A stretch of DNA of 64,000 bases, taken from Malacoraja senta (lineage: Eukaryota). The stretch spans positions 3,968,001-4,032,000 of the forward strand of contig CM075988.1 of NCBI GenBank assembly GCA_038087875.1, in the 5' to 3' direction. Position 1 is the first letter of the stretch. Every line of letters starts with the position of its first letter. The translations under genes and the position numbers were made by a program. Below the pieces are notes generated by a model, which saw nothing but the letters and a program-made list of their open reading frames with translations, did not search any database and had not been told where the DNA came from. Positions 1 to 64,000 of this stretch are shown here, piece by piece.

Positions 1-89
1 ATCATTCATGTAAACCTCCTCTGGACCCTCTCCAATGCCAGCATATTCTCCCTTAATTATGGGGCCCAAAACTTGCTCACAAACATAGC

Positions 90-625
90 ACATAAAGCAG
101 TGCAGCACAGGAACAGGCCCTTCGGCCCACAATGTCTGTGCTGAACATAATGCCAAGCTAAACTAATCTCATCTTCAGTCCATGGTCCACTTCAGTCCAT
201 TCCTTGCATATGCACGTGGCTATCTAAAAAACCTCTTCAATGCCACTAACATATTTTCCCTCCACCACCACACTTGGCACATGGTCCAGGCCCCCACCAG
301 CTTCAATGCCAACATGTTGCCTTGTGTATAAACTTTAAACTGTGCCCCTCTGATCTGAAAGCTATAACCCCGGGAAAGAGGTTCTGACTGTTTACCCTAT
401 CTACAGTGTGCCTTTAATAGTTGTATATGTTCCTATCAGGTCTCCCTTCAACCTCTGGCATTACAGAAAGAACAATCCAAGCCTGTCCAACCTATCCTTG
501 TAGCTAAGGTTCCCTACTCCAGGCAGCATTGTGGTAAACCTCCACGGCACCCTTTCCTAAGCCTCCACATCCTTCCTGTAATGAGGTGACCAGAACTGCA
601 GACAATCTTCCGAATGCATCTGAAT
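90..625 (-). mobile_element. CR1/HER1-type LINE 3' fragment (degraded)
   Basis: Reverse strand ends in the GGGCCGAAGGGCCTGTT 3' tail and carries decayed ORF2 C-terminal sequence; 1-45 is a further ALERVQRRFT-encoding piece. Confidence 0.75.
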
Positions 626-640
626 CAAAGTGTCTTGTTT

Positions 641-915
641 TTGAGATACAGCACAGAAACAAGCCCTTTGACCCACTGAGTCCGTGCTGACCAGCGATCA
701 CCTCATACACTGGCACTTTACAATTTACAATTTACGGATGCCAACTAACCTTCAAACCTGTCCACGTTTGGAGTGCGGGAGGAAACCGGAGCACCCGGAC
801 AAAACCCACGTGGTTGCAGGGAGAGCGTACAAACTCCGTACAGACAGCACCCATAGTCTGGATCGAACCTGGGTCTCTGGCGCTGTACAGCAGCAACTCG
901 ACCGCTGCCCCACCA
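641..915 (-). mobile_element. HE1-type tRNA-derived SINE
   Basis: Reverse strand: A-box/B-box tRNA head (GGTTCGATCC), V-domain core (GGTTTCCTCCCGCACTCCAAA), CR1-like tail. Confidence 0.85.
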
Positions 916-1402
916 TTAAGCTGCAAAACGACTTCCTGATAAGTCTGGTCACGACCCGAAACGTCGCCTATTTCCTTCGCTCCATAAATGCTGCCTCACC
1001 CGCTGAGTTTCTCCAGCATTTTTGTCTACCTCCTGATCCTTATGCTCTATGGAGTGGAGAATTCTGCTCAACGGCACCACTCAAGACATTTCCCTCCATT
1101 TTAGTCTTAATTGGTTGACTCACATCAGGAGATGACAACGTCTCATTTTAAACTCTCATGTTGAGTGAATGAGCCTCTCACTGCAGCCCCTCAGGGCCAT
1201 TGCACATGTTCTAACTTTCTATGAGTTCACTTGACATTCTAAGTATAAATAAAACAAGAACATTTATCCCTCTCCCCTTCGTGGAATAGTCTCATCCCAG
1301 GATACACGCATTCCTCTAAGGCAATTATCTCCTTCCTTTACTAAGCAGAGCAATGCAATATTTCAAGTGTCATCTCACCAAAGCCCTGTATCATTACAAC
1401 AT

Positions 1403-1615
1403 CTGTGGAATTCTCTGCCTCAGAAGGCAGTGGAGGCCAATTCTCTAGATGCTTTCAAGAGAGAGTTAGAGCTCTTAAAGATAGTGGAGTCAGGGGATAT
1501 GGTGAGAAGGCAGGAACGGGGTACTGATTGTGGATGATCAGCCATGATCACATTGAATGGCGGTGCTGGCTCGAAGGGCCCGATGGCCTACTCCTGTACC
1601 TATTGTCTATTGTCT
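1403..1615 (+). mobile_element. CR1 LINE 3' end with (TATTGTC)n tail
   Basis: TGGAATTCTCTGCC...GAAGGGCCCGATGGCCTACTCCTG then tattgtctattgtc. Confidence 0.8.
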
Positions 1616-2392
1616 GACTACTCTTAAATTGCAAGGACTCTTGGAACATGCTTTTTTTTGCTATTCTAAATGCTTGCCCTACATGCCGGATGAATGGGTC
1701 TAGTGCACAGGGACTCTGAGCAACACCAGGATCTTTTCTAAAGCAAACTAGGGGACGAGCCCTTCAATTCACTGAGGCTGACTCAGCTGGAGAGAGTCCT
1801 TCTTGTTGGAGCTGGATCCCAAGTGCAGAGGACATCATGTGCGTAGGTCTACAGGTTTCTAGCATTCTGTTGCAAGGTCCATGGCCTTCCCTTACATCTG
1901 CCTGGTCCGTGAACCCATTTAGCAATGTGACATAAAAAACACAACACTGGTGTCAGAGGTTATGGGGAGAAGGCAGGAGAATGGGGTTAGGAGGAAGAGA
2001 CAGATCAGTCATGATTGAAGGGTGGAGTAGACCTGATGGGCCGAATGGCTTAATTCTACTCCTATTTCTTATGACCTTCTGATAGACGCAAAGTGCTGGA
2101 GTAACTCAGCAGTCGAGGCAGCAACTCTACCGCTGTGCCAACCGTGCCAACCTTAAAGGTGGATGATGGGGTTGGGAGGGTGGGCGGTTTGTGAGGTGGT
2201 GCGCCTGTTCTCCAGCACATGCAGGTTCCTGGGCTCTCCTGATGCACCGTCGCGAGGTTCTGAATACCATGCCTTGTCCTCCTTCTCCACTTTGAACCGT
2301 AATGGCCCACAGAATCCCTAGTGTCAGGGGAAGCACATCCTTCAATCTTTTCCTCTGACCTGGCCACTGGTAGCCAGTTCCAGCAGGTAGAG

Positions 2393-2722
2393 TTTTAGTT
2401 TAGTTTAGTTTAGTTTAGTTTAGTTTGGAGATACAGTGTGGAAACAGGCCCTTCGGCCCACCGAGTCCACACCGACCAGCGATCCCTGCACATCAACACT
2501 ACCCTACACACACTTGGGACAATTGTTTTTGCGCTTACACCAAGTATACAAACCCAAGCCAATTAACCTACAAACCTGTAAGTCTTTGGAGTGTGGGAGG
2601 AAACCGAATATCTTGGAGAAAACTCACAAAAGTACAAAATCCATAAAGACATCGCCGGTAGTCGGGATCAAACCCGGTGTAAGCGCTGTAAGGCAGCAAC
2701 TCTAACGCTGCACCACCGTGTT
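2393..2722 (-). mobile_element. HE1 SINE, near full length, (CTAAA)n tail
   Basis: tttag repeats 2394-2425, tail/core/head motifs on the reverse strand. Confidence 0.9.
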
Positions 2723-3801
2723 GTCCTCATACTGGGATGAATGCAAGATGAGCCATAACTAGAATAGACTGGTGATGGGTTGTGTAGGCTATGGACTTGG
2801 CGTATCTTTATAGGACAGTGAATGTTGATATGTTCATAAATGATTGGAGCAGAATTAGGCCATTCGGCCCATCAAGTCTCCTCTGCAATTCAATCATGGC
2901 TGATCTATCTCTCCCTCATATCCCCATTCTCCTGCCTTCACCCCTGACACTCGTACTAATCAAGAATCTATCCATCTCTGACTGTGTTCCCAGTAAAGGA
3001 CCAAACAGCTTGTTTCAGGCATGAAATCAGTGCCCAGCAGTTCGAAGAAGGGCCCCAATCCAAAACGTCACCCATCCATGTTCTTCATGGATTCTGTTTG
3101 ACCTGCTGAGTTACTCCAGCACTTTGTGCCTTTTTCTTTACCGAATCTGCGCCCGTGTGCCCCCTAAAGCTTCTAAAGCAGAAGGGCATCACCAACCCCA
3201 GTAACACCCACCCATACAACCCACCCACCCACCCACCCACTCATCACTAACCTCAGCAACAGCCACCCATACATGACTGCCAACAACATTCCACAAGCAT
3301 GACTGTGGAGCCGGGAGCTCCCGGTGAAACAGTCTCATCCACCCCTCCAAGTTCCAGGCTGAATTTAGCAAACTGCACGATCTGTGCAGAATGTCAGTGC
3401 ATACAACATCAAATCCAAATGCACCATGCTCAAAATACATAGACCTACCCGCTCGAATTTCTGGGCTATCCCTTAGGCTTTCTATAATTGTTGACAACAT
3501 TGTAAATGTCTTTATATCTAATGCATCCTTGTGCTGTGATGGGGGGTGAGCCGTGAACCGTCCTTGGTACATTCTCTCTCTAATAATCCCTAGGAGGCGC
3601 CAGGGGTTTAAGAACACATCTCAATCCGAAAATCTACAATCCATAGTGAAACACAATGTGCTGGAGTAACTCAGCGGGTCAGGCAGCATCACTGAAGAAA
3701 AAGGATGGGTGATGTTTTCAGACTGAAGAAGGGTTCCGACCTGAAACATTACCCATATTCTTTCTCCAGAGATGCTGCCTGATCTGCTGAGTTACTCCAG
3801 C

Positions 3802-3946
3802 AGATGCAGTATAATGTGGATAAATGTGAGGTTATCCGCTTTGGCGGCAAGAACGAGGAGGCAGATTATTATCTCAATGGTGTCAGATTAGGAAAAAGGG
3901 AAGTGCAACGAGACCTGGGTGTCCTTGTACACCAGTCACTGAAAGT
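3802..3946 (+). mobile_element. CR1 ORF2 (RT C-terminal) fragment
   Basis: Translates QMQYNVDKCEVIRFGGKNEEADYYLNGVRLGKREVQRDLGVLVHQSLKV, typical CR1 ORF2. Confidence 0.85.
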
Positions 3947-4748
3947 AAAAAGCAGGGCCTCATTCTGACAATCGAGGAAGTCCATGACAGATAAGTCAGT
4001 GTGGGAATGGGAGGGGGAGTTGAAGTATTTATTTAGCAAGCAGACTGAGCGGAGGTGTTCAGCGAAATGATTGAATGGGAATGGGAGTTAAAATAGCAAC
4101 CTAGTGATCCAGCAGGCCTTGGCGGACCGAACGCAAGCCTTTGGTGAAACAGTTACCTAGTTCATGCTTGGACTCACATTCTGTCCAGTACGATCATATC
4201 TTCCCTGACACATGGTGACCAGAATGTACTCACTACGCAAGTGTGTAGGAGGGAACTGCAGATGCTGGCTTACTCGGAAGATAGACACAAAATGCTGGAG
4301 TAACTCAGCGGGACAGGCAGCATCTTTGGAGAGAAGGAATGGGTGACGTTTCGGGTCGAGACCCTTCTTCGGAGCCTGAAGTAGTCCATGAATTGTGTGG
4401 TACACAATATCCATCAATTATCAATCAATATCAATCAATTATCAATCAATATCAGTTTTATTCGTCACTTGCACATAAAGTGCAAGTGAAATGAATTTGC
4501 CAGCAGCGGTACAATGAAAAAGAACACACAAAAACACAATAATTTTTTTTAACACAAACATCCACAGCTCAGACGTAACCACTTGCTGATGGCTTCTGTC
4601 CTTCAGCTACTAAACAAAGGATCCCTTATGTTTGTTTTAACCACCTGTTTCACCTGTCCCCGCTACATTTTCAGATCTGCAAACGTGCTGTCCAGGAATC
4701 TTCTGTTGGGTTTAGAGATTGTTTAGTGATACCGCGCGGATACAGGCC

Positions 4749-4842
4749 CGTAGCACAGGTGACCACGTAGCACAGGTGACCACGTAGCACAGGTGACCAC
4801 ATAGCACAGGTGACCACGTAGCACAGGTGACCACCTAGCACA
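4749..4842. repeat. 17-bp tandem repeat (CGTAGCACAGGTGACCA) x ~5.5
   Basis: Directly visible head-to-tail copies. Confidence 0.95.
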
Positions 4843-5019
4843 AGTCAACAGTCAGCTGTCTTGCATTCCTCTGCTGCTTAAACCATTCATTATTGTCTCT
4901 TTGCGATGCGTTGTTGGGATGTATATCTGGTCTTTGGTTTTCTCTTATCTGCTGCCCTGTCACTGTCTCTCCCCAAGCTGGACTTAGTTCAAGTCTGCTC
5001 AAAGCGCTGGCTGCATCCA

Positions 5020-5525
5020 CAGGATGTGTTGGCTCTGGAGAGGGTCCAGAGGAGGTTGTGTATGAATAATTCCAGGAATGTGTAGGTTAGCACTATGATG
5101 AGTGCTTGACAGCATTGGGCCTCTACTCGCTGGAGTTTAGAAGGTCGAGGGGGGACCTCATTGAAACTTACAGAATAATGAAAGGCAAAGATAGAGTGGA
5201 TGTGGAGAGGATGTTTCCACTGGTGGGAGAGCCTAGGACCAGAGGTCATAGGTCAGAAGTAAAGGGTGCTCTTTTAAAAAGGTGAGGAGGAACTTCTTTA
5301 GTCAGAGGGTAGTTAATCTGTGGAACTCATTGCCACAGAGGGCTGTGGAGGCCGTCAGCGGATATTATAAAGCAGAGATAGACAAATTCTTGATTAGAGC
5401 GGGTGTCAAGGGTTATGAGGAGAAGGCAGGATAATGGGATTAGGTGGCAGAGCAGCAATGATTGAATGGCGGAGTAGACACGATGGGCCGAATGGTCTAA
5501 TTCTACTCCTATAACTTGTGAACTT
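5020..5525 (+). mobile_element. CR1/HER1 LINE 3' fragment
   Basis: Encodes ALERVQRR...LGLYSLEFRR..GDLIETYRIMKG; 3' UTR with GGGCCGAATGG. Confidence 0.85.
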
Positions 5526-6847
5526 GTGGTTGTGTGGAAGATGCTTGAACATAGAGCCATGGTGTCATAGAGTCCTACAGCATGGAAACAGGACCTTCGG
5601 CCCAACTTTCTCATGCTGACCTACATGCCCCATCTACACTAGTCCTACCTTCCTGCAGTTGGCCCATATCCCTCCAAACCTATCCTATCCAGGTATCTGT
5701 TTAAATGCTTCTTAAACATTACGATAGTACCTGCCTCAACTACCTCCACCGGCAGCTTGTTCTATATACCCATCATCCTTTGTGTAAAAGAGTACACTAA
5801 TCTTTACTCATCTATAGAATGATCTGCTATTTTGTGACAGAGACCATGAGTGAGCAGTCGTTTGTCAGTTGTTTATATAGTACATGAGCTTAGTAATAAT
5901 GGGAGAGACACAACATTCTGGAGTAACTCTGCGGGACATAGAAACATAGAAAATAGGTGCAGGAGAAGGCCATTCAGCCCATCGAGCCAGCACCGCCATT
6001 CAATACGATAATGGCTGATCATCCAAAATCAGTACCCCCTTCTTGCATTCTCCCCATATCCCATGATTCCATTAGCTCCAAGGGCTCGATCTAACTCTGC
6101 CCTACAGGACAGGCAGCATCTCTGCAGAAAACGGGGCCAGTGTCGTGGGGATGAGTTTAACAATACCTGTTTGCAAGTCAACAGAATATCTCACAAGACA
6201 CGAAAGTAAATGTTACAGCTGGAACTTGAGTGTCACGGTGGTGCAGAGGTAGACCAACTGCCTTACAGCGCCAGGGACCCCGGTTCGATCCCAACTATGG
6301 GTGCTGTCTGTACGGAGTTTGTACGTTCACCCCATGACTTGCCTGGGTTTTCTCCGAGATCTTCGGTTTTCTCCCACACTCCAAAGACATGCAGGTATGT
6401 AGGTAAATTGAAGGTAGGCACAAAATGCTGGAGTAACTCAGCGGTACATACAGCATCTCTGGAGATAAGGAATGGGTGACGTTTCAGGTCGGGACCCTTC
6501 AGTCTGTCCTGCACCTATATTCTATGTTTCTAGGAATCTATCTATCTCTGCCTTCAAATTATGATGGTTCTGAGTTATACATATGTGAATGATAATGACC
6601 AGGGATTTATCCCTCTACCATCAATTAGAATACTTTCTGATTCAACTACTCCATCTGGAACTGATGGCTACAATGCTGAGAACTATTCTCTGCACTCTGC
6701 ATTTTCCCCTTTGCTCTACCTACTGTACTTGAGTTCAACATGATTGTATTTACATAAAGTATTATTTGCTTTGTTTGGATAGCATGTAAAATAAAGCGTA
6801 TCACTGTACCTCAGTACATGTGACGATAATAAACCTAAACCTATTTA

Positions 6848-7030
6848 TTTTCTTAGACATTGGAACAACACAAGCTATTCTTCACTCCTCCGGGAACTCA
6901 CCTGTGGATAGAGAAGATACAGAGATCTTCATCAAAACTCCTGCAATCTCCCTTCTCGCCTCTTGTCAATAATCTGCGATAGATCCCATCACTTCCTGGG
7001 GACGTATCCACCTCAAGACACCGCACAGCA
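6848..7030 (-). mobile_element. CR1 RT N-terminal fragment (decayed)
   Basis: Reverse strand reads SPGSDGIY..LL..R.EIAGVLMKI..SSLSTGEFPEE*RIACVVPMSKK with a frameshift. Confidence 0.75.
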
Positions 7031-7189
7031 TCTCCTTCTTGTGCAGGAAGGAACTGCAGATGCTGGTTTACACCGAAGACAGACACAAAATGCTGGAGTA
7101 ACTCAGGCAGGCAGCATGTCTGGAGAGAAGGAATGGGTGACGTGTCGGGTCGAGACCGTTCTTCAGACCCGAGTCTGATGCCTCATCTG

Positions 7190-7610
7190 CTCTCGTTCTA
7201 CCAGTCTGTGTTTGGCCCATATCCTTCTAAACCTTTCCTATCCATGTATCTGTCCAAATGTCTTATAAATATTGTGATCATACCTGTGTCAACTACCTCC
7301 TCTGACAGCTTATTCCATATATCCACCACCCTCTGTGTGAACAAATTGCCCCATATTTTCCTGTTAAATATTTCTACTCTCACTTTAAAACAATGTCCTC
7401 TTTGTCGTGATTCACCGACTCTGGGTAGAAGGCTGTGTGTATTTACCTTATCTATTCCCCTCATGATTTCATACATCTCTACAAGATCACCCCGCATCCT
7501 CCTGTGCTCCAAGAAATAAAGTCCGAGTCTACTCAACCTCTCCCTATAGCTCAGGCCCTCGAGTCCTGGCAACATGGTTGTAAATTGTCTCTGTACCCTT
7601 TCCAGCTTAA
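7190..7610 (-). mobile_element. CR1/HER1 LINE ORF2 C-terminal fragment
   Basis: ORF 7198-7635: LERVQRQFTTMLPGLEGLSYRERLSRLGLY...GDL...WNKL. Confidence 0.9.
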
Positions 7611-8445
7611 TATCGCCCTTCATAGAGCCATACAACTGAACACAATAAATACTTCAAATGTATTCTCACCAAATGTCTTGTACAACTGTAACATTGTTTT
7701 GTATGATTTTCTTTATCATCGATACTTTTTTACATATCATCCATTCATCTGTTCTATATCTCTCCACATCACCATCTATATCTCTCATTTTCCTTTCCCC
7801 CGACTCTCAGTCAGAAGTGTCTCGACTCGACACGTCACCTGTTCGTTTGCTCCAGAGATGCTGCCTGACCCGCTGATTTACTCCAGCATTTTGTGTCTAT
7901 CTTTGGTTTGAACCAGCATCTGCAGTTCCTTCCCACACACTCCGCTGATCAGCAACCTCTGAGGCCTGTGGAGGTCACTGTACCATTGGACCGTGCGCGA
8001 GATCCACGCGGCCTAATCATTGTTGCTTGTGGACTCTTGCTGTGCCTGCCTGGTTTCCTATCTACAACAATGACCTCACTTTATTGGCTGGGAAGTCATA
8101 GAGTCCCACGGCACGGAAACAGGCCCTTCGACCCAACATGCCCATGCTGACCAACATGCCCAATCTGCACTAGTCCCAACTGCCGGCCTTTGGCCTATAT
8201 CCTTCTAAACCTGTCCCATCCATGTACCTCTTTAACATTGCCATAGTACCTGCTTCAACTACTTCCTCCAGCAGTTCCTTCCATACACCTACCACCACTT
8301 GTGTAAAAAAGTTTCCCCTTGTGTTCCTATTAAATGTTTCCCTCCTCATCTGAAACCTATGTCTGGTGTTTGATTCCCTTTACTCTGGGTAAAAGGCTGT
8401 GCATTTAGCCGATTTATTCCAATCACGATCTTCTACACTTGCATC

Positions 8446-8715
8446 AGGGTGGCGCAGCAGTAGAGTTGCTGCCTTACGGCACCAGAGACCCGGGTTCGAT
8501 CCTGAATACCAGTGCTGTCTACCTTCTCCCCGTGCCCTCTGGTTTCCATCCATGCTCCAAAGACGTACAGGTTTGTCGGCTAATTGGCTTGGTAAAATTG
8601 TAAATTGTCCCCTAGTGCTCGGAGGATAGTGTTAGTGTGCGGGGGTCGCTGGTCGGCGTGGACTCCGTGGGCTGAAGGGCCTTATTCTGCGCTGCATCTC
8701 TAAACTAAACTAAAC
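8446..8715 (+). mobile_element. HE1 SINE nested in a reverse CR1 fragment (approx. 8095-8855)
   Basis: TGGCGCAGCAG A-box, GGTTCGATCC B-box, taaac tail; CR1 sequence resumes at 8716. Confidence 0.85.
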
Positions 8716-10694
8716 TCTATAAGATCATCCCACATCCTCCTGCTCTCCAATGAATAAAGTCCTAGCCTCCTCAACCACTCCCTCTAGCTCAGACCCTCGA
8801 GTCCTACTTACATCCTTGTAAATCTTTTCTGTACTTTTACCAGCTTAACAACATCAAACGTCCTTCTGGAGCCCCTTGTGAAATGAGCTGAGAAGCACTT
8901 GTCTTCATGCATTCTGCATTAGCCAGGAGACTGATGTGGCTGTCACTTCATTGATTGTCACAGTGCCGTGCATGCAGTGTCTCTCCGCTCATTGTATGCA
9001 AGCCTGACTCACTGTGGAAACTGTCGCTGGCTCCCATTGTCACTCGCTACCCCTCTCACTCTAATCGCGGCAGCGTGGCGATCGCCAACCTTGACCTCCT
9101 TGTTATCCGCTTGTCTCTACCTGAGCGAGCAATGCCGTCTCACTGCTTAGCGCTGGGTTTCAGGCCAATTACACTGCAGAGATCTCCCTGTAATCCCCGC
9201 GGCCGGCCAGCCAGCGCTCGTGAATAATTACTACATCCTGACGACCGATTACTGGTGCTGTCGATGCATTGGGGATAGGTTCAATCAAGGGGCATCCATC
9301 AGTTGAGATGGATGTGGCAAGGGGGAAGTTGTGAACACTCTCTCATTATAAAGGACGTGATTATTTGTACCACTTTGTTGCAGCCCTCACAGATAGGAGG
9401 CTCTGGTGCTGCCTCACACCGCTGACTGATGGGTTGATGGGGAGCTCGGTGTGGTGCTTACTCCTGGCTGAGATTACAATGCGTTGTGTCTGGCTTTCCC
9501 ACCTGTACACTAAACAGCTCGCTCATGTGCCCTGGTTCTGAATTGAATGAAAAGTAATCAAAAGCAAGTCCCATTGTCGTTGTCACCGGCCTTCTCCCCG
9601 AATCCATGGATATGCCTTGTGCATTGAATTATAGTCACAGCATGGAAACAGGCCCTTCGGCCCAACGTGCCCATACCGGCCAACATGTCCCAGTTACACT
9701 AGTCTCACCTGCCCACGTTTGGCCCATATCCTTCCAAACCTGTACTATCCATGTAGCTGTCTAACTGTTTCTTAAACGTTAAGATACTCCCTGCCTCAAC
9801 TACCTGCTTGTTCCATACACCCACCACCATCTGTGTGAAAAGGTTGCCATTTAAATCTTACATAGACACAAAAAGCTGGAGTAACAGGCAGCATCTCTGG
9901 AGAGAAGGAATGGATGACATTTCGGATCGCGACCCTTCTTCAGACTCACGTTTTGGGTCGAGACACTTCTTCAGATTTCAGACTTCTTCAGACTTCCTAT
10001 TAAATCTTTTCCCCTTTACCTTTAACCTATGTCCTCTGGTTCTCGACACCCTCTCTGGTCAAGAGACTCTGTGCATCTACCCGATCTATTCCTCTCATGA
10101 TTTTGCACACAATTAAAATGGGAATGGGCATTCGGGTGGCATTGAGAAGCCAGAGTCGGTGCCAGGGGAAGCCCAGCACTAAACAGAGGTAAGGACGTGC
10201 ACATTACCCACCCACCTGCTTCCACTGCCATCTCCTGCCCCCAGCTCTGGCAGGATCTGAGGCTCCTCCACATCATCCTCACCATCAGCTTCTGAACCAC
10301 AGACCCTCAGAAAGTCATCTTCCATCCCAAGGGAATACCTCAAACTTTCAAGAGAGAGATAGATTTAGCTCTTAGGGCTAACGGAACCAAGGGATGTGGG
10401 GAAAAAGCAGGAACGGGGTACTGATTTTGGATGATCAGCCATGATCATATTGAATAGTGGTGCTGGCTCGAAGGGCTGAATGGCCTACTCCTGCACATAT
10501 TTTCTATGTTTCTATGTTTTTATGTGTCTACTAGACAGTGGGATCCGTTGGGCCCCGTTCCCCCAATGCAATATTCCAGCAAACTTCGCAGGCGCGGCTG
10601 ACGGGTTCCCATGGTGACGCCAGAGATCCCGGTTGTGACGTGAATCACGTCAACCCTCCCCCAACTGCGCAGGCATGCCGGCAAGTGGGAACGC

Positions 10695-11290
10695 TATTCA
10701 GGCTAGGATTTTACTCCTTGGAGTGGAGGAGGCTGAGAGGTGATCTTATAGAGGTGTATAAAATGATGAGTGGGATAGGGTAGGGTGATTGCACATGGTC
10801 TTTCACTTAGGGTAGGGGTTTCAGGAACATACTGAAGGTTTAAGCTGAGAGGGGAAAGATTTAATAAGAGCCTGAGGGACAGAGGGTGGTGGGTACATAG
10901 AACGAGCTGCCAAAGGAGGTATGTGTATGAAGGAACTGCAGATGCTGGTTTAAACTGAAGATAGATACAAAAATCTGGAGTAACTCAGCGGGTCAGACAG
11001 CATCTTTGGAGAGAAGGAATAGGCGACAATTCAGGAAACGTCACCTATTCCTTTTCTCCAGAGATGCTGTCTGACCCGCTGAGTTACTCCAGCTTTTTGT
11101 GCCAAAGGAGGTAGTTGAGGCAGGTACAATACAACTTTTAAAAGACACTTGGACAGGTGCATGGATAGGAAAGGTTTAGAGGGATATGGGACAAACGCGA
11201 GCAAATGGGACCAGCTTTGATGGAGGCATTTGGGCTGGCATTGGTGGGTTGGGCCGAAGGGCCTGTGGCCCTTGCTGTATGGCTCTATGA
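10695..11290 (+). mobile_element. CR1 3' fragment interrupted by a fold-back Penelope pLTR unit
   Basis: LGFYSLEWRRLRGDLIEVYKMM; interrupted at 10922-11099. Confidence 0.85.
10922..11099. mobile_element. Fold-back Penelope pLTR mini-element with 14-bp TSD
   Basis: Inverted arms CTGGAGTAACTCAGCGGGTCAGACAGCATC / GATGCTGTCTGACCCGCTGAGTTACTCCAG; TGCCAAAGGAGGTA at 10908-10921 and 11100-11113. Confidence 0.8.
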
Positions 11291-11369
11291 ATAGAGAAGA
11301 AGAAACAGCACTACTTCCCTGGGTGAGATTGTGACCTGCGTTGTTAGAATCTGACATGATCCACCCTTA

Positions 11370-11655
11370 TTGCAGAGTAGGATAATCGAGGACCAGAAGA
11401 CATAGGTTCAAGGTGAAGGGGAAAAGATGTATTAGGAATCTGAGGGGTAACATTTTCACACAGAGGGTGGTGGGTGTCTGGAACAAGCTGCCAGAGGAGG
11501 TAGTTGAGGCTGGGACTATCCCAACGCTTAAGAAGCAGTTAGGCAGGTGCATGGATAGGACAAGTTTGGAGGAATATGGACCAGGCGCAGGCAGGTGGGA
11601 CTAGTGTAGCTGGGACATGTTGGCCAGTGTGGGCAGGTTGGGCCGAAGGGCCTGT
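11370..11655 (+). mobile_element. CR1/HER1 3' end
   Basis: FTQRVVGVWNKLPEEVVEAGT; GGGCCGAAGGGCCTG tail. Confidence 0.85.
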
Positions 11656-13156
11656 GATTATTATTTTGACTCTCTGAATCCCACTTAGTTTTCTTCATCA
11701 GGGTTAGACTTGGGTGACAACTGTTCCCCTGCTTCAAATGATTTGAAAGAGCCAAGATACATCTCATGTGTATGAAGGAACTGCAGATGTTAGTTTAATC
11801 TGTAGATAGAATCAAAAAGCTGGAGTACCTCAGCGGGCCAGGCAGCATCTCTGGATGGAAGGAAAGGGTGACGTTTCAGGTCGACCCTAAACATCGCCTC
11901 TTCCTTCTCTCCAGTGATGATGCCTGACCCGCTGAGTTACTCCAGCTTTTTGTGTCTATCTTCAAGCTCGATCTCAGTTCCATAGTGCTGCCACTGTCGA
12001 CTGCTGGCATTGGTTAGTCATGTGTTGCAGTGATGGAAAGGTGCAGCAAGGCAACAGGCCATTCGGCCCACCGAGTGCATGCCGACCATTCACACGGGTT
12101 CTATATTATCCCATCTTCTCATCCACTCCCTACGCACTAGGGGCAATTTCCAGACCTAGACCCAGTCGCACGCTGTTTATGGTTTATGGGTAACACGCGT
12201 TAGACAGCTCCCTCCGCTCCATCCCTGCAGTATGCTTTAATGCAATATGTTTCTCACCAAGCATGGCATATTCCATTTCTCACACCAGCTGCCCTTTTGA
12301 CCTCAATCAGCATGAGTGACGCGTTAGACTGAGCTCATGGATAGCCTGCACAGCGGACTGATCTGTCTGGGCACTCTGGCTGGTATTCACCTGATAAGCC
12401 ATTCTACCTGAACCAGATCCCACCGAGCATCCTTGCACGCACCTGTCACTTAGCCTCTGATCCTGACAGCCCTGTCCTGTCAAAGCCGTCAGAGGCAGGA
12501 GGCATTGACAAGCCCAACTATGTGGCATTAGTCTGTGAGGCACTGCGAAATGAAGGCACTCGCGTTTTATTGGTGCCTTCACCGATAGCATCCTCTCACC
12601 CGTCACTTCACACGCACTGCACTGCCGAGATGGGAGTGTTGCCACTGAATTATTCCCGAGGTTCAGTTAACTCTTTGCGGATGTGCGTGGGAAGGAAGTG
12701 CAGATTCCTGGTTCACACTGAAGATAGACACAAAATGCTGGAGTAACTCAGCGGGACAGGCAGCGTCTCTGGATAGCAGGAATGGTGGGCGTTTCGGGTC
12801 GAGACCCTTCTTCAGACTTCTTCAGACTCTGAAGAAGGGTCTCGACCCCAAACGTCACCCATTCCTTCCATCCAGAGATGCTGCCTGTCCCGCTGAGTTA
12901 CTCCAGCTTTTTGCCTCAACTATTTCCGGTTTGTGGTTTACCACCATTTCAGCTGGTGCGCTGATACAGATTGGACTTCCAATTTAGATTTGATTTGGTT
13001 TCCACTTTGAAGAGCAGATACTGGAGTCAGGAGAATGGCTGAGTTGAGAGGGGAGAGATAGCAAAGAATTATACACTCATGGATTAGTCAGAGATAAAGC
13101 ATCTTGTGATGGTTCACTGCAGTTTTCCTGAAAATGGTGCAGTTTTATTTCGTTTT

Positions 13157-13412
13157 TTTGAGATACAGCGCAAAACAGACCCTTCGGCCCCCCGAGTCCG
13201 CACCGACCAGCGATCCCCGCACATTAACACTATCCTACACAAGGGATCATTTTTACATTTATTCCAAGCCAATTAACCTACAAACCTGTACGTCTTTGGA
13301 GTGAAACCGAAGTTCTCGGCGAAAACCCTCGTAGGTCGCGGGGATAATGTCCAAACTGGCGGTCTCTGGTGCTGTAAGGCAGCAACTCTACCGCTGCGCC
13401 ACCATGCCACCC
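13157..13412 (-). mobile_element. HE1 SINE
   Basis: Head and tail motifs on the reverse strand, internal deletion. Confidence 0.8.
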
Positions 13413-13951
13413 GTGTAAATCATGGTCCCAAAGAAACACAGAGTCGTAGAGAGATGCAACACAAGAACGGCCCCTTCGGCCCATTGAATCCATGACGTCA
13501 ACCAAACACTCATCTACTCTAAAGATAGACACAAAGTGCTGGAGTAACTCAGCGGGTCAGGCAGCATGGTTGGAGACAAGGGATGGGTGACATTTCAGGT
13601 CGGGACCCTTCTTCAGATGGGATCCTTTCCTATCCTTGGAAAGAACAAAGGGGGCGGAAAGGAAGAAGTTGGAAATCAATGTTCCCAAGTCCCACTCAGA
13701 CATGAAACAGGGATCAGCAACGATGGTGGAATGTCTGTGTTTGCAGCTTCAACTGAAGCGTAGCAGTCACCCAGATTCCAGCTAGCTCTCACCCCCACCT
13801 GATCTCAGTGGCGCTCGGGCCAATTCTAACAAGGACAGCTGCAACAACGTACAGGTTTGTAGGTTAATTGGCTTTGGTAAAAATTGTAACTTGTCCCTAG
13901 TGTGTAGGACAATGCTAGTGTATGGGGATCACTAAACTAAGCTGAACCTAA

Positions 13952-15062
13952 AGGGGCTGTCCCACGGCGGCGAAACTAATGGCAAGTTTAGAAGAGTTTA
14001 GGAGAGTTTGAAAAAGTGTCATGTTGAAGACCTCCTTTGACTATGTTGAAGACCAGCTTCGACTGGCTTCGGGAAAATTGGACACCGTATAGTGGAGACC
14101 TTCTTCGATCTCCTTCAACCTCCCTTCGACTATGTTGAAGACTATCTACGACTACCTTTGACTACCTTCGATTACCTTCGACTACCCTCGATTACCTACA
14201 ACTAACATGCCGACCTACTACGACCTACTTCGACTAAATCTACGAGTAAAAAATGTACAATACAATACAATACAATTTATTTGTCATTAGGACCCCTTGA
14301 GGTCCAAACGAAATGTCGTTTCTGCAGCCATACATTACAAAACGAAGAAGACCTGAGACACAACACAATTTACTCATACATCCATCACAGCACTGTGATG
14401 GAAGGCAAAAAAGTATCTCTCCACTGCACCCCTCCCCCCCGATGTCAGAGTCAAAGTCAAAGCCCCCGGCGGGCGATGGTGATTATCCCGCGGCCATTAA
14501 AGCCACGCCGGGTGATGCAAGGTCGCGCACCGGGTCTTGGTGTTAGAGCCCCGGCGCGCGCTCGCAAAGTCCCGCGGCCATTCCAAGCCGCGCGGGGCGA
14601 TGATGTAAAGCCCCGCTCCAGGTGCTCTTCAACCCCGCAACTTGGGCGGGAGAAGTCGCCGCTGCGGATGCCCTGAAAAGCGGTCTCCCACCAGGGAACC
14701 GCGGGCCTCCGGTGTTGCCGTCCGCCAGACCCGCGGTTGTAGCCTCCGAATCTCCGGGGGTCGGGTCGCAGCAGCGCCCCACCACAGCTCCACCCGCTCC
14801 GGACTCGGCCAGCCCCGAAACGACATTTCGTTTGGACCTCAATGGGGTCCAAATGACAAATAAATTGTATTGTATTGTATTGTATGTATCGATTTTTTCC
14901 ATGGCGACCTAGCTGAGGCCTCGAGTACGCGGGGACTACTCTCGAGCATGAAGGAGAGTTCCAAAGACCTCCTAGGACCTCATGTCGATCAGGCTGCGAG
15001 TATGAGTCGAGGGCAAACTCGTCAGAACTCGCGGATTAGGTCGCCCAAGTGGAACAGGCTCT
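13952..15062. mobile_element. PIF/Harbinger-type MITE containing a nested double-tailed retroelement
   Basis: TIRs AGGGGCTGTCCCAC / GTGGAACAGGCTCT, TAA duplicated at 13949-13951 and 15063-15065; internal (CGACTA)-rich repeats. Confidence 0.85.
14256..14884 (-). mobile_element. 5'-truncated GC-rich non-autonomous non-LTR element with a second, inverted 3' end
   Basis: 14256-14816 is the reverse complement of part of the element at 20281-21130; 14817-14884 is a forward 3' stem-loop plus (TATTG)n tail. Confidence 0.85.
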
Positions 15063-15099
15063 TAACACCACCACAATCTAGAGGTGCTGGGATGCACTG

Positions 15100-15320
15100 T
15101 CCACGGGCGCCCTGGGGGATTTCCAGGACCGCTGGGCAGCGCGGGGGGTGCAATGCATCCTCAATAAAGATGGGGATATAGTTGTATAGTAGTTTATTTA
15201 GTATTTAATTATATTTGTTTTACTTTGTATTATGATGGTGGGTTTGTTTGTATTGTTCTGTATTGTACGTATCATTTTTGTAAATAATTGATTTAAATTA
15301 TATTTGATGGAAAACAAAAT
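15100..15320 (+). mobile_element. Tx1-clade LINE 3' end
   Basis: Matches 30930-31130 (GxFxDRWAxxGVxCILNK) plus T-rich 3' UTR and A tail. Confidence 0.75.
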
Positions 15321-15451
15321 GGAGGAAGGAGTCGGGCAGCGTCTATAGAGGAGGTGGACAGACCACACTGAGAGATCAGCTGGCTGTTTGCTGTACAGCT
15401 CTACCTCTGGAGCTCTGGAGTACCTCTAGATAGTGGCAGCAGTAGGTGTGG

Positions 15452-15709
15452 TTTAGCTGAGTTTAGATTAGTGATCTCCGTACACGAGTGCTATCCGACA
15501 CACGCCAGGGACAATTTACAATTTTTACCAAAGTTAATTAACCTACAAACCTGTACGTCTGGAGCGTGGGAGGAAACCGGAGCTCCCGGAGAAAGCCCAC
15601 GCAGGTCATGGGGAGAACGTACAGACTCCTTACAGGCAGCACCCGTAGGCAGGATTGAACCTGGGTCTCTGGCTCTGGGAGGCAGAAGCTCCACTGACTT
15701 GCCACTGTG
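15452..15709 (-). mobile_element. HE1 SINE
   Basis: Core and head motifs on the reverse strand. Confidence 0.8.
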
Positions 15710-15981
15710 GTGAAGGGGAAGGCTGGTGATTGTAAACTGTGCGTGAACTCATCAGAACGGGTTCCAAAGGTTTGTGGTCAGTTTGGGGGAGAGTTGCATG
15801 GGGACCTGGGAAAGACCATAAGGCTGGGAAGTCACACCATGGATACTGCCAGCTGCGAAGGTGGGGTTCAGCATGGCAGGGGCACCTCACACAAACATCT
15901 GTGAATCTGCAGAGGAGTTGCCCCATACTCTTCAGAAGCAGGGAGGCAGGTCGATGATACATCCCCAGATACAGAAGCACT

Positions 15982-16127
15982 GGAGACACAAGGAACTGCA
16001 GGTGCTGGAATCTTGAGTAAAACACAAAGTGCTGGAGTAACTCTGAAGCCACGACCACAAGTGTCACATATCCACTCCCTCCACAAATGCTGCCCGACCC
16101 GCTGAGTTACTCCAGCACTTTGTGTTC
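15982..16127. mobile_element. Fold-back Penelope pLTR mini-element with 12-bp TSD
   Basis: ACACAAAGTGCTGGAGTAACTC ... GAGTTACTCCAGCACTTTGTGT; TACAGAAGCACT at 15970-15981 and 16128-16139. Confidence 0.8.
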
Positions 16128-16139
16128 TACAGAAGCACT

Positions 16140-16575
16140 ATCATAGAGTGATACAGTGTGGACACAGGCCCATCAGCCCAACCTGCCCACACCGGCCAAC
16201 ATGTCCCAGCTACACTAGTCCCACCTGTCAGCATTTGGTCCATATCCCTCCAAACCTGTCCTATCTTTGTACCTGTCTAACTGTTTCTTAAATGCTGGGA
16301 TAGTCCCGGCCTCAACTACCTCCTCTGGCAGCTTGTTCCATACACCCACCACCCTCTGTGTGAAAATGTTACCCCTCAGATTCCTAATAAATCTTTTCCC
16401 CTTCACTTTAAACCTATGTCGTCTGGTCCTCGATTCCCCTACTCTGGGCAAGAGACTCTGTGCATCTACCCGATCTATTCCTCTCATGATTTTATACATC
16501 TCAATAAGATCACCCCTCATCCTCCTGCGCTTCAAGGAATAGAGTCCCAGCCTACTCAACCTCTCCCTTTAGCTC
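16140..16575 (-). mobile_element. CR1/HER1 LINE 3' fragment (well preserved)
   Basis: ORF 16215-16559: RLGLYSLKRRRMRGDLIEMYKIMRGIDRVD...WNKLPEEVVEAG. Confidence 0.92.
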
Positions 16576-16654
16576 AGTCCTTTTCCTTTCCAAGTCCCTC
16601 TGAGCTCCTTTGGGATGTCACGTTTCTATTGCAGTTCCAGGATCTGTGATACTT

Positions 16655-17020
16655 AAGCATTCGCATTACGGAGAGCACAGGAAGCCTGTGACTAACGTGA
16701 TTAAATGTTTTCAGGAGGAAACAAAGAAGCATGATGAGGGCTGCAGTTTTTTCATGCAGCCTACATAGATCTTGGCAAAGGCTTTTGACATTTTCCCAAG
16801 TAATAGGCCGGTCAAAGGAGCAAAAAGCACACATGATCCAAGGGAGAGTGGAACATCAGGTCCAATAACAGCTCCGTGGCTAATGTTAGATGGATTAGCT
16901 AAAATGGTAATGATGGACAGGGGTCTGAGTGACCGGAAAGTGGTGGTTTCATCGTGAACAATACTGGGTTCCTTGCTTAGTGTGACATATATTAATGAGT
17001 TGGATGTAAGTGTAGGAACA
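16655..17020 (+). mobile_element. Ancient CR1 reverse transcriptase core fragment
   Basis: Decayed TNVIKCFQEETKKHDEG...YIDLAKAFD...LGSLL..TYINELD resembles CR1 RT motifs (TNLIEFFEEVT..YMDFSKAFD..IYINDLD). Confidence 0.7.
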
Positions 17021-17042
17021 ATAAACAAACTGCTGGAAAAAC

Positions 17043-17340
17043 TTACAGTGCCAGAGGCCTGGGTTCGATCCTGACTACGGGTGCTGTCTGTACGGAGTTT
17101 ACATGTTCTCCCTGTGACCGCGTGGGTTTTCTCCGGGTGCTCCGGTTTCCTCCCACATTGTAGGTTTTTAAGAAGGAACTGCAGATGCTGGAAAATCGAA
17201 GGTACACAACAATGCTGGAGAAACTCAGCGGGTGAAGCAGCACAGGCCCTTTAGTGTGTGGGTGATCGTTGGTCGGCACTGACTCGATGGGCCGAATGGG
17301 CTGTTTCCACTTTGTATCTCTAAAGTCTAAAATGTCTAAA
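17043..17340 (+). mobile_element. HE1 SINE with a Penelope pLTR piece inserted (approx. 17168-17242)
   Basis: B-box GGTTCGATCC, core and tail; insert GAAGGAACTGCAGATGCTGG. Confidence 0.8.
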
Positions 17341-17499
17341 AAACTCATTGGGTCATTAACATCTGTGGGGGAAAAGGGATATTTGATGTTTTGAGTCGAG
17401 ACCCGCCATAAGGCCACCCAAGTGTAAAGGTTTTGATGGACACAAAATGCTGGAGTGACTCAGCGGGACAGGCAGCATCTCTGGAGAGAAGGAATGGGT

Positions 17500-17527
17500 G
17501 ACGTTTCAGGTCGAGACCCTTCTTCAG
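17500..17527 (-). ncRNA. Minimal hammerhead ribozyme core in Penelope pLTR
   Basis: Reverse complement CTGAAGA A GGGT CTCG ACCT GAAA CG TC. Confidence 0.55.
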
Positions 17528-18492
17528 ACTCACTCAGGGTTTTGATGTTCAGGTGGTGGCTGCTACAATGAATGGTCATGTACCTTACTAGATGGTTGGA
17601 TAAAGGCCAGGGATGAAAATACAAAAAGTGTGAGACAAGGAGATAAGGTGTAGAATATTTTGCCAGTAGAAGGAATATAGGTGGAAGGGATGGAGGGAAG
17701 GGGAAAGAGAGAGATTGGTGCACACCCAGATGGGACACAGGGAAGAAAGGTGGGAGGGGGGGGCAGGAATGGAAAGGGAATGGATGGGTTGTTTACCTAA
17801 GATTGGAGGATTCAATGTTCATACCATTGGGGTGCAAGCGAGCAAGTGGAATATGAGGTGCTGTTCCTCCTGGTTGTTGTGTGGGATCACTCTGCCAATG
17901 GAGGAGACCCAGGGCAGAAAGGTCAGTGTGGCAATGGGAAGGGGAGTTAAAATGCTTAGCAAGATAGACGATGACTGAACGTTATTGCCTGTGAAGAATG
18001 CTGGTTCCACTGTGGTGGATGTTTATGTTAAATTCTATTGTGTATTGTGTTCTTTTTAATTGTCTGGCTGTATGGCAACTCAAATATCACTGTACCTAAA
18101 TTGGTGCATGGGACGATAAATGTGAACTTGAACTTGAACCGGGAGATCCAGCAATGTACTTGAGGCCACATTGGTGGCACCACATGCAGTAGATGAGGTG
18201 AGAGGAGGTGCACGGGAATCTCTTTCTCACCTGGAAGGACCGCTGAGGTCCCTGGATGGAAGGGAGGGAGGAGGTACAGGAACAGGTATTACATCTCTTA
18301 CAGTTGCAGGGGAAACCTAGGGAGAAGGTGGTTTAGGTGGGAAGGGATGTGTGAACCAAGGGGCTGTGGACAGAGTTCAGATTCAGTTCATATTAGATTA
18401 GATTCATATTATATTCATATTATAATATTCATATTAGATGAGACCAGTGGAGGTCAGTGAAAATGGAAGTGAAGATCAACTGGGTTTGTTTT

Positions 18493-18930
18493 ACATAGAA
18501 ACATAGAAAATAGGTGCAGGAGGAGGCCATTCGGCCCTTTGAGCCAGCACCGCCATTCATTGTGATCATGGCTGATCGTCCCCAATCAATAACCCGTGCC
18601 TGCCTTCTCCCCACATCCCTTGATTCCACTAGCCCCTAGAGCTCTATCTAACTCTCCCTTAAATCCATCCAGTGACTTGGCCTCCACTGCCATCTGTGGC
18701 AGGGAATTTCACAAATTCACAACTCTCTGGGTGAAAAAGTTTTTTCTCACCTCAGTCTTAAATGGCCTCCCCTTTATTCTAAGACGGTGGCCCCTGGTTC
18801 TGGACTCGCCCAAGATTTGGGGACATTTTTCCTGCATCTCGCTTGTCCAGTCCTTCTATAATTTTATATGTTTCTATAAGATTCCCCCTCATCCTTCTAA
18901 ACTCCAGCGAATACAAGCCTAGTCTTTTCA
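18493..18930 (-). mobile_element. CR1 LINE 3' fragment with (TTTCTATG)n tail
   Basis: catagaaa repeats, GAAGGGCCGAATGGCC-type tail and FFTQRVVNLWNSLP on the reverse strand. Confidence 0.88.
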
Positions 18931-19035
18931 ATCTTAGCCTAGTCTTTTCATACTGTGAATGTGCAGAGTGTGATAACTAAGGTTCGTGAACTAGTCACAG
19001 ACAGCTGCCTGGAATGTCAAACAGGAGCGTTAACA

Positions 19036-19320
19036 GGGCGGCACGGTGGCGCAGCGGTAGAGTTGCTGCCTTACAGTATCAGAGATCCTGACTACGGGTG
19101 CTGTCTGTACGGAGTTTGCACGTTCACCCCCGTGACCTACGTGGGTTTTCTCAGAGATCTTCGGTTTCCTCCCACACTCCAATGACGTGCAGGTTTGTAG
19201 GTTAGTTGTCCCCTGGATAGTGTTAGAATGCGGGGATCGCTGGTCGGAGTGGACTCGGTGGGACGAAGGGCCTGTTTCAGAGCTGATTCTCTAGAACTAA
19301 ATCTAAAAGTGAAACTAAAA
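19036..19320 (+). mobile_element. HE1 SINE
   Basis: GGCGGCACGGTGGCGCAGCGGTAGAG head, core, tail. Confidence 0.88.
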
Positions 19321-19344
19321 TAGAATCAGCTGAGCAACGGCATT

Positions 19345-19455
19345 AAATACTCCTGGAACCAAAGTGCTCAGGAAGTACAGGGGAGGGAAGGGAGGAGGAG
19401 GGGTAGCAATGTTGACTAAAAGAGAATCTTACAGTAGGGAAGAGAGAGAGGATGG
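19345..19455 (+). mobile_element. CR1 AP-endonuclease fragment (ancient)
   Basis: LRKYRGGKGGGGVAMLTK resembles the R.DR..GKGGGVAL motif. Confidence 0.55.
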
Positions 19456-20280
19456 CACAGAGACAGAGCTGTTTTCTGGCGGCAAGCGGGAATATGGAGC
19501 TGCTGATGTGAAGGATACAGGAGAAACAAACTCACAATTCCACAGCTCTCTGGATGGCAAAAGAAGTACAGAGGAAGAGGAAGCAAAGAAAAGGCTGCAC
19601 TCTGACAAGATATAAATGCCTGTAAGAATCAAAAATGGACACAAACCGCTGCAGCAACTCAGCGCCGTTTCGGGTCGAGGCCCTTCTTGGGACTGAGAGT
19701 GAGGGGAAAGGGAAACGAGAGATATAGACGGCGATGTAGAGAGATATACTGTAGAACAAATGAATGCAGGATGTGCAAAACAAGTGACGATGATAAAGGA
19801 AACAGGCCATTGTTAGCTGTGGGCTAGGTGAAAATGGAGTTACAGACAATGAGACTCAACAAGACGACTTTGAAGTTAGTACGACGGGTGGGGTAGGGAT
19901 GGAGAGAGAGAGGGCTGCAAGGGTTACTTGAAGGTAGAGAAATCAATATTAATATTTTAAATATTGAATCAATATTCATCCAGGCTGTTTACGAAGGAAG
20001 TGAAGGTGGAGGATAGTGGGGGGGGGTTGTTAAAATTAAAGCTAGGTCATCAAAGATTGCGTACGTTAAAAGGTTAGCTGCCACATTCAATGGCATTGGT
20101 CTTCTTTGGGCTAATTATTAATGAAATGTGTGTTGTTCCTGGAGAAATGAGGCCCATTAAAGGCACGAATGTGAGCTTGCATATGGGGACTGGGGGATAT
20201 GCCCATGTATAAACTGAGCACTCTGCAGCTGTCGTTAGAAGGGAAGAGGATGCTTCCAGAGTAATAATAAAATCGTGTTC

Positions 20281-21130
20281 GTGGGCGGCGCGACTCTCGT
20301 CAGCAGCGGCCTCTGCAGTCCGTCTGTCTTTTTATTATTTTTGTCTCGTTTCTATGTAGTTTTTATTATTATTTTTTTTGTCGGGGTATGTGTGGGGGGG
20401 GGGGGGACTTTATAATCTTTCTCCTGCACGGGAGACCCGACCTTTACTTTGTCGGGTCTCCGTTGTCGTTGGGGCTGGGCAACGTGGAGCGGCCTCCAGC
20501 AGGAACGACCTGGGGCTCCAGTTGCGGAGCTGCGGACTACTCACCGTCACGGGGCTGGCCGAGTCCAGAGCGGGTGGAGCTGTGGTGGAGCGCTGCTGCG
20601 ACCCGACCCCCGGAGATTCGGAGGCTGCAGCTGCGGGTCTGGCGGACACCGCCAGACCTGGTGGGAGACCGCTTTTCGGGGCTTCCTCAGCGGCGACTTC
20701 TCCCGCCCGAGTTGCGGGGTTGAAGAGCACCTGGAGCGGGGCTTTACATCACCGCCCCGCGCGGCTTGGAATGGCCGCGGGACTTTGCGAGCGCGCGCCG
20801 GGGCTCTAACACCAAGACCCGGTGCGCGACCTTGCATTAACCGGCGTGGCTTTAATGGCCGCGGGATAATCATCATCGCCCGCCGGGGGCTTTGACTTTG
20901 ACTCTGACATCGGGGGGGGGGGGGGGGGGAGTGCAGTGGAGAGATACGTTTTTTGCCTTCCATCACAGCGCTGTGATGGATGTATGTGTAAATTGTGTTG
21001 TGTCTCAGGTCTTCTTCGTTTTGTAATGTATGGCTGCAGAAACGACATTTCGTTTGGACCTCAACGGGGTCCAAATGACAAATAAATTGTATTGTATTGT
21101 ATTGTATTGTATTGTATTGTATTGTATTGT
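20281..21130 (+). mobile_element. GC-rich non-autonomous non-LTR retroelement with Rex1/Babar-like 3' stem-loop and (TATTG)n tail
   Basis: Second copy at 14256-14816; 3' hairpin TTTGGACC...GGTCCAAA, AATAAA, tattg tail. Confidence 0.75.
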
Positions 21131-21249
21131 AATAGCAAAGGAGGAGAATGGTGAGACGTGGATCATTAAAGGTTCATGGGATCTCCAAAGATGCTATCTG
21201 ACCCGCTGAGTTACTCCAGCTTTTTGTATTTATCTTTAGTATTAGAAAC

Positions 21250-21625
21250 AAGGTCATAAGGCCTTGTGATAGGAGCAGAATTAGGCCATTCGGCCCATCT
21301 GGTCTACTTCGCCATTCAGTCATGCCTGATCTATCTCTCCCTCCTAACCCCATTTCGTCTGCTTTCTCCCCATAACCCCTGACACCCGCACTAATCACGA
21401 ATCTATCTATCTCTGCCTTAAAAATATCCATTGACTTGGCCTCCACAGCCTTCTGTGGCAATGAATTCCACAGATTTGCCACCCTCTGACTAAAGAAATT
21501 CCTCCTCATCTTCCTAACAGAACGTCCTTTAATTCTGAGGCTATGACCTCTAGTCCTAGATTCTCCCACTGGTGGAAACATCCTCTTCACATCCACTCTA
21601 TCCAGGCCTTTCACTATTTGGTAAG
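21250..21625 (-). mobile_element. CR1 LINE 3' fragment
   Basis: ORF 21174-21638: IVKGLDRVDVKRMFP...FFSQRVANLWNSLPQKAVEA. Confidence 0.9.
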
Positions 21626-21646
21626 TTTGGTATTTCATTAAGAAAT

Positions 21647-21947
21647 GTTTAGTTTAGTTTAGATTAGATTAGATTAGAGATACATCACAGAAACCGGCCC
21701 GTCGATCCACGCCTACCAGCGATCCCCGCAAACATTACCCGACACACATTAGGGACAACTTACAATACTACTGAAGTCAATTAGCCTACAAACCTGAACG
21801 TGTTTGGAGTGTAGGAGGAAACCGGAGCACCAGGAGAAAACCCACGCAGGTCACAGGGAGAACGTGCAAACGCCGTACAGAGAGCACCCGTAGTCAGGAA
21901 CGAACCCGGATCTCTAGCGAACTCTACCCGCCGCGCCACCATGCCAC
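21647..21947 (-). mobile_element. HE1 SINE
   Basis: Tail repeats, core and B-box on the reverse strand. Confidence 0.85.
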
Positions 21948-22409
21948 CAGAATGTTGGCTGAACTTAAAGTAGGCACATCATCAGACCAGGTGAGATGCA
22001 TCCTAATGTTTTATGGGAAGAATCGAACTTTCTCTCCCCCAAATACAATCAGTCTGAAGAAGAATCTTGAACAGAAACATCACCTATCCATGTCTAATCA
22101 GAGATGTTGCCCGACCTGCAGAGTTACTCCAGCATTTGTGTTTTTGTTTGTAAACCAGCATCTGCTGTTCCGTCTGTCTAGATGATTACTTTGTGGCACA
22201 AATATTACTTGCAACATCATAATTGGTGTAGCTAATGGGCCTGTAAATTAAGCAAGTGTTATTTACCGCAGCAAGAAGAATTTCATTGTTCCGTTGAGGG
22301 CACATATGACAATTAAACATGCTTGACACTTCAATTTACTTCTAGTTAAATTCATAACTATGTTTGTCTCTCTCCAAAAATAACCAGTTAAATGCATTCA
22401 ATATATGAT

Positions 22410-23160
22410 ATGGTGGTGCCTGCAGCGATGGCAGCATCGCCAACAGTCTGTCTGTCTTTTCGTCTTTATTTGTTATTTTTAGTGTGTTTTAAACGTTTGT
22501 GTTAATGTTCTCTGGTCTGTTTTATGTGGGTGGTGGGGGAGGGGGTCGGGGGAAACCTTTTTCAATCGCTTACCTTGCCGGAGATGCGATTGTTTTCCCG
22601 GTCGTATATCCGGTCGCTCTGCGGCCTAACATCGTGGAGCTGGTGGCCTTGCTCGGGACTGACTTTGAGCCCCACTGCGGGGCCGTGGACTTACCATCGG
22701 AGCCGATCCCTTGCCTGGGATCGACGTTCCTGCGGATTTCAACATCGAGGAGCTCGCAGTCTCGGTTAGAGACCGATGTCGGGAAGCTCCAAGCTGCAGG
22801 AGGTTTGACTAGCCCCAACCCTAGGTCCGATCGCCCGGCGTGGGGAGCTGAGATCCACCCGATGCGGGAGCTTGATCGCCCCGATGAGGAGGGCTCGACC
22901 GCCGGATGCAGAAGCCAAGATCGTCACGTCAACGGAAGGCTCGAGACCCCGACCATGGGAGAACAAAGAAGGGAAGAGATTGAATTTTTGTTTCGCCTTC
23001 CATCACAGTGAGGAATGTGGAGGAGTCACTGTGGTGGATGTTTATGTTAAACATTTATTTGGATGTCTTGCTGTTCTTTATTGGTTTGACTGTATGGCAA
23101 ATCAAATTCCTCATATGCTGCAAAACACACTTGGCTAATAAATTACTATTATTATTATTA
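22410..23160 (+). mobile_element. GC-rich non-autonomous element related in architecture to 20281-21130
   Basis: Same layout: CAGTCTGTCTGTCTTT 5' part, G-run, CpG-rich body, CCTTCCATCACAG, GTGGATGTTTATGTTAAA, AATAAA plus (TAT)n tail. Confidence 0.6.
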
Positions 23161-23332
23161 TATACAATATATATAAATATTCATAAAATCATAAAAGCTA
23201 GGAGCATAGACAGGCCATTCGCCCCATCGAGTCTACTCCAGCATTCAATCATGCCTGATCTATCTTTCCCTCTCAACCTCATTCTCCTGCCTTCTCCCCA
23301 TAACCTTTGACATCTTTACTAATCAAGAATCT

Positions 23333-23532
23333 NNNNNNNNNNNNNNNNNNNNNNNNNNNNNNNNNNNNNNNNNNNNNNNNNNNNNNNNNNNNNNNNNNNN
23401 NNNNNNNNNNNNNNNNNNNNNNNNNNNNNNNNNNNNNNNNNNNNNNNNNNNNNNNNNNNNNNNNNNNNNNNNNNNNNNNNNNNNNNNNNNNNNNNNNNNN
23501 NNNNNNNNNNNNNNNNNNNNNNNNNNNNNNNN
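23333..23532. other. Assembly gap (200 N)
   Basis: Run of N. Confidence 1.
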
Positions 23533-23615
23533 CCGGACTCACTCCAGTTCCCATTCAATACCGGACTCACTCCAGTTCCCATTCAATACCGGAGTCATTC
23601 CAGTTCCCATTTAAT
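23533..23615. repeat. 28-bp tandem repeat (CCGGACTCACTCCAGTTCCCATTCAATA) x ~3 abutting the gap
   Basis: Visible repeats; the array may continue into the gap. Confidence 0.85.
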
Positions 23616-23816
23616 GCTGGAGTCACTGATTCTACTCAATACTGGAGTCAAAATAAGTGCCTGAACAGTGGAGAGGAGTCAATGAGAATGGGGTACAACT
23701 GTAGTGATCAATAGAAGTAAAATTGCTGGGTAGATGGTTTTAAATGAGTTAAAACATGCTCAAGAAGGGCTGAAATTAAAAATAGAGAGGCTGTGTTGAA
23801 CCTGTATAGAACTCTG

Positions 23817-24040
23817 AGGTACACAAAAATGCTGGAGAAACTCAGCGGGTGCAGCAGCATCTATGGAGCGAAGGAAATAGGTAACGTTCAGGGCCGAAAC
23901 CCCTTCTTCAGACTGAAGAAGGGTTTCGGCCCGAAACGTTACCTATTTCCTTCGCTCCATAGATGCTGCTGCACCCGCTGAGTTTCTCCAGCATTTTGTG
24001 TACCTTCGATTTTCCAGCATCTGCAGTTCCTTCTTTAACA
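23817..24040. mobile_element. Fold-back Penelope pLTR mini-element with 15-bp TSD, inside an old CR1
   Basis: ~95-bp inverted arms centred at 23912; CTGTATAGAACTCTG at 23802-23816 and 24041-24055; host reads LNLYRTLVG. Confidence 0.88.
23913..23940 (+). ncRNA. Minimal hammerhead ribozyme core (UUCG-loop variant)
   Basis: CTGAAGA A GGGT TTCG GCCC GAAA CG TT. Confidence 0.6.
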
Positions 24041-24568
24041 CTGTATAGAACTCTGGTTGGACTCGTCAGAATGATGGTTCTTGTCATATAATAAACAGTA
24101 TCCAGAGATATTAAACAAACACAGAAGTTACATTTAACTGGATGAATTAAATATGCTGCAGCATTTTTTTCTGAAGAAGGGAAAATTAAGTATTTAATGA
24201 TGTGAACGTGGCGAGGATGCTTCCGTTTGTTGGGTGAGAATGTTAGCACAGACAGAAATAGAACAGAATCTTTTAGAGAGCTGAGAGAATTTTCCCAGAA
24301 GGTTACGATGTGGAACTTGCAACCAGTGGGAGAATGTCCAATGGTACTTTATTGTCACAGGTACCCAAATACAGTGAGATTCTTCTCTTGCACACACTTC
24401 AGTACAAATCTAACTATACACGAGCACAATCATACTGAAGTAGAAGAGTGAAAGAATAGTAGACTTCACAGAGGCAGTACGCAAGAGTTGCTGCTGCAAT
24501 AATGTCCTCTCATATGTGTCGGAAGGATGCTGGTTTACATCGAAGATAGACACAAAATGCTGGAGTAA

Positions 24569-24976
24569 TGAGCCTGTCCCACAGGCTATTTTTAGACGAC
24601 TGCCGGCGATTGTCATAGTCGTAGCAGGTCGCCGAAAAAAAGCCGACTGGACCCCCTTCGACATAAAATTTGAAATAGAATCTTTTTTTAACTTTAACAA
24701 CAAAAAAAACAGAAGTCAGGACCGGGGACAACCTACATTAACCTGGCGACAACTACGACAGTACCTACGTCAGGAGAAGTCAAGCTACGCTCACTGGCAT
24801 CATATCCACTGTCACCGACTGTCTCCGAAAATCCAGCAGCGACCAGAAAGACGCTACCACTCTTTGGGCAACTGAGGAGACTACTCACGACCATACAGGC
24901 GACACCCCGGCAACCATGTGGTGACAGCCTAGTCGCCAGCAGTCGCCTAAAAAATCGCCTAAGTGGGACAGGCCCA
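24569..24976. mobile_element. PIF/Harbinger-type MITE
   Basis: TIR TGAGCCTGTCCCAC / GTGGGACAGGCCCA, TAA TSD, inserted in pLTR CTGGAG-TAA-CTCAG. Confidence 0.88.
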
Positions 24977-26472
24977 TAACTCAGAGGGACAGGCAGCATC
25001 TCTGGGTAGAAGGAATGGGTGACTTTTCGGGTCGAGACCCTTCTTCAGACTGAGAGTCAGGGGAGAGGGAGGCACAATATGGAACGGAGCCCATGCAGGT
25101 CATGCGAAGAACGTACAAACTCCGTACAGGCGTGCACCCATAGTCAGGATCGAACCCGGGTCCCTGACGCTGTGAGGCAGCAATTCTACCGCTGCGACAC
25201 CGTACCACAGGGTGAGGCATGAGGGCATGAGAGGGGAGTCGGGTAGTTTGCAAGGTGATGCTCTCCTTCCGCTGCTTACACGATGCCTCCATGTGCATCC
25301 AAAGGATGGACTCAGAGTCCTCAGTCCCATCCCCAATACTCCTCCAGCTTGAGAATAGAGTCCTTCAACATGGAAACAAGCCCTTCACCCCAACTCATCC
25401 ATCCTAACTAAGCTAACCATCTAAGCTGGTTCCATTTGCCCACTTTTCACCAGTATCCCTCTAAACCTTTCGATTGACGATCCACAGACCTGTCTTCATC
25501 AAAAGGATGGCTGTGGAGAGAGTCAAAGACTGACTCACTCCACAAGTGTGTAGGATAGTGTTAATGGATCGCAGGTTGGAGTAGACTCGGTGAGAGAAGG
25601 CCCTCTTTCCGCGCTGTATCTCTAAACTAAAGTGAAAACTAAACTAAGCATGTGTCTGCTCAATAGGTCCCCAGTGCAAGTGTCCCCATGGTGAGTGTCC
25701 CCACGGTCCGCATCCCTACCATATGACCCCATAATAAGTGCCTCCACTGTAAATGCCTCGTAAATGGGCTCGCAGCCAGTGTCCCCATAATTAGTGTCCC
25801 CACAGTAAGAGTCCTCACAACAAGTACTTCCACTGCTAAAGCCTTGATCGCAAACAGCTCCATGTCATGCTGTCGAGAGTTCTTCCAAATGCAGATCCTG
25901 GTCAGAGCAACCACAAAATCAATCATTCATTTCAACAACTACATGTATATTCCACAGTTGACGTGGGATTTGAAACTGTCCTCAAATTATCACTCCTGCC
26001 CTCTGATTATTGGTCCTGTAACAAGACTCTGCTTCACAATCAACGCTGCGCAGCTCTCCATGGCCCTTCCATGGAGTAAATACACTGTACACTGTAAATG
26101 GCTCGATTGTAATCATGTATTGTCTTTCTGCTGACTGGTTAGCATGCAACAAAAGCTTTACAGGTGACAATAAACTGAACTGAAACTCTCCTTGAACTTT
26201 TGTAAACCTGCAACATATCTCCCCATGACGCTCCTTAGATAATAAGCTGCTTAAATAATACATTGTGAGCTGTAATAAATCTTATTTATTTGTTCCTGTG
26301 TGATATTCCAGATTGAGCCGCGAAAAATGGTCAGGCGGTTGATGTACAGGAGGTAACCTCGGATTTGAGGTGGACACAAAGTGCCGGAATAACTCAATAA
26401 CAGTTGGGAAGAAACTGTCCCGGAATCTGGAGCTGTGCGTTTTCTCACTTCTGGACCTCCTGCCTGATTGGG

Positions 26473-26561
26473 GAGGAGAGGAGAGGAGAGGAGAGGAGAG
26501 GAGAGGAGAGGAGAGGAGAGGAGAGGAGAGGAGAGGAGAGGAGAGGAGAGGAGAGGAGAGG
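26473..26561. repeat. (GAGAG)n microsatellite
   Basis: Visible. Confidence 0.98.
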
Positions 26562-26733
26562 CAGCTTTAAGGTGCAGTCCTGCTTCATAAGAGTCAGGTA
26601 GAGAGAGGTGTCAGTGGCGTTCTGAGGGGGGGCTTGGTCTTTCCCACTGAGTCTCTGCATCACGTGCCAACAATGCTCCTATTGCCGTAGTTTCAAGAGT
26701 CAATGAATGATAAAAGTCAATTATCAGTTGGAC

Positions 26734-26883
26734 GATAACCAGACCATCTATCTCATGCAAACCAATGTCTTTCACCGCAACCAGATAACCAGACCATCTA
26801 TCTCATGCAAGCCAATGTCTTTCACCGCAACCAGACAACCAGACCATCTATCTCATGCAAGCCATTGTCTTTCACCGCAACCA
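26734..26883. repeat. 50-bp tandem repeat x3
   Basis: GATAACCAGACCATCTATCTCATGCAARCCAATGTCTTTCACCGCAACCA with period 50. Confidence 0.95.
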
Positions 26884-26926
26884 AAACAAGGTATATAGGA
26901 AATATAGACACAAAGTACTGGAGTAA

Positions 26927-27439
26927 AGGGCCTGTCCCACGGGCAGGCAATTCCAGGCGGCAAGCGCGACGTAGCAGGAAGCGGAGGCCGCGCGGGGGCC
27001 ACGGGGTCGGTCCCACGTAGATCGCCGGAGCCGTATGTAGTTGGTCCCAACACCGCGCGGGGCTTAGAAAAACTGACACTGTCCAAAAATCCCGTGCGAC
27101 AACGGCCTACCGCCCCGCTGCCACCTCGACGCCGTGCGCACCGCCTCAACGCCGCGCGCACCGCCTGGACGCCGCGCACCGTCTCGACGGAGTAGGCTAG
27201 CGCGTTGCGTTATGACGTCATCACCCGACGCCGCGCTCGCCGCATGCATTCGCACGCTTGTGGGACAGGCCGTTCGGTAATCACTCGGCCTCCGTGCACC
27301 AACCGCTTCCGGTTAGGTTGCACTTGCCGCATGCATTCGCATGCTCGTCGGACAGGCCGTACGGTGGCACCCGCGCGGCCCCCGCTTCCGGGGAAGTCGC
27401 GCTTGCCGCCTGGAATCGCCTGCCCGTGGGACAGGCCCT
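26927..27439. mobile_element. PIF/Harbinger-type MITE, very CpG-rich
   Basis: TIR AGGGCCTGTCCCACGGGCAGGC... extended ~80 bp, TAA TSD, inserted in pLTR CTGGAG-TAA-CTCAG. Confidence 0.9.
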
Positions 27440-27669
27440 TAACTCAGCAAGTCAGGCAGCATCTCTGGAGGAAGTGGATTGGTGATGTTTCAGGTTGGGA
27501 CCTTCCATCAGATTTCTTCAGGATCAAAAGTTACTCCAGCACTTTTTGTCTATCTTTGGTGTAGATCAGCATCAGCAGTTCTTTGCTTCCACGTTTTCTC
27601 CAACCTCAGGCAGTTTGTGATCTGGATTGTACAGTGTGTGGATTAGCGGGGAGGATAACACTGTACCCT

Positions 27670-27940
27670 GGCCAAGGCTGCAAGAAAAGACAGAGAATTG
27701 TGGACGCAGCCCAGACCGTCACACAAACCAACCTCCCTTCCATTGACTCCATTTACACCTCACTCCGCCTCGGCAAGGCCAGCAGCATAATCAAGGACGA
27801 GTCGCACCCTTGCCACTCCCTCTTCTCCCCTCTCCCATCGGGGAAGAGGTACAGAAGTGTGAAAACGCACACCTCCAGATTCAGGGACAGTTTCTTCCCA
27901 GCTGTTATCAGGCAACTGAACCATCCTCCCACAACCACTA
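27670..27940 (+). mobile_element. Rex1/Babar LINE ORF C-terminal fragment
   Basis: QRIVDAAQTVTQTNLPSIDSIY...KASSIIKDESHPCHSLFSPLPSGKRYRS..TSRFRDSFFPAVIRQLN. Confidence 0.88.
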
Positions 27941-28754
27941 AAAAGCAGGCCATCATGTGTAATTAACTCCACGCTTGCGGTAGTTACAACATTCAGCTGA
28001 TTTGCTGCCTTACCCGAGGATACAACAGCGAAATCACTTCAAAATACATCATTATTGTTAAAGAGCTTTGGGGTTTTCTGAGGATGAGACACTTCAGAAA
28101 TCCAAGCTCTTTTAACTTAGTCCATATTAGAGCGAATCAGACGAGATTGCCACAAGTCACCTGCAAGGCCCTGGTCTCAGCTGCCAGGACATCCATGATG
28201 GTTGCTTCCAATTAAAACAAAAGAAGCAATAAGACACACTTAAGCACAAGTATGCCTCGAACCAAACCAAACCCTGTGAAAACAAACTCCTTCGCAGGCT
28301 GAACCACTCTGCTTGAGAATATGAGGGTTACACATGGCTAGAGCTGACAAGGTCAGTGTTGTTGGCAGCAGTGGAGAGCTGGTAGCCGCAGACGAGAGTC
28401 AAAGAACATCCGTTTCCAGACTGTGGTGCCCATCAGAGGCTGCCGTGGTTGACAGAGTTGCTAAAGGCACTCCACTAATCCAAAACTTGAAACAATTCCA
28501 ATTACTGCAAAGAAAGTTCTTCTTGTAACCGCGGGCTCCACCTTGTTGCTACCCAGATCAGGAACCTGCCTGGCAACTGCCGCCTCTCAGCCCCCTCTCA
28601 CCGCTGGGCTGCACGGAAAATAATGCGATTGCTTTGCCGATCGCTACCAACCAGCAGTGAGAGGAGCAAGCCATACATCTGACCAGTGGCTGGAAGGGGC
28701 TGCCCTTCTGAACTGTGACAACTCTCCTTTGAGCAGGCAAGGCTGACAAATCCG

Positions 28755-29215
28755 CCTCGGCCTACGCGCGATCCCCCGGTTGCCAAACACTTTAACTCGC
28801 CCTCCCATTCCCACACTGACCTTTCTGTCCTGGGCCTCCTCCACAGTCAGACCTAGATTGGAGGACCGGCGTCATATTTCCCTTGGGCAGCTTACACCCC
28901 AGCGGTATGAATATTGACTTCTCTAACTTCAAGTAAGCCTTGCACCCCCTCTCTCCATCCCACCCCCACACAAGTAGTCCTACTCATTTCACTGTCCTCC
29001 TGTTTAGTTCTTCTGTCTGTAATCCTCGTTCTCACGTATCCAACACCCAGCAATCACCTCCATTTCAATGATTATCGGTGCTTTTTGCATCTCTTCCCTT
29101 CATTTCTCCTAAATACCATCTACATCCCTCGTTCCCTCTCCCCTGAATCTGAAGAAGGGTCTGGATCTGAAACGCCACCTAGTCCTCTCTCCAGAGATGC
29201 TGCCTGACCTGCTGA
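28755..29215 (+). mobile_element. Penelope-like element 3' fragment (GIY-YIG end plus pLTR)
   Basis: PVAKHFNSPSHSHTDLSVLGLLH...LGSLHPSGMNIDFSNFK, then a degenerate CTGAAGAAGGG...GAAAC. Confidence 0.85.
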
Positions 29216-29517
29216 GTTTAGTTTAGTTTAGTTTAGAGATGCAGCGCGGAAACAGCCCCTTCGGCCCGAGTCTGCACCAACCAGCGATCTCAACACATTA
29301 ATGCTATCCTACACACACTAGGGACAATTTTACACTTGTACCAATCCAATTAACCTACATACCTGTACGTCTTTGGAGTGTGGGAGGAAACCCACGCGGG
29401 TCACGGGGAGAATGTACAAACTCCGTACAGACAGCACCCGTAGTCGGGATCGAACCCGGGCTCTGGCGCTGTAAGCGCTGTAAGGCAGCAACTCTACCAC
29501 TGCGCCACCGTGCCGCC
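29216..29517 (-). mobile_element. HE1 SINE (head-duplication subfamily)
   Basis: Head contains TTACAGCGCTTACAGCGCC. Confidence 0.9.
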
Positions 29518-29546
29518 CTAGTCGTCGTAGTTACTGCGACATCTCT

Positions 29547-29789
29547 AGGGCCTGTCCCACTTAGGCGACTCTTTAGATGACTGCCAGGGACTAGTTTGAA
29601 TGGAATTCACCTACGACACCTGGCGACAACCTACGACAGCCCCTATGACAGCCCCTTACGACAGCCCCTACGACAACCAATGACAGCAAAAATTGTCGCC
29701 ACTGTCGCCGACAAATTTTCAACATGTTGAAAATTTTGCGGCAGTCGCCTGTAGTCGCCAAAAAAAATCGCCTAAGTGGGACAGGCCCT
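29547..29789. mobile_element. PIF/Harbinger-type MITE
   Basis: TIR AGGGCCTGTCCCACTTAGGCGA / TCGCCTAAGTGGGACAGGCCCT; TTA on the right, left TSD not preserved. Confidence 0.82.
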
Positions 29790-29937
29790 TTAGTTACTCC
29801 AGCTTTTCGTGTCTGACTCCGAGAATTCCTCATCTGGCTGCAGGAAGGCAACGCACCTCTCCTGAGCAAGGGGGAGCAACAATAGCATTGAAAAAATAAA
29901 GTGCTGTGGGAAACCGCAGAATCAGCACTAAGCTGCA

Positions 29938-30390
29938 CGCGTAGGCCCCCACTCGGTCGTGACTGACCATGGGTGATGCATCCTAGTTTGCAGGTGATGT
30001 GTGGTAGGATTCAAGCCTGGGCGATGTCATATGGAGGACAGGCTGTTGCCCATGCAGTACGTCCCCCCTTTGCACCTCGCTGATCGATCCAAAGGAACAG
30101 CAGGGCCGTTACAGTTTGGCACCAGCGCTGTCGCAGGAGCTGCCAGAGCGAGGTTGTAGACAACGACGAACTGCCTTAGGGGCTCCGACTCCGGATTTTC
30201 TTGAGGTTTACTCCTGGAGCCTTTTCCATGACTGGATATGGCCACAAGGCAGTGGAGGTTTTAAATCAGAGTTTTCCCTCGCCTAGATGGACTGCCTTCC
30301 CAGGCTGACGAGCCCCATCTGCCCGAGACTCGTGGGGGCGGGAGCGTCTACCTTCACATGCAGGTCTATAGGACCTGCCCACCTCACCAC
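29938..30390 (-). mobile_element. Non-autonomous RTE-derived element (5' UTR joined to 3' end)
   Basis: Reverse strand has GCTCGTCAGCCTGGGAAGGCAGTCCATCTAGGCGAGGGAAAACTCTG (RTE 5'-UTR-like) and ends CCATGGTCAGTCACGACCGAG..GGCC (RTE 3'-like); no ORF. Confidence 0.55.
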
Positions 30391-30444
30391 AGCACAGGCA
30401 AATCAAAGCCGATAATTGAAAATTCAACTGTTCATTGCTAGAGA

Positions 30445-31131
30445 CATTCCCCCCCACAGTAATGGGTCAAGGGGGCCCCTGGTGGGGGCACCTCTACGCA
30501 GGGATTCTGCCCCCCTACATTGGGGACCTGGGGTGGAGGGTATTGCACCAAGGAGTTCCCTGCAACCTGTTTCTCTCGCGGTTCACAGACTCGCCAGCCG
30601 CCTGCCACTGTTGCGGGCTGGAAGAGTCTGTGTACCACGTGTACATGGAGTGCGTGAGGCTGCAGCCCCTGTTTGAATACGTAAAGGGGCTGCTCCTTGC
30701 CTTCTGGCTGCATTTTTCACCCACCATCCTCATCTTTGGACACCCTGTGCGTAGGGGAGAGGGTAGGGCTGAAGATGTCCTGGTTGGGTTGCTCCTGGGC
30801 CTGGCCAAGCTGGCCATCCGCGAGTCAAGGCGCCAGGCGGTGGAGGGCTTTACCCGAGCCGGCCGCCTGCCCCTTTTACTGGGTTACGTCTGTGCCCGGG
30901 TGCAGTTAGAAAGGGAATACACCTTGTCCACCGGCACCCTGGGGGAGTTCCGGGACCGCTGGGCTCCGCAGGGTGTTGAATGTATCCTCAATAAGGATTG
31001 TATCATAGTTGTATTGTAGTTTATTATGGATATATGTTTGTATTTTATTATGATGGTGGCTTCTGGCTTGTTTTATTGTAGTGTATTTATTATTGTTTAA
31101 TAATTAAATACATTTTTTGATTTAAAAAAAA
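30445..31131 (+). mobile_element. Tx1-clade (L1 superfamily) LINE 3' fragment with zinc-knuckle
   Basis: ORF 30435-31019: GDLGWRVLH...CHCCGLEESVYHVYMEC...AKLAI; T-rich UTR and poly(A). Confidence 0.88.
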
Positions 31132-31964
31132 CAGTGATGGGTCAATGAACTGAAATATTTGGCTACTGGCAGGGCAGGGAGGAAGGAAGTGGAGGAGGAG
31201 AAGTCCAAAGATGCTGGGTACTCGAAGGATCGCCAGGAGGAATGAAGTCCGCAGGTTCTTTGGCGATGAGGTGCCACTGCTCACGAGGATGCAGAAGGCA
31301 AGAGCTTCATCTGGGCTGTTTACCTTCTCCTCTCGACAGCTGCAGGATGGATGAATGGGAGTGCAGCTTAATGAGGCATCCGCTTGCCCGGGCATCGCCC
31401 ATCTGCTGCCCATCTCCTTGCCATCGTCCGTCAGCCTGTGCTGGCTGTGGGCGAACAAGAATAGAGACAGAAGCCCCGGCTGCCAGCTCCAGCCACAGTG
31501 GCAGCGCAGGGCCAGGCATGGCATCAACATCAGGCTCTCCAGCAGTACAGCCGGGCATGCTTCTGAACCTTCCTGGAACCTCTCTTCCCCACCCCCTCTG
31601 CCCCTCCCCCTCCCCCCCTCTCCCTTCACCACCCCCACCCTAGACGTCCTACTCATTCCACTATTCGCACCCACCCTGTATCTCTCTGTTATTAGACCCG
31701 TTTGAAAAAAGGTCTCAACCCGAAACGTCACCGCAGAGATGCTGCCTGGCCCGCTGAGTTACTCCAGCACTTTGTGTCTACCTTCCCAGAGCAAGGCTGA
31801 ACCATGCATGTGAGACTACAGCAACAAGGAACTGCAGATGCAGGTTTACACACAAGGACTCTGTGGGTCAGGCAGTATATCTCTGGAAAAAATGGATAGG
31901 TGACGTTTCGGGTCAGGATCCTTCTTCAGACTTCTTTGGAAATATAGATTTGGTTCCCGTATCA

Positions 31965-32430
31965 GAGAAAGGACGTGCTGGCATTGGAGAGGCTCCAGAG
32001 GAGGTTTTTGAGATTAGTCCCGTGGATGAGTGGGTTGTGAATGACGAGTGTTTGACAGCACTGGGCCTGTACTCGCTGGTGTCCAGAAGGCTGAGTGGGG
32101 ACCCCTTTGAAACTTACTGAATAGTGAAAGGCCTGGTTAGAGTGGATGTGGTGAGGAAGATTCCCCTTGTGGGAGAGACTAAGGCCAGAGGGCACAGCCT
32201 CAGAATAAAAGGATGAACCGTTAGAAAAGAGATGAGGAGGAATTTATTTAGTCAGAGGGTGGTGAATCTGTGGAATTCATTGCCACTGACAGCTGTGGAA
32301 GCCAAGTCAATGGATATTTTTAAGGCAGAGATTGACAGATTCTTGATTAGTACGGGTGTCAAGCGGAGAAGGCAGGAGAATGGGGCTAGGAGGGAGAGAT
32401 AGATCAGAAAATGATTGAAGAGCGAAGTAG
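31965..32430 (+). mobile_element. CR1 LINE 3' fragment
   Basis: ALERLQRR...LGLYSL...FSQRVVNLWNSLP. Confidence 0.85.
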
Positions 32431-33005
32431 CTCGTATGACTTAGGAACATATGAAACGTCGCCGAACCATATCCTCCAGAGATGCTGCCTTGCCCGCTGA
32501 GTTAGTCCACCATTTTGTGTGCACAAGAGACTGCAGATGCTGCAATCTTCAGCAAACACTAAACAAAGCGCTGGAGGAACTCAACGGGTCAGGCAGCATC
32601 TGAGGAGGCGAATGGTCGGGACTCTTCTTCACCTCTCCCACCTGTATCCACCTATCACTTGCAAGGCTTGGCTGCACCCCTCCTCTTTTCCCACTATATT
32701 GCCATCAGTCTGAAGAAGGGTCCTGACCTGACACGTCACCTGTCCAATTCCCTCCACAGATGCTGCCTGACCCACTGAATTCCCCCAGCACCTTGTTTTT
32801 TGTAGTAATACAAATAGAAATACTGCGTAGGAACAATGCAAAAGGAGGCCTTTCGGCCCATCAAGCCCAATCTCACATCCATCTTAGTTTATTATCGTCA
32901 AGTGTACAGATGTTCAGTGAAAAGCTTTGTTTTGCAACCATCCGAACAGATCAGATAAAACTATACCTAAAACAATCTAGTCAATCTCAGGGCCTTGACA
33001 GATAA

Positions 33006-33299
33006 GGGCGGCACGGTGGTGCAGTTGCGGTCTCACAGCACCTGAGACCTGGGTTCGATCCTGACTACGGGTGCTGTCTGTACGAAGTTTGTACGTTCTT
33101 CCCGTGACCTGCGTGGGCTTTCTATGGGATCTCCGGTTTCCTCCCACACTCCAAAGACGTACAGGTTTGTAGGTTAGTTGGCTTGGTATAAATGTAAATA
33201 GTCCCGAGTGTGTGTAGGGTAGTGTTAATGCATAGGGATCGATGGTCGGTGCGGACTCGGTGGGCTGAAGGGCCTGTTTCCGCTCTGTATCTCAAAACT
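33006..33299 (+). mobile_element. HE1 SINE, full length
   Basis: A/B boxes, core, tail. Confidence 0.9.
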
Positions 33300-33651
33300 C
33301 AGGAAGGAAGCAGAAACACAGCTAGGTGATCAGATTTTCCAAGATGTGGTCGAGGAACAGAGCGGTAGGCGATTTGTATTGATGTGTAGCTGTGATCGAG
33401 GGTGTTCTGTCCCCTGGTGGGACAAGAGAGGTGCTGGTAGTACTTTGGTTGTGCACCCCTGAGGTTGGCTCGATTGAAGTCTCCGGCTACAAGGACCAGG
33501 GCTTCAGGGCGTTTTGTCTCGAGGCTGTTGATGGTGGAGTCGTGGAGTCGCCCACAGCTAACACTGGCCTGTTTCCTTTATCATCATTACGCTTTTGCAC
33601 ATCTTTCATTCATTTGTTCTATATCTCTCTACATCACCATCTATCTCTCTA

Positions 33652-33864
33652 GTTTAAGAAGGAACTGCAGATGCGAGAAAATCTAAGGTAGACAAAAATG
33701 CTGGAGAAACTCAGCGGGTGAGGCAGCATCTATGGAGCGAAGGAAATAGGCACCGTTTTGGGTCGAAACCCTTCTTCAGTCTGAAGAAGGCTCTCGACCC
33801 AAAACGACGCCTATTTCCTTCGCTCCATAGATGCTGCCTCACCCGCTGAGTTTCTCCAGCATTT
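33652..33864. mobile_element. Fold-back Penelope pLTR unit
   Basis: 84-bp inverted arms 33696-33864 centred on CTTCTTCAG-T-CTGAAGAAG. Confidence 0.88.
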
Positions 33865-34328
33865 AGTATCTATACCCAGCGGTAGAGCTGCTGCCCCACA
33901 GTGCCAGGGACCCAGTTTTGATCTTGACTAGGGGTGTTGTTTGCGCAGAGTCTGTACGTTCTCCCTGTGACCGCGTGGGTTTCCTCCAGGTCCTCCCATT
34001 TCCTCCCACATTCGGAAAATGTGCTCGCAGGTTAATTGGCCTCTGTAAATTGTCCCCATGAGAAAGTGGGATAACATGCAAAGTGGGATAACATTTTGAT
34101 CGATGGTCAGTGCAGAGATGCTGCCTGGCCCGCCGAGTTACTCCAGCACTTTGTATCTATCTTTGGTATAAACCAGCATCTGCAGTTCCTTATTTCTATG
34201 TAACCCTCATGCTAGGAGAGGCCACAAAGCAGCAAGTTGTGAATGTGAACACGACAGAAGATTAGAACTCTGCTTCCAATGTAACATCAACTCAACAGAA
34301 CATTTCCCTCATAAAGAATCAACAAGAA

Positions 34329-34992
34329 TGGCACGGTGGCACAGCGGTAGAGTTGCTGCCTTACAGCACTTGCGACGCCAGTGACCCGGGTTCGATGCTG
34401 ACTACGGGTGCTGTCTGTATGGAATACGTACGTTCTCCCCATGACCGCGTGGGTTTTCTCTGAGATCTTCAGTTTCCTCCCACACTCCAAAGTCGTACAG
34501 GTTTGTAGATTAATTGGCTTAGTATAATGGGCCTGTCCCACTTACTCGACTTTTTCGGTGACTGCTGGCACCCGTCATTGGCCGTTGCAGGTCGCCGAAA
34601 ATGTTCAACATGTTGAAAATCCAGCGGCAACCAGAACAAGCGGCGACTCTTTGGCGACTACTCACTCACGACCATACAGGCTTCACCCCGCGACATGTCG
34701 CCTGTACGGTCGTGAGTAGTCTCCTTAGTCTCCTCAGTCGCCCAAAGAGTCGTAGCGTCTTTCTAGTCGCCGTTAGATTTTCAACATGTTGAACATTTTC
34801 GTGGACCTGCAACGACCTATGACGGGTGCCGGCAGTCACCGAAAAAGTCGCGTAAGTGGGACAGGCCAATAAGTGTAAATTGTCCCTAGTGTGTGTAGGA
34901 TAGTGCTGGTGAACAGGGATTGCAGGTCGGTGCAGACTCAGTGGGCCGAAGGCCCTTTTCCGCGTTGTATCTCTAAACTAAACTAAACTAAA
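34329..34992 (+). mobile_element. HE1 SINE interrupted by a Harbinger MITE
   Basis: SINE sequence is continuous across the insertion at TAA 34525. Confidence 0.9.
34528..34869. mobile_element. PIF/Harbinger-type fold-back MITE
   Basis: TIR TGGGCCTGTCCCAC, TAA TSD, nearly the whole element is self-complementary. Confidence 0.9.
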
Positions 34993-35084
34993 AGCAAATC
35001 CCCACAATTTCAGGTTTCACTGGATTTACTTTCTGTAGCGTCTGTGTAGTATGAGACTACTGGAGTTGGTCCAAATCACTGTAG

Positions 35085-35400
35085 GGTTGGCACAGTGGCG
35101 CAGCAGGGAGAGCTGCTACCTCACAGCGCCAGAGATCCAGGTCCTGAACTCAGGTGCTGTCTGTGTGGAGTTTGCTCGTTCTCCAGGTGACCACGTGGGT
35201 TTCCTCGGGCACTCCGGTTTCCTCCTACATCTCATTGACGTGCAGGTTTGTAGGTTAATTAGCACTCTGTGAGTTGACCCTAGCGTGTAGGGAGTGGATG
35301 AGAAAGTGGGGTAAGAGTGTGAAAGGGTGAGCGATGGTTAGCGTGGACTCTGGAAGCTGAAATATCTATGATGTATCTTTCAACTCAATCAATGAATCAA
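35085..35400 (+). mobile_element. HE1-like SINE (older subfamily)
   Basis: TGGCGCAGCAGG head, core GGTTTCCTCC. Confidence 0.75.
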
Positions 35401-35544
35401 TATCAATCAACACTGGATTGGACCATTCCATTATGGGGAAAGTTATCTACAACAAGCTGTTCAGTCACCCCCTGTGTGTAAGGAGATATTCAGCAGACAT
35501 TTTAAAGGATTTAGAATACCATAGATTCTGTGGAATAGCATGCG

Positions 35545-36000
35545 GTCTGAGTGAGACCAAATGCAAATTGGAGGAACAGCACCTCATGTTTCGTTTGAGC
35601 AGCTTACGACCCAGTGACATGACTTTTGATTTCTCTAACTTCAAGTAACCAAAGCATCCCCCCTCTCTCCATCCCTCCCCCGCCCAAGTCGAACGAGCTT
35701 CAAAGTCGTCTTGTTGAGTCTCATTGTCTATAATTCGTTTTCACCTCGCCCACAGCTAACAATAGCCTGTTTCCTTTATCATCGTTTATTGCATAACTTT
35801 CATTCATTTGTTCTATACCTCTCCATATCAAGGTCTATATCTTTCATTTCCCTTTTCTCTGACTCTCAGTCTGAAGAAGGGTCTCGATCCGAAACATCAC
35901 CTATACCTTTTCTCCAGAGACGTTGCCTGTCCCTCTGAGTAACTCCAGCTTTTGGTGTCTATCTTCAGTGTAAACCAGATTCTGCAGTTCCTTCCTGCAC
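35545..36000 (+). mobile_element. Penelope-like element 3' fragment
   Basis: SETKCKLEEQHLMFRLSSLRPSDMTFDFSNFK, then pLTR with CTGAAGAAGGGTCTCGATCCGAAAC. Confidence 0.85.
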
Positions 36001-36809
36001 ATGCTATTCCACAATGGACAGGGTTTCTTGTTAGCAGTTGTGGTGATAATAACGTCCCATAATATTTGTTTCTTGTACTCAATATAAAGCTACAAATGCA
36101 ACACTAACAATTATCTTCAGTCTGAATGCATTCCGTCAGCTCTTGCTGGATGAGTTCTGTTCTCATTACAGATGGCAGACTGTCACTGGTAAGCCTGATC
36201 CAGGACCAATAATCCCACTGCAATAAAACAGAGAGTGTAGAGCAGTCCAGCCCAGGAACAGGCCCTTCTGCCCACATAGTATGTGCCAAAATAGTCATAG
36301 ATTGATACAACTAGGAAACAGGCCATTTGGCCCTACTTGCCCACACTGACCAACATGTCCCAGGTACACTAGTCCCACTTGCCCGCATTTGGTCCATATC
36401 CCTCCAAACCTGTCCCATCCATGTACCTGTCTAACTGTTTCTTAAACGATGCGATTTGGTGATTAATTGGCCTCTGTAAATTGCTCCTAGTGCTTGAGAA
36501 AGTGCGATAACATAGAACTAGTGTGAAGTGTGATCGATGATTGGCCTGGACCCAGTGGGCCGAAGGGCCTGTTTCCATGCTGTATCTCGAGCCTAAGCTT
36601 AACTTGGTCATCAAGGCTGGAATACCATGTCAGACTGAGAAAGAGCAGGGATGTTGAACCAAGTCTGCTCCCTCAGGAGGCTGGATAATAATCCATGGTG
36701 CAACACAAAAGCATGCTGGATATCTGCCTGAAGTTCTGGCCAACATGTATATCTTAACCACCTGTGCAATGTCAATGTTGTCTGAGGCAGCATGTTAGGT
36801 TGCTGTATC

Positions 36810-37617
36810 CAGGCACGGAAATCGCTATCAAAATATGGAGGGGACCGGGGGGGGGGACACAATTTCACACACGCACACACTCACACACACATGCGAGGCT
36901 TCAGAGGCTCAATCCAGCGCTAAATGCAGCTCAACTCTGCCTGTCTGGCCAGGTTAACCTACAGACCTGCCTGGACTGACGGGACACCAACACTGCTTCT
37001 CCGCGCTGGCTGTAAACCTGGGCCATATTTCCCACGTCCAGGCAGGGCTGTAGGTTAACCTGGTGGGACAGGCAGAGTTGAGCTGGGTTTAGTGCTGCTT
37101 CTCTGCGCTGGTTGTGGGCCTGGGGGCACAACTCCCGTCTGACTCCCGACGTCTCTGGCCACCCATGGGTGTGGGGGCACTCGCGTGGGGACGTGGATGG
37201 TACAGTGGCGGTTCGGCAGCGATTGCAGCGCCAGAGACCGGGATCGATCCTGGCTGAGGATGAGGCGCAGGTCAATGTCCAGGGCCGCCCAGAGTGTTTT
37301 GGCACGTCTCCCTCCTCCAATCACCGCCCTCTATTCTCAGTCCCATCCCCCTACTACTTCCGCCTCTGACTGACACCTCCCTCCTCCAATGATCGCGATG
37401 AATCATCATGTCCCGTCCCCATTGCCTGCTGACCGAAGTCACTCTCATCCAATCGGCCTCGATCAGCAGTCCCACCCCCACTGTCTCGCGGAAAGCGGAG
37501 ATTTCACCGAGTTTTAAAATCCGGATTACAAAAAATGGTGGGGATCGTCTCCCACCTCTCAAAACATGGGGGGGGGGGGGGCGTGCCCCCCTGACCCCCC
37601 CGGGATTTCTGCCCCTG
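36810..37617. mobile_element. Non-autonomous hAT DNA transposon
   Basis: 8-bp TSD GCTGTATC (36802-36809, 37618-37625); imperfect TIR CAGGCACGGAAATC / GATTTCTGCCCCTG. Confidence 0.85.
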
Positions 37618-37980
37618 GCTGTATCACTTACAAGAGTAAGTACACTCCAAGGATTCCATGCTAGGAATGATTTTACAATCCACTATTCCTATATTCTTGC
37701 TCTTAAGATAGACACAAAGTGCTGGAATAACTTAGCGGGTCAGGCAGCAACTCTGAAGAAAATGGATGGCTAACGTTTCGAGTCGGGACCCTTCACATTT
37801 GAAATTCCTTTCTACAAAGTATAAACCAGCATCTGCAGTTCTTTTCTACAGCATTTCTGAAGAAGGGTTCCGACCTGAAATGTCACCCACCCGTTTACTC
37901 CAGAGATGCTGCCCGACCCGCTGAGTTACTCCAGCACTTTGGGTATAATCCAGCATCTGCAGTTCCTTTCTACACATGCT

Positions 37981-38694
37981 TGTAGTTACGCTTAATTATG
38001 CCAGGCATAGTATAGCCTGGGACTGGATGTCATGTATCCCAACAGGCTTTGGGAAGGATGCTACTAGCTAGGGACAGACAGAGCGAAACGCTGGAGCCAG
38101 GAGAACAAGGGAGTGCAGTGAAAACGGTCACGTCATTGACATCTGGTCGAAGCAGTACTGCCTTGAGAAGATAAGGTGCCTGGAACGGACATATTGCAAA
38201 ATAACTCTATAATAGGAAAGAGATATGAACAGGCAATGCAATTAAGAACTCTCCAGCCTGATAAAGAACGAAGATGTGTTTTGTTTATTCAGCCGTTGGA
38301 CGAGTGACAACTTGAAATGATAGACTTTAACATCATGAGAGCCTTGAGTTGGAATAAAGGCTTCCTTTCGAGCATTGAAGGAAAATGAGTATAAAAGAAG
38401 GGTGGTCAAGGACATAGGGGGCGACAACGAGGGAACAACCATCGCAAGAAGAAGGGACCTGAGTTTGAAGCTCAGAGAAGACAAACCCCTGACCAACAGA
38501 GTGAACCTGGCCAATTCATTCATACGGGTAATATCTGAGACCAAGTCATGAGTTTTGTGATTTAGTTTAAGACGTGATAAGTTGAAATAGTAAAGTAAAT
38601 GAGAAGTTATTAGAAGTCAATTGTTTGCATGAATGTTTAAGTTACTCGAGCGTTAATAAAGATTTAATTTGGGTTTAGAGTCTTTTGTTCGACA
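37981..38694 (+). mobile_element. Probable solo LTR
   Basis: TGT...ACA ends, TATAAAA at 38390, AATAAA at 38655; no TSD seen. Confidence 0.5.
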
Positions 38695-38740
38695 GGTCAG
38701 GCAGCATCTCTGGAGAGAAGGAATGGGTGACGTTTCGGGA

Positions 38741-38768
38741 CTGAAGAAGGGTCTCGACCCGAAACGTC
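38741..38768 (+). ncRNA. Minimal hammerhead ribozyme core
   Basis: CTGAAGA A GGGT CTCG ACCC GAAA CG TC. Confidence 0.6.
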
Positions 38769-39261
38769 ACCCATTCCTTCTCTCCAGAGATGCTGCCTGT
38801 CCTGCTCAGCTACACAGCTTTTTGTATCTATCTTCTGGATAGAGTGGATGTGGAGAGGATGTTTCCACTAGTGGGAGGTTCTAGGACCAGAGCTCACCGC
38901 CTCAGTGTTAAAATAACAATGAAGGATGGCAATGACACCTCAGATAATATCTTTCAGAGAAAGCATCAAAGAAGGGATCAAAGAACGATCTGTTGGAGGA
39001 ACTCAACAGGTGAAGCAGCATCTGTGGAGGGGAATGGACAGTCAATGTCTTGGGTTGAAATTTTCACCAAATCTCAAACTGTCAACTTACCATTTCCCTC
39101 CACATATGCTGCCTGACCCGGTGAGTTCCTCCAACATTGTTCTACAAGTCAAGTCAAGTCAAGTCAAGTGAGTTTATTGTCATGTGTCCCAGATAGGAGA
39201 ATGAAATTCTTGCTTTGCTTCAGCACAACAGAATATAGTAGGCATGAATACAGAACAGATC

Positions 39262-39365
39262 AATGTCCACAAAAACTCCAGCCAGTTGGTCCACACAGGT
39301 TTTTAGAACACGACCGGGTATACCATCAGGTCCAGGTGCTTTTCGAGGGTTCACCCCTCTGAATA
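39262..39365 (-). mobile_element. Rex1/Babar RT N-terminal fragment
   Basis: [34 protein letters not shown]. Confidence 0.85.
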
Positions 39366-39412
39366 ATCAGTAATAACTTTTCATTTACTCTACTATTTCA
39401 ACTTATTACGTC

Positions 39413-39715
39413 ATATCATATACCATGATATAAATATATACACACATCAATAAATAAGCAGATAAAGTGCAAATAAACAGATAATGGCCTATTAATGTTC
39501 AGAGGTTTCAGTTGAGTTTAATAGCCTGATGGCTGTGGGGAAGTAGCTATTCCTGAACCTGGTCGTTGCAGTCTTCAGGCTCCTGTACCTTCTACCTGAA
39601 GGTAGCGGAGAGATGAGTGTGTGGCCAGGATGGTGTGGGTCCTTGATGATCCTGCCAGCCTTTTTGAGGCAGCGACTGCGATAGATCCCCTCGATGGAAG
39701 GGAGGTCAGAGCCGA
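39413..39715 (-). mobile_element. Rex1/Babar 3' fragment
   Basis: LPSIEGIYRSRCLKKAGRIIKDPHHPGHTLISPLPSGRRYRS...RFRNSYFPTAIRLLN. Confidence 0.88.
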
Positions 39716-40454
39716 TGTGCTGTTCGCAAAATGTCGCCGCAGGTAGGCGCCATCTTAGAGGTATCTTCCACATACATGGCACGGTGGGGCAGCGGTAGAG
39801 CTACTGCCTTACAGCGCCAGAGACCTGGGTTCAATCCTGACTACGGGTACTGTCTGCACGGAGTTTGTACGTTCTCCCCGTGAGTTTTCCGTGCATGGGT
39901 TTCCACGCAGTATCTCTAAACTAAACCAAAACGTATTTATCTCGATATAAATATAATTCATTATTCAGTCACCAAGGAAATAAAATAGATGCACCAGTTC
40001 AGTAATATTTGCACATTTTTTAATCAACATTAACTAATCAACAAGGCTTCAAGTTCACCTGCATATGGCTTGCAAATAGGCCTAATGAGATCACATGTCC
40101 ACAACAGTGTCTATTACTCATTAGATAATTACTAACCAGACATTCAATTAGCTTAGTCTGGGATTTTAATTAGCCACTTGTGGTTGTGAATAATTTACTG
40201 ACAACGGTGACTTCTCAGCACCGAACTAATCTCAAACCTGGTTTGTGTGTGAGAGAGGAGAGTGGCTCGACATGTTTGATGCAGATGCAGAGATGCTGCC
40301 TGTCTCTGTGAGTTACTCCAGTATTTTGGCTCTATCTTCGGTTTAAACCAGCATCTGCACTAGTCCCACCTGCCTGCGCTGTTGTTCCTTGCCGTATGAT
40401 TCTATGACTCCAAAGAGCTGTACATTCTGGTTAACACAAAAGGATCAAAGTGCT

Positions 40455-40822
40455 CTTGGTTCTTGGTTTCTTGGTCCTCCAAATATTCCAAATGGAATTT
40501 AAACTGGAGGTGGTGGAGGGAGGACTTAAGCCAGAAAGGGTTTTTGGGAAGAAAGAGCTACCTTAAATTTAGTTGCATCTGGTTGGGTAACTATGGTAGG
40601 GTGAAGATTATTCCATGCTTTAATTGTGCGGGGGAAGAATGAATTGCTGTACACATCTGTCTTGGTAGCTGGAATCTCAAATTGGATCGAATGTCCTCGT
40701 CTGCTCATAATGGGTTTGGGTTTGGTATAGGTCTTGTAATCTATGTTGAGCTGACCATTTAACATTTTGTAAAAACAGGTCAAACGGTGAGCTTCACGTC
40801 TGTCTTGGAGAGGGTTCCACCC
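40455..40822 (-). mobile_element. CR1/L2-group LINE 3' fragment of a distinct family, (CCAAGAA)n tail
   Basis: FYKMLNG...SRRGHS...YSNSFFPRTIKAWNNL; tail reads tcttggttcttgg on +. Confidence 0.75.
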
Positions 40823-41147
40823 CAGAGTAACTCAGCAGGTCAGGCAGCATTTCTGGAGAACAAGGATGGGTGACGGTTTGGCTCGGAGCCTTTCCAGCTC
40901 CAGACCTCCCCAATGTGAGGAAACTTCCACAATTGAAGATAGACACAAAATGCTTGAGTAACACAGCGGGACAGGCAGCATCTATGGATAGAAGGAATGG
41001 GTGACGTTTCGGGTCGAGATCCTTCTTCACCTTCCCATACACTTCCACAGGGGTACGCTGCTACCTGCCACATCTCAGGGTGCAGGAGTGCTGAGGGACA
41101 CGGAGTAAAAAGATGTACTTTGATCAGCATGAAACTATTGATCTTCA

Positions 41148-41548
41148 AATAATCAAGGACCAGTCGCACCCCGGCCACTCCCTCTTCTCTCCTCTCCCAT
41201 CAGGCAAGAGGTATAGAAGTGTGAAAACGCACACCTCCAGATTCAGGGACAGTTTATTTCCAGATATTATCAGGGAACCGAATCATCTTCTCAACAACTA
41301 GAGAGAGGTCCTGAGTTACTATCTACATCATTGGAGACCCTCGAGCCATAATCAGTCTTTACTTGACTTTTTCTTGCACTAATCATTATTGGAGTTTTTC
41401 CTTTTATCATGTATCTGAACGCCATGGACAACTTGATTGTAATCAAGTACAGTCTTTCTGCTGACTGGATAGCATGCTACAAAAGCTGTTTACTGTACAT
41501 GTGTACATGTTTAGAGTACATGTGACAATAAACTAAACTCAACTAAAA
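41148..41548 (+). mobile_element. Rex1/Babar 3' end
   Basis: IIKDQSHPGHSLFSPLPSGKRYRS; tail ACATGTGACAATAAACTAAAC. Confidence 0.85.
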
Positions 41549-42156
41549 ATCTATAAATCAGCGAACGCTGCAAAATGGGCCATTGCAAAATGCAGGAGTA
41601 GGCATCGAACATGCCCTAATCTCTGTAACCATTGTAAAGGCTCTGTGGGGAAGGACCATAGTCTGCCTTCACTGGCCACTGATGGGCTGGGGCCTGTTCA
41701 ACACCCTCTCAACCACTCATGGATGCATCGTTTCAGGAGGAAATATGACTGGTCTTGATTTTAGTTTAAGAAAGGAACTGCAGATGCCAGTTTATACTGA
41801 AGATAGACACAAAATGCTGGGGTAACTCAAATCAACCCAGTCTGATGGAAGGTCTCGTCACCTATTCTGTCTCTCCAGAGATTCTGCCTGACCTGCTGAG
41901 TTACTCCAACTGAGTTTTGTTTCTATCTTTGATTTTAGTTTAGTTTATTTAGTTTAGTTTAGTTTAGAAAACAGGGTGGAAACAGGCCCTTCGGCCCACC
42001 GAGTCCATGCTGACCAGCGATTACCCAATACACTAGTTCTATACTAATGATCTGAATTAATAGGACTTGCTTCCACTCCATTGTTATGGTGGGCTCTGAA
42101 GTGGCTGAGGAGGCCATTGTGGGAACCACTAATTCTTCCACGGTTAGCGCAATAGG

Positions 42157-42557
42157 TTTAGAGTTTAAAGTTTAGAGAGACAGCATTGAAACAGGCCCTT
42201 AGGCCCATCGAGACCGCGCTGACCAGCGATCACCTGTACACTAGTTCCATTCTACACACAAGGGACAATTTACAATTTACCTCGGCCAATTAACCTACAA
42301 ACCTGCACGTCTTTGGAGTGTAGACAAAGAAACTCAGCGGGTGAGGCAGCATCTATGGAGAGAAGGAATAGGCGACGTTTCGGGTCAAGAACCTTCTTCA
42401 GACTCGGGTGTGGTAGGCAACTGGAACACCCAGAGAAAACCCATGAAGTCACAGGGAAAGCGTGCAAACTCCGTACAGCCAGCACCCGTAGCCAGGATCA
42501 AACCCAGGTCTGTGGTGCTGTGAGGATACAACTCTACCGCTGCACCACCGTGCTGCC
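42157..42557 (-). mobile_element. HE1 SINE with Penelope pLTR insertion (approx. 42321-42405)
   Basis: SINE core split by AACTCAGCGGG...CTTCTTCAGAC. Confidence 0.8.
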
Positions 42558-44584
42558 CAATGCAGAATTAGAGAATGGATCCAATTGAAGGTAGAACAAA
42601 TGCAGACATGCAGTGAATGTATATATGCTGTGAATTACATTTATTTTTGAAACAATAAACTCAGTAAAACCATGGGCTACCATTTCAGAACCATTGCTGT
42701 GGTGTGATAGCTGCACACAGCATCACAGTTGTGCTGAGTGCGTATCCATCACTGATGAAACTATGTGTTATGTGGAACAGACGTCCATGTGCCTTGATCA
42801 ATATTTATCCCTCGGCCAACATGGCAGATGCAAATGATTGGGGTTTTTAACTCTCATTTTTTTTAACGCGGGAGCTTTGTATCTGCTTATTAGCTGTTGT
42901 GTTTTTCTCGAGTACAACAGTGGCCACGATTTGTGAAGTGTTCTGGCTCCCCTTGGAGTCATGAAATTCATGATGAAAATACCATTCCTCTCCGTGAGAA
43001 GTCGAGCGTTTGGAGTTGAGCCGCTGCTGCTGGGAGATTGCATTCGCATGGCGGTATCAGCTGCTCGACATTTTACTGTGAGTCCAGCGACAGGCTTATC
43101 TGCCAATTCAAAGTGTGTGTGTGTCGTCTACTTGAGAAATTACAGGCGAGGGCTTCCCTCTTCACTGCCGGCTGCACTCAACACCGAACGCAAGGATTTT
43201 AATCATTTCCCTGCTCAGGCAAAGATACAAAGGCTGCCAAGATCGCAGATTATCGATGCTTATATGTTGACGTGCGAGGCTCGGTACTCTCGACACCACA
43301 AAGGTTGTCCTGTGAGGCCAAAGCTCCTCTCTGAGATGGCGTTAATTAATATCCATCATTTCCTTGCTTCCCACATCAATAATTATCACTGATGAAAGCA
43401 AAATCTATTTCATTGGTTATAAATCATTCAGGTAAGAGACAATGAACCAGATAAATTATCCTCTCCTGACAGGTGAATGGCAAACCCATCCCAAATGTGA
43501 CCTTTAGACTCCATTAGTGGTTATATAGATTGTACTGGCTCTACCCCACAATACATCTACCTTGTAATTGTCATGCTTGCCATCAGTGTATTCATTAACT
43601 CACAAGGATGGCAGTAAATCCAAAGTAAGCAAGGGCCAAATGAAAATAAGACGTTTGGTTGGAAATGCACTCATGAGAATGCACCAAGGGGTTAATACTT
43701 TAAGCAACCCTAGATGGAGTTGGAGAATCAGCTGAGCAAACTGAAATTATTGTAACGCACAGGGCTGGAAGAACTCAGCGGGTCAGGCAGCATCCGTGGA
43801 TGGAAACGGACAGGCGACCTTTCGGGTCGGGACCCTTCTTCAGGCCGATGGAGTAGGCGAGGAGAAAGCAGGAAAAGAGAGGTGGAGGTGGGACAAAGCC
43901 TGCCGAGTGATGGGTGGAATCAAAGATGCTGGTTTACACCGAAGATAGACACAAAGTGCTGGATTAACTAAGCGGGCCAGGAAGCATCCCTGGAGAAATA
44001 GGATGGATTATGTTTCTTCAAAGAAGGGTCCCAACCCGAAACATCACCAATCTTTCTTTGAAGAAGGGTCCCGATCTGAAATAACACCCATTTTCGTGCT
44101 CCAGAGATGCTGCCTGACCTGCTGAGTTAATCCACCTTTTTGTGTCTATAAGTGATAGGTGGATACCGGTGAGGGGGTGGGGGTTGCTAGGCGGTGGGGG
44201 TGGTGAATACACAGTAGGGTAAACTCTTGTCAGAGCTGTTGGACCCATGTCAACTATCAGGTCCAGGAGGATGGGGAGTGATTGTTTCTCAGTCATGGCC
44301 ACTCAAGTGCCTAAACGAGACTGGCCTATTGTCAGAGTGCAAAAGGATGGGCAGAACCATTTCCACACACACTGCCCCTTCCAGAAACACTCGATGCTCC
44401 AAACAATTAAACAGCAATGAGGTGATTCTGACGAGGAGATGGGCCTGGGTGATGCAGCGTAGGCTTTGCGTAAAGCAAGATCCCACAAACCACATTACAA
44501 TGATGCCCGGACAAGTGTACTATGTTTGCATATCTGTTGCACTGCTGCAAGTAAGACTTCCATTGATCCATTTCATGACAATAA

Positions 44585-44816
44585 AGGGGCTGTCCCACTT
44601 GGGCGTCATTTGCGCGTCATGTATGTGGTGCGCGAGGATTTGGGGAATCCCAAAATCCTGGGGCGGCGCACGCTACAGCGCGTCACTGCCTACGCCACCA
44701 CGTCTCACCACGTGCCATGCGCACATAAGTGCATGCCATGCGCGCGTTGTGCATCGTGAAGTGTAAATTATGTTGCGTAAATGACGCGCAAATAACGCCC
44801 AAGTGGGACAGGCCCT
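44585..44816. mobile_element. PIF/Harbinger-type MITE
   Basis: TIR AGGGGCTGTCCCACTTGGGCGT / ACGCCCAAGTGGGACAGGCCCT, TAA TSD inside the AATAAA of a Rex1-like tail. Confidence 0.9.
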
Positions 44817-44937
44817 TAAAACACTCTTGACTCTTGACAACCAGTCGAAGAAGGATCTCAGTGTTTCAACGTTTCAGGACCCTATCCTGAAACGTTGCCT
44901 ATCCATATCCTCCACAGATGTTGCTTGACCCGCTGAC

Positions 44938-45681
44938 TTTAGTTTAGTTTAGAGATACAGTGTGGAAACAGGCCATTCAGCCCATCGAGTCCCCGCCGAC
45001 CAGCGATCCCACACTGATTTGATTTGTTGGCCCTGCACTGTGCTTGACTTGAAATGAAATGGATTGAATTGTTGGGCCTGCACTGTGCTTGACTTGAAAT
45101 GGAATGGATTGAATTGTTGGCCCTGCACTGTGCCTGACTTCAAATAAAATAGATTGAATTGTTGGCCCTGCACTGTGCCTGACTTGAAATGGAATGGATT
45201 GAACTGTTGGCACTGCACTGTGGAATTCTCTGCCTCAAAGGGCAGTGGAGGCCGGTTCTCTGGATACTTTCAAGAGAGAGCTAGATAGGGTGCATAAAGA
45301 TAGCGGAGTCAGGGGATATGGGGAGAAGGCAGGAACAGGGTACTGATTGGGAATGATCAGCCATATTCATATTGAATGGCGGTGCTGACTTGGAGGGCCG
45401 AATGGCCTACTCCTGCACCTATTGTCTATTGTCTATTGTCACACATTAACACTATCCTACACAAACTTGGTACAATTTACACATACCGAGCCAATTAACT
45501 TACAAACCTACACGTCTTTGGAGTGTGGGAGGAAACCGAAGATCTCGGAGAAAATCCAGGCAGGTCACGGGGAGAACATACAAACTCTGTACAGACAGCA
45601 CCCATAGTCGGGATCAAACCTGGTTCCCTGGTGCGGCAAGCGCTGCAAGGCAGCGACTCTACCGCTGCGTCACCGTGTCGC
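44938..45681 (-). mobile_element. HE1 SINE split by a minisatellite plus CR1-tail insertion (45015-45439)
   Basis: SINE tail 44938-45014 resumes at 45440; CACAC duplicated. Confidence 0.8.
45024..45222. repeat. 45-bp tandem repeat x ~4.4
   Basis: TTGTTGGCCCTGCACTGTGCYTGACTTGAAATGRAATGGATTGAA. Confidence 0.95.
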
Positions 45682-45740
45682 CTAGCATCAATCTGTTTGA
45701 TTGATGTTGGCCAGACCTCTGAGAAGGATGAAAAAAAAAG

Positions 45741-45910
45741 ACACAAAGTGCTGAAGGAGTAACTCAGCGGGTCAGGCTGCATCCCTGGAGATCATAGATA
45801 GGTGATGTTTCACAGAGTGCTGGAGTAACTCAGCGAGTCAGGCTGCATCCCTGGAGATCATAGATAGGTGATGTTTCACAGAGTGCTGGAGTAACTCAGC
45901 GGGTCAGGAA
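45741..45910 (-). repeat. 66-bp tandem duplication of a Penelope pLTR segment x ~2.5
   Basis: AACTCAGC at 45761, 45827, 45893. Confidence 0.9.
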
Positions 45911-48040
45911 GTATTCCTGGAGAACGGATAGGATACTGGGAGAAGGCAGGAGAAAGGGGTTGAGAGGGGAAGCTGTGATCGAATAGCAGATCATTGGGCT
46001 GAATGGCCTAATTCTGCTCCGATGCCTGATGGTCTAATAATCTTAAATGACATTTCAGGTTGGGACCCTTCTTCAGTGATTATTTGTGGGGGGGGGGGGG
46101 GGGTGGAGGGAAAGATAACTGAGGGAGGGGCAGGACAGAGCTTGGCAGATAATAGGTGAACACAGGCATGGGGGGAGGGGGGGGTTGAAATGCAGATCGT
46201 GGGACAAAGGCCAGAGATGTGAAGTTGTGAAGCCAGAGGAAGGAATGTTGGCGGAAGGGGAGAGGAGAGGGAGGGAAGAAATATGTGTGAGCAGCTTACT
46301 TGAATGACTTTTAGATATCATATCTGGAGGTGGTATCTGCAGCACTGAAGTGTTTTACATGCAGGCCATGCCGCTGCAGTGGAAGAAATAGAAAAATACC
46401 GCACATGCTCAAAATCTGAAATAAAACAAGATATGCTGGAAGAACCTAACGGGCCAGACTGCATCTGATCCCCAGGATGCTAAACACATTCATTCCCCTT
46501 CCCATTCCCACACTGACCTTTCTGGCCTGGGCCTCCTCTAGAGTGAGGCCAAACGCGAATTGGAGGAACAGCACCTCATATTTCGCTTGGGCAGCTTACA
46601 CCCCAGTGGTATGAATATTAATTTCTATAACTTTAAGTAACCCTGGCATCCCCTCTCTCTCCGTCCCTTCCCCTCTCAAGTCGTACTATAACATAATAAA
46701 ATCTTGCCCAGTAATCTCTCCATGTTTGTAGCTTGTGGTCCATCTGTTATACAAATGCCTTAGATGTGGACACACAGTATCTCTCCAACATACACTACAC
46801 CATAGATCAAGTTAACTTCATTTGAACGGGGAGTTCTTAAGTTATCCATGTAATTCTGTGACAAAAGATAGACACAAAATGCTAGAGTAACTCAGTGGGT
46901 CAGACAGCATCTCTGGAGAAAAGGAACCGGTGATATAGAGAGATAAAGATCAAATCAATGAAAGAATTGCAAAAAGCCACGACGATCAAGAAAAGGTGGA
47001 GCCCACAATGGTCCATTGTTGGCTGTGGGGGTTGGAGATAACGAGATACACAGACAGCGAAACTCAACAGGACGACAGTGAAACTAATACGATGACTAGG
47101 GTGGGGAAGGGATGGAGAGAGAGGGGATGCAAGTGTTACTTGAATTTATTGAAATCAATATTCATACCACTGGGTTGCATCTATCTTCAGTTCCTTCCTC
47201 CTAATTGTGACAATATTGCTCATTATTCTGCAACTCCATTTTGGCTAGACCCAGGAATGTTCACTTCAGTGAGTTAATTTGTCCGTGGGATGAATTCCAC
47301 ACCACTCACTCAGTGACGATTATTTTTTGTGGTATGTTTCAGGCATATCAAAAATATGTTTAGTGCACTTATATTGTTCTGAAGAACATTTGTGCTGTCG
47401 TGAGCTATACTGTTCACATCAGTTATTCCTTGGAGTAAAAAATCAACAGTGGAATCAAATGAAATCAAATTTCATCACGCGTCACGGTGGCACAGCTGGT
47501 AGAGCTGCTGCCTCAATAGCACCAGAGACCCAGGTTTGATCTGGACCTTGGGTGCTGTTCATGTGGAGTTTGCACACTCTCTCTGTCACCACGCGGATTT
47601 CCTCTGGGTGCTCCAGTTTTCACCTACATCCCAAAGATGTGCAGAACATAGATACAAAAATGCTGGGGTAACTCAGCGGGACAGGCAGCATCTCTGGAGA
47701 GAAGGAATGGGTGACGTTTCGGGTTGAGACCCTTCTTCACACTGTGGTTTGGACGCCCCTATAATGTTCCCCTCGTGTGTAAAGAATGGATGAAAAAGTG
47801 GGATGAAATAGAACTCCTGTGAATGGGTGATCGATGGTGGACATGGACTCAGTGGGACCAAGGACCTGCTTCCATGTTGTGTCTCAAAATCAATAAAGTT
47901 TAGAATATAGCTCCTTCTCGCCCATCGCATGGCACACTCATCGCTCAGATGTGGGATAAATACAGAATATTCAAAGATAGACACAAAAAGCTGGAGCAAC
48001 TCAGCGGGACAGGCAGCATCCGTGGAGAGAAAGAATGGGT

Positions 48041-48068
48041 GACGTTTCGGGTCGAGACCCTTCTTCAG
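48041..48068 (-). ncRNA. Minimal hammerhead ribozyme core
   Basis: Reverse complement CTGAAGAAGGGTCTCGACCCGAAACGTC. Confidence 0.6.
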
Positions 48069-48091
48069 ACTCGACCCGAAACGTCATCCAG

Positions 48092-48882
48092 ACCTGATGA
48101 CTTGGCTCTGGTCTCCTACACTCACAAGCACATGCAGGAAAAAATATCCCGTCTCAGTGACTTTGCACGACAAATTAGCCTGAAGATAAACCAGAACAAA
48201 TCTGAAGTAATGACACTAAACATCCAAAACCCCTTGACAATCCAAGTGAATGGAAACGATGTTCCCATAACTGAGGAGTTGACCTATCTTGGTAGCAAAG
48301 TCAGACACGATGGCGGAGCACACAATGACAACTAGAACCGGCTAAACAAGGCTAGGAATGTTTTCAGAATGCTAAACAATGTACGGAGGTCCCAGCAATA
48401 CAGCACCAAGACCAAGCTGAAGTTATACCAGATCTGTGTCCTCTCCACCCTCCTATATGGCTGGGAATGCTGGAGAATGACAGCGAGCGACATCAACCAG
48501 CTGTCAATCTTCCATCCTATGAACCTGAAAAGAATCCTTAGAATGTTTTGGCCAAACACCATATCCAACCAAGACCTCCTTGCTCAATGGCAACAAGAGA
48601 GCATGGACACCATCATGATGAGAAGGTGCTAGAACTGGATTGGCCATATACCGAGAAGAGAACCAGACAGCATCCCAAGAATAGCCCTGCACTGCACTGA
48701 AGGGAAAAGGAAAAGAGGGAGACCCAAAACCACCTGGCGTCGAACTGTAGAGGAGGAAATGAAAACAATGGACCTGACCTGGGGTAGTGTCCTAAAGCTA
48801 GCCCAGAACAGACAGGAGTGGAGGACCTTCATTGCTGCCCTACATGCCAGGAGGCAGAATAGGCAGTAAGTAAGTAAATAAG
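48092..48882 (+). mobile_element. RTE-clade LINE 3' fragment, (TAAG)n tail
   Basis: DDLALVS...KINQNKSEVM...TYLGS...KTKLKLYQICVLSTLLYGWECW...WIGH...GKRKRGRPKTTWRRTV. Confidence 0.92.
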
Positions 48883-49189
48883 TTTGATTTAAACCAGCAT
48901 CTGCAGTTCCTTCCTACACAATACAGAATATTCTTTGCATATTGAAGTATTACCCAGAGCTAAATCACCCTGATCCAAAATAGTGTCAGCCTATTTCCTC
49001 CTAATACGCCTTTGACAGTGTTTTTGGTTAAAACATGAAGTGCTGGAGCAAGTCTGCAGCTCAGGCAGCATCTACGGAAGGAATGGGCAGGCGGCAATTC
49101 AGCTGGGGATGCTTCTTCATTCTGAAGAAAGGTAATCTGTCCAGTCCCTCCTCTAGTGCTGCCTGACTTGGTGAGTTTCTCCAACCTGT

Positions 49190-49720
49190 TTGTGCATAGG
49201 TTCACTTGCACCTCCTCCAACCTCATCTACTGGATCCGCTGTTCCAGGTGTCAACTTCTCTACATCGCCGAGACCAAGCGCAGGCTCGGCGATCGTTTCG
49301 CTGAACACCTCCGCTCAGTCCGTCTAAACCTACCTGATCTCCTGGTGGCTCAGCACTTCAATTCCCCCTCCCATTCCCACACTGACCTTTCTGTCCTGGG
49401 CCTCCTCCATTAACAGAGTGAGGCCCAGCGCAAATTGGAGGAGCAGCACCTCATATTTCATTTGGGCAGCTTACACCCCAGCGGTATGAACATTGACTTC
49501 TCTAACTTCAAGTGGCCCTTGCTTTCCCTCTCTCTCTGTCCACTCCCCCTTCACAGTTCTCCCACCAGGCCTACTGTCTCCGACTACATTTTATCTCCGT
49601 CCCAACCCCTCCCCTGACATCAGTCTGAAGAAGGGTCTCGACCTGAAACATCATCCATTCCTTCTCTCCAGAGATGCTGCTTGTCCCGCTGAGTTACTGC
49701 AGCTTTTTGTGTCTACCTAT
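49190..49720 (+). mobile_element. Penelope-like element GIY-YIG endonuclease fragment plus pLTR
   Basis: FTCTSSNLIYWIRCSRCQLLYIAETKRRLGDRFAEH...HFNSPSHS...EEQHLIF.LGSLHPSGMN; pLTR follows. Confidence 0.92.
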
Positions 49721-49869
49721 GACTTCCCAACTTCTATACTTAATACTCTGACAGATGAAGCCCAATGCGCTGAAAGCCTTTCTGACCACACTATCTACCC
49801 GTGACGCCAACGTGGGTTATGGACCTCTCCCTCTGTGCTTGCATCAGCCTGAGGTAATTTGACTATCAG

Positions 49870-50280
49870 GCTTGTAGGAAGGAACTACAGAAGCTGGTTT
49901 ACACCGAAGATAGACACAAAATGCTGGAGTAAATCAACGGGACAGGCAGTATCCCTGGAGAGAAGGAATGGATGACGTTTTTGGTCGAAACCCTTCTTCA
50001 GACTGAGAGTCAGGGGAGACATGGAGATAATGGAGAGTAAGGTGGGAAAACGAGACATCAAAGGGAATGCAAATCAAGGAAAATGTAGAATTGTTAGCTA
50101 GGAGAAGGTGACAACGAAGTATACAGAGATAACATTTAATCAGGGGGATTAATCAGGATAATATTTAGTCAGACTGGTCGGTGAACTAGGAAGGAGGAGG
50201 GATGCAGAGAGAGGGAAAGCAAGGGTTACTGAAGTCAATATTCAGCTGGGGTGTAAGCTGCCCAAGCGAAATATGAGGTA
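49870..50280 (-). mobile_element. Penelope-like element 3' fragment
   Basis: Reverse LIFRLGSLHP end plus pLTR. Confidence 0.8.
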
Positions 50281-51062
50281 GGAAGTCATTCTATTTATTG
50301 CCTATTGATTGGTGTGCATTGAAGAGGCTGCCCTATTGTAAACTGAAGATAGACACAAAATGCTGGAGTAACTCATTGGGACAGGCAGCATCTCTGGAAA
50401 GAAGGCATGGGTGACGTTTCCGGTTAAGACGCTTCTACAGGGCGGGTTATAGGTGCTACCCTGGTGATGGACAATCTGGTTCCATCACACACGGAGTTTG
50501 TACGTGGGTTTTCTCTGAGCTCCCCGTGATCTACTTGGGTTTTCTCTGAGAGCTTCAGTTTCCTCCCACACTCCAAAGGTGTACAGGTTTGTAGGTTAAT
50601 TGGCTTGGTAAATGTAAAAATTGTCCCTAGTGGGAGTAGAATAGTGGTAATGTTCGGGGATCGCGGGGTCGGCAGGGACCCGGTGGGCCGAAGGGCCTGT
50701 TTCCGCACTGTATCTCTAAACATACAGCTGGACTGCTGAAAGACTTTGTTGCCACATCCGGAGCTGATTATACCGAGCTGCGACTTATTCTATGTGATGA
50801 ATATAAAGTAGTGGAGGTAGAGGCAAGGTTCGTCCATATGTGCTTGCTAATGTGTGATTATTGAGTGTACACTTAATGTGGTGATGTTTACTGAGAAAAG
50901 TAAACACACACTGCCCAGCCTCTTTATTTCAATCAGCAGTTGTTGCTATTCTAATACGTCTTTATCTCTATCTTAAGCATCTCCTCTGGGTCACTAGAAT
51001 ATTTACTGTGCCAGTGTGTGCCTGAGGAAATCCCTGGGACTTAGAAAACGAATTCTCCTATT

Positions 51063-51368
51063 AGGCGGCACAGTGGTGCAGCGGTAGAGTTGCTGCCTTA
51101 CTGCGCCAGAGACCTGGGTTTGATCCTGACTACAGAGTTCTCCCTGTGACCTGCGTGGGTTTTCTCCAGGGGCTCTGGTTTCCTCCCACACTCCAAAGAC
51201 GTAGAGGTTTGTAGGCTAATTGGCTTGGTTTAATTATAAATTGTCCCTCGTGTGTGCAAGATATGGTGTAGGCGTGCTGGTATCGCTGGTCGGCATGGTC
51301 TCAGTGGGCCGAAGGGCCTGTTTCCTCGCTGTATCTCTGAACGAAACAATAAACAACTAAACTAAACA
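51063..51368 (+). mobile_element. HE1 SINE
   Basis: Head, core, tail. Confidence 0.88.
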
Positions 51369-53059
51369 ATAAGGAAAGGGCAATAAATACTGATCCTGTC
51401 AGGAAGGCCCAAGTACCAGGAGTTAATACTCTGTCAGGCAAAGGCCTTTTCAGCGAGTTGGAATGAAGTTCTGTTAGATCTGCTCTCAAATTCCATCCAC
51501 CTGCTTTTACTTGTCTCATTCCCTCTTCTCTCCCCCCCCCCCTCCCCCCCCCTCCATCAGGCAAGAGGTACAGAAGTGTGAAAACACACACCTCCGTATT
51601 CAGGGGCAAAGACATTAATGGGCTTCAGTAAAATTGTACATTTTCCCTGGTGTGTGTAGGACAGTGCCAGTGTACGGGGTGATCGCTGGTCGGTGCGGGC
51701 TCAGTGGGCCGAAGGGACAGTTTCTGCGCTGTATCTCTAAAGTCTAAAGTCTAGAGGTCATGTTCGGTCCGTTATCATACATTGTCTCTTGGGTTCCTCA
51801 TCTCTATCAACTCTTTCTATGACCTTGAGGCTTTCAGAGATAGTTCAGTGGTTCAATGGTGTCACATGTACCTGCATAGTGAAATTGTTTTTTGTATATT
51901 TACATATGCGGGCACCACCATGTTTCGGCACCATTTCCAAAGTCTAAAGTCCAGTCCGCCCACACACTCGTCTACTGGATTTGGCTTCTGTAACATTGTC
52001 CGTACTGTATAGGGTACTACTAGTGTACGGGGAGATCACTGGTCGTCGCAGACTCGGTGGGTCGAACAGGCTGTTTCCATGCTGTACCTCTACACTAAAT
52101 GTACTCTCTGCATGTATTTGTAAATCTTTGAGTATCTCGAATACATACTTTCTAACTATTTCAGTAATCTGCAACTTCTAATATGAAGTGTACACGTACA
52201 TTCCATTTGTACTCTTGCCCCTTGAGCAATACTGCCCTCAATACCAAATCACACGCCCCTCAGCACCATGACGGCGAATATGTATCTTTTTAGCGATATC
52301 TTTTCTCCCTTATAATCTGGTTCCTCAGTTGCACCTCTATTGGCTTTTTTAATGCATTTTTTCTGCATATGCTGCCTACAATTTAGCAATATAAGTGTGT
52401 AAACCCCCAAAATGACCCCACTATTCCTACATTTTCACACCTACGTAATCGTTGGATAGATCAGCTTGTTCCAAATTAAACGACATTATGTATACTGCAC
52501 GTCGCTACTTTGATATATATCTGCAGAGATTTACACATTCACTTATCAATGGGTCCATATTTTATATGTTACATTTTATATATGTGCCGTCGGCATGTTT
52601 GAATATATAGCTCCATATTGCTCTATCATTGGAAAACACATTAAATAATTAAAGGCCGGTCACAGACAATTGTGCACACAGGAGGCTTTTTTCCTTCGCG
52701 AGTATATGTCTCCATTGTATCTCGTAAATTAGTTACAAAGCGTAAAAACATAAACCAAAAAGGAAGGGCAATTCTTCAAGCTGACATCAGGATTCTTGGG
52801 AGAATTCGCAGGGTTGAGAAGTGGAACATCAGTGGACAAAGTTGGAAGGATCATTGTTTATAATCCACAGAGAGGGGATGGTTTGGTTAACGTGCGAAAG
52901 GTAAAAACCTTGCAATCAAAGCATCCGTCACGGCTTCAAGACGTCCCAGTGCGTTGGCACTCAATCAATCATTGCAACACGAGAAAACGCAGACGTAGTT
53001 TCGGTCCAGTGAAGTTCCAGGAAGAATAAATAAAGTGGGTGAATTAATGACACAAATAT

Positions 53060-53452
53060 AAATAAGTAGTTATCGACTTCAGGAAGCCTGGTGCAGTACT
53101 TGGCCCAATCAGCATCAACGGTGCTGAAGTGGAAAGACTATAGTTGAGAGCTTCAAATTCCTTGGCAGAATTATTGCCAACTGCATTGAAACGACAGCTA
53201 AGAAAGCATGCCACCTCCACCTCCTCATGCGACTGGGGAAACTTGGCCTGCCTCCGATGACACTTACAAATTCCTCCAGAATGCAAACTGTTGGGTTGCA
53301 TCATTACTTGGTTTGAGAATAGCTCTGCCCAAGGCCGCAAGAAATTGCAGAGACTCGTGGATGTAGATCCATCCATCACCCAGACCAGACTTCCCATCAG
53401 TGACTCCATCCACACCACACATTGCCTCAGGAGAGCAGCCAGCATAATCCAA
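53060..53452 (+). mobile_element. Rex1/Babar RT C-terminal fragment
   Basis: VIDFRKPGAVLGPISINGAEVER..ESFKFLG; GCIITWF..KKLQRLV. Confidence 0.8.
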
Positions 53453-53609
53453 AATAGACACAAAATGTTGGAGTCACTCAGCGGGACAGGCAGCATCTCT
53501 GGATAGAAGGAATGGGTGACGTTTCGGGTCGAGACCCTTCTTCGACCCAAAACATCACACCCTTCCTTCTATCCAGAGATGCTGCCTGTTCCGCTGAGTT
53601 ACTCCAGAA

Positions 53610-54150
53610 TTCTGTGTTCAGTTCTGGGCACCATGTTATTGGTAAGAAATTCTCAAGCTGGAAAGGGTACTGTGAAGATTTACGAGGATGTTGTCAGGAC
53701 TAGAGGGTCTGAGCTATAGGGAGAGGTTGAATCGGCTGGGATGCTATTCCTTGGAGTACAGGAGAATGAGTGGTGACCTTATAGATGTGTATAAAATCAT
53801 GAGAAGAATAGATCGGGTAGATGCACAGAGTCTCCTGCCCAGAGTAGGTGAAACGAGGACCAGAAGACATAGGTTTAAGATTAAGGGGAAAAAATGTCAT
53901 AGGAATCTGAGGGGTGACTTTTTCACATAAAGGGTGGTGGGTGTATGGAACAAGCTGCCAGAGGAGGTAGTTGAGGCTGGGACTATCCCAAACATTTAAG
54001 AAACAGTGAGACAGGTACATGGATAGGACAGGTTTGGAGAGATATGGACCAAACGCGGGCAGGTGGGACTAGTGTAGCTGGGACATGTTGATGGTATGGG
54101 CAAGTTGGGCTGATGGGCCTGTTTCTACGCTGTATCACTCTATGAGTCTA
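53610..54150 (+). mobile_element. CR1/HER1 LINE 3' fragment
   Basis: VQFWAPCY...GLEGLSYRERLNRLG...WNKLPEEVVEAG. Confidence 0.9.
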
Positions 54151-54287
54151 TGTTCCATATCATTGTTACAGGAGAGGCCAAACCCCAGCATCACTGGTAA
54201 CTGCTGGGACCAGTTCGCTGATACTGGTGTGGCCACTTGAACCTTGCCAGGCTATTCCCTATAAAAAAAACAGGCATTCTAGCCTGA

Positions 54288-54588
54288 GAGAAGGGAGAGG
54301 GTGAGGGAAGAAGGAAGAAGAAGGAAGAATGAGGAAGAATGAGGGTAGAGGGTAGAGGGAGAAGGGAGGAGTGAGAGGCGAAGAGGGGAAGAGAGGAAGA
54401 GGGGAAGAGGGGAAGAGAGGAAGAGGGGAAGAGGGAAAGAGGGAAAGAGGGGAAGAGGGGAAGAGGGAAAGAGGGGAACAGGGGAAGAGGGGAAGAGGGA
54501 AAGAGGGGAACAGGGGAAGAGGGGAAGAGGGAAAGAGGGGAACAGGGGAAGAGGGGAAGAGGGAAAGAGGGGAACAGGGGAAGAGGGG
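54288..54588. repeat. Polypurine (GGGGAAGA)n-type repeat
   Basis: Visible. Confidence 0.95.
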
Positions 54589-55669
54589 CACCTCCCTCGC
54601 TGTGTTCAATTGTTACAGGATCGATGAAGACTGAGCCACTGGGACAAACTAAAGATGACCAGCACCACCATGTGGTCACAGAGTAGCTGTCGGGAAGGAA
54701 CTCTAGACAGCCAACGCCTCTTGTGAAGCTAAGACTGAGTGGCCTGGGAAGCCTGAGATGCCATTGCCTCTTCCTGCCCATGGTCAACAAGGGACAGTGC
54801 CCACACACACACACACACACACACACAGCCACCAGGATAATCCAGAGACCACCAGCTCTACCTCTTCAAGCCCAGAGCTGAGCCGCCAGGATAAACCTGT
54901 CACCGCCAGCGCCTCCTCTTGAGGCAAGGGTGAACTGCAGGTAGAAGCCTGAGATCACCAGGCCTGGTCCTTCGAGACCAGGACTGAGCTGCCGGGACAA
55001 GCCCAAGATCACCAGCGCCTCACCACACATGCACCCTGACGATGAGTGACAGCACCCCCATGTGGTCCTGGACTTTCTTACCGCAGAAGTAAAACATATC
55101 CCATGAGTTCACCCTACTGCGAGTGTCGGTGTGGTCACTACTGAACCTAGCATCATCCCCGCCCCCACAGTACACAAAGCTTTTCATATGTCAATAAGTT
55201 TCAGTTTCAGTTCAGTTTATTGTCACGTGTACCGAGGTACAGTGAAAAGCTTTTGCTGCATGCTAACCAGTCAGCGGAAAGACAATACATGATTACAATC
55301 GAGCCATTTACAGTGGATAAGGGAATAACACGATAAGGGAATAACGTTTAGTTCAAGGTGAAGCCAGCAATGTCCAATCACAGGTAGTCCGAGGGTCACC
55401 AATGAGGTCGAAAGTAGTTCAGCACTGCTCTCTGGTTGTGGTGGGATAAATCTAAACACAGTGGGTGCTGTTTACTGAGATGGCTGTGTCAGGAATCATG
55501 TGTCCCTCTGTTAGAAGAGCTAAGTAACATGAAGAAAGAGGAAGGGTAGCTTTGATAATAAATAAAAGATCAAGGTTGTCGAGAGGACAGGCATTAGCAC
55601 ATGAGATTAGTGTTGAATAAGGACTAAGAAGAATCAGTCTGAGTGTGAGTATAAAATGGAAAGGCAGAC

Positions 55670-55850
55670 ACATTAGCCTAAACCTGAAAGTCTTTGGAAA
55701 GTGGGAGGAAACTGGAGCACCTGGAGAAAACCCACACAGGTCATGGGGAGAAAGTACAAACTCCATACAGACAGCACCCGAGGTCAGGATCGAACCCGGG
55801 GTCTCTGGCGCTGTAACGCAGCAGGTTTACCGCTGCGCCACCGTGCCGCC
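55670..55850 (-). mobile_element. HE1 SINE 5' part
   Basis: Reverse GGCGGCACGGTGGCGCAGCGG head and B-box. Confidence 0.85.
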
Positions 55851-55922
55851 AGACTCAGTCCTGGTCTCGAAGGAGGAGGTGTGGCTTATCCTAGGCTTCT
55901 CACCGAATAGATCGTGCAATCC

Positions 55923-56375
55923 CAATAGACAATAGACAATAGACAATAGACAATAGGTGCAGGAGCAGGCCATTCGGACCCTTCGAGCCAGCACCGCCAT
56001 TCAATGTGATCATGGCTGATCATCCCCAATCAGTACCCCGTTCTGCCTTCTCCCATATCCCCTGACCGCTACTTTTAAGAGCCCTATCTAGCTCTCTCTT
56101 GAAAGCATCCAGAGAACCTGCCTCCACCGCCCTCTGAGGCAGAGAATTCCACACTCACCACTCTCTGTGAGAAAAAGTGTTTCCTCGTCTTCGTTCTAAA
56201 TGGCTTACTCCTTATTCTTAAACTGTGGCCCCTGGTTCTGGACTCCCCCAATATCAGGAACATGTTTCCTGCCTCTAGTGTGTCCAAGCCTTAACGGTCT
56301 TATATGTTTTCAATGAGATACCCTCTCATCCTTCTCAACTCCAGTATACAAGCCCTGGCAGCTCCATTCTCTCAG
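55923..56375 (-). mobile_element. CR1 3' fragment with (TATTGTC)n tail
   Basis: caatagac repeats; GESRTRGHSLRIR...FFSQRVV. Confidence 0.88.
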
Positions 56376-56844
56376 TCCCAAATTAGCAATGACACATGGA
56401 GGATGAATTGTAAAAGTGTGTAGACGATGCTTTCTCTGAATCAGTGCATTGAGGGGTCAGTAGGGAACAGTGTACTTTAGATCCTGCATTGTTCACTGTG
56501 ACAGGGGTTAGTGATGACCATGTAGTTAAGAAGCCTTTAGGGAAGATGATCATAATATGATAGAAATTTAACATTATGATTACAAATGTTTCATTCAATC
56601 TAAAACTGGGGAATTAGAATGAAACAAAGCAAACTCTAAAGAATGAGGCAAGATCTGTCCATGGCATAATGAGAACGAGCATTCAAATGTATCACAGTGG
56701 ACAACCAATGGCTAATATTTAAAACTTTAATATGTTGTTTATAACAAAAATATATTCTTTTCAGACATAAAAACCCAAGAGGGAAGGTGACCTGACTAGG
56801 GCTAACACAGGAAGTTTAAATACTGTATTAAATCTAGATCAAGG

Positions 56845-57147
56845 GTGGCATGGTGGTGCAGCGGTAGAGTTGCTGCCTTACAGTGCCAGACCCAGGTTTC
56901 GATTCTGACTACGGGTGCTGTCTGTGTGGAGTTTGTATGTTCTCGCCCGTGACATGCATGGGTTTTTTTCCAAGTGCCCTGGTTTCCTCCCACAATCCAA
57001 AGACAAACTGGTTTGCAGGTGAGTTGACTTGTTAAAATAGTAAATGGCCTCTAGTGTGTAGGATAGTGTAAATGCATGGAGATCGCTGGTCGCGCGGACT
57101 CGACGGGCCGAAGGGCCTGTTTCCGCACTGTATCCCTAAACTAAATT
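56845..57147 (+). mobile_element. HE1 SINE, full length
   Basis: Head, core, tail. Confidence 0.88.
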
Positions 57148-57705
57148 ATAATCAAAGGAAAAGATGAAAAAGAGCAGTAACCATGAAGATTGGGAACTTT
57201 TCTGATTTCAACTTTCAGCTGATTGTAATCATGTATTATCTTTCCGCTGACTGGTTAGCACACAACAAACGCTGCCCACTGTACCTCGGTACACGTGACA
57301 ATAAACTAAACTGAAAGGACCAAAGTCTTGATTTCAAAAGGGAAATTAGTCAGGAGTGTAATCTGCCAAAGAAAATTAAAACCACTCTGTTGAAGCTTAA
57401 ACAGGTATCGTTACAAAGAAAAGGTCTGACTGGTCTATTGGAAGTACATTCTTCACCCTCCGCGAGCGCATATCATGGGATATTCTCTAAGTGCAGAAGG
57501 ATCTTTTTTTAACATCATCATTGAAAGATGCCATAGTCATAGTGTCTTTACAGTGTGGAAACTGGCCCTTCGGCCCACCCAGGCCATGCCCACCCAGGCC
57601 CATGCCGACCAACGATCACCCCGGATGTTAGCACGATCCTACACACTAGCGACAATTCACCAGAAGCCAATGAACTTACAAAACCTGTACGTCTTTGGAG
57701 TGTGG

Positions 57706-58150
57706 GACACAGCCCAGACCATCACACAAACCAACCTCCCTTCTATTGACTTCCATTTACACCTCGGCAAGGCCAGCAGCATAATCAAGGACAAGTCGCA
57801 CCCTGGCCACTCCCTCTTCTCCCCTCTCCCATCAGGCAAAAGATATAGAAGTGTGAAAACGCACACCTCCACATTCAGGGACAGTTTTTTCCCAGCTGTA
57901 ATCAGGCAACAGAATCATCCTACCACAACCAGAGAGCAGTGCTGAACTACTATCTACCTCATTGATGACGCTCAAACTATCCTTGATCAGACTTTGCTGA
58001 TCTGTACCTTGTGGTAAACGATATTCCCTTCCCTTGTATCTATGCACTGTAAATGGATCGATTGTAATGATGTCTTTCTGCTGACTGGTTAGCACGCCAC
58101 AAAAGCTTTTCACTGTACCTCAGTACACGTGATAATAAACTGAGCTAAAC
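57706..58150 (+). mobile_element. Rex1/Babar 3' end nested in a reverse HE1 SINE
   Basis: TAQTITQTNLPSID...SFFPAVIRQ; SINE pieces at approx. 57545-57705 and 58150-58295. Confidence 0.82.
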
Positions 58151-59314
58151 TGGAGGAAACCGGACACTTGGAGAAAACCTATGTTGTCACGGTGGGAATG
58201 TACAAACTCAGTACAGACAGCAACTGTAGTCAGGATCGAACCTGGACTCTGGCACTGTGAGGCAGCAGCTCTACCGCTCTGCCACTGTGCGCACCCTAAG
58301 AGTCATAGTCATACAGAACAGAAACAGGCTCTTCGGCCCGAACTCGTCCATGCCGACCCAGACCTAAGCTAGTCCCATTTGCCTGGATCTCTCTAATCCC
58401 TCTACCCATGTACCTGCCCAAGTGTCTTTTAAATCTCACACTGCCTCAACTACCTCCTGTGGCAGCTCAGTCCACCCACCCGCCACCCTCTGAGTGTGTC
58501 TAATGGGCCGATGAAGGGAAGTTCAAACACTATTAGCTGCATTAACGCTGCAAATCAAACGAACATAAGGAGGTGGAGGAAGCAGATGCAATCTTGTGAA
58601 AAATAAACTTAGAACAGACATCAGGGAGAATGGGGAGATTGGGGAGAATTGGGAATCAGGGAGATATCAAAAGGTAAAATTGTGTTTGGAATAATTTGTC
58701 AAGCGGAAGCCGAAAGACCCGAGAATCAGGGCTTTGCAGGTGACGATGAACTAGGAGGCAGTGGCTCCGATTGTCTGAATGACCCGTTTTTATCCCTGAA
58801 TCTTCCCACTGAGCATTGTATTTGTTCATCGAAACTGATGTGTGTTCAAACCCTGCTGGAATGTTGTGCCTAACATGCTTCACATTAAAGAGCAAATATA
58901 GGCATTATGAACATTATAGACGTGATATACTGTAATTATTGCGAGGCATAGCACCTTGGTGACATGGATAGACCTGGAGAATGGGTTATTCTCATTTGAA
59001 CAGAGAAGGCTGAGGAAACTGGATGGAGGTATTTAAAATCATAATGTCTTTGAGGCAGAGCCAATAAACACAATAGTTAAAGGGTCGTTAACGAGAGCTA
59101 AAATATTTTTTGTGACTGTTAAAATACTCTGTGGTAATATAAGGAAAGTGCAAATTACAAATTGTTAGGCTAAGCTGATGATAGTCATATGGAAAAAGAT
59201 TAATCTGAGAGTGTGTAGGAAGGAACTGCAGATGCTGGTTTAAACCGAAGATAGACACAAAATGCTGGAGTAACCTAGCAGGAAAGTCAGCATCTCTGGA
59301 GAGACGGAATAGGT

Positions 59315-59342
59315 GACGTTTCGGGTCGAGACCCTTCTTCAG
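59315..59342 (-). ncRNA. Minimal hammerhead ribozyme core
   Basis: Reverse complement CTGAAGAAGGGTCTCGACCCGAAACGTC. Confidence 0.6.
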
Positions 59343-59409
59343 ATCAGCCTGAAAAAGATGGCTCTGGAGAGGGTCCAGAGGAGGTTGACGAGAATGATCC
59401 CTGGAGTGA

Positions 59410-59886
59410 CTGTCCATCGTTCTAGGTGTCAGCTGCTCAACATCGGTGAGACCAAGTGTAGGCTTGGCGATCGCTTCGCCCAACACCACCGCTTAGTTCG
59501 CAATAACCAACCTGATCTCCTGGTGGCTCAGCACTTCAACTCCCCCTCCCATTCCGAATCTGACCTTTCTGTCCTTGGCCTCCTGCATGGCCAGAGTGAG
59601 GCCCAGCGTAAATTGGAGGAGCAGCACCTCATACTTTGCTTGGGTAGTTTACACCCCAGCGGTATGAACATTGACCTCCAATTTCAGGTAGTCCCTGCTT
59701 TCTCCCTCTTTCCCCTCCCCTTCCCAGCTCTCCCGCAGCCCACTGTCTCCGCCTCTTCCTTTCTTCTTCCCGCGCCCCCCCACCCCACATCAGTCTGAAG
59801 AAGGGTCTCGACCCGAAACGTCGCCTATTTCCTTCGCTCCATAGATGCTGCCTCACCCGCTGAGTTTCTCCAGCATTTTCGTCTAC
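59410..59886 (+). mobile_element. Penelope-like GIY-YIG fragment plus pLTR, inserted in CR1
   Basis: SRCQLLNIGETKCRLGDRFAQH...HFNSPSHSESDLSVLGLLH..RKLEEQHLI..LGSLHPSGMNID. Confidence 0.92.
59795..59822 (+). ncRNA. Minimal hammerhead ribozyme core downstream of the GIY-YIG ORF
   Basis: CTGAAGA A GGGT CTCG ACCC GAAA CG TC, same strand as the Penelope ORF. Confidence 0.65.
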
Positions 59887-60603
59887 CAGGAATGATTGGG
59901 TTAACATATAATGATCGTTTGAGGGCACTGGGCCTGTGTTCGCTGGAGTTTAGAAGGCGGTGCTGGCTCGAAGGGCCGAATGGCCTACTCCTGCACCTAT
60001 GGTCTATTTCATTGTAAGTGAAAAGTGAAAGGCCTGAATATAGAGGATGTGGAGTGGATTTTTCCACAAGTGAAGAGAGTTTATTGTCACGTGTCCCAGA
60101 TAGGACAATAACATTCTTGCTGCAGCACAACACAATAGGTAAACACAGTACATAACGGGAGATATAGCACATAGTAGATTGTGGGAGAATCAAGGGTCAG
60201 AGGCCATAGCTGCAGAATAAAAGGAGATGAGGAGGAATTTCTTTATTCAGAGGCTGGTGTGAATCTGTGGAATTCATTGCCACAGGCCGTCCATGGATAT
60301 TTTTAAGGACAGATGGGCAGATTCTTGATTTGTACGGGTGTCAGGGGTTATGGGGGAGAAGGGAGGAGAATGGGGTTGAGAGAGAAGATCGATCAGCCAT
60401 AGTGGATATAGGATGTAGTACGTACTATGTAGAAAGTGGATTAGATGATGGGCTGAACGGCCTAATCCTGCTCCCATGACTGAAGAACATGAACTTATGA
60501 GAGCATCAGAAGAGGATCAGGTGTATGCTTGGAGGAGGGAAGCTATTACGAGATGGGTTTGCGGGAGGATGGGGAGGGAAAGTTGTATTACTGTTCACAA
60601 CTG

Positions 60604-60890
60604 GGGCGGCACAGTGATGCAGCAGGTAGAGCTGCTACCTCACAGCGCCAGAGCTCCTCAAGTCTGTCTGTGTGGAGTTTGTACGTTTACCCTGTGACCG
60701 CGTGGGCTTCCTCCGGGTGCACCGTTTCCCCCCCCCACATCCCAAAGGAGTGCGGGCTTGCAGCTTAATTGGTCTCTGTAAAATTGCCCCCTAGTGTGTA
60801 GGGAGTGGGATGAGAAGTGGGATAACACAGATGTTCGGTGTGGACTCAGTGGGCCGAAGGGCCTGTTTCCATGCTGCATCTGTAAACTAA
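60604..60890 (+). mobile_element. HE1-like SINE
   Basis: Head, core, tail. Confidence 0.82.
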
Positions 60891-60934
60891 ATTAATCTTT
60901 GTGTCGGCTATCCCATGACTCTGCCTCACCCATG

Positions 60935-61229
60935 GCATGGACGGCGCAGCGGTAGAGAGACCCGAGTTCGATCCTGAGTATAGGGTGTTGTTTGTATGGA
61001 GTTTGTACGTTCTCCCCATGACCAAGTGGGTCTTCTCTGAGATCTTCGCTTTCCCCCCCACACTCCAAAGACGTACAGGGTTTGTAGGTTAATTGGCTTG
61101 GTATAAATATAAATTGTCTCCAGTGTGTGTACGATTGTGTTAGTCTGCGGGGACCGATGGTAGGTGCGGACTCAGTGGGCCGAAGGGACCTGCTTCCGCA
61201 TGGTATCTCTAAACTAAACTAAACCAAAC
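60935..61229 (+). mobile_element. HE1 SINE
   Basis: B-box AGTTCGATCC, core, taaac tail. Confidence 0.85.
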
Positions 61230-61366
61230 AAGGTAGATTTAGGATGGGGTATCTTCCTGCTCGGAAACTGCACCTGAGATTTATATGAGGGGATATTTTA
61301 GGACCGACACAAAAAGCTGGAGTAACTCGGCGGGTCAGGCAGCATCTCTGGAGAAAAGGAGTGGGT

Positions 61367-61394
61367 GACGTTTCGGGTCGAGACCCTTCTTCAG
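61367..61394 (-). ncRNA. Minimal hammerhead ribozyme core
   Basis: Reverse complement CTGAAGAAGGGTCTCGACCCGAAACGTC. Confidence 0.6.
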
Positions 61395-61962
61395 TCCTTT
61401 TGGGATCTTGGGATACCGAGTCAAAAGATGGGAGCGTTAATTACAGCATTGATTTAAACATCGGTGGAGATTTGGGTGCTATTTCCTGTCTGTTGCGATG
61501 TTTATTTTCCCTTTTAAGACTGAATTCCGAGCTCTATATGACAGCCATTAATCAGCCCCCCTGCTGGTGTAAATGAGCAGCTGTAACTAAAGTAGGTTGA
61601 ATTAAAATATATAACTACCATGCAGGAGTCTTCTGCTTCAAAGCAAAAGAACAGTTGATTTCCACAGGGCTCGGCACTAGGGAGGCGGTGAGGGTGAATG
61701 AATGAATGCCGAGGATATGATCCAATGTGAGCTGTTCCTCAGCTCACACAGACAAAGGTGTTCACATCTGTATGCACGCTCCACAGATAACAGCTGTTTT
61801 TGGACAGCTTGTTTCAGTCGGGGTAACACCAGTGAGGCAGGCAAATTTCTCACTGCCAGATAAGGGACAAACCGTGGGGTGCTGCGGGCAAGGTGGGGGC
61901 CCAGGATGAAGTGACTGAGGGGGCTGGCAGCTAGCTGATGGTGACAGGGACCTTGTTCAAAC

Positions 61963-62055
61963 GAGAGAGAGGGAGAGAGGGAGAGAGGGAGAGAGGGAGA
62001 GGGGGAGAGAGGGGGGAGAGAGGGAGAGGGAGAGGGAGAGGGAGAGGGGGAGGGG

Positions 62056-62086
<31 letters not shown>

Positions 62087-62307
62087 AGAGGGAGAGGGAG
62101 AGAGGGAGGGAGGGAGGAGGGAGGGAGGGAGGGAGGGAGGGAGAGGGAGAGGGAGAGGAGAGGGAGGGAGGGAGGGAGGGAGGGAGGGAGGGAGGGAGGG
62201 AGGGGGAGAGGGAGGGAGGGAGGGAGGGAGGGAGGGAGGGAGAGAGGGAGGGAGGGAGGGAGGGAGGGAGGGAGGGAGGGAGAGAGGGAGAGAGGGAGAG
62301 AGGGAGA

Positions 62308-62372
<65 letters not shown>
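61963..62372. repeat. Compound (GGGA)n/(GA)n polypurine tract
   Basis: ~410 bp of only G/A. Confidence 0.98.
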
Positions 62373-62375
<3 letters not shown>

Positions 62376-62646
62376 AACCCTGAAGAGGTAAACAAATCCA
62401 ATATATGAACCACGTATACATATCTTCAGTGTTATATATGAAGTGTAACACCAAATTATAACAAAGCATAATACAGAGCATAATCTGACTACCAGTCACA
62501 CGTGAAACAACACCAAATCACCCTATCTGTATGTGCCGTTAGAGTAGACATATGATCACTGCAAACGAGGAAAAGAAGGGGGAACTCACCAAGTCTACTT
62601 TTGCCATGGATATTTCTTGCTGCTCACCATACAACTGATGCGCATA

Positions 62647-63502
62647 AGTCAAGTCAAGTCACATTTATTTATGTAGCACATTTAAAAAACAACTCTCGTT
62701 GGCCAAAGTGCTTTACATTTGTTATAAGAATAACACAACAAAACAAACTACATACATATATACATGTAGCCCTCACTCAGAGGACGTCAGGAAATGCTTG
62801 GGAGTATAGATAAGTCTTTAGTCTTGACTTAAAGGAGTCGATGGAGGGGGCAGTTCTGATGGGAAGGGGGATGCTGTTCCACAGTCTAGGGGCTGCAACC
62901 ACAAAGGCGCGGTCGCCCCTGAGCGTATGCCTAGACCGTGGGATATTCAGCAACCCCAAGTCGGCCGATCTGAGGGGCCGGGAGGTGGAGTGGTGGGTGA
63001 GAAGACTTTTTATGTAGGTGGGGGCAAGCCCATTGAGGGCTTTGTAGACATGGAGGAGGATCTTGAAGTTTATACGGAACCGCACAGGGAGCCAGTGGAG
63101 AGAGGCCAGGATCGGGGTGATGTGGTCCCTTTTTCGGGTGCCCGTCAGGAGTCTCGCTGCGGCGTTTTGGACCAGTTGGAGGCGGGACAGGGAAGATTGG
63201 CTGATGCCAGTGTAAAGGGAGTTGCAGTAATCTAGGCGGGAGGAGATGAATGTGTGGATGATCTTTTCCAGGTCATCAAACTGGAGGAATTGTTTTATTT
63301 TAGCTATCGTCCGAAGCTGGAAGAAGCTAGCTTTTACCACGGCATTGACTTGTTTGTCAAATTTCAGCGCTGAGTCAAATATCACGCCACGGTTTTTGAC
63401 GTGAGGTTTGAGTAGTGGGGTAAGGCTTCAAAGCCTGCCTGCTATCATTTTGATTGAGTCCGAGAGGCCGAGGAGGATGACCTCAGACTTACTCTCGTTT
63501 AA
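62647..63502 (-). mobile_element. L2-clade LINE, 5'-truncated, (GACTT)n tail
   Basis: ORF 62777-63385: SRLDYCNSLY..LQLVQNAAARLL..HITPILASLHWLPV..FKILL..APRLWNSIP; 3' TGTAAAGCACTTTG..AATAAA. Confidence 0.93.
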
Positions 63503-63670
63503 GTCTCGTTCAGAGCATAAAGGGGGCCTGTGATTGGATGGCAGGTGAATCACTCGTGCGTGGCGTCAACACCACATGCAGCACGCACGCACGCACGCAC
63601 GCACGCTGTTGTATCAGATCTAGAATCTGTCTGCAAACGAGCCCTCTGGTGATTACAGTGTAGTAGCAGT

Positions 63671-63770
63671 CAAATACGGGACAAGGGCAGTCCCATACGG
63701 GACAAACCAACATAGCCCAATATACGGGATGTCCCGGCTAATACGGGACAGTTGACAAAGAGTCCCGTAT
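63671..63770. mobile_element. Possible hAT-type MITE end with ATACGGGAC subterminal repeats
   Basis: Four ATACGGGA copies ending AATACGGGACAGTTG; TIR and TSD not seen. Confidence 0.4.
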
Positions 63771-64000
63771 CAGAGTGTCAAGCCTGTCTCCGTATGCCAG
63801 CTCTATTTTCAGTCCTAGAAATGCAATACTGCAGTCAGTCCTAGATTTGCAAAATGCTGGAGTAACTCAGCGGGACAGGCAGAATCTTTGGATAGAAGGA
63901 ATGGGTGACGTTTCAGATCAAGACCCTTCTTCAGACTGGAGGGTCTCGACCCATAACGTCACCCATTCCTTCTCTCCAGAGATGCTGCCTGTCCCGCTGA

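Follow-up and report, generated by a model that had tools for sequence, protein, structure and literature searches.

A minimal hammerhead ribozyme in an abundant Penelope-like element of Malacoraja senta, and genomic junctions that likely record its cleavage

A 64,000-nucleotide stretch of the Malacoraja senta genome (assembly GCA_038087875.1, contig CM075988.1, positions 3,968,001 to 4,032,000, forward strand; hereafter the window) carries, downstream of a fragment of a Penelope-like element (PLE), a motif with the core letters of a hammerhead ribozyme. The locus raises the question of whether this motif cuts RNA in the animal or is, as a preliminary description had it, either an extreme, obligately dimeric variant or a fossil. 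The function of minimal hammerheads in PLEs was called unclear in 2021 (PMC8557442), and the portions of the 2014 survey drawn on here report poor cutting in vitro and no in vivo evidence (Cervera and de la Pena, 2014; PMC4209133).

Positions in the motif are counted from C3 as 0 (window position 59795), so that H17 is +27 and the predicted cut falls before +28. The plus-strand segment 59795-59822 reads CTGAAGA-A-GGGT-CTCG-ACCC-GAAA-CG-TC, flanked by GT on the 5' side and GC on the 3' side, and the whole (59793..59824) fits the published consensus of a minimal type I hammerhead (PMC4209133). Helix I would consist of the pairs G59793-C59824 and U59794-G59823, followed by the core (59795-59801) with an extra A (59802), helix II with a CUCG loop (59803-59814) and GAA-ACGU-C (59815-59822); the predicted cleavage site lies after H17, between 59822 and 59823, where tandem junctions at other genomic loci start anew. 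Upstream on the same strand are a 5'-truncated, C-terminal GIY-YIG endonuclease fragment of a PLE (59419..59690; translation NIGETKCRLGDRFAQH...HFNSPSH), a pyrimidine-rich 3' UTR or upstream pLTR portion common to long copies (59691..59789) and an initiator-like YCAGTCT (59790..59796), which puts the likely RNA start 2-3 nt before C3. Downstream, the tail, equivalent to the start of the 5' UTR (59823..59887), stops at +92, the first of two preferred 3' ends (the other being +128). The copy interrupts what we take to be a CR1-type LINE fragment (59352-59412 and 59888-59960), and the segments 60600-60830 and 60940-61215 are presumably tRNA-like SINE copies similar to the shark/ray HE1 family.

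The motif is indeed present in dozens of copies: a profile built from natural copies finds 79 matches in the window, 36 of which cover all 13 core columns, with 10 of these fully intact, and the window has 82 occurrences of CTGANGA, where shuffled sequences have 47.8 +/- 6.9 (0 of 100 shuffles reach 82). All seven intact cores listed previously were recovered (23913, 38741 and 59795 on the plus strand; C3 at 17527, 48068, 59342 and 61394 on the minus strand), and an eighth was added at 63934 (-). The plus-strand cores at 23913 and 38741 belong to head-to-head pairs (23786..24046, of the youngest subfamily, and 38693..38852, in which U2.1 of helix I is missing). On the minus strand the cores lie in solo short copies at 17444..17530 (2-bp helix I) and 61311..61394 (no U2.1), a short copy at 47985..48071 (2-bp helix I), a separate short copy of another subfamily at 59259..59343 (1-bp helix I) and one member of a head-to-head pair at 63851..63938. 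Four GIY-YIG fragments are likewise followed by the motif on the same strand, as described: besides 59419-59887, these are 49241..49717 (81% identity over 480 nt, with pLTR, decayed hammerhead and tail), 28770..29219 and 35549..35953 (both with pLTR and decayed hammerhead). The 2-bp helix I holds for part of the set, being kept in four of the eight copies with a core and a 4-bp helix II (59795, 17527, 48068 and 63934) and absent from the other four. About 15 head-to-head pairs occur in the window, those at 23913 and 38741 among them, and would fold back on themselves if transcribed through. The pair at 23786-24046 and ~14 further palindromic pairs often meet at TCAG-W-CTGA, immediately ahead of C3, or at a GTTTCGG/CCGAAAC palindrome; an assembly gap of 200 N lies nearby (23333-23532).

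Genome-wide, the exact 32-nt pattern (core, helix II, ACGU, H17 and 2-bp helix I) occurs 32,542 times and its reversed control 0 times, and the 58-nt tail has 16,977 exact copies. Profile matches number 491 in 864 kb, including 242 in 600 kb spread over many contigs; simple extrapolation from the latter, which is not a count, gives ~0.8 million copies per genome. The GIY-YIG fragment has 81,151 first-look candidates across the genome, and its longer copies extend into the reverse transcriptase (RT). Copies agree in their 3' end, with truncation on the 5' side, and long ones encode RT, a CX4CxxC linker and GIY-YIG. In partial tandems, motif and tail continue directly into the ORF; these tandems, inverted truncated copies and an optional 30-40 bp tail match PLE traits (PMC8557442). 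The full element at L289 carries a hammerhead in both pLTRs (at 1029 and 4947, 3,918 bp apart) around an ORF (1192-4830), an uninterrupted 1,212-aa RT/GIY-YIG frame starting at +163; its RT motif is YIND, with YIDD in seven of eight other long copies checked. Protein profiles place RT and GIY-YIG in order in L289, each scoring below cut-off, and in L029 RVT_1 reaches 32 bits, above cut-off, with GIY-YIG below it (E=5e-4); a Pfam search with the 107-aa window fragment gave a single weak, unrelated match. The protein has 576 homologs, 39-54% identical, the named ones being from molluscs, cnidarians and a tick. The RT-EN linker of L289, CNRKRCNTC, fits the CX2-5CxxC of the Neptune clade, a linker also found in Nematis (PMC8557442); judged by this linker, the young, very abundant element is of Neptune type. 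Some copies are passengers of other amplifications: Penelope fragments lie in large near-identical multi-kb repeats on many small contigs (L021-L023, L049, L052-L054, L059, L060), and one palindromic, core-decayed copy sits in a larger repeat that has been amplified many times, each time with an identical flank (L305, L306, L317, L319, L323, L324, L330, L332).

The identification as a Penelope pLTR minimal type I hammerhead stands. The published minimal motif lacks helix III, carries an additional, conserved base between 9 and 10.1, and is palindromic at 15.2-16.2 (Cervera and de la Pena, 2014), and the motif described here agrees in all three respects, as well as in G10.1-C11.1, its presence in both pLTRs and the predominance of solo or opposite-strand copies. 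Helix III being absent, ACGU can pair solely between two copies, as first proposed, and it is present in all six subfamilies defined below. These same features are, however, the published definition of the type, which removes the grounds for calling the motif extreme. The CUGAAGAA...GAAACGUC core is also found in fugu, Xenopus and a snake, and 2-bp helices I in Culex, D. virilis and Oikopleura (alignment of PMC4209133). In a metagenome scan we found the same core in 102 distinct contexts among at least 120 loci, with helix I of 2 bp in 21 and of 4 bp in 44, GU/AC included; given these published and metagenomic cases, a 2-bp helix I is short, not unique. Within the range given in PMC4209133, helix I is at the short end and helix II has 4 bp with a YNCG loop; the closest form there, the Acropora Neptune motif, has a 4-bp helix II but a 3-bp helix I. 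Cartilaginous fish are absent from the table of that paper, and the 32,542 exact intact copies compare with ~9,000 descriptor hits in Xenopus, counted by different methods. A comparison with Rfam hammerhead models, suggested at the outset, gave no family at gathering score in the window, and no hammerhead family at E<=10 for 59200-60000 and part of a tandem array.

Which RNA is copied into the genome can be read from the ends of 79 young copies chosen by their tails alone. Their 3' ends cluster at +92..95 (50 copies) and +123..130 (24 copies), and on the 5' side 27 reach at least 10 nt upstream of C3, another 23 end within -6..-1, and three do so at +27/28. Many solo copies are bordered by target duplications of 10-19 bp. 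Directly 5' of the element stands a G in 13 of the 23 copies ending at -4..-2 (p=0.004), as expected if the RNA is capped and begins at the YCAGT immediately 5' of the core; we take YCAGT(CT) to be an initiator and the extra G to be a trace of the cap. An internal promoter with an initiator is known for Penelope of D. virilis (PMC2377424). Most copies pass the cut site and end just before C3, which suggests that uncleaved RNA is likely the main template. In a targeted list, 23 of 86 solo 5' ends fall at +28 against ~12.5 expected, ~8 of them microhomology products by hand count, so that the excess of solo ends at +28 is weak. At the 5' junctions of some solo copies (L211, L222, L228, L254), the first 8-20 nt (GAAGAAGG) are duplicated in short, re-primed form.

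The predicted cut site is marked instead in tandem junctions. A search anchored at +109..+141 and blind to the acceptor gave 450 matches, and among the 100 of these listed there were six short-period arrays. Four (L283-L286) have an intact hammerhead in each unit, with units of 384 bp (x13), 275 bp (x ~11), 254 bp (x3) and 260 bp (x4). The other two lack the hammerhead and have units that start at +28 (138 bp with 11 joints; 165 bp with 4 joints and a 1-nt ambiguity); among unselected junction rows, 2 of 14 cover +28, both from these hammerhead-less arrays. A tail-to-tail pattern had 57 matches in the genome, all listed, which collapse by hand, after merging arrays and evident duplicates, to ~27 loci: 12 join precisely at +28 without microhomology (11 if C5488 duplicates C18), 3 more are compatible with +28 through microhomology, and 12 join elsewhere, mostly with microhomology. 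Against 11 equal positions, 12 of 27 has a binomial p of ~1.5e-6; 10 of the 12 precise loci, however, use donor +88, so the loci are not fully independent. Counted as junction types over both donor windows, 7 of 26 fall at +28 (binomial p=0.007), and 3 of 11 do so in the second window (p=0.07). In all, ~11 distinct junctions restart at +28, in arrays of up to 11 units, and the letter at the joint (G or A) tracks the subfamily. Arrays of 61 bp have up to 8 joints, and in one array joints with and without an extra A alternate, which argues for repeated template jumping rather than one circle. The 61-nt unit (+28 to +88), for which +88 is a preferred 3' end, recurs at several unlinked loci and in two subfamilies (L363; G000:C4:32.317 Mb, C7:34.68 Mb and C18:6.03 Mb). 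Donors at ~+210 and ~+224 also join +28, through A-rich fillers, in a set selected for +27/+28 and kept outside the statistics. Contigs of public runs were viewed through 12 of 112 rows of a joint table that G28 joints enter by construction: in run X15, a possible source of this genome, +88 to G+28 is the deepest joint listed, and in run X19, which bears another organism label, donors +58 and +90 are joined to G+28, the acceptor of 3 of the 9 go-back joints listed. An AG acceptor and a GT donor were looked for at the +28 joints and neither was present; back-splicing was rejected as their origin because these splice signals are lacking.

The pattern of these joints suggests that the +28 tandem junctions are likely cDNA copies of cleaved RNA. 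We consider it probable, at roughly two chances in three, that this young, abundant Neptune-type PLE carries in its pLTR a minimal type I hammerhead that, in a minority of transcripts, cleaves itself in vivo after H17, probably as a dimer with help from protein. An alternative, appreciably less probable, is that the motif folds and is conserved without cutting; the +28 ends would then arise because RT stalls on the motif in its folded, protein-bound state, through a host nuclease, or because a pyrimidine-purine step acts as a minor transcription start. The step at +27/+28 is indeed of that kind, the main 5' ends fall before C3, and published in vitro rates of minimal motifs are low (PMC4209133). 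The predicted fold is also weak: for naked RNA, the probability of helix II is at most 0.044 and of helix I at most 0.0001, and the hammerhead is not the predicted fold, which fits a need for a partner copy and a protein. Yet the joints are precise to the single base, occur in G28 and A28 subfamilies and involve many donors, and A28 joints lack the extra G found at the -4..-2 ends. If RT stalled, it would be expected to do so at the edge of a helix, which is +25 in the predicted fold, or at +29/+30; in the young subfamily +25..+36 is predicted to be unpaired, and +28 is therefore not accounted for by such an edge. RNA-seq data filed under two other organism labels, made from poly(A), oligo-dT and single-cell libraries in which passenger copies dominate, had no pile-up of molecule ends; the reads over the short copy lie on both strands and do not inform on cleavage.

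Conservation bears on a further, improbable reading, in which the motif is a fossil carried along with the pLTR or is conserved for a role as promoter DNA or as a binding site for protein. Sorting by hand placed 218 of 267 near-full copies in six subfamilies and left out 49, with median divergences from 0 to 12.7%; the family is young, with 8 copies at a median of 0%. None of the 13 core columns but 16 of the 62 tail columns have majority letters that differ between subfamilies (p=0.03 by Fisher's test, the columns not being independent), so that the core, unchanged over subfamilies 0-13% diverged, speaks against a fossil. Five motif positions change (two letters of loop II, a helix II U-A to U-G, C/U at H17 and A/G at 1.1), four of them in columns also used to define the subfamilies; all five preserve the fold, loop II remaining YNCG, helix II 4 bp and helix I 2 bp. 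The G10.1-C11.1 pair is common to all six subfamilies, and the extra base after A9 is A in 315 of 323 copies. The CpG at H17/1.1 is CG, TG, TA or CA depending on the subfamily, whereas those at 11.1/G12 and 15.2/16.2 stay CG; a list of variable columns made without grouping agrees, CpG columns alone having a second allele above 12% in the core. The family's two-sided variation is too small for a covariance model. The proposed contrast between core and neighbouring positions is informative between subfamilies only, where the core is invariant; among single copies, neutral decay after insertion confounds it, with 20% mutation at core CpGs. Copy-level conservation was also discarded as proof of function, since the lower mismatch of the core at non-CpG A/T positions (3.9% versus 7.0%) is explicable by unresolved tail variants. 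The decay of dead copies at core CpGs would suit a fossil or DNA site, as would the good conservation of tail columns such as ATGCTG...CAGC, the success of Naiad elements that thrive without hammerheads (PMC8557442), and inserted copies with A15.1G (L318 and L331, with target duplications, and L309), which imply that short copies can form without an intact core. Against this reading, subfamily changes preserve helix I, helix II and H17, helix I has at least 2 pairs of varying letters in 90 of the 102 unrelated metagenome contexts (among at least 120 loci), and the junctions fall exactly on the cut site. The motif is neither extreme nor fossil and belongs to the published minimal type.

Cutting as a monomer, or efficiently without protein, is very improbable, since A15.1-U16.1 would have to close a 2-nt loop, published minimal-motif monomers are inactive (PMC4209133) and the hammerhead is not the predicted fold, and this analysis found no support for it. 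Of nine Xenopus dimers, eight showed no cleavage. Protein assistance for minimal motifs was suggested in 2014 (PMC4209133). Use as a dimer is likely, judging from the invariant palindrome and the literature. Helix I has no Watson-Crick pairs beyond the two adjoining the core; a putative extension through a 2x2 internal loop and 1-2 further pairs is possible. In L289 (1026-1157), the first 12 nt of the RNA are predicted to pair with +113..+127, adjoining the second RT start, and such pairing could keep the hammerhead off and mark that start.

Comparison with known systems sets these observations in context. The anole Poseidon element PAc combines protein-assisted cleavage with internal RT starts, and in the portions of that study used here hammerhead mutants had no effect on insertion and no read ends fell at the cut site (Frangieh et al., 2024; PMC11167929). 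The M. senta element resembles PAc in its two internal RT starts that give the tail, its apparently uncleaved main template and a hammerhead near the ORF start. It differs in that its cut site precedes the ATG by 135 nt, whereas that of PAc is inside the ORF, in a protein with a Neptune-type Zn linker, and in genomic junctions that mark the cut site, where PAc RNA-seq has no ends. The HDV-like ribozyme of R2 offers a parallel, its cut site being readable from genomic 5' junctions; the cut defines most R2 insertions but a small minority of those described here (PMC3774820). Like non-LTR retrozymes, the arrays L283-L286 are pLTR-derived, head-to-tail, made of 254-384 bp units and provided with an intact hammerhead in each (PMC7229834; bioRxiv 10.64898/2026.07.22.740005); retrozyme-type arrays have been reported in one chondrichthyan genome (bioRxiv 10.64898/2026.07.22.740005). 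L283-L286 contain two or more successive units that have complete type I hammerheads, a criterion for a retrozyme. In contrast to the non-LTR retrozymes as presented in PMC7229834, each array has its own junction, apparently from a single recent event, and some arrays lack the hammerhead and start at its cut site. The four arrays (G000:C1 at 28.90, 256.83, 231.19 and 363.29 Mb), near-identical and with internally deleted units, are natural dimer substrates and look like single-event retrozyme births. Our literature searches found no report of this motif in skates or sharks and none of junctions at PLE hammerhead cut sites, nor are such junctions described in the portions of PMC4209133 cited; Lunse et al. 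(RNA Biol, on dimers) and Arkhipova et al. (2017) may hold related data.

The life of such an element can be pictured as follows. The RNA would start 2-3 nt before C3, which would leave room for just a 2-bp helix I. The RT would start internally, at +92 or +128, and usually copy uncleaved RNA to its start; the many solo copies of 95-130 bp, and the inverted pairs, would result in this way, or the RT would continue into a longer copy. Two motifs (in the two pLTRs of one transcript, in neighbouring array units or in two RNAs held by protein) would pair through ACGU and then cut, and the 3' piece beginning at +28 would sometimes serve as template several times over, through template jumping or as a circle, and give rise to hammerhead-less arrays with units starting at +28. 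On balance, and with more reserve than for cleavage as such, we lean towards the wider reading that a minimal Penelope hammerhead cuts in the vertebrate germ line and has left a record in the genome: a ribozyme with a 2-bp helix I, unable to fold alone, would be switched on by dimerisation on the element's protein in a minority of transcripts, RNAs starting at +28 would be circularised or template-jumped into arrays, and retrozyme arrays would be born one insertion at a time.

What is likely new here is the use of genomic junctions as an indirect in vivo sign of cleavage. In a young family, with exact copies numbering in the tens of thousands, there are enough rare events to read RNA ends off the DNA. 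Should the +28 junctions be cleavage products, the hammerhead would be active in the germ line and its cleavage would be a side route, not the step that makes most copies, and the same junction test would be applicable to any genome with Penelope elements.
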